A stretch of 64,000 nucleotides of DNA. Origin: Eledone cirrhosa. Taxonomy: Eukaryota. Below the pieces are notes generated by a model, which saw only the letters and a list, made by a program, of their open reading frames with translations, was not told where the DNA came from and did no database searches. Below, in pieces: positions 1 through 64,000 of this stretch; within the stretch, counting starts at the first letter, position 1, and each line of letters opens with the position of its first letter. A program made the position numbers and the translations under genes. Location: contig OZ024764.1 in NCBI GenBank assembly GCA_964016885.1, forward strand, positions 22,940,001 through 23,004,000, read 5' to 3'.

Positions 1-21
1 TAATGTGAATACTAAAGGGTT

Positions 22-887
22 AATCTAATGTCACTAATAACTACTTTTATCAGTCAGTATAATCTAATCTCACTAATAACTACTTTTATCTGTCAGTTTA
101 ATCTAATGTCACTAATAACTACTTTTATCTGTCAGTATAATCTAATGTCACTAATAACTACTTTTATCAGTCAGTATAATCTACTGTCACTAATAACTAC
201 TTTTATCTGTCAGTATAATCTACTGTCACTAATAACTACTTTTATCAGTCAGTTTAATCTACTGTCACTAATAACTACTTTTATCAGTCAGTTTAATCTA
301 ATGTCACTAATAACTACTTTTATCAGTCAGTATAATCTAATGTCACTAATAACTACTTTTATCAGTCAGTTTAATCTAATGTCACTAATAATTACTTTTA
401 TCTGTCAGTATAATCTAATGTCACTAATAACTACTTTTATCTGTCAGTATAATCTAATGTCACTAATAACTACTTTTATCTGTCAGTATAATCTAATGTC
501 ACTAATAACTACTTTTATCAGTCAGTTTAATCTAATGTCACTAATAACTACTTTTATCTGTCAGTATAATCTAATGTCACTAATAACTACTTTTATCAGT
601 CAGTATAATCTACTGTCACTAATAACTACTTTTATCTGTCAGTATAATCTAATGTCACTAATAACTACTTTTATCAGTCAGTTTAATCTAATGTCACTAA
701 TAACTACTTTTGTCAGTCAGTTTAATCTACTGTCACTAATAACTACTTTTATCAGTCAGTATAATCTACTGTCACTAATAATTACTTTTATCAGTCAGTT
801 TAATCTAATGTCACTAATAACTACTTTTATCAGTCAGTATAATCTAATATCACTAATAACTACTTTTATCAGTCAGTATAATCTAAT
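22..887. repeat. 39-bp intronic minisatellite (unit 1, left part, ~22 copies)
   Basis: Tandem AATCTAATGTCACTAATAACTACTTTTATC(A/T)GTCAGT(A/T)T; interrupted at ~887 by the (AAT)n tail of a CR1 LINE. Confidence 0.97.
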
Positions 888-3800
888 AATAATAATAATA
901 ATAATAATGAAATTATTGTGTACAGTGCTCAGGTGCACTACAACTCATCAATGGTGCATGTATAGTACATAGAATAATGTACAAATGTCAGGAAAATAAA
1001 CAGTGTATGAGTCATGATATAATAACAATAACAATAATGAAATATTGTGCACAGTGCCCAGGTGCACCACAACCCATCAAAAAAGTGCATGTACAGTACA
1101 TAGGGTAATGCACAAACATCAGTAAAATGAACAGTGCACAAGTCATGATACACACATGTGTGCATGTGTATGGAAGGGGTACATCAGGTGTAGTTTTGGC
1201 GTATTTCGGGAAGCATGAGTGTCTTAAAGGATGCAGTGTCTCGGCAGCTAACAATTGACGCAGGTAGTTTGTTCCATGCTTCAGCAACTCTGAGCGTGAA
1301 AAAATGTCTGCGAAAGTCATGGGAGCTGTGCTGTTTTCTTATCTTGTAGGCATGTCCACGTGTGTTAGACACATGGAGATCAAAGAGGCGCTCAGGGTTG
1401 CAGTTGGCGAGATGGTTAAAAACTTTGTGGGTATTCACCAAGTCCATTGCCAGACGTCGGAGCTTCAATGAATCCATGCCCAGGGAAGCAAGGCGTTCAG
1501 AGTATGGTAGGTGTCTGATGGAGGGTATGCGCTTGGTTGCACGTCTCTGAACAGTTTCCAGGAGGTCAATGTTCCGAGCAAGATAGGGGTTCCAGACTGA
1601 TGATGCGAATTCCAAGTGTGGTCGCACCATAGCTGTATACAGTTTTAAATAGATGGCTGGAGAGCGGCTAACAAAGGTCTTGCTGAGCGATGCCAAGACA
1701 CCCTCGGCCTTCTTGACAATCTTAGAGACATGCTTTGTCCAACGCAAATCGTTGCTGACAGTAATGCCCAGGTCACGTTCACAAGAGGACTTTTTGATGT
1801 CAGTGTTGTGGAGGGAGTATGTGGACGCTGGATTTTTCCTTCCAAAATGCATGGTGGTACACTTGTCCACAGCCAGCTTCAGTTGCCAGTCTGTGATCCA
1901 TTGCTGCATTGTGTCCAGGTCTGATTGTAGGAAAGAGTTGTAAATTTCAGGATCAGTCCTTTTGATTTCAAGGTACAGCTTGATGTCATCTGCATATTTT
2001 AGTACCGTGGCATTCTGTAAGTTGGCATCTATGTCATTAATATATGCCACAAACAAAAGAGGACCAAGAACAGATCCCTGTGGTACACCAGATGACATCT
2101 CATATGGTGAAGAATGCTGTCCTAGAACCGTGACTACTTCCTTTCGGCTGAGAATGAAGGATTTCAGCCAGTCGAAAAGATCATCCCAGAGTTTTGCCAT
2201 AAGTCTTTTGTGTGGCACAGAATTAAAAGCCTTAGCAAAGTCAAGGTAAACAACATCCACCCATGAGCCGCTGTCAGTGATCCGGGTGATGTCCTCAAGG
2301 AACTCGATAAGCTAATCACAGCAGCTGGAGTTAGGGATAAATCCAAACTGTGAGGGCCGGATGAGGCTGTGAGAGCTCCAGAAGTTCCAAAGTGTTTCTC
2401 TGACACAGGATTCCATCAGTTTGGCCATACAGCTAGTAAGACTGACTGGACGATAGTTGACAGGTGACATGCGGTTGCCCTTTTTGAACAGGGGAATGAC
2501 ACTAGCAGTTTTCCACTGCTCCGGAGTAGCACCATTGCTGAGACAGTATTGAAAGAAAAAAGAAAGCTGGCGCAAAAGGAAATCCCCGCCACGTTTGAGA
2601 AGCAGGTATGTCACACCATCAAGACCAGGGGAGGCATAGTTGCGCTTATTCTTAAGGTGACGTCGCAACATTGCAGGTGTAAATTCCATAGTTGTTATGG
2701 AATTTGATGTTAGAGATGGTGGAGATGGTACATTCTGGTTTTCAACAGTAAAAATACTTGCATAGCACTCAGCAATGAGTTCTGCGCATTCCTTGGGATC
2801 ATCAGTGATCTGGCTTGTGTGGGGATTGCGAAGAGGACCAACTGGAGAGTGAGGTCTCTGCTTTGAATGAACATATTTCCAGAACACCTTACTGTCAGGA
2901 TTGGTTGCGATGCACTGTTCAAATTCAAGCACTGCCTTCTTTGTCACTTGCTTGAGATGGTTAGAAGATTTATTCCGCTTTTGTCTGTTGGCATCTGATC
3001 TATGCAGTTTGTATTCCCGTTCAGCGTTCCGACGTTCTTTCCTGGCAAGTCGGACCGCTGAAGTTTCCCAGATTGCACTTTTGGGGTGGTTATTTTTCCG
3101 CTTCCATGGCACTGATGCTGCACACGCTATCCATATTGAGTCCAGGATGCTCTGGAGTATAGAGTTCACATCTCCAGAGTTATACATCTCATGCCAGTTT
3201 GGGCGCTGTAGCTCAGTGCAGTACAAGTTCCAATCCGCCCTCTTCCAATCAAAGCAAGCAGATTGGAGATGGCCCTGGTTTTTGTTGCTGCCCTCAAGTG
3301 CCAGATTGGCAATGATCATAGCATGATCAGAGTCGCCTAGAGGTTCTTCAGTAGTACAACTGATAACCACTTCAGGAGTAGTGGTGAAGATCAGGTCCAA
3401 AGTGTTGTCACCTCTTGTTGGAGAGGTGACTACTTGTGACTAGTTTGAGTCCAGCACTAGTTCAAGGAAATCGTTTGCACCCTGTGGCCAACGAAAGGTT
3501 TCCCAATCGATCTCAGGATGATTGAAGTCACCTGCAATAAACACATAAGTGGCTGTTTTCTTGGCAGCAACTCTGAGGATATCGCAAATCTGTGTGTCCT
3601 GATGGTAGTTTGGGGGGCGATAAACAACACCAAGCAGAAGTGTTGACATGGTCATACGTATGTCACAGAAAAAAACTTCCTGTGATTCGTTCAAATCAAC
3701 GCAAGGAATTACCGAAAAGTTTGAACGAACGTAGACCATCACACCACCACCACGGCGGTTAATGCGGTCCTTGCGGAAAAGTTGTACCCAGTAATGGTGA

Positions 3801-4269
3801 AAACCCCATCACAGAGTAAGGAATGTGCCCATGTTTCCGTGACTGTGATGAAGTCAGGGTCGATGCTTCTGACGTAGGATTCGAACAGATGTATCTTGTT
3901 GCATAAACTGCGAGCATTTAATGACAACAATTTGTACCCTGCTCGCAGTTTATTATGGTGTGTAGAGGGTGGCAGGTTGTTCTGGTTTAGTTTCCCAGAG
4001 TTGTAGCAGTTTTTACATTGCCAGTTATTGTGGGTAGAGCACACTCAGACCTGCTGGTATCTCTCTTCCACGTTTCACCAGCCTTGACAAACCTCCAGAT
4101 CTGCCCATCATCACGCAGACTGAAACTTTCATCTTGTGCTGAGTTCCGATTCAAGGAAGCTGCAGCACGTAGTTTTGGACGTACATGGGGTGGTAGGCCT
4201 GGGCGTGTTCGGAAGGTAATCCGATTTTCACGCCCAGCTTTGGCAGAGGCCAGATGATATGAGGTTGCC
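888..4269 (-). mobile_element. CR1-clade LINE, 5'-truncated, ORF2 (APE + RT) disrupted
   Basis: Minus-strand ORF pieces: LNARSL/TETW, GDFN (APE); YRPVSLTS, YLDFAKAF, GVPQGSVLGP, YADD (RT); ORF1 tail 3987-4268; (ATT)n 3' tail; internal stops and frameshifts. Confidence 0.93.
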
Positions 4270-5035
4270 TCTAATGTCACTAATAACTACTTTTATCAGT
4301 CAGTATAATCTAATGTCACTAATAACTACTTTTATCAGTCAGTATAATATAATGTCACTAATAACTACTTTTATCAGTCTGTTTAATCTAATTTCACTAA
4401 TAACTACTTTTATCAGTCAGTTTAATCTAAAGTCACTAATAACTACTTTTATCAGTCAGTATAATCTAATGTCACTAATAACTACTTTTATCTGTCAGTA
4501 TAATCTAAAGTCACTAATATCTACTTTTATCTGTCAGTATAATCTAAAGTCACTAATAACTACTTTTATCTGTCAGTATAATCTAAAGTCACTAATAACT
4601 ACTTTTATCAGTCAGTATAATCTAATGTCACTAATAACTATTTTTATCTGTCAGTTTAATCTAAAGTCACTAATAACTACTTTTATCAGTCAGTATAATC
4701 TAATGTCACTAATAACTACTTTTATCTGTCAGTATAATCTAATGTCACTAATAACTACTTTTATCAGTCAGTATAATCTAATGTCACTAATAACTACTTT
4801 TATCTGTCAGTATAATTTAATGTCACTAATAACTACTTTTATCAGTCTGTTTAATCTAATTTCACTAATAACTACTTATATCTGTCAGTATAATCTAATG
4901 TCACTAATAACTACTTTTATCAGTCAGTTTAATCTAATGTCACTAATAACTACTTTTATCAGTCAGTTTAATCTAATGTCACTAATAACTACTTTTATCA
5001 GTCAGTTTAATCTAATGTCACTAACAACTAACCTA
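4270..5035. repeat. 39-bp intronic minisatellite (unit 1, right part, ~20 copies)
   Basis: Same unit resumes at TCTAATGTCAC directly after the LINE 5' end. Confidence 0.97.
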
Positions 5036-5149
5036 TGTTAGTCAGCACATTCTTCACCAAGGAAGGCCTTAGTATTTATTACAGTCCATTTATCAATATA
5101 GAAATATTATATGAATTTTGTACTGATGTATTATAAGTTTCTGAGTATC

Positions 5150-5174
5150 TTATAATGTTCTTTTATTATTTCAG
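5150..5174 (+). promoter_or_regulatory. Putative 3' splice acceptor of the ZNF terminal exon (unit 1)
   Basis: TTCTTTTATTATTTCAG, conserved at 26445 and 47949; an alternative acceptor-like TCTTTTAG-TAG-GAG lies just before the ATG. Confidence 0.55.
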
Positions 5175-5989
5175 AATACCAGAGGACATTGGCATTAAAG
5201 AGCACGTTACATCAGACATATCCTCAACATTAACCATTTCTAATGAAAGACACTACCCATCATTTTCAAATAATTTTGAAAACACTCAACACTTTGAAGG
5301 GATTTAATAATATAACTAAATTTCTCAGTATTAAGCTGCTATTTGGAACATAACTTTGCACAATTTCATGAAGTTACAATGGAAAGTTTTTAGATAAATA
5401 TAAAGACTGGTATGAAAAGGATAAAACACTTTTATATCAGTTGTTTCATCAACACCATTATTTAAAGACTAAAGGAAGCTGTTATACAGAACAGATACAA
5501 CCTTGTTTATATAAATCTATGGGAGAAATACTGTGAAATATTTCTTGTAAACTCAATAACACTTCTATTCTTTGCTGTCTGGAATATGTAGAAGATACAA
5601 AATAAAGCTGAAAAAATTTACACATGATTTTGTAAGATCTTCATATATTGACAAAGATGATAGTTGATGGAACTACAGGAGTAGAAATATTTCCATTATT
5701 ACAGGAATAACTAATCAAATGAAAACTAGAAAAATTAGATTCTTCACTGTCTGGAATATGTTCAAGATGATTTTATATGTATATTAAACTTGAAGACATC
5801 TACAAAACAGTTTGTATCATCTTTAAACATAAAGAAAGACCAAGTTGATGGAAATATATCTGGAGGAATATGTTTTAGGAATAATATTATAAACATAAAG
5901 AAGAAAAATATTCATATATTGCGAGGAGAAAAATATTAAAACTGAATTATGTGAGAAACTGAGGTGATTGATATCTTTTAGTAGGAGTT

Positions 5990-7273
5990 ATGTCGAAAAA
6001 TATAGTAAAATCACCATTCCACTGTGATATCTGTGGTAAATCATTCTCTCGTAGTAATCACCTAACTACTCACAAACGTATTCATACAGGAGAGAAGCCT
6101 TATAAGTGTGATATCTGTAACAAATCATTCAGTCACAGTAGTAGCGTCAGAGTTCACAAACAAATTCATACAGGAGAGAAACCATATCACTGTGATATCT
6201 GTGGTAAATCATTCAGTTGCAGTAATACCTTAACTAATCACAAACGTATTCATACAGGAGAGAAAACATATCACTGTGACATCTGTGGTAAATCATTCTC
6301 TCATAGTAGTCACCTAACTACTCACAAACGTATTCATACAGGAGAGAAACCATATCATTGTGACAGCTGTGGTAAATCATTCTCTCATAGTCATAACCTA
6401 ACTACTCACAAACGTATTCATACAGGAGAGAAGCCTTATAAGTGTGATATCTGTAACAAATCATTCAGTCACAGTAGTAGCGTCAGAGTTCACAAACAAA
6501 TTCATACAGGAGAGAAGACACATCACTGTGATATCTGTAGTAAATCATTCTCTTTCAGATATAGCTTAACTAATCACAAACATATTCATACAGGAGAGAA
6601 ACCATATCACTGTGACATCTGTGGTAATTCATTCTCTCAGAGTAATAACCTAACTACTCACAAACATATTCATACAGGAGAGAAACCATATCACTGTGAC
6701 ATCTGTGGTAAATCATTCTCTCAGAGTCATCACCTAACTACTCACAAACGTATTCATACAGGAGAGAAACCATATCATTGTGACAGCTGTGGTAAATCAT
6801 TCTCTCATAGTCATAACCTAACTACTCACAAACGTATTCATACAGGAGAGAAGCCTTATAAGTGTGATATCTGTAACAAATCATTCAGTCAGAGTAGTAG
6901 CGTCAGAGTTCACAAACAAATTCATACAGGAGAGAAGCCATATCACTGTGACATCTGCGGTAAATCATTCTCTGACAGAAGTAGCTTTGTTAAACACCAT
7001 CGTATTCATACAGGAGAGAAGCCATATCATTGTGACATCTGTGGTAAATCATTCGCTGACAGAACTAGCTTAGCTACCCACAAACGTACTCATACAAGAG
7101 AGAAGCCATATCACTGTGACATCTGTGGTAAATCATTCTCTCATAGTAATACCTTAGCTACCCACAAACGTACTCATACAGGAGAGAAGCCATATCCCTG
7201 TGACATCTGTGGTAAATCATTCTCTCAAAGTAGTACCTTAACCAAGCATGTGTGTATTCTTACAGAAGTTTAG
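5990..7273 (+). CDS. Tandem C2H2 zinc-finger protein, 15 fingers (last lacks the second His), no effector domain
   Basis: 427-aa ORF of CxxC-x12-HxxxH repeats with TGEKP linkers after a 9-aa leader; AATAAA at 7543. Confidence 0.92.
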   Translation: MSKNIVKSPFHCDICGKSFSRSNHLTTHKRIHTGEKPYKCDICNKSFSHSSSVRVHKQIHTGEKPYHCDICGKSFSCSNTLTNHKRIHTGEKTYHCDICGKSFSHSSHLTTHKRIHTGEKPYHCDSCGKSFSHSHNLTTHKRIHTGEKPYKCDICNKSFSHSSSVRVHKQIHTGEKTHHCDICSKSFSFRYSLTNHKHIHTGEKPYHCDICGNSFSQSNNLTTHKHIHTGEKPYHCDICGKSFSQSHHLTTHKRIHTGEKPYHCDSCGKSFSHSHNLTTHKRIHTGEKPYKCDICNKSFSQSSSVRVHKQIHTGEKPYHCDICGKSFSDRSSFVKHHRIHTGEKPYHCDICGKSFADRTSLATHKRTHTREKPYHCDICGKSFSHSNTLATHKRTHTGEKPYPCDICGKSFSQSSTLTKHVCILTEV

Positions 7274-7542
7274 CTGTATCAATATCAAACTCATTACATC
7301 ATACTACAACAACAACAACAATTGTGTAGATCCATCATCCTTGCTAAAACTGAGGATAACCTTGTAGGTTTTACCTATGACAGAGATCATAAACACCAGG
7401 TTTCCATTTTTGAAGCAGTGTTTGAAGATTTTGTGTAAATTAAAGTTTTTCACATTAAACTTTGATTTATTATACTTTAACAGGTAAGATATATATTTGT
7501 ATTTTTAGTAAAGGTTGGGAACTTCTGTAATTTAAACCTGCC

Positions 7543-7570
7543 AATAAAATGAAAACTTTTGTTGTTGCTA
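7543..7570 (+). terminator. Putative polyadenylation signal with GU-rich downstream element
   Basis: AATAAA followed by TTTTGTTGTTG; conserved after ZNF2 (~28896) and ZNF3 (~49719). Confidence 0.55.
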
Positions 7571-7919
7571 GTCAGACATTGATATTAATTCTATTGTCCT
7601 GTACATTGTCTCAAATATCACAGATTAAACAGATTTTAACAATAACAACAGAAATCAATAACTTGTAAGCCTAATATCTAGCTTCCATTTTAACCATTTG
7701 ATATTGTTGTTCCCCTCCTGTCTCTTCAGGTCTTTTAGATTTCAACTTCTATCTACTATACTATTCCATCACCAAGGCAACATTCATCTGGCTGGCAGCT
7801 TACATCAACTACAAATCTCATCAGTGGTTCACAACAGGCTGTCTGAAAGAAACTTCCAGATATCTTCTATGTCAGAGCCATCAATCTCCTCCTCCTTATC
7901 ATATGTATCATGTAGAACA

Positions 7920-8345
7920 TCTCTGAATTTATATTTAACAGGGAGATCTTTTACTGTCCCTACCCTTTTCTCTAGGTTGTCTTGTACCTCTCTCACAGTC
8001 CCTCTAGATCTTATATTTAACAGGGAGATCTTTTACTATCTCTACCCTTTTCTCTAGGTTGTCTTGTACCAGTCTCACAGTCCCTCTAGATCTTATATTT
8101 AACAGGGATATCTTTTACTGTCCCTACCCTTTTCTCTAGGTTGTCTTGAGCCTCTCACAGTCCCTGTAGATCTTATATTTAACAGGGAGATATTTTACTA
8201 TCCCTACCCTTTTCTCTAGGTGGTGTTGTACCTCTCACAGTCCCTGTAGATCTTATATTTAACAGGGAGATCGTTTACTCTCCAACCCTTCTTTCTACAG
8301 ATAGTCTTGTATCTGTCAGTCCCTCTAGATATTACACCTAGTATC
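7920..8345. repeat. ~80-82-bp minisatellite (~5 copies; paralogs ~29265-29620 and ~50085-50360)
   Basis: ATATTTAACAGGGA recurs at 7931, 8013, 8095, 8175 and 8255. Confidence 0.9.
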
Positions 8346-8624
8346 TAGTCTATGTTGAGTGGTACGTCCTTCTCCAGTAAAGGAGTTAATATTCCCAACC
8401 ATCTGTCTATCCTGTTTTCTGATGAGAATGAAGTCAATCTAGTTTATCTCTTCACCTGATTGAAGTAACTAGATCAAGTAACTAGATGGTTTCCTGTAAG
8501 TTAGTGTTGCAGTGTTTGTGTCACCATGTAAGGTTTATATCTATTAATATAGAGATGTAGTAAAGTTTTCACTGTTGTATCTCTACTTTCTAAATATCTT
8601 AATAATGTTTCTCTACTATTTCAG

Positions 8625-9065
8625 AATATCACATGACTTTGACAGAAAAGAGTCTTTTAAAGACAACAGAAAGATGTTACATACAAGTGATATAAACTTG
8701 TTTAGTCTGTGGTGAATTATGGTGAAATATTTCTTCTGAATTGAGATAAATAACAACATTTTTCTTTTTCACTGTCTGGAATATTTACAAGATGATTTTA
8801 CATTCTGATTAAACTTTGGATATTTACAAAGGAGTTTTCAAAATATTGGATATTGACAACGATCTCATTTGATAAAATTATGAACAATAGAAATATTTAC
8901 ATCAACATAGGAATATTTTCCAGTAGAGATGGGAAAATCATTATACCACTGTAATATTTGTGGTAAAGTATTCTCTCTTCTTCATATGTAGAACATCTAA
9001 CTAAACACTTTAACTAACAAACTATTGTGCTATAGAATTGACAAACTTGAAGAATGTTTAATAAA
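8625..9065 (+). pseudogene. Decayed second ZNF terminal exon (unit 1)
   Basis: Acceptor TACTATTTCAG/AATATC similar to the ZNF exon acceptor; blocks similar to the ZNF 5' UTR; MGKSLYHCNICGKVFS...HLTKH remnant at ~8929-9009; AATAAA at 9060. Confidence 0.7.
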
Positions 9066-9119
9066 TGTTACAGATTTCTCCAAACTGTCGTTTACTAACT
9101 TTAATTTGAAGCTATATTA

Positions 9120-9491
9120 TCTATATACTACTAAAACTCTGTGATCGTGTCTTGTCTGTAATTTAATACAGCTAAAACAGTGCATAATGGGGAAATACTT
9201 TGAAAAGAATAAAACAAGTTTTGTATAAATTGGAGCACAGGTTCCCAAGATACGGGGTTTTCTGAGTACCTTGATAAATATAGGGAGAGAAAGAGATAGT
9301 GGTTGTGAGAGTGAGGAGACAGATGGAAGAGAGAGTGAGAGCTGGTGGTGTTTAATAAAATATGTGTGTGTGTATATATGTATATATATATATACGTATG
9401 TGTATATTTTAACTATTTAAAAACTATTTTAAAATGATATTTAAAAAATAGTTTTAAGGGAACGTGACAGAACAGGTCCCAGGTCGTCTAG
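9120..9491 (+). mobile_element. Non-autonomous Helitron-like element (paralogs 30390-30758, 51137-51497; partial 34399-34470; minus-strand 3' end at 59145)
   Basis: A|TCTATATACTACTAAAA start, GC-rich subterminal segment, CTAG|T end, internal microsatellites, no TSD. Confidence 0.65.
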
Positions 9492-9895
9492 TTTGTTACT
9501 AAATACTAGATATTAGAGGGTCATGTTCTAGATGTGCTGGAAGAGCCATTCCATCTCGTGAGGCTCACACCAGCAGCTAGCCACCTCAGCACCTATGGTG
9601 GTATATTTATTATATTATTTATTCTTTATCATTAATATTAATATAAAAGATAATTATATATTTTTAGAGAAGAACCTCTAATTTCTTATAGCTTAGGGCT
9701 TCAGTAGGTAAAAGTCTGGCCCTGCTTGTCTTGTATTTTTTAGGGGAGAAGTTAGGGAATACTGTTATTGTGTGAAAGTTTTCTAAATCTTCTTCAGCCA
9801 CTAACATGGAGAAGATATTTCAGTAAAAAGGTTCACATCCTGACATCTATAGCTGTTAACAATGAGATTGGAATTCATTATTAAACAAATGTTAT

Positions 9896-10355
9896 ATCAT
9901 CATCACTGTTTTACATCATTTTTTCCACGCTGGCATGGGTTAGACGAGTTATCCTGTTGTAAGCAATGCCAGGTCAGGTGACCACGTGTTGCTTCTACAG
10001 AACCAATTTTGGTTTGGTTTCTACAGCTGGATGCCCTTTCTAGCACCAACCTTATTTACATTGAGTACTGGGTGCTTTTTACCATCTCACCAACTCGACC
10101 ACTTCACAGTGTGGGCTGGGTACTTTTTAACTTTTTGTCATGATACCTACAGTACCACTTTACAGTGAGTACTGGGTAATTTCTGTTGTGACTCCTACTT
10201 GACCACTTTACAGTGAGTACTGGGTACTTTATGTCATGACACCTACAGTACCACTTTACAGTGTGGACTGGATACTTTTTGTTGTGACACCTACACGACC
10301 TCTTTACAGTGTTGGCAGTGAAATATCTAATGCACCAGCTTCAGTAATCAGAAGA
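9896..10355 (-). mobile_element. RTE-related SINE-like element with internal 49-bp tandem array (paralogs ~31166-31980, ~34874-35429, ~51904-52718)
   Basis: Minus-strand 3' end with (GAT)n resembles the RTE 3' end at 13125-13185; AGGAAGGGCATCCA motif and array unit resemble 60835-60905. Confidence 0.65.
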
Positions 10356-10424
10356 TCGCTGTTTTCTATATTATAATTTTATAATATACATATACACACA
10401 CAAACACAAATATATATATATATA

Positions 10425-13185
10425 GATGTGTGCAGCGTGCAAGAGGTGAGATGGAGAGGTGCCTCTGCGAGACTAGTCGTAGGCAAACATCTTAGCTATA
10501 AGCTTTTCTGGGTAGGTAAGGATGATGGGTTAGGGGGAGTAGGCATTTTCCTGGCTGAGAGATGGATCAATAAGACAATAGAGGTAGTTCGAGTTAGTAA
10601 TAGAATAAGCTTAGGTTAGTTGTAGGCAGGAGACTACTGACAATCATCTCTGCCTATGACAGAGGACGGAGACATCATTATGCTAGTAGGGGACTTCAAT
10701 GGTCATGTTGGACAGCTCCAGGATGGTTATACTGGGGTACATGGTGGGCACGGTTACGGCTCAAGAAATGAAGAAGGGGTGAGACTTCTTGAATTTTGTG
10801 ATGCAGGTACATTGACTATTTGCAACACAAACTTCCAGAAACCTGCCAATCACCTAATAACCTACAAATCGGGCGAGCACATAAGCCAGATTGACTTCTT
10901 ACTAGTTAGGCAGCGGGACAGGCAGATCGTGTCTAATACCATGGCATACCCTGGGGAAGAATGTACCCCACAGCATAGGTTAGTTGTTAGTGATATCTCA
11001 GTAAGCAAAAGATGGAATGAGACATACAGGAAGGTGTGGAGAAGAAAGGTCTGGAAGCTAAAAGAGCTTTAACTAAAATACAAATTTAGGAAAGCCCTTC
11101 AAGATGTATATGACGAAAAAGAAGACGATTTAGAGACGTATGACATAGATAACAACTGGAATTTCTTGCGTGACAACTTACTGCAGGCTACTGATGAAAC
11201 TTCTGGCTGGAACAGAGCTCCAACCAGACAGAGAGTGACCTGGTGGTGGAACAGCACAGTAGATAAGGCCATTAGAGACAAAAGGCTAGCATGGAAGGCT
11301 TGGAAAAAGGGTGGGAGTAGGGAAGAATATACAGCCACTAAGAGAGAAGCTAGACGTCAGGTGTACTTAGCACGCAGGGAGACTGAGAGTAGGAGGTTTG
11401 CCAATGTTCTGCGACGGGAAGATCAGGGTCAATGCAAATCAGGATGTTGTTGGAGATAAATGTGTCCGGGATGATGCTGGTGTACTTAGTGTCACGAATG
11501 ATCAGAAAGAGGAGGCCTGGAAATGTCATTATGAGAGACTGATGAATGTGGAGAACGAATGGGGGAGAGAGAAATTACCCTTAGTAGATCCGATAGAGGG
11601 ACCAGCTATTGAGATTGATGAATATAGGGTCCAAGAGGCGATTAAGGAAATGAAAAATGGTAAGGCTGCTGGACCATCGGGAATAGTTGCTGAGATGCTG
11701 AAGGCATCAGGGGACGTAGACACTAAACTGGTTGCACACATCATTAATCAGGCTATATATGGTGGTGTCATACCCAAAGACTGGTGCAGCAGTATTCTCA
11801 TAAATTGCTACAAAGGTAAAAGGGAGAGGAGCAATTATAGGGGTATAAAACTGATGGATCAGGTTATGAAAGTGGCAGAAAGGATATTAGCACAACTAAT
11901 TAGAGAAAGGGTCAAACTAGATGAGATGCAGTTTGGTTTTGTGCCTGGGAAGAGTACAACCGATGCCCTCTTCTTGGTGAGACAATTGCAAGAGAGGTTC
12001 TTAGAGAAAAATAAGCCACTCTACTTAGCCTTTATTGACCTAGAGAAGACCTTTGATAGGGTACCCCGATCTGTCATCTGGTGGTCCCTAAGGAAACTAG
12101 GTGTTGAGGAATGGCTTGTGAGGACAGTGCAAGCTATGTACAAGTAGGAGTACATCAACGTTCGGTCCTCAGCCCGCTCTTGTTCATTATAGTCCTCCAA
12201 GTCATAACAGAGGAGTTTAAGACTGGCTGCCCATGGGAACTTCTCTATGCTGACGATCTGGTTCTTATAGCAGAATCAGTAGAGGAGCTAGAGAATAAAT
12301 TCTGGCTTTGGAAACAGCAAGAGGACTGAGAGTGAACCTAGCTATGACAAAAGTGTTGATGAGTAGAAAAGAGGACAAAACTCTGATTCTATTAGGGAAA
12401 TGGCCATGTTCGATATGCAGAAAAGGAACTGGCATAAATTCTATAAAATGCACACAATGCAGATCCTGGGTACACGAGATGTAGCGGGATAGCAGGCAAA
12501 CTAACAGGTAGGGAGAAATACGTATGCAGTAGATGTACAGGGAAATTAGACAGTAGAAGTCGCATTGATAGACACAGTTTTCAAATGCAGGAAGGCGCTA
12601 TAGAAGTGGTGGATAGCTTCCAGTACCTAGGAGATCAGATTAGCATGGGAGGAGGGTGTTCCGAGGCCATAGTAACTAGAATAAGGACGGGTTGGAAGAC
12701 GTTTAGGGAGCTGCTTCCTCTGCTGACGAAGAAAGGCCGGTTGTATGATGCCTGTGTGAGCACCGCAATGCTGCATGGTAGTGAGACATGGGCAGCAACT
12801 TCAGAAATGAGACATCCGTTGGATGTGCAGTGTAAATGTGCGTGAACGTCCCAGCATGAATGTGTTGAGAGAGAAACTGTGTCTGAGATGGATAGAATGT
12901 AGTGTACGGGGGAGAAGACTGAGGTGGTATGGACATGTGATGCGCATGGAGGATGACCGATGGGTGAAGAAGTGCCAGGAAATGACAGTTGAAGGAAGAC
13001 GTGGTAGAGGTAGACCACGAAAAACACGGGCGGAGGTGGTTAGAACAGACCTCACATCGTTGAAGCCCACGGTGGAGATGACGAAGGACCGTGATGAGTG
13101 GAGAGATGCTGTGCTGAATAAGACCCGTCCCACCCTTGCGAGCAGGGAATAGCGGACGTAAAATGATGATGATGATGATGATGAT
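10425..13185 (+). mobile_element. RTE-clade LINE, slightly 5'-truncated, degenerate
   Basis: VQEVRW, GDFNGHVG, NYRGIKL, YADD, LRWYGHVMR fragments with stops and deletions; (GAT)n tail; same family as 60963-64000. Confidence 0.93.
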
Positions 13186-13186
13186 A

Positions 13187-14769
13187 CAGTGGTACCTTGA
13201 TTTACGAGTGTCCCAACTAATCGGCTGATTTTTTGCGTTGAGTTCCAGGGTAAAATTCGGGTTGCGAGTCAGCTTCAGATGCCCCGCCACTAGTTGGCAT
13301 AGCGACCGCCACAGGCAATACCATAACACCCGCCCAGTATCCCATGGCTTCGAAGAAAGTGAGGGCAAAGGACAGTTCTGAGAAGAAGAAGCAGATGATG
13401 TGTATTGAATTAAAGAAAGAAATTAGAGAAAAACATGACCAAGGTGTGTGTAGTGGACTTGGTGAAGCAGTACGAGTGATGAAACAGAACTTTTTTGGAA
13501 GAAGATGCCACGGAGGACTTATATAACGGCAGAGGAGAAGAGGTTGCCTGGCCACAAACCCATAAAGGATAGGCTAACCCTCGCACTGTGCCAATGTGAG
13601 CGGTGACTGTAAGATTAAGTTGCCGCTCGTTTATCATTCAGACAATTCCAGAGTCTGAAAGAAAAATTGCAGGTTATGTGGAGGGCAAACCCGAGGACAT
13701 GGGTCACAAGGCAGTTCTTTGTGGAGTGGGTGAATTTGGTCTTTGGTCCTGACGTTAAAAAATATCTCCAGGAAAATAACCTACCCCTGCAAACCTTCTT
13801 GTTTTGGACAATACACCTGCTCACCCACCTAACCTCGAAGAGTTCAAGTTTATAAAGGTCCTCTACCTTCCACCAAACACCACCCCTAACCTACAGACCA
13901 AGGACCAGCAGGTACTTTCTAATTTCAAGAAGCTCTTCACCAAGCACCTGTTCAGTCGCTGCTTTGAAGTGACGGAGAGCACAAACTTCACCCTTGAGAG
14001 GTCTGGAAGGACCATTGTAACATCGTGATATGCCTCAGAATTATCGATATGAACTGGCAGGGTCTTACAAAGAGGACCTTGACCTCTACATGGAAGAAGC
14101 TGTGGCCTGAAGTTGTGTTTAAAACAGACTTTGAAAGACTGGAACCCGAAGCGGTAGTGGTGGAGGAGATTGTACCCCTCGGTAAGTCCATGGGCCTGGA
14201 CATGGATGAAGGTGACATCAACGAGCTCATCGAGGAGCACTCCGAGGAGATGACAACGAAGGAATTAAAGGAGCTACAGACACAGCAACACACGGAGTTT
14301 TTGCAGGAAATAAGTGACACAGAGGAGGTTATCTCAACAAGTGAGATGAAACAAACCTTATTAGACAGGTTTTTATTGAAAATCCCTGCAGATAAAAGTG
14401 AGGAAAGCGTGGCGAAAAGGGCAAAAATCAGCGAATAAGATTCAGTTATTCAGTTCATCCTTTCTCCTCCGTCAACATCCTCAAGTCGTCTGATCTCCAA
14501 GATAGATGCTGTACATTATACTTAATAAAACCAGTTTATTGTAGTACATTCTATTGTATTGTTTTTTATATACAATATTTGTCTTTTATAAGTACATTTT
14601 TCTTATTTAAAAACACGTAACAAAACAAACTGTGGTTTTGGTGGGGTCTGGAAACGGATTAACGGCATTTTAATTTATTTCAGTGGGGAAAATTGATTTG
14701 ACATACGAGTAATTTATGTTACGAGGTCCTCCACGGAACAAATGAAACTCATAAGTCAAGGTACCACAG
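13187..14769 (+). mobile_element. Tigger/pogo DNA transposon, internally deleted
   Basis: TA|CAGTGGTACCTTGA...TCAAGGTACCACAG TIRs; transposase fragments (LPPNTT); deletion at ~13477 relative to the copy at 35470. Confidence 0.9.
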
Positions 14770-14794
14770 TGTGTGTGTATATATATATATATGA

Positions 14795-14965
14795 AGGAAC
14801 GATCGACTTTCGTCAAATCGGACCGAGGAAGCAATGTTTCCATTGGTCTTTCCAATTGCTAGTACTATCGGTCGCAATTCCAGGTAGAAGGAACAACGTG
14901 AAATAAAGTGTCTTGCTCAAGGTCATAACGCATCGCCTGGTCCAGGAATCGAACTCACAACCTCA
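14795..14965 (-). mobile_element. tRNA-derived SINE fragment (paralog ~37560-37730)
   Basis: Minus strand has B-box-like GAGTTCGATTCC followed by CCTTGAGCAAGACAC. Confidence 0.55.
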
Positions 14966-16367
14966 AGATATATATATATATATAAATGAAGAATATAGAA
15001 ATTATTGTAGCAAAAAGCCAACAGTATTCCATTTCATTTGAGTTTGAGTCCATGCTCAGGCCAAGTCGAAGACTCCACCCATTATATATATATATATAGT
15101 ATAAAAGAGAAAACACAGGTAAGCATTAAGAGAAGGATTTTATCCAGGTATTTACGACCGTTTCATTGGTAAGTGCAACCTTATATTTCTATCCTGCAAA
15201 TAGCAGCCACTCAATTATAATTGTTGTTCACAGTCCAAATTTTCAAAATAATAAGTTTCTCTTGAAATAATTCTTAATATATAGAGAAAAACATTTATTT
15301 GGAATTGTATTTACTAGTATAGAGAGAGAGGAATCAGAAGGTGAGGGGACAGACGGAATAGTATAGAGAGAGAGGAAGGGGGAAGAGGTAGGAAGTAGAG
15401 TGACAAATGGAGGGAGGGGTAGAGGTGGCAGGATTCTTTGGTCAGTTTTGATAGCAGACTTCATGTCGTGGAATGTAGTGAGTTAAAGAGAATTAAATTA
15501 ATCATTTTTGGAGGGATGGATATATATATATATAGTTAAATATTAGACAGGAACAAAAAACAGAGGCAGTGCAAATGGTAGTTTATACCGAGAGAGAGAC
15601 AGACAAACACATCTATACCCCTACTACAGTAAAACATAAAACATATGTAAGGGGAGACAACTCTCGTTACATCCACCCTTCTTTTTGATATACGTCCTTT
15701 ACATACTTTGTTCAATGGAATCTGCTTTATTTTGTGTCCTAAGTAGATTTCTGTTTAAGTATTTACGAGATTCACAATGATTCACGTAACCAAGTTACTT
15801 ACATAAAGATATATTTCACATAGAATCACAACAAATGAAAATATTAAGTCAACTCTCTGTCAATCAGTCTCACATCACATGGGGTGCCGGAGTCTCCTTC
15901 TAATACTTTCTGAGACAGTCTTACCTCGAGTGATAGCAAGGCTAAGATGTTGGAACTACCAAACACCCTCTTATGTATCACCTGACACCTCGGTAAGGAG
16001 AGCTGCCAACGATAACAAGAACCTCGTTGTCAGGGACCTATCTCCTCCAAACTTCACCAACACCACAGACTAGAATATTCTACTCTTTATTCCCTATCAA
16101 ATATATTTCAGTCTAGTCATTTGTCTTGTATCTTGTATATATATTTTCAAAACTAACTGTCACATTTGTGAGACCCCAGTTAGTGATGTTTTCGTCTCCC
16201 TCCCACATCCTACATGCTGTAGTAAAAGTGAGGGTCACTGCTTCTGTAGACGAACGAAATAAAAGCTAAACTACCAGTAATTATCGGCAAAGTATTTATT
16301 CCAGTCTGTGATGTTTGAGAAGCTGGGCTGCTGACAACGAAGTTGTTGTCACTGTTGGCGGCTGGCT

Positions 16368-16552
16368 TTACCGAAGTACCCGATGACTCTTGTGAGGGTA
16401 CTTAGCTGTTCTGGCGGTTTAGCCTCCACATGACCCGATCTTACCGAAGTACCCGGTGATCTCTGTCAGCGTACTTAGCTGTTCTGGCGGTTTAGCCCCC
16501 CATATGACCCTATCTTACCGACATACCCGGGGATCTCTGTCAGGGTACTCGA
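16368..16552. repeat. ~73-bp GC-richer tandem repeat upstream of the promoter (paralogs ~38582-38765, ~57141-57397)
   Basis: TTACCGA..TACCCGGTGATCTCTGTCAGGGTACT recurs; ~2.6, ~2.6 and ~3.6 copies. Confidence 0.85.
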
Positions 16553-16899
16553 TTGATCCAGCTCCCTACTATTTCTACCAACAGGTTATATAGAGGTATC
16601 AAGTGATACTCTTTTCAAGTCAAGACCTCCTCTGCTCTCCTTTGTCTTCCAACTGCCCTGTTATTCTACAGACTCACGAAAGTGGACACCATCTGAAGGA
16701 GAGAGTGGTTGGTGTAGTGGTCATCGCTGGCTATTGTCCGAGTGACACAGGTAAAATACACTACCTAGACTGAGGTGAAACGTCTACCGTCCATTCTTCC
16801 CCACCAACACCTTACTTTCTCTATTTTAATTACATTTACTGTTTTCAACTTCATTTTTTTTATTACAAACTTTACATAATTTAATTCGGTAAAAATATT

Positions 16900-17033
16900 T
16901 TTACGTCACGAAAAAACATTGAAGCATGCGCAGTGGTGCAGTTGTCGACTTCCTGTCCACGTGTTAGTCTTCCTACAACAACATTTAGACAACATTTCTG
17001 TAAATACTAAACACCTGAGAGTATAATGTAAGT
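16900..17033 (+). promoter_or_regulatory. Putative promoter and non-coding exon 1 of ZNF2
   Basis: TTACGTCA (CRE-like), GCATGCGCA (NRF1-like, 16924), ACTTCCTG (ETS, 16948), CACGTG (E-box, 16958), donor GTAAGT at 17028; conserved in three copies. Confidence 0.65.
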
Positions 17034-18224
17034 ATTATGTCTATTAATATTGTAGATTTAAGCTCACTTTTCACATTACAAATATATATTTTCTTGTTTG
17101 TTTCATTACTGGAAATATAAAATGTTATCGTAATTATCTATATTTTACCTACCTCTAATTAATTAAAGTGAAAACTTTTGTTGTTGCTGAAAAATAATTT
17201 AACAAAACTAAATATTTAAATATTCTAAAGGTCGTTTTTATATTATGTGATGATATAATTAATATATTTTATTACAATTGTATAAATTTACAGTAGAATA
17301 ACATTGTAAATATGTTTTAAATATATACATAAATAACATAAGTGTGTAAATAACATTATAACTTGCTGGCAATTCCTTGAGAAAGACATTACAAATATAT
17401 TGTCTAAACTGTGTATAATAATATAATTTACTGAACAATAATGATAAAGGAAAGAAAAACACAGTGGGAGATGGCAATTGACCACCAAACGAGGTAAACA
17501 TTTTCAACTTTCCCCTTTTTTTGCTTTGTCCGAGACAACTCAAAATATTCTTCAAGGAACTGGATTTTCCATTCGGTTGGATCGAACGGATTTTACCATT
17601 TATAATCTACGGAGAGGAATAACAGATGTTCGGAGGAAAAAAGAATTGTTTGTGGCAACAACGTAGGGAACCAACCTGGAGCAATTGTATCACACAATTA
17701 TACTTTCCTCCTTAACATACACTTACAATTTTTCAAAATCAAACCCCCCAAATATAAAATATAAATAATTATAAATGGCGAGGATCCATCCCATCTCCCT
17801 CTTGAAATAACCTGAATCTATTTATAGTCAGGTGTGACTGAAAGGTCAATCCATACTTTCATTCTATTTCACAGAATTAGAAGCTTTGACCACTTGATAG
17901 AATTCAGGTCCAGTAATGTAATCACTCCGTAATTGTAAACATCTTGTATCACTATCATTCAGGTTTTGATTTTACTTAAGTCTTGCCCATGTTTTTTTTT
18001 TTTTTCTTTTTTACACAAACTCACAATTTCGGTTTTTACTGCGGATTTACCCATGCGAACTATTACACAAACTCACAGCCTTAGATTTTGTATTTCTAGC
18101 GTTTTTATTTTCCTTCTCTTTGCATGTTCAGTGCTCTTTCTCTCCCACTGTATTTATCTCCCTCTCACATGACCACACTCCTCTCCACGCACTCATCATC
18201 TTCTCACTCCTTCTACACCTTCCA

Positions 18225-21110
18225 ACGCTGGCCCTCTACTGCCGGCTGTTGCCAGCCCGCCACCTGATTGCGCCCTCTGTGCCCGCACTAACCAGTACTT
18301 AAAGACAATTAAGTCACCTATGCCACGCAAGCTACCACAGAAGCTGTGTCGGCATCACCAAAGCTCAAGCTAAAAGGCTTCAACACTGGACCTGTCATCG
18401 GTGCCACTTCAGCTCCGACTATTCCGTGGGGATGACCAACACTCTTCCGACGACTTTCCACAGCCCCCCAGGGCTTCTCCAAATCAAAGCTCGTTAACCG
18501 GACCCTTAAGGGAGCTCGGAACAGCTTTGCAGGTGCCCTCTCTAATTTACTGAAAAACGTTTGCTCATCCAACAATAGACTGGCAGAAATTGTTTTTGTT
18601 TCCCCTCATCTCTCTTCACGTGCACAATGCGAACTCGGGTTCCCTCAAGTCCTCTCTCAAGCGGCAGTTCCAGCTGTTTGAGTCCACCCCAACCACGTCT
18701 CATCTCAGGTCGTCTCCGAGCTCGGTGTCCACCAACAGACAACCGGTAGGCCTCAAGCGAGCCGTCAATGCCAATTCAGCGAATTTGACATTAAAGGGGC
18801 TGTCCTCCCTTGCTCCATGCAACTCTGACTCTCGTGAGCGTCTGAAGGAGAAGCACCCCCAGATGATCAGCAACACTGGCCCGAACCACCAGAATACTTG
18901 AGACCGGTTTACACCACCAATTTCATCAGAAAGGCAATTTCATCCTTCCCCGCTGGGTCAGGCGCGGGAATTGACGTCCTTCGTCCTCAACACCTCAAGG
19001 ATGGTATCTCCTTATCGGCCGGTGATGCCGGACTCGAGCTCTTGGAGAGTCTGACTCAGTTTGTGAATCAGTGAACGTTCTCCCGTTCATCCGCCCACTG
19101 TTCTTCGGTGCGAAGCTATTTGGTCTCACCAAGCCCAACAGGGACCTGCGCCGCATTGCGGTTGGCTGCACACCTCACTGCAAAGGCGTGATTGCTGTTG
19201 GTCTCCAACCCACTGGCGGAGGAATTTTCCCCCATCCAGCTGTGGGTGGGTACCAGGTTGGGATGTGTGACTGCTGTCCACGCTGCCAGAGCATTTGCCA
19301 ACTTGCCCTCCTCATCCCCCAAGGTCATCCTCAAACTTGACCTCAGGAATGCCTTCAACTCCGTCAGCCGTAACATCGTCCTCGGCTCAGCAAGAGAGAG
19401 GGTCCCACAACTCTACCACTTTGCTTGGCAGGCTTATCGGGAGCCCTCCTACCTCTCTTTCAGTGACCAGATCATCACCTCTGCCTCAGGAGTCCAACAG
19501 GGTGACCCAGTCGGGACCCCCCCCCCCTCACTGGACATTGATGACGTCACCAAGATGAGGGCTGAGTTGGACCTCAATGTCTGGTAGCTCGACGACGCCT
19601 GTTTGGGGGGAACTCCGGATATGGTTCTCGCCACTGCCAACAGGATGGTGGAGGAGCTTGGCGCCGGGGTCTCCAGATCAATAGCTCCAAATGTGAGCTC
19701 TGGATCCTCAACCACCCGGCTTCTTAACACCAACAGCTGATCGACCTGTTCGCAGAGTCCTTCCCTTCCATCACGGTCCCTCCCCCGTCGGCTTGGTGCT
19801 CCTTGGGAGCCCCGATCACAGACCTGGCCTTCGAGTCAACCATCCAATCGAAGATGGTTGGCCTTGAGCAGCTGCTGAGGAATATTGAAGATATCGAACG
19901 CCATCAAGGTTTCTTCTTACTCAGGAACTACCTGTCTATTCCTAAGCTTCTGTATCTGCTCAGGGTCAGCCCCTCTCACAGATTTCCATCCTGCCTCCAA
20001 CGCTTCGACGACCTAATCTTCGAGAGACTCGAGTGTCTGGTCAATGTTAGTAAGTGTTCGTCCCTCTCTCCGCCCTGCTTCCTTTCCTCCACCCAAGCTT
20101 GCAGCATCCTCTCCTCTCCAACATGGACTAGTTCAAACAGGGAGTTGTGTGAAGCTCTCCAGCAATGGAGTGAGTTGGGCTTGTCTCTTCCTGAGAAGGT
20201 GGAGGACAGTCGAAGTCAGAGAACTTGGGACAGGATACGTTGGAATGCCACCTTCGACTCCCTCTTCGTCCTCTCAGATCAGTTTACAAGGTGCCGCTTA
20301 CCATCTGCCAGCGCCAAATACTCCGGTGACTGGGTCGATGCCTTACCCGTGGCCAACGTTGGAGGCCTACTCAGCCTGGATGAACTTCGTGTCTCCATCA
20401 CCCTCAGAGTGGGAGCTGACGTCTGCATGGGTTTGAGATGTGGCTAACTCCTCGACTCCACAGGCCCCCACGGTCTTTCTTGCCGCCTGAATGCCGGCCA
20501 CTTCGCCCGTCACACGGAGCTAAACTTTATTCTGAAGAGAGCTTTGGCCCGGGCAAACATCCCCTCAGTCTTGGAACCATCTGGGTTGTCCAGAAGTGAC
20601 GCAAAAGACCTGACGGCCTTACCCTGTGCCCCTGGTCGAGAGGCAGGTGCTTAATCTGGGACGTCACTGTTAGTGACTCCTTTGCTCTTTCCCACATCCT
20701 TGATGCTGCGGTAAGGACGAGAGCCACAGCTTCGGCAGCCGAGCGGAGTAAGACCCTCAAATACTCTGATCTGTCGGCCAGCTACATTTTTCAGCCTGTG
20801 GCTTTCGAGACGTTTGGGGGAGTCGGGCCGCTGACTGCGAGGTTCCTTTCCTCACTGACGGCTCGCCTTATAGAGGTAACTGGCGAAATCGCGAGGGCGC
20901 TTGGCTGTTCCAGCACCTCAGCCTCGCCATCACCCGATGTAACACTGCCAGTGTGCTGGCTTGCCTCAAAACTCATTAGAGAGGTTTCCCAGTACCCCTC
21001 GTTGCTGTCTTTAGCTCTGGTGTTGGCTCCGTTGTCCACCCCTTCCTTTACATTTTCTTTAATATTGCAACATTGAAGGAATTTATCTTTCATTGTATCA
21101 TCCTTTATAG
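18225..21110 (+). mobile_element. RLE-type non-LTR retrotransposon (CRE-like), degenerate
   Basis: FFGAKL..LRRIAVG, KLDLRNAFNSV, GVQQGDP, W*LDD; C-terminal Cys/His motif, RH, and RPDG..PW..WDVTV restriction-like endonuclease motif. Confidence 0.8.
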
Positions 21111-21401
21111 TGTTACCGAGGCATTTGTAATGTTATTTATATATTTAAAACATATTTGTTAGGTTATTCTACTGTAAATTTATTTATATGCTCTGTTTAT
21201 GTTTTCATTCTGAAGGAACATATCCACTTGTGTTGATATAAGTGATGCTATGACTTTCCTCTAAGCATTGTGTCATTATATATGTTATTATAAACGTGAA
21301 TAAATTGAATTTATAGTGTGATAATAGGCCACACCTCACACCCTAGGGGTTAACTACACACTTTGAGGCAAGCCAACACACTGGCAGCATTACAACGTGT
21401 G

Positions 21402-21565
21402 ATGGTGAGGCTAAGGTGCTGAAATAACCAGGTACCCTCACGGGTATCACCTTACGCCTCTGTAAGGTGAGGCTAAGGTGCTGAGATAACCAGGTACTCT
21501 TACGGATATCACCTGACACCTCAGTATGGTGAGGCTACGGTGCTGAAATAACCAGGTACCCTCAC
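21402..21565. repeat. 60-bp tandem repeat (~3 copies; paralogs ~46190-46291, ~58424-58514)
   Basis: GGTGAGGCTAAGGTGCTGAAATAACCAGGTACCCTCACG recurs at 60-bp spacing. Confidence 0.85.
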
Positions 21566-21925
21566 GGAAACGACTAGATTTGTAGAAAAAGTAGGGTGAA
21601 AGTATACAAAGAGATGTAGTTTCACAGATCTACTCACACCTCACGTTGGGTGGGAATAATTATTTTTCTTAGAATTCTTGCTATACCCCTTTTCCAGTAT
21701 TTTTTCTCTGGACCCCTTAGATACTTGCGATAGACGTTTTATTTCCCAGTATTAGGGTTAGGGTTTCCGTTTTCAGGAAGAAAAGTCGATTGCAAACATC
21801 TAAGAGGTCGAGCAATGAAATTAAGGAAAGATAATTATTTCCCAGCCAACTGGAGAAGTGTGTAGCTCTTCTTAACTCTGATAATCCTGTCTCCCACTTC
21901 TTTATCTACAAATCTAGTCGTTTCC
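21566..21925. mobile_element. Foldback/MITE-like 360-bp imperfect palindrome (paralog 46293-46650; partial ~58517-58743)
   Basis: GGAAACGACTAGATTTGTAGA...TCTACAAATCTAGTCGTTTCC termini, nested inverted arms, TTAGGGTTAGGG at the centre. Confidence 0.8.
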
Positions 21926-22084
21926 TGCTACTTTGTTCCCTGGGGTATGCCTTAGTATTTGACACCATCTATCTGTCTTACTCCCTAACTAGCAAGAAGT
22001 CAATCTGTCTAATGTGTTCACCTGATTGGTAGGTTATTAGGTGGTTGGTAGGTTTCTTGAAGTGTTGCAAATGGTTAGTTCACT

Positions 22085-22570
22085 TGCATCACAAAATACA
22101 AGAAGCCTCACTCCTTCATCGTTTCTTGAGCCATAACCATGACCACCATGTACCCCAGTATATCCATCCTGGAACTGTCCAACATGACCATTGAAGTCCC
22201 CTGCTATTATAACTAGGTCTCTGTCATTGTGGTTATCTCTACTTATTCCTTTTCTACATATGGAGCAGGGCCACTTTCCTGAAGGTGTCAGGGTCTTCTC
22301 TCCTATCCATTACCACTTTAGTTTTGGCTAAGTATATTCTCAGAACCTACCATTTCAAATTCTATATCTATAGTTGGTCATCTACATAGAGAAGTTTCCA
22401 TAGACAGCCAGTCTTAAACCTCTCTGTTATGGTTTGGAGAACTATGATGAACAACAGTGGGCTAAGAACTAAACCATGATGAACTCCTACCTGTACCTTC
22501 AATTCTTCACTAGACACACTTTACTGACAGCTTCTCACAAGCCATTCTTCTACACCTAATTTCCTTAACC
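22085..22570 (-). mobile_element. Old RTE LINE fragments
   Basis: 22090-22205 is a diverged reverse complement of ~61395-61510; 22440-22565 matches the RT region. Confidence 0.7.
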
Positions 22571-22640
22571 CTTTAGTATATAAACTGGCCATATCTGGCC
22601 AGAATTCTCCCACATCTTTCTGTTCAAACTGGCCGTAATT

Positions 22641-24743
22641 AAATAATAATAATAATAATGAAATTATTGTGTACAGTGCTCAGGTGCACTACAACTCATC
22701 AAAGGTGCATGTATAGTACATAGAATAATGTACAAATGTCAGGAAAATGAACAGTGCATGAGTCATGATATAATAACAATAATTGTTTCTACTTTAGGCA
22801 CAAGGCCAGCAATTACCCAGTGCATTACTGGTACTTTATTTTATCGACCCCGTAAGGATGAAAGGCAAAGTCAACCTTGGCGGGATTTGAACTCAGATCG
22901 TAAAGGGACGTAACTATGCTGGAAAGCATGGCGTCCAACCCTCTACCAATACTGCCAATCCACCACCAATAATGAAATTTTGTGTATAGTGCCCAGGTGC
23001 ACCACAACTCATCAAAAAAGTGCATGTACAGTATATAGGGCAATGCACAAACATCAGTAAAATGAACAGTGCACGAGTCATGATACACACGTGTGCATGT
23101 GTATGGAAGGGGTACATCAGGTGTAGTTTTGGCGTATTTCGGGAAGCTTGAGTGTCTTAAAGGATGCAGTGTCTCGGCAGCTAACAACTGACGCAGGCAG
23201 TTTGTTCCCTACTTCAGCAACTCTGAGCGTGAAAAAATGTCTACGAAAGTCATGGGAGCTGTGCTGTTTTCTGATCTTGTAGGCATGTCCACGTGTGTTA
23301 GACACATGGAGATCAAAGAGGCGCTCAGGGTTGCAATTGGCGAGATGGTTAAAAACTTTGTGGGTATTCACCAAGTCCATTGCCAGACGTCGGAGCTTCA
23401 ATGAATTCATGCCCAGGGAAGCAAGGCGTTCATAGTATGGTAGGTGTCTGATGGAGGGTATGTGCTTGGTTGCACGTCTCTGAACAATTTCCAGGAGGTC
23501 AATGTTCTGAGCAAGATGGGGGTTACAGACTGATGATGCGAATTCCAAGTGTGGTCGTACCATAGCTGTATACAGTTTTAAATAGATGGCTGGAGAGCGG
23601 CTAACAAAGGTCTTGCTGAGTGATGCCAAGACACCCTCGGCCTTCTTGACAATCTTAGAGACATGCTTTGTCCAACGCAAATCGTTGCTGACAGTAATGC
23701 CCAGGTCACGTTCACAAGAGGACTTTTTGATATCAGTGTTGTGGAGGGAGTATGTGGACGCTGGATTTTTCCTTCCAAAATGTATGGTGGTACACTTGTC
23801 CACAGCCAGCTTCAGTTGCCAGTCTGTGATCCATTGCTGCATTGTGTCCAGGTCTGATTGTAGGAAAGAGTTGTAAATTTCAGGATCAGTCCTTTTGATT
23901 TCAAGGTACAGCTTGATGTCATCTGCATATTTCAGTACCGTGGCATTCTGTAAGTTGGCATCTATGTCATTAATATATACCACAAACAAAAGAGGACCAA
24001 GAACAGATCCCTGTGGTAGACCAGATGACATCTCATATGGTGAAGAATGCTGACCTAGAACCGTGACTACTTCTTTTCGGCTGAGAATGAAGGATTTCAA
24101 CCAGTCGAAAAGATCATCCCTCACACCCATTGCAGAGAGTTTTGCCATAAGTCTTTTGTGTGGCACAGAATTAAAAGCCTTAGCAAAGTCAAGGTAAACA
24201 AGATCCACCCATGAGCCGCTGTCAGTGATCCGGGTGATGTCCTCAAGGAACTCGATAAGCTGATCACAGCAGCTGGAGTTAGGGATAAATCCAAACTGTG
24301 AGGGCCGGATGAGGCTGTGAGAGCTCCAGAAGTTCCAAAGTGTTTCTCTGACACAGGATTCCATCAGTTTGGCCATACAGCTAGTAAGACTGACTGGACG
24401 ATAGTTGACAGGTGACATTCCGTTGCCCTTTTTGAACAGGGGAATGACACTGGCAGTTTTCCACTGCTCCGGAGTAGCACCATTGTTGAGACAGTATTGA
24501 AAGAAGAAAGAAAGCTGGCGCAAAAGGAAATACCCGCCACATTTGAGAAGCAGGTATGTCACACCATCAAGACCAGGGGAGGCATAGTTGCGCTTATTCT
24601 TAAGGTGACGTCGCAACATTGCAGGTGTAAATTCCATAGTTGTTATGGAATTTGATGTTAGAGATGGTGGAGATGGTACATTCTGGTTTTCAACAGTAAA
24701 AATACTTGCATAGCACTCAGCAACGAGTTCTGCGCATTACTTG
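22641..24743 (-). mobile_element. CR1-clade LINE, 5'-truncated, uninterrupted RT domain (506-aa ORF 23117-24637)
   Basis: Same family as 888-4269; (ATT)n tail; empty site present at ~47212. Confidence 0.94.
22784..22967 (-). mobile_element. tRNA-derived SINE nested in the CR1 3' UTR
   Basis: A-box-like TGGCAGTATTGG, B-box GAGTTCAAATCC, central GCCTTTCATCCTTACGGGGTCGATAAAAT; flanked by AATAAT duplication; absent from the other CR1 copy. Confidence 0.85.
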
Positions 24744-24884
24744 ATTGGTCACTTGTACTTATGTTAAGGTATTGTTCTCAAAATAAATAACATGAAAATC
24801 TCATAGATTTGATATTATGTGAGATAAAGCATTTACTGTGAAAATATAATAGTAAATATAGAGTAATGTGAATACTAAAGGGTT

Positions 24885-25922
24885 AATCTAATGTCACTAA
24901 TAACTACTTTTATCAGTCAGTATAATCTAATGCCACTAATAACTACTTTTATCAGTCAGTATAATCTACTACCACTAATAACTACTTTTATCAGTCAGTA
25001 TAATCTAATGTCACTAATAACTACTTTTATCAGTCAGTATAATCTAATGTCACTAATAACTACTTTTATCAGTCAGTATAATCTAATGTCACTAATAACT
25101 ACTTTTATCAGTCAGTATAATCTAATGTCACTAATAACTACTTTTATCAGTCAGTATAATCTAATGTCACTAATAACTACTTTTATCAGTCAGTTTAATC
25201 TAATGTCACTATTAACTACTTTTATCAGTCAGTTTAATCTAATGTCACTAATAACTACTTTTATCAGTCAGTTTAATCTAATGTCACTAATAACTACTTT
25301 TATCAGTCAGTTTAATCTAATGTCACTAATAACTACTTTTATCAGTCAGTTTAATCTAATGTCACTATTAACTACTTTTATCAGTCAGTTTAATCTAATG
25401 TCACTAATAACTACTTTTATCAGTCAGTTTAATCTAATGTCACTAATAACTACTTTTATCAGTCAGTATAATCTAATGTCACTAATAACTACTTTTATCA
25501 GTCAGTTTAATCTAATGTCACTAATAACTACTTTTATCAGTCAGTTTAATCTAATGTCACTATTAACTACTTTTATCAGTCAGTTTAATCTAATGTCACT
25601 AATAACTACTTTTATCAGTCAGTTTAATCTAATGTCACTAATAACTACTTTTATCAGTCAGTTTAATCTAATGTCACTAATAACTACTTTTATCAGTCAG
25701 TTTAATCTAATGTCACTATTAACTACTTTTATCAGTCAGTTTAATCTAATGTCACTAATAACTACTTTTATCAGTCAGTTTAATCTAATGTCACTACTAA
25801 CTACTTTTATCAGTCAGTTTAATCTAATGTCACTAATAACTACTTTTATCAGTCAGTTTAATCTAATGTCACTAATAACTACTTTTATCAGTCAGTATAA
25901 TCTACTACCACTAATAACTAAC
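24885..25922. repeat. 39-bp intronic minisatellite (unit 2, ~26 copies)
   Basis: Same unit as 22-887. Confidence 0.97.
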
Positions 25923-25994
25923 CTATGTTAGTCAGCACATTCTTCACCAAGGAAGGCCTTAGTATTTATTGCAGTCCATTTATCAATATAGAAA

Positions 25995-26365
25995 CAGACA
26001 CCCGGATGTGGCGCATGCGCAAACTGAGCACACAACACACACACAGAAACAAAATGGCGTAGGACAGAAGAAAGGAAAGGCACAGAAACAAAGAAGGAAT
26101 CCCCAGTCACTGAAGAGGTCACAGAGTGTGTGACGAAAGGACTATGACTATATATAAACAACTATCTGGTTGTGGAACCAACCAACCAGAATTTATAAGT
26201 TTGTAGATTTGTAAATTTATAAATTTATAAATATATAATAAATTGAAGTGAAAGCAACTGGTGCGTGTGTTTCTTATTGGCAACATGACCCTCCCAAAGT
26301 ATAACAATATCGGTTTCAACACACGATTTCAGATAAAGAAACTTGCTAAACAAATTCAGAAACGA
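25995..26365 (+). mobile_element. 371-bp insertion with 10-bp TSD; Penelope pseudo-LTR/retrozyme-like
   Basis: AATATAGAAA duplicated at 25985-25994 and 26366-26375; empty sites at ~5095 and ~47870; carries promoter motifs and a hammerhead core. Confidence 0.75.
26105..26149 (+). ncRNA. Minimal type I hammerhead ribozyme motif
   Basis: Stem I AGTCA/TGACT, core CTGAAGA, extra G, stem II GTCACA/TGTGAC, GAAA, minimal stem III GGAC, cleavage site TA. Confidence 0.65.
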
Positions 26366-27262
26366 AATATAGAAATATTATATGAAATTTGTACTGATGT
26401 ATTACAAGTTTCTGAGTATCTTATAATGTTCTTTTATTATTTCAGAATACCAGAGGACATTGGCATTAAAGAGCACGTTACATCAGACATATCCTCAATA
26501 TTAACCATTTCTAATGAAAGACACTACCCATCAATTTCAAATAATTTTGAAAACACTCAACACTTTGAAGGGATTTAGTAATATAACTAAATTTCTCAGT
26601 ATTAAGCTACTCTTTGGAACATAACTTTGCACAATTTCATGAATTTATGATGGAAAGTTTTTAGATACATATAAAGACTGGTATGAAAAAGATAAAACAC
26701 TTTTATATCAGGTGTTTCATCAACACCATTATTTAAAGACTAAAGGAAGCTGTTATACAGAACAGATTCAACCTTGTTTATATAAATCTATGGGAGAAAT
26801 ACTGGGAAATATTTCTTCTAAACTCAATAACACTTCTATTCTTTGCTGTCTGGAATATGTAGAAGATACAAAATAAAGCTGAAGAAATTTACACATGATT
26901 TTGTAAGATCTTCATATATTGACAAAGATGATAGTTGATGGAACTACAGGAGTAGAAATATTTCCATTATTACAAGAATAACTAATCAAATAAAAACCAG
27001 AAAAATTAGATTCTTCACTGTCTGGAATATGTACAAGATGATTTTATATGTATATTAAACTTGAAGACATCTACAAAACAGTTTGTATCATCTTTAATTA
27101 AAAAGAAAGACCAAGTTGATAGAAATATATCTGGAGGAATATGTTTCAGGAATAATATTATAAACATAAAGAAGAAAAATATCCATATATTGACAGAAGA
27201 AAAATATTAAAACTGTGAATTATGTGAGAAACTGAGGTCATTGATATCTTTTAGTAGGAGTT

Positions 27263-28630
27263 ATGTCGAAAAATATAGTAAAATCACCATTCCACTGTGA
27301 TATCTGTGGTAAATCATTCTCTCGTAGTAATCAGCTAACTACTCCCAAACGTATTCATACAGGAGAGAAGCCTTATCACTGTGAAATCTGTGGTAAATCA
27401 TTCAGTTACGGTAGTAGCATCAGAGTTCACAAGCAAATTCATACAGGAGAGAAGCCACATCACTGTAACATCTGTAGTAAATCATTCTCTTGCAGAGATA
27501 GCTTAACTAATCACAAACGTATTCATACAGGAGAGATGCCACATCACTGTGACATCTGTGGTAAATCATTCTCTTGCAGAGATAGCTTAACTAATCACAA
27601 ACGTATTCATACAGGAGAGAAGCCACATCACTGTGAGATCTGTAGTAAATCATTCTCTTGCAGAGATAGCTTAACTAATCACAAACGTATTCATACAGGA
27701 GAGAAGCCATATCACTGTGATATCTGTGGTAAATCATTCGCTGACAGAAGTTGCTTAGCTACCCACAGACGTACTCATACAGGAGAGAAGCCATATCACT
27801 GTGACATCTGTGGTAAATCATTCTCTCGTAGTAATCACCTAACTATCCACAAACGTACTCATACAGGAGAGAAGCCATATCACTGTGACATCTGTGGTAA
27901 ATCATTCTCTCGTAGTAATCACCTAACTATCCACAAACGTACTCATACAGGAGAGAAGCCTTATCACTGTGACATCTGCGGTAATTCATTCTCTCAGAGT
28001 AATCACCTAACTACTCACAAACGTATTCATACAGGAGAGAAGACATATCAGTGTGACATCTGTGGTAATTCATTCTCTCATAGTAATAACCTAACTACTC
28101 ACAAACGTACTCATACGGGAGACAAACCATATCACTGTGACATCTGTGGTAAATCATTCGCTGACAGAAGTTGCTTAGCTACCCACAGACGTACTCATAC
28201 AGGAGAGAAGCCATATCACTGTGACATCTGTGGTAAATCATTCTCTCGTAGTAATCACCTAACTATCCACAAACGTACTCATACAGGAGAGAAGCCATAT
28301 CACTGTGACATCTGTGGTAAATCATTCTCTCATAGTAATCTCCTAACTATCCACAAACGTACTCATACAGGAGAGAAGCCATATCACTGTGACATCTGTG
28401 GTAAATCATTCTCTCAAAGTAATCACCTAACTCTCCACAAACGTACTCATACAGGAGAGAAGCCATATCACTGTGACATCTGTGGTAAATCATTCTCTCA
28501 TAGTAATCACCTAACTCTCCACAAACGTACTCATACAGGAGAGAAGCCATATCACTGTGACATCTGTGGTAAATCATTCTCTGAAAGCGGTAACTTAACC
28601 AAGCATGTGCGTATTCATACAGAAGTTTAG
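27263..28630 (+). CDS. Tandem C2H2 zinc-finger protein, 16 fingers (first has His>Pro)
   Basis: 455-aa ORF, same MSKNIVKS leader and TEV end as ZNF1. Confidence 0.92.
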
Positions 28631-29898
28631 CTGTATCAATATCAAACTCATTACATCATACTACAACAACAACAATTGTGTAGATCCATCATCCTTGCTA
28701 AAACTGGGGTCAACCTTGTAGGTTTTACCTAGGACAGGGATCATAAAACCAGGTTTCCATTTTTGAAGCAGTGTTTGAAGATTTGGTGTAAATTAAAGTT
28801 TTTCACATTAAACTTTGATTTATTATACTTTAACAGGTAAGATATATATTTGTATTTTTAGTAAATGTTGGGAACTTCTGTAATTTAAACCTGCCAATAA
28901 AATGAAAACTTTTGTTGTTGCTAGTCAGACATTGATATTAATTCTATTGTCCTGTACATTGTCTCAAATATCACAGATTAAACAGATTTTAACAATGTCA
29001 ACAGAAATCAATAACTTGTAAGCCTAATATCTAGCTTCCATTTTAACTATTTGATATTGTTGTTCCCCTCCTGTCTCTTCAGATCTTTTAGATTTCAACT
29101 TCTATCTACTGTACTATTCCATCACCAAGGCAACATTCATCTGGCTGGCAGCTTACATCAACTACAGATCTCATCAGTGGTTCACAACAGGCTGTCTGAA
29201 AGAAACTTCCAGATATCTTCTATATCATAGCTATCAATCTCCTCCTCCTTATCATATGTACCACTTTCACAGTCCCTCTAGATCTTATATTTAACAGGGA
29301 GATCTTTTACTATCCCTACTCTTTTCTCTAGATAGTTTTGTACCACTCTCACAGTCCCTATAGATCTTATATTTAACAGGGAGATTCTTTACTGTCTTTA
29401 CCCTTTTCTCTAGGTTGTCTTATACCTCTCTCACAGTCCCTCTAGATCTTATATTTAACAGGGAGATCTTTTACTCTCCAACCCTTTTCTCTAGGTCGTC
29501 TTGTACCTCCCTCACAATCCCTGTAGATCTTATATTTAACAGGGAGATCTTTTACTCTCCAACCCTTCTACAGATAGTCTTGTATATGTCATTCCCTCTA
29601 GATCTTACACCTCGTATCTAGTCTATGTTGAGTGGTACGTCCTTCTCCAGTAAAGGAGTTAATATTCCCAACCATCTGTCTATCCTGTTTTCTGATGAGA
29701 ATGAAGTCAATCTAGTTTATCTCTTCACCTGATTGAAGTAACTAGATCAAGTAACTAGATGTTTTCCTGTAAGTTAGTGTTGCAGTGTTTGTGTCACCAT
29801 GTAAGGTTTATATCTAATTTATATAGAGATGTAGTAAAGTTTTCACTGTTGTATCTCTACTTTCTAAATATCTTTATAATGTTTCTCTACTATTTCAG

Positions 29899-30335
29899 AA
29901 TATCACATGACCTTGACAGAAAAGAGTCTTTTAAAGACAACAGAAAGATGTTAAATTCAAGATATAAACTTGTTTTTATTCTGTGGTGAATTATGGTGAA
30001 ATATTTCTTCTGAATTCAGATAAATATTTTCCTTTTTCACTGTCTGGAATATTTACAAGATGATTTTACATTCTGATTAAACTTTAGATATTTACAAAGG
30101 AGTTTTCAAAATATTTGGATATTGACAAAGATCACATTTGGTAAAAATTATGAACAATAGAAATATTTACATTAACATAGGAATATTTTCCAGTAGAGAT
30201 GGGAAAATCATTATACCACTGTAATATTTGTGGTAAAGTATTCTCTCTTCTTTATATGTAGAACATCTAACTAAACACTTTAACTAACAAACTATTGTGC
30301 TATAAAATTGACAAACTTGAGCAATGTTTAATAAA
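29899..30335 (+). pseudogene. Decayed second ZNF terminal exon (unit 2)
   Basis: Paralog of 8625-9065. Confidence 0.7.
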
Positions 30336-31979
30336 TGTTACAGATTTCTCCAAACTGTCGTTTACTAACTTTAATTTGAAGCTATGTTATCTATATACTA
30401 CTAAAACTCTGTGATTGTGTCTTGTCTGTAATTTAATACAGCTAAAACAGTGCATAATGGGGAAATACTTTGAAAGGAATAAAACAATTTTTGTGTAAAT
30501 TGGAGCACAGGTTCCCAAGATACGGGGTTTTCTGGGTACCTTGATATATATAGGGAGAGAAAGAGATAGTGGTTGTGAGAGTGAGGAGACAGATGGAAGA
30601 GAGAGAGAGAGCTGGTGGTGTTGTTTAATAAAATGTGTGTGTGTGTATATATATATATATACGTATGTGTATATTTTAACTATTTAAAAATCATTTTTAA
30701 ATGACTTTTAAAAAATAGTTTTAAGGGAACGTGACCCAACAGGTCCCGGGTGGTCTAGTTTGTTACTAAATACTAGATATTAGAGGGTCATGTTGTTCTA
30801 GATGTGCTGGAAGAGCCATTCCATCTCGTGAGGCTCACACCAGCAGCTAGCCACCTCAGCACCTATGGTGGTATATTTATTATATTATTTATTCTTTATC
30901 ATTAACATTAATTTAAAAGATAATTATATATTTTTAGAGAAGAACCTCTAACTTCATATAGCTTAGGGCTTCAGTAGGTAAAAGTCTGGCCCTGCTTGTC
31001 TTGTATTTTTTAGGGGAGAAGTTAGGGAATACTGTTATTGTGTGAAAGTTTTCTAAATCTTCTTCAGCCACTAACATGGAGAAGATATTTCAGTAAAAAG
31101 GTTCACATCCTGACATCTATAGCTGTTAACAATGAGATTGGAATTCATTATTAAACAAATGTTATATCATCATCACTGTTTAACATCAGTTTTTTCACGC
31201 TGGCATGGGTTAGACGAGTTATCCTGTTGTAAGCATTGCCAAGTCAGGTGACCACGTGTTGCTCCTACAGAACAAATTTTGGATTGGTTTCTACAGCTGG
31301 ATGCCCTTCCTAACACCAACCTTATTTACATTGAGTACTGGGTGCATTTTACCATCTCACCATCACGACCCCTTTACAGTGTGGGCTGGGTGCTTTTTGT
31401 TGTGACACCTATATGACCACTTTACAGTGTGGGCTGGGTGCTTTTTGTTGTGACACCTACATGACCACTTTAAAGTTTTGACTGGGTGCTTTTTGTCGTG
31501 ACACCTACATGACCACTTTATAGTGTGGACTGGGTACTTTTTGTTGTGACACCAACATGACCACTTTAAAGTTTTGGCTGGATACTTTTTGTTGTCACCT
31601 ACATGACCACTTTACAGTGTGGGCTGGGTGCTTTTTGCCGTGACACCTACGCAACCGCTTTACAGTGTGGGCTGGTTTCTTTTTGTCATATCACCTACAT
31701 GACCACCTTATAATGTTTACTGTGTGTTCTTTGCAGTCTAGGCTGGTTTCTTTTTGTCATATCACCTCCATGACCACCTTATAATGTTTACTGTGTGTTC
31801 TTTGCAGTGTGGGCTGGTTTCTTTTTGTCATATCACCTACATGACCACCTTATAATGTTGACTGTGTGTTCTTTACAGTGTGGGTTGGGTGCTTTTTGTC
31901 ATATCACCTACCCAACCACTTTGCAGTGTGGGCAGTGAAATATCAGTAATGCACCAGCTCCAATATTCAGTAATCAGAA

Positions 31980-32475
31980 GAAGGGAGGTAGGCATAAAAG
32001 CCAAACTTGCTGTCTTCAATTAGGTTTTTGTGCCAACCCTTACCTATGGTCACATATCTTGGGTAATGACCAAAAGAATATGATTGGGAATACAAATGGC
32101 AGATATGGGATTCCTCTGAAGGGTCTTTGAAGGAACGTTTCTCAATAAAGTGCATAGCTCTGAGATCAGAGAGTCACTGCAGGTGGAGCTGTTACTTCTC
32201 CGAATTGAGAGATCATAGCTGCAATACTATGGCCATGTGGTTAGAATGTCTGAGGAAAGAATCACTGGATAGATTTTACAGGCTAAACTAACCGGCAGGA
32301 GACCCAGGGGTAGACCTGAGCAAGATGGTCACATAACATCCATGAGCTTGGCTGGTCTCTCTGGGAGATCCAGCCAGATCAGTTGGAGTGGGTTGCTTCT
32401 GACAGGACCTGTTGAAGGGAGTGTTTGAGGACTCTGCCCCCAAGACCCTCTCTGGAATGACTGGATTAATAAGAA
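31980..32475 (+). mobile_element. Old RTE-type LINE 3' fragment (paralog ~52718-53215)
   Basis: Degenerate reading ...YYGHVVRM...GRRPRGRP typical of an RTE C-terminus. Confidence 0.65.
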
Positions 32476-32767
32476 GAGGTTGAGGTTACATAATCAACAT
32501 CAGATTTCCCTGCTAGCAAGGGTTTAATGAGTCTACTTCAACCAAGTAAGTACTGGAGTGAGGCTACTGATCTCCCAGACAGACCAAGGATCTGAGACTT
32601 ATTACATAAGGTCTCATTTGCTACTGAGTGCACAGAAAAGGTTGTCATGTCTTTGTCATGATTGAAGGGTTCTCCAACCCTATTGTCGGGCAAGCTTTCT
32701 ATGGCTAGATGTCGTTCACATGACCAACCACATTACAGCCTGTGTTGGGTCTGTTTATCATGTAGGT

Positions 32768-34398
32768 GAGGCATAACAAACTGAGGGTTCCCCAAGGGTC
32801 ACATAGGTCACATGTGTTGTCTGAGGGTTGCACACTACAACTAATTAAAGTCATTTAATAAAATTTAATATAGAAAGATTTGTTACTTAAATTTAGAAAC
32901 ATACAATGTACATACAAATGTTTTAGCAGCATTCATGAATACAAAGTAATGAAGTAGTTTGATAAAAAACTAAAATTTAACATGTCAACATATACTTGCA
33001 GATTGTAACAGCAACAAATACATTGTACACAAATAACAACAGTTGAAAACTGAACATTTATTTGCTACTATTCAACCATTTTTAGTGTTTTGTCCTGAGG
33101 CTTGACACTTCTTTCTGTTGACTATTTTTGGTATATTTGGCTGAAATGTCTGTACAGTTCCAACTTTAATCAGAAATGACAAGTGTTGATCTGTCAGCCT
33201 TGTTCTCTGAGAAGTTTTTGTTAAGCTAAGTGCAGACTCAGTATGGGCAGTGATTTTCAGCTCTTTGCACATAAGAAAATGAATTAAATTTTCATCTGAC
33301 AACGGAGACTTCCATAAGCTAAGTTTTCTAATGAAGAACTTGATGTCATCATACAACTGAGTGATGGGTTTGTTTTTACCTTGTAATTTCAAATTAAGGT
33401 CAGTTAATTGTGCAGTAATATCCACAAATAAAGCCAGATGTTGGAGCCAACTTTCATTTTTTATTTCATCTGTGTTTTGACTTTTCATCTCCAAAAACAT
33501 AATTATTTCAGCACTTTGTGACATGTCAACCAGCAGACTTCTGTGTAGAATGGAACATCGGTGAACTGATTATCCATATCTTCCAACAACTGGCTGAACT
33601 GACGGTGGTTGAGAGCATGGCCTCTGATTTAGTTCACTGTCTTTGTGACCAAGCTAAGCACATGATGCAATTTTAAAATCTTTGAACATAAATTTTGCTC
33701 ATGAATAATACAGTGAAAATGTGCAAATCATGAATCTAGATATGAGTTTTCTATTTTTGTTTGTAACTTGGCAGCAACACCATTATGTCTACCAACCATA
33801 TTTGCAGCACTGTCAGTAGATAAACATGCAAGTTTACTCAGATCAAAACCATGCAGACCCTGCTTGACCTTCTCAAAGATGTCCTGGCTTGTTATAGTGT
33901 CATGCATGGGGACCTGTTCAATCAGTTCTTCATAAATATTAAATTCACTGTCACAGGCCCCGATGAAGAATGCAAGCTGTACTATTCCAGTGATGTCAAC
34001 AGTCTCTTCAATAGCAATAGAAACATGTTCAAACCTTGATGATACAGCCTTTAACTGTTGTTTCAGATCACCTGACATTTCATTAATCTGTTCAGCAACA
34101 GTGTTCCTGGTTAATGAAATGTCTTTGAATAACTCTGCTTTCTCTGGACAATTTCAGCTGTTTTTACAAGACATTGCTTTACAAAATCTCCTTCACTGTA
34201 AGATTTCCCACTCATGGCAATTATTCAACTGAGTTCATAGTTTGCAGTAATGGAAGTGACATCCTCTTCCTGAATTAACATAAAACAGGTCTGTTGCTGT
34301 GTCAAGTTAACCTTCAATTCCTTGAGTCTTGAAACACACATTGGGCCTTCATATTTATCGTAAGATCGATGGTTTGTTTCATAATGTCTTTTTAAATT
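32768..34398 (-). mobile_element. hAT (Buster/Charlie/SPIN-like) transposon, truncated at the duplication junction
   Basis: Near-identical to 53507-55172; transposase fragments (STDSAANMVG, LNLKLQG, RTRLTDQHL). Confidence 0.88.
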
Positions 34399-35469
34399 TA
34401 AAAATTATTTTTAAATAACTTAAAAGATAATTTTAAGGCAACGTGACCCAACAGGTCGCGGGTGGTCTAGTTTGTTACTAAATACTAGATATTAGAGGGT
34501 CATGTTCTAGATGTGCTGGAAGAGCTATTCTATCTCGTGAGGCTCACACCAGCAGCTAGCCACCTCAGCACCTATGGTGGTATATTTATTATATTAATTA
34601 TTCTTTATCATTAACATTAATATAAAAGATAATTATATATTTTTAGAGAAGAACCTCTAACTTCATATAGCTCAGGGCTTCAGTAGGTAAAAGTCTGGCC
34701 CTGCTTGTCTTGTATTTTTTAGGGGAGAAGTTAGGGAATACGGTTATTGTGTGAAAGTTTTCTAAATCTTCTTCAGCCACTAACATGGAGAAGATATTTC
34801 AGTAAGAAGGTTCACATCCTGACATCTATAGCTGTTGACAATGAGATTGGAATTCATTATTAAACAAATGTTATATCATCATCACTGTTTAACATCAGTT
34901 TCTCCACGCTGGCATGGGTTAGACGAGTTATCCTGTTGTAAGCAATGCCAGGTCAGGTGACCACGTGTTGCTCCTACAGAACCAATTTTGGTTTGGTTTC
35001 TACAGCTGGATGCCCTTCCTAGCACCAACCTTATTTACATTGAGTACTGGGTGCTTTTTTACTATCTCACCAACTCGACCACTTCACAGTGTGGGCTGGG
35101 TACTTTTTTACTTTTTGTCATGGCACCTACATTACCACTTTACAGTGAGAACTGGGTACTTTTTATCGTGACACCTACAGTACCACTTTACAGGGTAGAC
35201 TGGGTACTTTTTGCCATGACACCAATGTGACCACTTTACAGTGTGGATTGTGTACTTTTTGTCGTGATACCTACATGACCACTTTACAATGTGGAATGGG
35301 TACTTTTTGTTGTGACACCTACATGACCACTTTACAGTGTGGATTGGGTACTTTTTGTCATGACACCTACACAACCTCTTTACAGTGTTGGCAGTGAAAT
35401 CTAATGCGCCAGCTTCAGTAATCAGAAGATACATATACACACACACAAACAGAAATATATATATATATT

Positions 35470-37535
35470 CAGTGGTACCTTGACTTACAAGTGTCCCAAC
35501 TAATAAGTTTTTCGAGATACGAGCCCTCTTTCGGCTGATTTTTTGCGTTGAGTTCCAGAGTAAAATTCGGGTTACGAGTCAGCTTCAGATGCCCCGCCAC
35601 TAGTTGGCATAGTGACCGCCACAGGCAATACCGTAACACCCGCCCGGCATCCCATGGCTTCGAAGAAAGTGAGGGCGAAGGACAGTTCTGAGAAGAAGAA
35701 GCGGATGATGTGTATTGAATTAAAGAAAGAAATTATAGAAAAACATGACCAAGGTGTGTGTGTAGTGGACTTGGTGAAGTAGTACGAGCGTAGCACTTCT
35801 ACGATATGTACCATACTGAAGAAGAAGGACTTGATAAAGGCTATAACCCCAGCTAAGGGTGGTAAAAGAATTTCTAAACAGCGGACATCTATCCATGAAA
35901 ATATGGAAAAGCTGCTGATGGTGTGGTTGACGGAGAAGCAGCTCGCAAGAGATACTGTGATGAAGATTATAATATGTGAGAAGGCACGAGCTATTTACGC
36001 TGATTTGCTGCAGCAGACCCCAGGTACTTCTACGGACGAGGCATCGGCAAGCCCTTTAATGCCAGTCAGTCGGGGTTGGTTTGAGAATTTTAAAAAGAGG
36101 ACCGGCATTCACTCCGTTGTCAGGCATGGTGAGGCAGCGAGCGCAGATATGAAGGCAGCTGAGGATTACCTCAAAACCTTTGTCAGAATTATAGCAGCCG
36201 AAGGATACATCCCTCAGCAAGTCTTTAACTGTGATGAAACAGGACTTTTTTGGAAGAAGATGCCAAGGAGGACTTATATAACGGCAGAGGAGAAGAGGAT
36301 GCCTGGCCACAAACCCATGAAGGATAGGCTAACCCCTGCACTGTGCCTATGCGAGCGGTGACTGTCAGATTAAGTCGCTGCTCGTTTATCATTCAGAAAA
36401 CTCCAGAACCTTTAAGTCACATAAGATTCTGAAAGAAAAACTGCAGGTTTTGTGGAGGGCAAACCCGAGGCCATGGGTCACCAGGTAGTTCTTTGTGGAG
36501 TGGGTGAATTTGGTCTTTGGTCCTGACGTTAAAAAATATCTCCAGGAAAATAACCTACCCCTGAAAACCCTTCTTGTCCTACATAATGCACCTGCTCACC
36601 AACCCACCCTCGAAGAGTTCAAGTTTATAAAGGTCCTCTACCTTTCACCAAACACCACCCCTATCCTACAGACCAAGGACCAGCAGGTACTTTCTAATTT
36701 CAAGAAGCTCTTCACCAAGCACCTGTTCAGTCGCTGCTTTGAAGTGACGGGGAGCACAAACTTCACCCTTGAGAGGTCTGGAAGGACCATTATAACATCG
36801 TGATATGCCTCAGAATTATCGATATGACATGGCAGGGTCTTACAAAGAGGACCTTGACCTCTACATGGAAGAAGCTGTGGCCTGAAGTTGTGTCTATAAC
36901 AGACTTTGAAGGACTCGAACCCGAAGCGGCAGTGGTGGAGGAGATTGTACGCCTCGGTAAGTCCATGGGCCTGGACATGGATGAAGGTGACATCAACGGA
37001 CTCATCGAGGAACTGACAACGAAGGAATTAAAGGAGCTACAGACACAGCAACACACGGAGTTTTTGCAGGAAATAGGTGACACAGAGGAGGTTATCTCAA
37101 CAAGTGAGATGAAACAAACCTCATTAGACAGGTTTTTATCGAAAATCCCTGCAGATAAAAGTGAGGAACGCGTTGCGAAAAGGGCAAAAATCAGCGAATA
37201 AGATTCAGTTATTCAGTTCATTCTTTCTCCTCCGTCAACATCCTCAAGTCGTCTGATCTCCAAGATAGATGCTGTACATTATACATAATAAAACCAGTTT
37301 GTTGCAGTACATTCTATTGTATTGTTTTTTTATATACAATATTTGTTATTTATAAGTAGATTTTTCTTATTTAAAAACACGTAACAAAACAAACTATGGT
37401 TTTTGTGGTCTGGAACGGATTAACGGCATTTTAATTTATTTCAGTGGGGAAAATTGATTTGACATACAAGTAATTTAAGTTACGAGGTCCTACACGGAAC
37501 AAATTAAATTAAACTCATAAGTCAAGATACCACTG
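35470..37535 (+). mobile_element. Tigger/pogo DNA transposon with frameshifted transposase
   Basis: CAGTGGTACCTTGACTTA...TAAGTCAAGATACCACTG TIRs; CENP-B-type HTH (SRGWFENFKKR, HGEAAS) and DDE (FNCDETGLFWK). Confidence 0.93.
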
Positions 37536-39109
37536 TGTGTGTATATATATATATATATGAAGGAACGATCGACTTTCGTCAAATCGGACTAAGGAAGCAA
37601 TGTTTCCATTGGTCTTTCCAATTGCTAGTACTAACGGTCGCAACTCCAGGTAGAAGGAACAACGTGAAATAAAGTGTCTTGCTCAAGGACATAACGCATC
37701 GCCTGGTCCAGGAAGCGAACTCACAACCTCAAGATATATATATATATAGTTAAATATTAGACAGGAACAAAAAACAGAGGCAGTGCAAATGGTAGTTTAT
37801 ACCGAGAGAGAGACAGACAAACACATCTAAACCTCTACTAATGTAAAACATAAAACATATGTAAGGGGAGACAACTCTCATTACATCCCCCTCTTCTTTT
37901 TGACATACATTCTTTAGATACTTTGTACAATGGAATCTACTTTATTTTGTGTCCTAAGTAGATTTCTGTTTAAGTATTTACGAGATTCACAATGATTCAC
38001 GTAACCAAGTTACTTACATAGAGATATATTTCACATAGAATCACAACAAATGAAAATATTAAGTCAACACTCTGTCAATCAGTCTCGCATCACATGGGGT
38101 GCCGGAGTCTCCCTCTAATACTTTCTGAGACAGTCTTACCTCGAGTGATAGCAAGGCTAAGATGTTGGAACTACCAAACACCCTCATATGTATCACCTGA
38201 CACCTTGGTAAGGAGAGCTGCCAACGATAACAAGAACCTCGTTGTCAGGGACCTATCTCCTCCAAACTTCTCCAACACCACAGACTAGAATATTCTACTC
38301 TTTATTCCCTATCAAATATATTTCAGTCTAGTCATTTATCTTGTATCTTGTATATGTATTTTCAAAACTAACTGTCACATTTGTGAGACCCCAGTTAGTG
38401 ATGTTTTTGTCTCCCTCCCACATCCTACATGCTGTAGTAAAAGTGATGGTCACTGCTTCTGTAGACGAACGAAATAAAAGCTAAACTACCAGTAATTATC
38501 GGCAAAGTATTTATTCCAGTCTGTGATGTTTGAGAAGCTGGGCTGCTGACAACGAAGTTGTTGTCACTGTTGGCGGCTGGCTTTACCGAAGTACCCGATG
38601 ACTGTTGTGAGGGTACTTAGCTGTTCTGGCGGTTTAGCCTCCACATGACCCGATCTTACCGAGATACCCGGTGATCTCTGTCGGGGTACTTAGCTGTTCT
38701 GGCAACTTAGCCTCCATATGACCCGATCTTACCGAGATACCCGGTGATCTCTGTCAGGGTACTCGATTGATCCAGCACCCTACTATTTCTACCAACAGGT
38801 TATATCGAGGTATCAAGTGATACTTTTTTCTAGTCAAGACCTCCTCTGCTGTCCTCTGTCTTCCAACTGCCCTGTTATTCTACAGACTCACGAAAGTGGA
38901 CACCATCTGAAGGAGAGAGTGGTTGGTGTAGTGGTCATCGCTGGCTATTGTTCAAGTGACACAGGTAAAATACACTACCTAGACTGAGGTGAAACGTCTA
39001 CCGTCCATTCTTCGTCACCAACACCTTACTTTCTCTATTTTAATTACATTTACTGATTTCAACTTCATTTTTTTATTACAAACTTTACATAATTTAATTC
39101 CGTAAAAAT

Positions 39110-39257
39110 ATTTTACGTCACAAAAAAACTTGACCTTTGACATTGAAGCATGCGCAGTGGTGCAGTTGTCGACTTCCTGTCCACGTGTCAGTCTTCCTAC
39201 AACATCATTTAGAAAACATTTCTGTAAATACTAAACACCTGAGACTATAATGTAAGT
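39110..39257 (+). promoter_or_regulatory. Putative promoter and non-coding exon 1 of ZNF3
   Basis: Paralog of 16900-17033 plus DR1-like TGACCTTTGACAT; donor GTAAGT at 39252. Confidence 0.65.
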
Positions 39258-39432
39258 ATTATGTCTATTAATATTGTAGATTTAAGCTCACTTTTCACAT
39301 CACAAATATATATTTTCTTGTTTGTTTTATTACTGAAAATATAAAATGTTATCGTAATTATCTATATTTTACCTACCTCTAATTAATTAAAGTGAAAACT
39401 TTTGTTGTTGCTGAAAAATAAATTAACAAAAC

Positions 39433-41533
39433 TATAGCGAGATTACTGGTTGTATGAATGTAACAAAACGAGACAATGTTTGTGTATATAATATTTAATT
39501 AACGGTAGATAGAATACTTGACATGTCAAAAATAGATGTTAGAATGAAACAAAGTTAGTAGTTACCGTTTTGATTGCCAGGCAAACGCGGCTGGCAGAGG
39601 GCGCCTGGCTAAGGCCAGGCGCCTGTTGGCCAAATTAATGGCAGAGCCAAATGAGAAGACTCTTGACCTGGTGCCGAAAAGGCAAAGAGAGAGAGGAAGC
39701 TTAAAGTTGTTAGTTTTATAGGGCTCTGACCGGAAGTCGCAGAAAGGGTTCCACCTCCCGTCTAGATCCCAATCAAAACAAGGGAGACAACCGCTACATA
39801 ACCTCCCGCCAGAATTTTAGTGTATAAAAATCGAAATGAAAATATGTAGCAAGTTGGCGAGAATGTTGTAACAGGCATGAAAATTACGACAAAAGAATGT
39901 TTGGAAAAATCAATGATAGATATCAAGGTAGCCAACCGCTCTTGGCCAGAGAACGACTGGACATCCATCTATCCATCACCCAAAGATACAATGTAATAAA
40001 GTAAAAGTAATAGAAGAGCTCAAAGTTCAAAATATAGTTCACAGGTGTGCAATCACATGACAGCAGGAAAGAAAGTGTGTTCCAGAGAATGAATGCAGGT
40101 GGTTTCTGTTCTGTGGTATATCGTGAAATTTCCAACCTCCGAATGGATTTTCTCACAGGAAGAGTGCTGCAAAAATGAATTCTCTGGCTTTGGTGAAGCT
40201 GTATTGATGTATTGCTGTTGCTGCTGCTGTTGTCTCGCTGAGTGAGCGTATTCGGTGTTTAAATTCACAGTAAAAAAATTTTTTTTTAGAAAAAAATAAG
40301 TTGCGCAAAGTGCTAGAAATAGCAGCCGAAGTTGATGGTCGATGTTGAGAATGCGTTGACCTGGAAGGGTCAAGAGGCCAGCGACCAGAGAAATAAGCAT
40401 TCCCAATAAATGCGCGGTTATCAACGGTAAATTTACATTGTAAATTTATAAACCGGCAAATAGAAGAATATAGCTTAAGGCTGAAGAATCCTTGGGGGAG
40501 AAATGCTATCTCTGGCGTGCGGCTGTCTGTGAGTAGAGACATCTCAGTGAATCGAGAATTTATGCTGCCTACACGTGCCAATACAAGGTTGAAAAAAAAT
40601 ATTTCTAACACGCGAGAAAATGATAGTGCAATTTTGAAAGTGACAATGATGAAAAAGAAAGGCTTCAATCAGCATAATTATAGGTGTGAACTTTGGAAAA
40701 AAACAAAAAACTTGAACGATGAAGAAAACGATGAACAAAAGGCAATGGTTCATCGAAAATAAATGTTCCTGTTGAAATGTTTTTTAAAGAATATCAAATT
40801 TCTTTTTTTTTTTTTTTTTTGTGTGTTTTGAAAGAGTTCGTTGTAAGAAACGAGAAACATATATATATATCGTGAAATGTTTTTTTTTGTTTTGAAAGTG
40901 TTCGTTGTAGGAAACGAGAAACATATATATATATATTGGTGAAATGCGACAGTTAATTGATGCGTGAGAGAAAAAGTATGTCTGTGCGAATTCCACATGT
41001 GCGTGTGTGCGTGTCCTTGAGTATTTTCATAGTTTGTCGCTAAATTTGCTGTGTATTCGTAATGTTACTCACAAAACCAGATGTGCTATTTTTTTCTTTT
41101 TTTTGGGGGGGGGGTGACCCTTATAGCGATGAACGGCTGCGTGTTCGTATCACGTCAGGGTTACCAATATAGCGAGATTACTGGTTGTATGAATGTAACA
41201 AAACGAGACAATGTTTGTGTATATAATATTTAATTAACGGTAGATAGAATACTTGACATGTCAAAAATAGATGTTAGAATGAAACAAAGTTAGTAGTTAC
41301 CGTTTTGATTGCCAGGCAAACGCGGCTGGCAGAGGGCGCCTGGCTAAGGCCAGGCGCCTGTTGGCCAAATTAATGGCAGAGCCAAATGAGAAGACTCTTG
41401 ACCTGGTGCCGAAAAGGCAAAGAGAGAGAGGAAGCTTAAAGTTGTTAGTTTTATAGGGCTCTGACCGGAAGTCACAGAAAGGGTTCCACCTCCCGTCTAG
41501 ATCCCAATCAAAACAAGGGAGACAACCGCTACA
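39433..41533 (-). mobile_element. Young non-autonomous LTR retrotransposon (Gypsy-like, tRNA-Trp PBS)
   Basis: 366-bp LTRs at 39433-39798 and 41168-41533, almost identical; 4-bp TSD AAAC; PBS TGGTAACCCTGACGTGAT; purine-rich GGCGGGAGG before the 3' LTR; no pol. Confidence 0.92.
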
Positions 41534-42539
41534 AAACTAAATATTTAAATATTCTAAAGGTCGTTTTTATATTATGTGATGATATAATTAATATATTTTA
41601 TTACAATTGTATAAATTTACAGTAGAATAACGTTGTAAATATGTTTTAAATATATACATAAATAACATAAGTGTGTAAATAACATTATAAATTGCTGGCA
41701 ATTCCTTGAGAAAGACATTACAAATATATTGTCTAAACTGTGTATAATAATATAATTTATTGAACAATAATGATAAAGGAAAGAAAAACACAGTGGGAGA
41801 TGGCAATTGACCACCAAACGAGGTAAACATTTTCAACTTTCCCCTTTTTTTGCTTTGTCCGAGACAACTCAAAATATTCTTCAAGGAACTGGATTTTCCA
41901 TTCGGTTGGATCGAACGGATTTTACCATTTATAATCTACGGAGAGGAATAACAGATGTTCGGAGGAAAAAAGAATTGTTTGTGGCAACAACGTAGGGAAC
42001 CAACCTGGAGCAATTGTATCACACAATTATACTTTCCTCCTTAACATACACTTACAATTTTTCAAAATCAAACCCCCCAAATATAAAATATAAATAATTA
42101 TAAATGGCGAGGAACCATCCCACATCCCTCTTGAAATAACCTGAATCTATTTATAGTCAGGTGTAACTGAAAGGTCAATCCATACTTCCATTCTATTTCA
42201 CAGAATTAGAAGCTTTGACCACTTGATAGAATTCAGGTCCAGTAATGTAATCACTCCGTAATTGTAAACATCTTGTATCACTATCATTCAGGTTTTGATT
42301 TTACTTAAGTCTTGCCCATGTTTTTTTTTTTTTTTCTTTTTTACACAAACTCACAATTTCGGTTTTTACTGCGGATTTACCCATGCGAACTATTACACAA
42401 ACTCACAGCCTTAGATTTTGTATTTCTAGCGTTTTTATTTTCCTTCTCTTTCCATGTTCAGTGCTCTTTCTCTCCCACTGTATTTACCTGCCTCTCACAT
42501 GACCACACTCCTCTCCACGCACTCACCATCTTCTCACTC

Positions 42540-45500
42540 CTTCTCCACCTTCCACCCCCCCCCCCCCCCTTGCTCAATCCTTACTTCCTCCTCGCGCACA
42601 GCCCACCTAGGTATTCGTTCAACCCGCCGGTGGCCCGATGTTTCGACCGAACTATCACCGGCGATTGCCGATTGCTAAAGTTGCCACCACTTTAACCTAG
42701 TCCACTCTAGGTGGGGGTGGCATGCGTCGAACGACCAAGAGACCTGCTTGGTGGAACGACTAATGTGACAACCGGTTAGCCTTCGACCTCTCATTCTCCA
42801 TCAACTGCAGCACGCACGAGAGGAGCTAACTTGACCCCACCTACCCCTCTTCTCCTTCACGGCAGATTCCGAACGAATCCAACCCGGCCAACCACACCAC
42901 CCCTATAACTGTTAGCTCACTACCCAACCCCCGCTTTAGTCCCATCGTTAGAACCACTGCTGTCTCCTTTACTGACTCCCTTCACCGAATTCCAACGCTG
43001 GCCCTCTACTGCCGCCTGTTGCCAGCCCGCCACCTGATTGCGCCCTCTGTGCCCGCACTAACCAGTACTTAAAGACAATTAAATGTCACCTATGCCACGC
43101 AAGCTACCACAGAAGCTGTGTCGGCATCACCAAACCTCAAGCCGAAAGGCTCCAACACTGGACCTGTCATCGGTGCCACTTCAGCTCCGACTATTCCGTG
43201 GGGATGACCAACACTCTACCGAAGACTTTGCCACAGTCCCCCCCCCCCCCCAGGGCTTCACCAAATCAAAGCTCGTTAATCGGACCCTTAAGGGAGCTCG
43301 GAACAGCTTTGCAGGTGCCCTCTCTAATTTACTGAAAAACGTTTGCTTGTCCAACAATAGTCTGGCAGAAATTGTTTTTGTTTCCCCTCATCTCTCTTCA
43401 CGTGCACAATGCGAACTCGGGTTCCCTCAAGTCCTCTCTCAAGCGGCAGTTCCAGCTGTTTGAGTCCACCCCAACCACGTCTCATCTCAGTTCGTCTCCG
43501 AGCTCGGTGTCCACCAACAGACAACCGGTAGACCTCAAGCGAACCGTCAATGCCAAATTCAGCGAATTTGACATTAAAGGGGCTGTCCTCCCTTGCTCCA
43601 TGCAACTCTGACTCTCGTGAGCGTCTGAAAGAGAAGCACCCCCAGATGATCAGCAACACTGGCCCGAACCACCAGAATACTTGAGACCGGTTTACACCAC
43701 CAATATCATCAGAAAGGCGATTTCATCCTTACCCGCTGGGTCAGGCGCGGGAATTAACGTCCTTCATCCTCAACACCTCAAGGATGGTATCTCCTTATCG
43801 GCCGGTGATGCCGGACTCGAGCTCTTGGAGAGTCTGACTCAATTTGTGAATCAGTGAACGTTCTCCCGTTCATCCGCCCACTGTTCTTCGGTGCAAAGCT
43901 ATTTGGTCTCACCAAGCCCAACGGGGACCTGCGCCGCATTGCGGTTGGCTGCACACCTCGCCGCCTCAGTGCAAAAGCGTGATCGCAGTTGGTCTCCAAC
44001 CCACTGGCGGAGGAATTTTCCCCCATCCAGCTGTGGGTGGGTACCAGGTGGAGATGTGTGGCTGCTGTCCACGCTGCCAGAGCATTTGCCAACTTGCCCT
44101 CCTCATCCCCCAAGGTCATCCTCAAACTTGACCTCAGGAATGCCTTCAACTCCGTCAGCCGTAACATCGTCCTCGAGAGAGAGGGTCCCACAACTCTACC
44201 ACTTTGCTTGGCAGGCTTATCGGGAGCCCTCCTACCTCTCTTTCAGTGACCAGATCATCACCTCTGCCTCAGGAGTCCAACAGGGTGACCCAATCGGGAC
44301 GCCCCCCCCCCCCCCCGCACTGGACATTGATGACGTCACCAAGATGGGGGCTGAGTTGGACTTCAATGTCTGGTAGCTCGACGACGCCTGTTTGGGGGGA
44401 ACTCCGGATATGGTTCTCGCCACTGCCAACAGGATGGTGGAGGAGCTTGGCGCCGGGGACTCCAGATCAATAGCTCCAAATGTGAGCTCTGGATCCTCAA
44501 CCACCCGGCTTCTTAACACCAACAGCTGATCGACCTGTTCGCAGAGTCCTTCCCTTCCATCACGGTCCCTCCCCCGTCGGCTTGGTGCTCCTTAGGAGCC
44601 CCAATCACAGACCTGGCCTTCGAGTCAACCATCCAATCGAAGATGGTTGGCCTTGAGCAGCTGCTGAGGAATATTGAAGATATCGAACCCCATCAAGGTT
44701 TCTTCTTACTCAGGAACTACCTGTCTATTCCTAAGCTTCTGTATCTGCTCAGGGTCAGCCCCTCTCACAGATTTCCATCCTGCCTCCAACGCTTCGACGA
44801 CCTAATCTTCAAGAGACTCGAGTGTCTGGTCAATGTTAGTAAGTGTTCGTCCCTCTCTCTCCCCTGCTTCCTTTCCTCCACCCAAGCTTGCAGCATCCTC
44901 TCCTCTCCAACATGGACTAGTTCCAACAGGGAGTTGTGTGAAGCTCTCCAGCAATGGAGTGAGTTGGGCTTGTCTCTTCCTGAGAAGGTGGAGGACAGTC
45001 GAAGTCAGAGAACTTGGGACAGGATACGTTGGAATGCCACCTTCGACTCCCTCTTTGTCCTCTCAGATCAGTTTACAAGGTGCCGCTTACCATCTGCCAG
45101 CGCCAAATACTCCGGTGACTGGGTCGATGCCTTACCCGTGGCCAACGTTGGAGGCCTACTCAGCCTGGATGAACTTCGTGTCTCCATCACCCTCAGAGTG
45201 GGAGCTGACGTCTGCATGGGTTTGAGATGTGGCTAACTCCTCGACTCCACAGGCCCCCATGGTCTTTCTTGCCGCCTGAATGCCGGCTACTTCGCCCGTC
45301 ACACGGAGCTAAACTTTATTCTGAAGAGAGCTTTGGCCCGGGCAAACATCCCCTCAGTCTTGGAACCATCTGGGTTGTCCAGAAGTGACGGCAAAAGACC
45401 TGACGGCCTTACCCTGTGCCCCTGGTCGAGAGGCAGGTGCTTAATCTGGGACGTCACTGTTAGTGACTCCTTTGCTCTTTCCCACATCCTTGATGCTGCG

Positions 45501-45900
45501 GTAAGGACGAGAGCCACAGCTTCGGAAGCCGAGCGGAGTAAGACCCTCAAATACTCTGATCTGTCGGCCAGCTACATTTTTCACTCTGTGGCTTTCGAGA
45601 CGTTTGGGGGAGTCGGGCCGCTGACTGCGAGGTTCCTTTCCTCACTGGCGGCTCGCCTTATAGAAGTAACTGGCGAAATCGCGAGGGCGCTTGGCTGTTC
45701 CAGCACCTGAGCCTCGCCATCACCCGAGGTAACACTGCCAGTGTGCTCGCTTGCCTCAAAACTCATTAGAGAGGTTTCCCAGTACCCCTCGTTGCTGTCT
45801 TTTGCTCTGGTGTTGGCTCCGTTGTCCACCCCTTCCTTTACATTTTCTTTAATATTGCAACATTGAAGGAATTTATCTTTCATTGTATCATCCTTCATAG
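42540..45900 (+). mobile_element. CRE-like RLE non-LTR retrotransposon, degenerate (longer copy)
   Basis: Paralog of 18225-21110 with ~440 extra 5' bp; KRPDGLTLCPWSRGRCLIWDVTV in ORF 45333-45710. Confidence 0.8.
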
Positions 45901-47354
45901 TGTTACCGAGGCATTTGTAATGTTATTTATATATTTAAAACATATTTCTTATGTTATTCTACTGTAAATTTATTTATATGCTCTGTTTATATTTTCATTC
46001 TGAAGGAACTTATCCACTTGTGTTGATATAAGTGATGCTATGACATTCCTCTAAGCATTGTCATTATATATGTTATTATAAACGTGAATAAATTGAATTT
46101 ATAGTGTGATAATAGGCCACACCTCACACCCTAGGGGTTAACTACACACTTTGAGGCAAGCCAACACACTGGCAGCATTACAACGGGTGATGGTGAGGCT
46201 AAGGTGCTGAAATAACCAGGTACCCTCACGGATATCACCTGACACCTCAGTAAGGTGAGGCTACGGTGCTGAAATAACCAGGTACCCTCACTGAAATGAC
46301 TAGATTTGTAGAAAAAGTAGGGTGAAAGTATACAAAGAGATGTAGTTTCACAGATCTACTCACACCTCACGTTGGGTGAGAATAATTATTTTTCTTAGAA
46401 TTCTTGCTATACCCCTTTTCCAGTATTTTTTCTCTGGACCCCTTAGATACTTGCGATAGACGTTTTATTCCCCAGTATTAATGTTAGGGTTTCCGTTTTC
46501 AGGAAGAAAAGTCGATTGCAAACATCTAAGAGGTCGAGAAATAAAATTAAGGAAAGATAATTATTTCCCAGCCAACTGGAGAAGTGTGTAGCTCTTCTTA
46601 ACTCTGATAATCCTGTCTCCCACTTCTTTATCTACAAATCTAGTCATTTCCTGCTACTTTGTTCCCTGGGGTATGCCTTAGTATTTGACACCATCTATCT
46701 GTCTTACTCCCTAACTAGCAAGAAGTCAATCTGTCTCATGTGCTCACCTGGTTGGTAGGTTATTAGGTGGTTGGTAGGTTTATTATAACTAGGTCTCTGT
46801 CATTGTGGTTATCTCTACTTATTCCTTTTCTACATATGGAGCAGAGCCACTTTCCTGAAGGGGTCAGGGTCTTCTCTCCTATCCATTACCACTTTAGTTT
46901 TGGCTAAGTATATTCTCAGAACTTACCATTTCAAATTCTATATCTATAGCTGGTCATCTACATAGAGAAGTTTCCATAGACAGCCAGTCTTAAACCTCTC
47001 TGTTATGGCTTGGAGAACTATGATGAACAACAGTGGGCTAAGAACTAAACCATGATGAACTCATACCTGTACCTTCAGTTCCTCACTAATCACACTTTAC
47101 TGACAGCTTCTCAAAAGCCATTCTTCTACACCTAATTTCTTTAACCCTTTAGTATATAAAATGGCCATATCTGGCCAGATTTCTCCCACATCTTTCTGTT
47201 CAAACTGGCAGTAACTGGTCACTTATACTTATGTTAAGGTATTGTTCTCAAAATAAATAACATGAACATCTCATAGATTTGATATTATGTGAGATAAAGC
47301 ATTTACTGTGAAAATATAATAGTAAATATAGAGTAATGTGAATACTAAAGGGTT

Positions 47355-47807
47355 AATCTAATGTCACTAATAACTACTTTTATCAGTCAGTTTAATCTAA
47401 TGTCACTAATAACTACTTTTATCAGTCAGTATAATCTAATGTCACTAATAACTACTTTTATCAGTCAGTTTAATCTAATGTCACTAATAACTACTTTTAT
47501 CAGTCAGTTTAATCTAATGTCACTAATAACTACTTTTATCAGTCAGTTTAATCTAATGTCACTAATAACTACTTTTATCAGTCAGTTTAATCTAATGTCA
47601 CTAATAACTACTTTTATCAGTCAGTATAATCTAATGTCACTAATAACTACTTTTATCAGTCACTTTAATCTAATGTCACTAATAACTACTTTTATCAGTC
47701 AGTATAATCTGATGTCACTAGTTACTACTTTTATCAGTCAGTTTAATCTAATCTCACTAATAACTACTTTTATCAGTCAGTATAATCTACTGCCACTAAT
47801 AACTAAC
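47355..47807. repeat. 39-bp intronic minisatellite (unit 3, ~11-12 copies)
   Basis: Same unit as 22-887. Confidence 0.97.
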
Positions 47808-48750
47808 CTATGTTAGTCAGCACATTCTTCACCAAGGAAGGCCTTAGTATTTATTACAGTCTATTTATCAATATAGAAATATTATATGAAATTTGTACTG
47901 ATGTATTACAAGTTTCTGAGTATCTTATAATGTTCTTTTATTATTTCAGAATACCAGAGGACATTGGCATTAAAGAGCACGTTACATCAGACATATCCTC
48001 AACATTAACCATTTCTAATGAAAGACACTACCCATCATTTTCAAATAATTTTGAAAACACTCAACACTTTGAAGTGATTTAGTAATATAACTAAATTTCT
48101 CAGTATTAAGTTGCTATTTTGGAACATAACTTTGCACAATTTCATGAAGTTATAATGGAATGTTTTTAGATACATATAAAGACTGATATGAAAAGGATAA
48201 AACACTTTTATATCAGTTGTTTCATCAACACCATTATTTAAAGACTAAAGGAAGCTGTTATACAGAACAGATACAACCTTGTTTATATAAATCTATGGGA
48301 GAAATACTGGAAAATATTTCTTGTAAACTCAATAACACTTCTATTCTTTGCTGTCTGGAATATGTAGAAGATACAAAGTAAAGCTGAAGAAATTCACAAA
48401 TGATTTTGTAAGATCTTCATATATTGACAAAGATGATAGTTGATGGAACTACAGGAGTAGAAATATTTCCATTATTACAGGAATAACTAGTCAAATAAAA
48501 ACCAGAAAAATTAGATTCTTCATTGTCTGGAATTTGTACAAGATGGTTTTATATGTATATTAAACTTGAAAACATCTACAAAACAGTTTGTATCATCTTT
48601 AAATATAAAGAAAGACCAAAGTTGATGGAAATATATCTGGAGGAATATGTTGTAGGAATAATATTATAAACATAAAGAAGAAAAATATCCATATATTAAC
48701 AGGAGAAAAATATTAAAACTGTGAATTATGTGAGAAACTGAGGTGATTGA

Positions 48751-49453
<703 letters not shown>

Positions 49454-50639
49454 CTGTATCAATATCAAACTCATTACATCATACTACAACAACAACAATT
49501 ATGTAGATCCATCATCCTTGCTAAAACTGGGGTCAACCTTGTAGGTTTTACCTAGGACAGGGATCATAAAACCAGGTTTCCATTTTTGAAGCAGTGTTTG
49601 AAGATTTTGTGTAAATTAAAGTTTTTCACATTAAACTTTGATTTATTATACTTTAACAGGTAAGATATATATTTGTATTTTTAGTAAAGGTTGGGAACTT
49701 CTGTAATTTAAACCTGCCAATAAAATGAAAACTTTTGTTGTTGTTAGTCAGACATTGATATTAATTCTATTGTCCTGTACATTGTCTCAAATATCACAGA
49801 TTAAACAGATTTTAACACTATCAACAGAAATCAATAACTTGTAAGCCTAATATCTAGCTTCCATTTTAACTATTTGATATTGTTATTCCCCTCCTGTCTC
49901 TTCAGGTCTTTTAGATTTCAACTTCTATCTACTGTACTATTCCATAACCAAGGCAACATTCATCTGGCTGGCAGCTTACATCAACTACAAATCTCATCAG
50001 TGGTTCACAACAGGCTGTCTGAAAGAAACTTCCAGATATCTTCTATGTCATAGCTATCAATATCCTCCTCCTTATCATATGTACCACTCTCACACTCCCT
50101 CTAGATCTTATATTTAAGAGGGAGATCTTTTACTGTCCCTACTCTTTTCTCTAGGTTGTCTTGTGCCTCTCTCACAGTCCCTATATATCTTATATTTAAC
50201 AGGGAGATCTTTTACTATCCCTACCCTTTTCTCTAGATTGTCTTGTATCTCTTTCACAGTCCCTCTAGATCTTATATTTAACAGGGAGATCTTTTACTCT
50301 CCAACCCTTCTACAGATAGTCTTGTATATGTCATTCCCTCTAGGTCTTACACCTCGTATCTAGTCTATGTTGAGTGGTACGTCCTTCTCCAGTAAAGGAG
50401 TTAATATTCCCAACCATCTGTCTATCCTGTTTTCTGATGAGAATGAAGTCAATCTAGTTTATCTCTTCACCTGATTGAAGTAACTAGATCAAGTAACTAG
50501 ATGGTTTCCTGTAAGTTAGTGTTGCAGTGTTTGTGTCACCATGTAAGGTTTATATCTATTAATATAGAGATGTAGTAAAGTTTTCACTGTTGTATCTCTA
50601 CTTTCTAAATATCTTAATAATGTTTCTCTACTATTTCAG

Positions 50640-51085
50640 AATATCACATGACCTTGGCAGAAAAGAGTCTTTTAAAGACAACAGAAAGGTGTTACATACA
50701 AGTGATATAAACCTGTTTAGTCTGTGGTGAATTATGGTGAAATATTTCTTCTGAATTGAGATAGATAACAATATTTTCCTTTTTCACTGTCTGGAATATT
50801 TACAAGATGATTTAACATTCTGATTAAACTTTAGATATTTACAAAGGAGTTTTCAAAATATTTGGATATTGACAAAGATCACATTTGGTAAAAATTATGA
50901 ACAATAGAAATATTTACATCAACATAGGAATATTTTCCAGAAGAGATGGGAAAATCATTATACCACTGTAATATTTGTGGTAAAGTATTCTCTATTCTTT
51001 ATATGTAGAACATCTAACTAAACACTTTAATTAACAAACTATTGTGCTATAAAATTGACAAACTTGAGCAATGTTTAATAAATGT
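50640..51085 (+). pseudogene. Decayed second ZNF terminal exon (unit 3)
   Basis: Paralog of 8625-9065. Confidence 0.7.
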
Positions 51086-53506
51086 TACAGATTTCTCCAA
51101 ACTGTCGTTTACTAACTTTAATTTGAAGCTATATTATCTATATACTACTAAAACTCTGTAATTGTGTCTTGTCTAATTTAATACAGCCTAAACTGCATAA
51201 TGGGGAAATACTTTGAAAGGAATAAAACAATTTTTGTATAAATTGGAGCACAGGTTCCCAAGATACAAGGTTTTCTGGGTACCTTGATATATATAGGGAG
51301 AGAAAGAGATAGTGGTTGTGAGAGTGAGGAGACAGATGGAAGAGAGAGAGAGAGCTGGTGGTGTTGTTTAATAAAATGTGTGTGTGTGTATATATATGTA
51401 CGTATGTGTATATTTTAACTATTTAAAAATCATTTTTAAATGACTTTTAAAAAATAGTTTTAAGGGAACGTGACCCAACAGGTCCCGGGTGGTCTAGTTT
51501 GTTACTAAATACTAGATATTAGAGGGTCATGTTGTTCTAGATGTGCTGGAAGAGCCATTCCATCTTGTGAGGTTCACACCAGCAGCTAGCCACCTCAGCA
51601 CCTATGGTGGTATATTTATTATATTATTTATTCTTTATCATTAACATTAATTTAAAAGATAATTATATATTTTTAGAGAAGAACCTCTAATTTCATATAG
51701 CTTAGGGCTTCAGTAGGTAAAAGTCTGGCCCTGCTTGTCTTGTATTTTTTAGGGGAGAAGTTACGGAATACTGTTATTGTGTGAAAGTTTTCTAAATCTT
51801 CTTCAACCACTAACATGGAGAAGATATTTCAGTAAGAAGGTTCACATCCTGACATCTATAGCTGTTAACAATGAGATTGGAATTCATTATTAAACAAATG
51901 TTATATCATCATCACTGTTTTACATCAGTTTTTTCACGCTGGCATGGGTTAGACGATTTATCCTGTTGTAAGCATTGCCAAGTCAGGTGACCACGTGTTG
52001 CTCCTACAGAACAAATTTTGGATTGGTTTCTACAGCTGGATGCCCTTCCTAGCACCAACCTTATTTACATTGAGTACTGGGTGCATTTTACCATCTCACC
52101 ATCACGACCACTTTACAGTGTGGGCTGGGTGCTTTTTGTTGTGACACCTATATGACCACTTTACAGTGTGGGCTGGGTGCTTTTTGTTGTGACACCTACA
52201 TGACCACTTTAAAGTTTTGACTGGGTGCTTTTTGTCGTGACACCTACATGACCACTTTATAGTGTGGACTGGGTACTTTTTGTTGTGACACCAACATGAC
52301 CACTTTAAAGTTTTGGCTGGATACTTTTTGTTGTCACCTACATGACCACTTTACAGTGTGGGCTGGGTGCTTTTTGCCGTGACACCTACGCAACCGCTTT
52401 ACAGTGTGGGCTGGTTTCTTTTTGTCATATCACCTACATGACCACCTTATAATGTTTACTGTGTGTTCTTTGCAGTCTAGGCTGGTTTCTTTTTGTCATA
52501 TCACCTCCATGACCACCTTATAATGTTTACTGTGTGTTCTTTGCAGTGTGGGCTGGTTTCTTTTTGTCATATCACCTACATGACCACCTTATAATGTTGA
52601 CTGTGTGTTCTTTACAGTGTGGGTTGGGTGCTTTTTGTCATATCACCTACCCAACCACTTTGCAGTGTGGGCAGTGAAAGATCAGTAATGCACCAGCTCC
52701 AATATTCAGTAATCAGAAGAAGGGAGGTAGGCATAAAAGCCAAACTTGCTGTCTTCAATTAGGTTTTTGTGCCAACCCTTACCTATGGTCACATATCTTT
52801 GGTAATGACCAAAAGAATATGATTGGGAATACAAATGGCAGATATGGGATTCCTCTGAAGGGTCTTTGAAGGAACGTTTCTCAATAAAGTGCATAGCTCT
52901 GAGATCAGAGAGTCACTGCAGGTGGAGCTGTTACTTCTCCGAATTGAGAGATCATAGCTGCAATACTATGGCCATGTGGTTAGAATGTCTGAGGAAAGAA
53001 TCACTGGATAGATTTTACAGGCTAAACTAACCGGCAGGAGACCCAGGGGTAGACCTGAGCAAGATGGTGACATAACATCCATGAGCTTGGCGGGTCTCTC
53101 TGGGAGATCCAGCCAGATCAGTTGGAGTGGGTTGCTTCTGACAGGACCTGTTGAAGGGAGTGTTTGAGGACTCTGCCCCCAAGACACTCTCTGGAATGAC
53201 TGGATTAATAAGAAGAGGTTGAGGTTACATAATCAACATCAGATTTCCCTGCTAGCAAGGGTTTAATGAGTCTACTTCAACCAAGTAAGTACTGAAGTGA
53301 GGCTACTGATCTCCCAGACAGACCAAGGATCTGAGACTTATTACATAAGGTCTCATTTGCTACTGAGTGCACAGAAAAGGTTGTCATGTCTTTGTCATGA
53401 TTGAAGGGTTCTCCAACCCTATTGTCAGGCAAGCTTTCTATGGCTAGATGTCCTTCACATGACCAACCACATTACAGCCTGTGTTGGGTCTGTTTATCAT
53501 GTAGGT

Positions 53507-55552
53507 GAGGCATAACAAACTGAGGGTTCCCCAAGGGCCACATAGGTCACATGTGTTGTCTGAGGGTTGCACACTATAACTAATTATGTTCACGACAACT
53601 AATTAAAGTCATTTAATAAAATTTAATATAGAAAGATTTGTTACTTAAATTTAGAAACATACAATGTACATACAAATGTTTTAGCAGCATTCATGAATAC
53701 AAAGTAATGAAGTAGTTTGATAAAAAACTAAAATTTAACATGTCAACATATACTTGCAGATTGTAACAGCAACAAATACATTGTACACAAATAACAATAG
53801 TTGAAAACTGAACATTTATTTGCTACTATTCAACCATTTTTAGTGTTTTGTCCTGAGGCTTGACACTTCTTTCTGTTGACTATTTTTGGTATATCTGGCT
53901 GAAATGTCTGTACAGTTCCAACTTTAATCAGAAATGACAAGTGTTGATCTGTCAGCCTTGTTCTCTGAGAAGTTTTTGTTAAGCTAAGTACAGACTCAGT
54001 ATGGGCAGTGATTTTCAGCTCTTTGCACATAAGAAAATGAATTAAATTTTCATCTGACAACGGAGACTTCCATAAGCTAAGTTTTCTAATGAAGAACTTG
54101 ATGTCATCATACAACTGAGTGATGGGTTTGTCTTTACCTTGTAATTTCAAATTAAGGTCAGTTAATTGTGCAGTAATATCCACAAAAGAATCCAGATGTT
54201 GGAGCCAACTTTCATCTTTTATTTCACCTGTGTTTTGACCTTTCATCTCCAAAAACATAATTATTTCAACAAATAGAATCTTTTCAGCAGTTTGTGACAT
54301 GTCAACCAGCAGACTTCTGTGTAGAATGGAACATCGGTCAACTGATTATCCACATCTTCCAACAACTGGCTGAACTAACGGTGTATGAGAGCACGGCCTT
54401 TGATTTAGTTCACTGTCTTTGTGACCAAGCTAAGCACATGATGCAATTTTAAAATCTTTGAACATAAATTTTGCTGATGAATAATAGTGAAAATGTGCAA
54501 ATGATGAATCTAGATATGAGTTTTCTATTTTTGTTTGTAACTTGGCAGCAACACCATTATGTCTACCAACCATATTTGCAGCACTGTCAGTAGATAAACA
54601 TGCAAGTTTACTCAGATCAAAACCATGCAGACACTGTTTGACCTTCTCAAAGATGTCCTGGCTTGTTATAGTGTCATGCATGGGGACCAGTTCAATCAGT
54701 TCTTCATAAATATTAAATTCACTGTCACAGGCCCTGATGAAGAATGCAAGCTGTACTATTCCAGTGATGTCAAGAGTCTCATCAATAGCAATAGAAACAT
54801 GTTCAAACCTTGATGATACAGCCTTTAACTGTTGTTTCAGATCACCTGACATTTCATTAATCTGTTCAGCAACAGTGTTCCTGTTTAATGAAATGTCTTT
54901 GAATAACTCTGCTTTCTCAGGACAATTTCAGCTGTTTTTACAAGACATTGCTTTACAAAATCTCCTTCACTGTAAGATTTCCCACTCATGGCAATCATTT
55001 GACTGAGTTCATAGCTTGCAGTAACGGAAGTGACATCCTCTTCCTGAATTAACATAAAACAGGTCTGTTGCTGTGTCAAGTTAACCTTCAATTCCTTGAG
55101 TCTTGAAACACACATTGGGCCTTCATATTTATCGTAAGATCGAGGGTTTGTTTCATAATGTCTTTTTAAATTGTACTCTTTTGGCGTGGCGATGTAGTTG
55201 TTGCAAATTAAACAGTGTATCTTTCTGTTCACCATTGGGCAAAAATACTGTAATTCCCACTTTTCTTGAAACACTTGCCCTTCTTCGTTCACTTTCCTTT
55301 TTCTCTTAGCTGGAGGAGCACTAACCATTTCAAAAACGAAATCTTTTGAAATTTTGAAAGAAAGTTTTCTGTTAATGAGCTGCACGTGATTAATGGAAGT
55401 TAAAAGTAGTTGACAAAAATTGCACCAAAAAAAATAATTGTATCGAAAATGTTTTAAATTTTATATTACGAAAATGAAACATGCTCGCACTGTAAAAACC
55501 TTTGTGTGGGCCGCAGGTTTGCTTGCAAAGGGCCGCATGTTTGATGTGTCTG
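53507..55552 (-). mobile_element. hAT (Buster/Charlie/SPIN-like) transposon with both ends, transposase disrupted
   Basis: 8-bp TSD ATGTAGGT (53499-53506, 55553-55560) with central TA; imperfect TIRs GAGGCATAACAAAC / GTTTGATGTGTCTG; BED-like CLIC..NLKRHYET, SIAIDE motifs. Confidence 0.92.
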
Positions 55553-57744
55553 ATGTAGGTTACCAACACTAGGGAGGGCAGCATGTCCTTCAGTGTGTTC
55601 TGCTACATTAACTACCAGGAGGTCACCACATGAGACAAAGAATACATTTCAAAGAAGGGTCATAAAAGAACTAAATACGAAAGTACCCACAATTCAGCAA
55701 AAAGCAAATAATTGTGCTTTGGGTCTAGGTTAAGGGGGCAGAAGTGCTGCGCCCTGTGGATAAGACTGCAAAAGTATTTGCTCCGGACGATGGACAGTTA
55801 CAGCCACCCCAACCTCATGGGACTCCCTCTTCAGAAGGGCCACCAACCTACTGATCTTACAGAGAGGCTTCGCAGTACGAGGTCTAAGTACTTCTGAGGT
55901 CTTGATGGTGACCGGTGTGAAGAGACCTACCTACAATTGATGTCATCCCAGTTATGTAGGACTGTAATATACTTGGGTTTAGAGAGGCCTTAACCTGTCT
56001 TAGCCGAGCCACCCAGGGTTGTGTCATCTAGGTACCAGACAGCTGTAACTAGACCATGTTGTCAACTGTCACCACCAATAGGAGTGAGGCGAGTGGGTCC
56101 CCTTGCTAGACACCATATATAAAAACGTATTTGCTAATTACTTTAATGAATAATTTGTTTCATACGTAATTATTACTTTTAACACAATCGGATTTTGTAC
56201 ACGTGTTTGTTTGAAAACATCTTTCAAAGAAGTATGAGACAGTCTTTTGCAGTCTTCTGGAGTTGCGACCAATAGATAGTATTAGCTATTGGAAAGACCA
56301 ATGGAAACATTGTTTCCTCGGTCCGATTTGACTAAAAGTCGATCGTAAAAAAAATATATATATTTATATATATAGAGAGAGATAGAGAAACACACAAACG
56401 TACACTACTGTAAAACATATGTAAGGGGAGACAACTCTTGTTACATCCCCCCTTCTTTTTGATATACGTGCTTTATATGTTTTGTACAATGGAACCTGCT
56501 TTATTTTGTGTCCTAAGTAGATTTCTGTTTAAGTATTTACGAGATTCACAATGATTCACGTAACGAAGTTACTTACATAGAGATATATTTCACATAGAAT
56601 TACAACAAATGAAAATATTAAGTCAACACTCTGTCAATCAGTCTCACATCATATGGGGTGCCGGAGTCTCCCTCTAATACTTTCTGAGACAGTCTTACCT
56701 CGAGTGATAGCAAGGCTAAGATGCTGGAACTACCAAACACCCTCATATGTATCACCTGACACCTCGGTAAGGAGAGCTGCCAACGATAACAAGAACCTCG
56801 TTGTCAGGGACCTATCTCCTCCAAACTTCTCCAACACCACAGACTAGAATATTCTACTCTTTATTCCCTATCAAATATATTTCAGTCTAGTCATTTATCT
56901 TGTATGTTGTATATGTATTTTCAAAACTAACTGTCACATTTGTGAGACCCCAGTTAGTGCTGTTTTTGTCTCCCTCCCACATCCTACATGCTGTAGTAAA
57001 AGTGAGGGTCACTGCTTCTGTAGACGAACGAAATAAAAGTTAAACTACCAGTAATTATCGGCAAAGTATTTATTCCAGTCTGTGATGTTTGAGAAGCTGG
57101 GCTGCTGACAACGAAGTTGTTGTCACTGTTGGCGGCTGGCTTTACCGAAGTACCCGATGACTCTTGTGAGGGTACTTAGCTGTTTGGGTGGTTTAGCCTC
57201 CACATGACATGATTTTACCGAGATACCCGGTGATCTCTGTCAGGGTACTTAGCTGTTCTGGCAACTTAACCTCCATATGACCCGATCTTACCGAGATACC
57301 CGGTGATCTCTGTCAGGGTACTTAGCTGTTCTGGCAACTTAGCCTCCATATGACCCGATCTTACCGAGATACCCGGTGATCTCTGTCAGGGTACTCGATT
57401 GATCCAGCACCCTACTATATCTACCAACAGGTTATATCGAGGTATCAAGTGATACTCTTTTCAAGTCAAGACCTCCTCTGCTGTCCTCTGTCTTCCCACT
57501 GCCCTGTATTTCTACAGACTCACGAAAGTGGACACCACCTGAAGGAGAGAGTGGTTGGTGTAGTGGTCATCGCTGGCTATTGTTCGAGTGACACAGGTAA
57601 AATACACTACCTAGACTGAGGTGAAATGTCTACCGTCCATTCCTCACCACCAACACCTTACTTTCTCTATTTTAATTACATTTACTGATTTCAACTTTCA
57701 TTTTTCTATTACAAACTTTACATAATTTAATTCGGTAAAAATAT

Positions 57745-57890
57745 TTTACGTCACAAAAAAACTTGACCTTTGACATTGAAGCATGCGCAGTGGTGCAGTT
57801 GTCGACTTCCTGTCCACGTGTTAGTCTTCCTACAACATCATTTAGACAACATTTCTGTAAATACTAAATACCTGAGACTATAATGTAAGT
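57745..57890 (+). promoter_or_regulatory. Fourth putative promoter/exon 1 with no ZNF exon inside the window
   Basis: Paralog of 39110-39257; donor GTAAGT at 57885; homology to the other units stops at ~58752. Confidence 0.6.
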
Positions 57891-58879
57891 ATTATGTCTA
57901 TTAATATTGTAGATTTAAGCTCACTTTTCACATCACAAATATATATTTTCTTGTTTGTTTCATTACTGGAAATATAAAATGTTATCGTAATTATCTATAT
58001 TTTACCTACCTCTAATTAATTAAAGTGAAAACTTTTGTTGTTGCTGAAAAATAAATTAACAAAACTAAATATTTAAATATTCTAAAGGTCGTTTTTATAT
58101 TATGTGATGATATAATTAATATATTTTATTACAATTGTATAAATTTACAGTAGAATAACGTTGTAAATATGTTTTAAATATATACATAAATAACATAAGT
58201 GTGTAAATAACATTATAAATTGCTGGCAATTCCTTGAGAAAGACATTACAAATATATTGTCTAAACTGTGTATAATAATATAATTTATTGAGCAATAATG
58301 ATAAAGAAAAGAAAAACACAGTGGGAGATGGCAATTGACCACCAAGTGTGATAATAGGCTACACCTCACACCTTAGGGGTTAACTACACACTTTGAGGCA
58401 AGCCAACACACTGGCAGCATTACTAAGGTGTTGAAATAACCAGGTACCCCCACGGTATCACCTGACACCTCAGTAAGGTGAGGCTAAGGTGCTGAAATAA
58501 CCAGGTACCCTCACGAGTATTTTCTCTGGACCCCTTAGATACTTGCAATAGACGTTTTATTCCCCAGTATTAGGGTTAGGGTTTCCGTTTTCAGGAAGAA
58601 AAATCGATTGCAAACATCTAAGAGGTCTAGAGATAAAATTAAGGAAAAATAATTATTTCCCAGCCAACTGGAGAAGTGTGTAGCTCTTCTAAACTCTGAT
58701 AATCCTGTCTCCCACTTCTTTATCTACAAATCTAGTCATTTCCTGCTACTTTGAAGGCCCTATTTATTGATAACACCACTTGTAAATCTTTGTCAACTTT
58801 TCATACGTAAATTGTAAATCAGTTATTTTTAAACAAACTATCAAAGAAGTGATCTCACAGTAATTGTGTTTGATTTAAT

Positions 58880-59090
58880 CAACTCATTCCCCCCAAACAT
58901 TGTCGACCTTGTGTCTAAATCAGAAACTATTATTAGATCTTAAATCAACCCCGTAAAGATGAAGGGCAAAGCTAACTTCGGCGGGATTTCAACCCTTTAT
59001 GTTATGAGTTCAAATACCACCAAAGTTAACTTTGTCTTTCATTCTAACGGGGTGGATAAATTAAAGTTCCAGTAATCTACTGGGGTCTGA
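58880..59090. mobile_element. Cluster of SINE fragments in opposite orientations
   Basis: Pieces similar to 22784-22967 on both strands (GGCGGGATTTCAACCC / GAGTTCAAATACC). Confidence 0.65.
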
Positions 59091-59250
59091 GATATTAACG
59101 TTTGAGTAGATTCTATCTGTTGTGTGTTTGTATTTATAATCTTACTAGAACACCTGTGACCTGATGGGTCACGTTCCCTTTAAAAATAATATTTAAATAA
59201 TTAAAATATACACAGACATGTATATAATGTAAAATGAAATTAGTAGGCCC

Positions 59251-59302
<52 letters not shown>

Positions 59303-59526
59303 GCTAGAGTCAGCAGCAACACACAACCATGTGTTGCTACACACACACAAGAGGAAAGAGAAAATTTAAAATTTATGAGACCAATAGAGATATGTACATT
59401 TATATATTTATATCTAGATATTGCTATTATCATTTACAGTCCCTCTGTGTTTAATGTATGTTCATTAGTATATGTGTTGTCATTTCTGCTTGCATTTTGC
59501 ATATATACATATATATATCTATATGT

Positions 59527-59787
59527 ATGCTTGCGTGGACCCCTCTCAAAAATTCGTTGGATTTTCTAATTGGATACCCCGACAATGGATACCAATCACT
59601 GAATACACCTGAACTTCTACCAGGAAATCTTTCGTTGTTATTTCTGCTTACATTTTATATGTATACATATATATATATCAATGCTTGCGTGGACCCCTCT
59701 TAAAGATTCGTTGGATTTTCTAATTGGATACCCCGAAACTGGATACCAATCACTGAATACACCTGAACTTCTACCAGGAAATCTTTC
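59527..59787. repeat. Two-copy local direct repeat (~105-bp core, ~155-bp period)
   Basis: ATGCTTGCGTGGACCCCTCT...CCAGGAAATCTTT occurs twice. Confidence 0.85.
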
Positions 59788-60043
59788 ATATCAGTGAAAA
59801 TTTTCTTTTCTTTGCTTCATATATATATATATTATATATACTTGTCCGCCATTGCAAAAGGCCATAAATTCAAAATTTTGAAGAGAGAGGAAAAGAGAGA
59901 AGTAATCTATGAACTTGTACATCTCACTGACCCCCCTCCCCCGTCACCACAATAACAATCACGCCTACACTCGCTCCCCACCATCACCACATTACTCTCA
60001 GGTCGCTGTCCTGTCCCCTGTTGACATACTGCTGACTCTCTTT

Positions 60044-60772
60044 TGATGTATGTATGTGTATATACATATGTGTATGTGTGTGTATGTACATATGTGTATG
60101 TGTGTGTATATACATATGTGTATGTGTGTGTATATACATATGTGTATGTGTGTGTATATGTATATCTCAGTGGATGCGACCAGATTTCAACACAGCAACA
60201 ACTACAACAACAACAGCAGCAACAACAACAACAACAACAACAGCAACAACACCATCGTCTGTGTTGAATGTGTGTGTGTGTATGTATTTGTATATATGCG
60301 ACAGCAATAACAGCATCAACACCATTGTCTGCAGCAACAGCAGCAGTGAAATGAAGGACAACAACAACAGCAACAACGACAACAACTACAATAACAACTA
60401 CAGCACCAACAACTGCCACCACCATCACTGACCATCCACCACCACCACGCTGATACCATCCACCACCACCACACTGACACCATCCACCACCGCCATTACC
60501 AGCGTAAAGCAAACAATTATTATTGTTATTGTTATTATATACAAGCCGAACTGGACTGGGAAAGGTCAACAGTTGACATGATAGTGATTTTGACGACTTT
60601 GATTTTGTATCGGTTCTGTCGGTAATATATGTATATATATGTTTGTGAGTGGTGTGTGTGATTGTATGCATGAATGAGTGTTGGTATGTGTGGTTGTGGT
60701 TTGTATGCATGAGTGTTGGTGTGTGAGTGTTTGTGTGTGCGTCGTGCCAAAAAGTTTTTTTTTTTTTTTTTA
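60044..60772. repeat. Compound microsatellite/low-complexity tract (TA/TG, CAA/CAG, CAC, polyT)
   Basis: Direct inspection. Confidence 0.9.
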
Positions 60773-60962
60773 TGACCATGCTGTAAAATGGAGGGGTAGA
60801 GAGGGCCCTTGAGTCTAGTAAGACATCCTCTCTAGTGCTGGTGGCACAAATAAAAGCACCCAGTCCATGCTGTAAAGTGGCGCTGGTGTTAGGAAGGGCA
60901 TCCAACCAGTGTATCAATGCCAAAAAGCTTATCAGCACAGCAACAAAACAGCATAGAAAAAT

Positions 60963-63900
60963 ATGAAGACGTCGCATCTCAGAGTTGCAACACTTAATGT
61001 TGGCACTCTCAGAGGTAGATCTGCTGAAATAGCGGAGATGCTGGAGAGAAGGCAGGTGGATGTGTGCTGCGTGCAAGAGGTGAGATGGAGAGGTGCCTCT
61101 GCGAGACTAGTCGTAGGCAAGCGTCTTAGCTATAAGCTTTTCTGGGTAGGTAAGGATGATGGGTTAGGGGGAGTAGGCATTTTCCTGGCTGAGAAATGGA
61201 TCAATAAGACAATAGAGGTAGTTCGAGTTAGTAATCGAATAATTAAGCTTAGATTAGTTGTAGGCAGGAGACTACTGACAATCATCTCGGCCTATGCTCC
61301 CCAAGCAGGCCTAGGCAAAGATGAGAAAGACTGCTTTTATGAGCAACTTTTGCAAACAACCACAATGACAGAGGACGGAGACATCGTTATGCTAGCAGGA
61401 GACTTCAATGGTCATGTTGGACAGCTCCAGGATGGTTACACTGGGGTACATGGTGGGCACGGTTACGGTTCAAGAAATGAAGAAGGAGTGAGACTTCTTG
61501 AATTTTGTGATGCAAGTACATTGACTATTTGCAACACAAACTTCCAGAAACCTGCCAATCACCTAATAACCTACAAATCTGGTGAGCACATAAGCCAGAT
61601 TGACTTCCTGCTAGTTAGGCAGCGGGACAGGCAGATAGTGTCTAATACCAAGGCATACCCTGTGGAAGAATGTACCCCACAGCATAGGTTAGTTGTTAGT
61701 GATATCTCAGTAAGCAAGAGATGGAATGAGACATACAAGAAGGTGTGGAGAAGAAAGGTCTGGAAGCTAAAAGACCTTTCACTAAAATTCAAATTTAGGA
61801 AAGCCCTTCAAGATGTATATGACGAAAAAGAAGACGATTTAGAGACGTATGACATAGATAATAACTGGAAGTTCTTACGTGACAACTTGCTGCAGGCTAC
61901 TGATGAAACCTGTGGCTGGAGCAGAGCTCCAACCAGACAGAGAGTGACCTGGTGGTGGAACAGCACAGTAGATAAGGCCATTAGAGACAAAAGACTAGCA
62001 TGGAAGGCTTGGAAAAAGGGTGGGAGTAGGGAAGAATATACAGCCGCTAAGAGAGAAGCTAGATGTCAGGTGTACTTAGCACACAAGGAGGCTGAGAGTA
62101 GGAGGTTTGCCAATGTTCTGCGACGGGAAGATCAGAGGCGTGCGGTGTTCCAAATTGCAAGGCAGTGTGTCAATGCAAATCAGGATGTTGTTGGTGATAA
62201 ATGTGTCCGGGATGATGCCGGTGTACTTAGTGTCACGAATGACCAGAAAAAGGAGGCTTGGAAATGTCATTATGAGAGACTGATGAATGTGGAGAACGAA
62301 TGGGAGAGAGAGAAATTACCCTTGGTAGATCCGACAGAGGGACCAGCTATTGAGATTGACGAATATAGGGTCCAAGAGGTGATTAGGGAAATGAAAAATG
62401 GTAAGGCGGCCGGACCATCGGGAATAGTTGCTGAGATGCTGAAGGCATCAGGGGACGTAGGCACTAAACTGGTTGCACGCATCATCAATCAGGCTATATA
62501 TGGGGGTGTCATACCCAAAGACTGGTGCAGCAGTATTCTCATAAATTGCTACAAAGGTAAAGGGGATGCTTTGGAGAGGAGCAATTATAGGGGTATAAAG
62601 CTGATAGATCAGGTTATGAAAGTGGCAGAAAGGATTTTAGCACAACTAATTAGAGAAAGGGTCAAACTAGATGAGATGCAGTTTGGTTTTGTGCCTGGGA
62701 AGAGTACAACAGATGCCCTCTTCTTGGTGAGACAAATGCAAGAGAGGTTCTTAGAGAAGAATAAGCCACTATACTTAGCCTTTGTTGACCTAGAGAAGGC
62801 CTTTGATAGGGTACCCCGATCTGTCATCTGGTGGTCCCTAAGGAAGCTGGGTGTTGAGGAATGGCTTGTGAGGACAGTGCAAACTTTGTACAGAGGTACT
62901 CTCAGTAAAGTCAGGGTAGGAATGGAGTTTAGTGAGGAATTCCAGATACAAGTAGGAGTACATCAGGGTTCGGTCCTCAGCCCGCTCTTGTTCATTATAG
63001 TCCTCCAAGCCATAACAGAGGAGTTTAAGACTGGCTGTCCATGGGAACTTCTCTATGCTGACGATCTGGCTCTTATGGCAGAATCAGTAGAGGAGCTAGA
63101 GAATAAATTCCGGCTATGGAAACAGCAGTTGGATGCAAGAGGACTGAGAGTAAATCTAGCTAAGACAAAAGTGTTGATGAGTAGAAAAGAGGACAAAACC
63201 CTGATTCCGTCAGGGAAATGGCCATGTTCGATATGCAGAAAAGGAACTGGCATAAATTCTATAAAATGCACACAATGCAGGTCCTGGGTACACAAGAGAT
63301 GTAGCGGGATAGCAGGCAAGGTAACAGGTAGGGAGAAATATGTATGCAGTAGATGTACAGGGAAATTAGACAGTAGAAGTCGCACTGATAGACACATTTT
63401 TCAAATGCGAGAGGGCGCTATAGAAGTGGTGGATAGCTTCCGGTACCTAGGAGATCAGATTAGCATGGGAGGAGGGTGTTCCGAGGCCATAGTATCTAGA
63501 ATAAGGACGGGTTGGAAGAAGTTTAGGGAGCTGCTTCCTCTGTTGACGAAGAAGGGTTTCTCCCTGCATACGAAAGGCCGGTTGTATGATGCTTGTGTGA
63601 GGAGCGCGATGCTGCATGGTAGTGAGACATGGGCAGCAACTGCAGAGGATATGCAACGGCTGGAGAGAAATAAGGCAAGCATGCTCCGTTGGATGGGCAG
63701 TGTAAATGTGCGTGAACGACCCAGCATAAATGTGTTGAGAGAGAAACTGTGTCTGAGAGGGATAGAATGTAGTGTACGGGAGAGGAGACTGAGGTGGTAT
63801 GGACATGTGATGCGCATGGAGGATGACCGATGGGTGAAGAAGTGCCAGGAAATGCCAGTTGAGGGAAGACGTGGTAGAGGTAGACCACGAAAAACATGGG

Positions 63901-64000
63901 CGGAGGTGGTGAGAACAGACCTCAGATCATTGAAGCTCACGGTGGAGATGACGAGGGACCGTGACGAGTGGAGAGATGCTGTGCTGAATAAGACCCGTCC
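60963..64000 (+). mobile_element. RTE-clade LINE with apparently intact APE-RT ORF (>1010 codons, runs off the window)
   Basis: ATG 60963 MKTSHLRVATLNVGTL...QEVRW...SAYAPQ...GDFNGHVG...DLEKAFDRV...GVHQGSVLSP...YADD...LRWYGHVMR...LNKTR; start and end are in the same frame and the ORF track lists no stop-terminated piece of it. Confidence 0.9.

Follow-up and report, generated by a model that had tools for sequence, protein, structure and literature searches.

A clipped Penelope-like retrotransposon end with a minimal hammerhead motif in a likely zinc-finger gene intron of Eledone cirrhosa

The zinc-finger unit and its insertion

The window analysed here, a stretch of 64,000 nucleotides from the octopod Eledone cirrhosa (contig OZ024764.1; positions are given in window coordinates), carries units of a C2H2 zinc-finger (ZNF) gene cluster, one of which holds an insert of 371 bp. 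The ZNF open reading frame (ORF) of this host unit is intact at 27263..28630 on the plus strand (Pfam zf-H2C2_2, E=8.5e-129) and is preceded by a putative splice acceptor AG at 26444..26445 (+), whose context, TATTTCAG followed across the junction by AAT, is retained in older units of 74% identity (8546, 29820 and 50561). Some 9 kb upstream of the insert lie a putative native promoter, with CRE-, NRF1-, ETS- and E-box-like motifs, and a putative first exon (16900..17033, +) with the donor GTAAGT at 17028; the window has three such promoter-like stretches with a terminal GTAAGT (17028, near 39250 and near 57880), and the four other ZNF units that carry the insertion have it as well. Because this donor stretch is repeated and the acceptor context kept, an intron running from 17028 to 26445 is likely, judging from these motifs. 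The insert (25995-26365) lies within it in sense orientation and, as the earlier note had placed it, ends about 80 nt before the acceptor-like AG at 26444-26445, leaving the acceptor region undisturbed.

Between the acceptor and the first zinc finger, positions 26446-27262 resemble decayed coding sequence, and the frame that opens at the acceptor runs for 43 codons before a stop in each of the 33 matched units (35 examined), so that the cluster would use a downstream ATG or another intron, or be partly pseudogenic. A 39-bp minisatellite (24883..25920, TRF, no strand assigned) sits just upstream of the insertion site and is common to units with an empty site; such a minisatellite precedes each ZNF last exon (21-887, 4270-5030, 24883-25920 and 47353-47805) and in some frames reads on without a stop for up to 350 codons, probably as a side effect of its repeat unit.

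The insert is bounded by two copies of AATATAGAAA, at 25985-25994 and 26366-26375 (+), while the paralogous ZNF units at 5095 and 47870 have a single copy of this 10-mer and lack the insert. The flanking 10-mers had been taken as a 10-bp target site duplication, a reading that survives in part. The retroelement from which the insert derives, described below, has a 3' end of its own reading ...CAGAAACGAAATAT, so that element sequence extends to 26370; five of the ten bases therefore come from the element, leaving about 5 bp of unambiguous duplication. The five element bases, AATAT, belong to element end and target alike, a junction microhomology, and the element elsewhere has the same AATAT before its ORF continues.

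The insertion had also been described as absent from both paralogs, which holds within the window and fails beyond it, since four more ZNF units of this contig have it, giving five filled units against at least 40 with empty sites. In a tree built from 900 downstream bases at 32 of 35 loci, three loci without the anchor motif being left out, the five filled units form one clade apart from 27 empty units, with support of 100/99, and 0-5 substitutions separate their inserts from the window copy. A single clade with near-identical inserts marks one recent insertion that was duplicated afterwards, and the suggestion that the insert might give one ZNF gene a private promoter falls with it, the insertion being common to five units.

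The parent Penelope-like element

Searched against its own genome (3.0 Gb), the insert returned 306 candidates, of which 40 were scored, at 95-100% identity and with matches spanning nearly the whole insert. At each of the 25 loci fetched from beyond the ZNF cluster the sequence continues upstream into the 3' UTR of a longer element, the start of the insert corresponding to a point 94 nt past the ORF stop of an intact copy. In the fetched regions the full element measures 4 kb and is arranged in partial tandems, next to truncated copies in inverted orientation; tandem pseudo-LTRs (pLTRs) with an inverted 5'-truncated copy are seen at L031, L033, L161 and L162, and in the last two the ORF that lies between the tandem pLTRs is uninterrupted (1,227 aa in L161). 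This single ORF joins a reverse transcriptase (RT) domain (RVT_1, E=2.4e-4, with 21.3 bits below the Pfam cut-off of 29.6) to a GIY-YIG endonuclease at its C terminus (E=1.2e-4, at the Pfam cut-off), the architecture of endonuclease-positive (EN+) Penelope-like elements (PLEs). Between the two domains CIDKKCITC forms a CX4CxxC linker finger, and a CCHH motif whose pair of cysteines lies within the core of GIY-YIG (VVYSIRCTEGQCRNKNIVYIG, then two histidines) was read by eye. A PDB search with the element gave one weak RT match and one chance match, nothing more, and among the 71 homologues returned there was no named reference set; the best named one, a single match of the 71, was an Octopus vulgaris protein at 72%, which along with the C2H2 cluster points to an octopod host. 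A further O. vulgaris protein, annotated as 'dynein regulatory complex subunit 6-like isoform X6', matches 27% of the searched RT region at 78% identity and is either an exonised element or an annotation error.

The feature at 25995..26370 (+) is accordingly read as the 5'-truncated 3' end of an EN+ PLE, made up of the pLTR, the first 86 nt of the ORF and a tail; the first 28 ORF codons (MTLPKYNNIGFNTRFQIKKLAKQIQKRN) occupy 26285..26370 (+), the optional 60-nt tail being 26311-26370. By the criteria of Craig et al. (10.1101/2021.04.23.441226), rather than by RT phylogeny, the sequence features place the element in the Neptune or Nematis type, with which it shares the single ORF of RT and C-terminal GIY-YIG, a CX2-5CxxC linker finger, a Cys pair in the EN core, partial tandems, an inverted truncated copy, an optional tail and (TA)n targets. 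It departs from the elements described there in the length of its tail, 60 nt against the 30-40 nt given for EN+ PLEs, and in a long ORF (1,227 aa) with an Asn/Thr/His-rich insert. PLEs, partly recently active, are known from octopus (PMC13282606, PMC8967140), while literature searches on hammerhead ribozymes in octopus and on hammerheads with Penelope in cephalopods brought up no description of this family; a paper on the giant squid goes no further than a count of 235 Rfam hammerheads (PMC6962438).

How the window copy came to end where it does is suggested by the ends of its relatives. Among 96 copies of the window family and its nearest sister family, 86 could be scored, of which 32 end at ORF +26 and 43 at ORF +86, with three within one base of +86, six elsewhere and two running on; TA runs follow 74 of 84 scored ends. 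The window copy ends at +86 (26370). The two end classes fit what was shown for PAc, the Poseidon element of Anolis carolinensis (Frangieh et al. 2024, PMC11167929), which likewise has two fixed RT starts inside the 5' end of its ORF, tailed and tail-less copies, AT-rich targets and a hammerhead in its pLTR. PAc differs in belonging to the Penelope/Poseidon clade, described without a linker Zn finger, and in an ORF that starts inside the hammerhead (PMC11167929), whereas the ATG of the window family lies about 135 nt downstream. On this model, the element protein would nick an AT-rich site, reverse transcription would begin at ORF +86, the second of the two set start sites, aided by the 5-nt AATAT match, and would halt after about 376 nt, leaving a 5'-truncated insert whose motifs would serve the life cycle of the retroelement (promoter of the next tandem unit, RNA processing) and not the host gene. 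At L031-L034 and L151 copies lie amid other RT-coding elements, several with Penelope-like ORFs, and one 1,407-aa open frame in these regions is an in-frame chimera of two different elements.

The hammerhead motif and its loop

The insert contains a minimal type I hammerhead at 26105..26149 (+), with predicted cleavage after 26144. Stem I (26105-26109 with 26145-26149) has 5 bp, CTGAAGA at 26110-26116 is followed by one extra G, and the 6-bp stem II (26118-26123 with 26129-26134) leads into GAAA, GGAC and TA, the full core and stems being as the earlier note wrote them. A relaxed descriptor found nothing comparable in 5,000 dinucleotide-shuffled inserts and 0.01 matches per shuffled 64-kb window (100 shuffles), so that the motif is no product of chance, and this is the only hammerhead in the window. 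The Rfam search proposed at the outset drew a blank, with no hammerhead family at E<=10 within 24000-28500; we considered and rejected this miss as an argument against the motif, as the 2014 study that described minimal hammerheads (min-HHRs) in the pLTRs of metazoan PLEs needed a relaxed descriptor of its own (Cervera and De la Pena, PMC4209133). The motif has the features given there, namely a type I CUGANGA/GAAA/UH core, a helix I of 4-5 bp, a long helix II, an extra base between 9 and 10.1, a G10.1-C11.1 pair, a vestigial helix III and thousands of mostly solitary copies from truncated elements. Its exact 45-nt sequence has 3,156 copies in the genome (control 0). Core geometry and the identity of the insert to the ends of intact elements bear out the original proposal of a min-HHR of a Penelope-like pLTR.

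In one respect the motif differs from those described: the loop across positions 15.2-16.2 is palindromic in the published min-HHRs (PMC4209133), while here, family-wide, G15.2-C16.2 can pair and the inner GA is non-palindromic. Similar non-palindromic loops may be present in the supplementary alignments of that paper. The loop AGGACT, one change from a palindrome, had been offered as a sign that the window copy might be inactive, and we considered in the same vein that it might be a dead copy of a palindromic ancestor. Neither idea survives the family-wide comparison, as a pattern that permits palindromes gave 3,853 matches, in which 99 of the first 100 listed loops were GGAC and one GTAC, and AGGACT is also found in copies with intact ORFs. 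It is the normal loop of the family, and therefore no sign that this copy is dead; since assignment to family A drew partly on loop sequence, the statement rests on the 45-mer count and the listed loops.

The sister families retain the hammerhead core, with AA or AG in the loop, or AT with a G-U wobble in part of family D, whose protein is 46-67% identical to the intact ORF. Family D has 10,269 genome matches to its own hammerhead pattern, in which stem I is weak and mismatched and loop III is GAAC or GATT. The check on stem covariation found compensatory change between families. In an alignment of 30 distinct rows, from which matches selected for non-T at stem II position 2 were excluded, 92.8% of cells pair, the core columns being invariant partly because the search required them, and in six of the 30 rows both partners differ at two helix II pairs (U-A for C-G, G-C for A-U). 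All six rows belong to family D, so that each double change counts as one event and the covariation as one family split; moreover, 173 of 500 shuffles reached the same number of pairs changed on both sides, and helix I is mismatched in family D. A further motif resembling a hammerhead, unrelated to this one, has an 8-bp stem II and the loop TATG, is present at L086:908-958 and L124:159-195, and likely belongs to another Penelope-like family.

Folding predictions give little reason to expect cleavage by the lone motif. Closure of helix III in the monomer is predicted to cost 5.5 kcal/mol and the minimum free energy (MFE) structure of the monomer is a misfold in which stem I mispairs with loop III; the fold of the whole insert (z = -0.41) is uninformative. 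As a homoduplex, the helix III strand AGGACU is predicted at -1.7 kcal/mol, weaker than palindromes (-4.8 to -9.1) and stronger than the sister loop AGAACU (+2.4). For the published motifs, a single min-HHR showed no cleavage and dimers showed low cleavage (PMC4209133), and the hammerhead of the Anolis PLE needed the element's protein and left no RNA-seq read ends (PMC11167929). The hammerhead is identical in all five filled units, which with so few substitutions is uninformative, and no partner hammerhead lies near any of them (one per 20-kb stretch).

Promoter-like motifs and the host gene

All the further motifs reported for the insert are present, namely promoter-like motifs at 26002..26059 (+; ETS-like 26002-26009, NRF1-like 26011-26020, YY1-like 26051-26059), the TATA-like run TATATAAA at 26151..26158 (+), which is part of the pLTR directly after the hammerhead, and AATAAA. 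Within the window the ETS-, NRF1- and YY1-like motifs are unique, whereas there are 8 occurrences of TATATAAA and 44 of AATAAA. Family A retains the YY1-like motif in 55/59 copies, family B in 30/37 and family D in 16/25, and the motif stands 46-60 nt ahead of the core in the window family and family D; family D copies have no ETS-like motif, and a TATATA run follows the hammerhead in the sister families also. Further downstream, a conserved, donor-like GTG(C/A)GTG block at 26261..26267 (+) is found in 53/59 A, 29/37 B and 17/25 D copies. For Penelope itself, a conserved donor and an internal promoter are known from the pLTR (PMC2377424), and a promoter within this pLTR is plausible from its motifs; the insert likely carries the element's promoter, as the label 'promoter-bearing' had implied.

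The donor-like block has a second possible role, as it also starts one strand of a helix predicted around the element ATG (MFE; z-score +1.0), which is not significant, 171 of 200 shuffles being as good. Here GUGUGUU before the ATG can pair with AACACAC at about ORF +35 (26264-26326 in the window; also L164, L165 and L115), and in family D a one-sided change preserves the pairing; the modelled helix may be a structure around the first RT start site. A 73-nt Penelope-like 5' UTR intron, with its donor at 26261 and acceptor near 26333, was rejected, since it would excise an ATG that is conserved in family D, whereas the acceptor and next ATG are not.

Taken together, the insert is real, was correctly spotted, and is ordinary in kind. 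Our preferred reading, to which we give a probability of about 0.8, is that it is the clipped 3' end of a young Penelope-like element, inserted once and copied into five ZNF units, in which its hammerhead, having no partner, is probably inactive and probably removed with the intron by splicing. What was observed in support is the match between the insert and the termini of intact RT-GIY-YIG elements, the place where it ends, its origin in one event and a hammerhead sequence shared across the family. That the insert is inert toward the host gene is likely, given the missing cis partner, the costly helix III closure, the predicted misfold, the weak cleavage published for such motifs (PMC4209133) and the promoter motifs mutated in two of the five units. 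Against inertness count the sense orientation, the full set of promoter motifs in three of the five units, the AATAAA and the donor-like block 185 nt before the acceptor. An effect on the host is possible from the sequence, while cutting of ZNF pre-mRNA, its termination or a new promoter through the insert are each unsupported.

The best surviving alternative, itself unlikely, is that the five filled ZNF units draw on the pLTR as an alternative promoter, with starts near the NRF1/YY1 motifs and transcripts that either read through or are spliced from the donor-like 26261 to the acceptor at 26445. The precedent of the Penelope pLTR (PMC2377424), the YY1-like motif and GTG(A/C)GT block retained across families, and the sense position 80 nt before the acceptor speak for it, but the unit still has its native promoter-like region and donor, the donor-like block may instead be one strand of a helix, and family D conserves no acceptor to go with it. 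Furthermore, thousands of identical pLTRs are likely to be silenced. Three of the five filled units retain every promoter motif, while in the other two (L005 and L006) the NRF1-like and YY1-like sites are both mutated, which weighs against the promoter; for reading selection on the insert these counts are too small and the copies too young.

More doubtful still is the proposal that the hammerhead cuts ZNF pre-mRNA 301 nt before the acceptor, or that AATAAA ends transcription early, lowering ZNF output. Cutting would proceed through a trans dimer with other copies or with aid from the element's protein, and it can draw on the complete core, the covarying stem II, the favourable AGGACU homoduplex in comparison with the sister loop, and the protein-assisted cleavage known for a PLE hammerhead (PMC11167929). 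It is opposed by the missing cis partner, in the 64-kb window and in 20 kb around each filled copy, by the predicted misfold of the monomer, by the low activity of even engineered dimers (PMC4209133), and by an ORF portion of 86 nt where the Anolis element needed a template of 172 nt (PMC11167929); early termination has to contend with the abundance of AATAAA in this AT-rich window. The CPEB3 ribozyme is conserved and single-copy. It resembles the present motif as a self-cleaving motif in an intron upstream of an exon and, since it modulates Cpeb3 mRNA, offers the proposal a precedent, but is HDV-like, with measured self-scission and a shown host effect (PMC10919898), whereas the insert is a young transposon copy that is likely inactive.

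A variant of both ideas, which we hold to be marginally more far-fetched again, is a protein-gated ribozyme that would couple ZNF output to transposon activity, silent until the family is expressed and then, triggered by the element's protein or by abundant hammerhead RNAs in trans, cleaving the pre-mRNA of the five paralogs or switching the pLTR on as their alternative promoter. Least credible is an independently mobile, non-autonomous element of about 371 bp, retrozyme or SINE-like, an identity largely ruled out, since for all that the insert is short, flanked by a target duplication and hammerhead-bearing, and animal retrozymes have been proposed as derivatives of PLE pLTRs (10.64898/2026.07.22.740005), its 5' boundary is common only to the five duplicated units, the 25 other loci running on into the 4-kb coding element, and no head-to-tail 371-bp arrays occur among the fetched loci. 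Non-LTR retrozymes share with the insert a type I hammerhead, a weak helix III and a unit of a few hundred bases, but form non-coding tandem arrays, whereas the insert is a fragment of an autonomous coding element (PMC7229834); head-to-tail non-coding repeats of 150-450 bp are not what was found here, the copies ending a 4-kb coding element.

Read as a clipped PLE end, the insert matters little beyond extending to an octopod family the class of retroelements with ribozymes that was described in 2014. Of specialist interest are the non-palindromic purine-purine loop III kept across thousands of copies and the intact ORFs, which make the family a candidate for in vitro work on Neptune-type elements. 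It would gain in importance if the insertion changed the output of the five ZNF paralogs, as an active retroelement would then be connected with zinc-finger clusters believed to keep transposons in check, and the link between C2H2 genes and transposons in cephalopods has been called an open question (PMC12513265). The ZNF first intron holds a further insertion-like feature in the window, where 370-bp direct repeats at 39433-39802 and 41168-41537, 99.5% identical and enclosing 1.4 kb, resemble a young non-autonomous LTR-type insertion that the third unit has and the second lacks.
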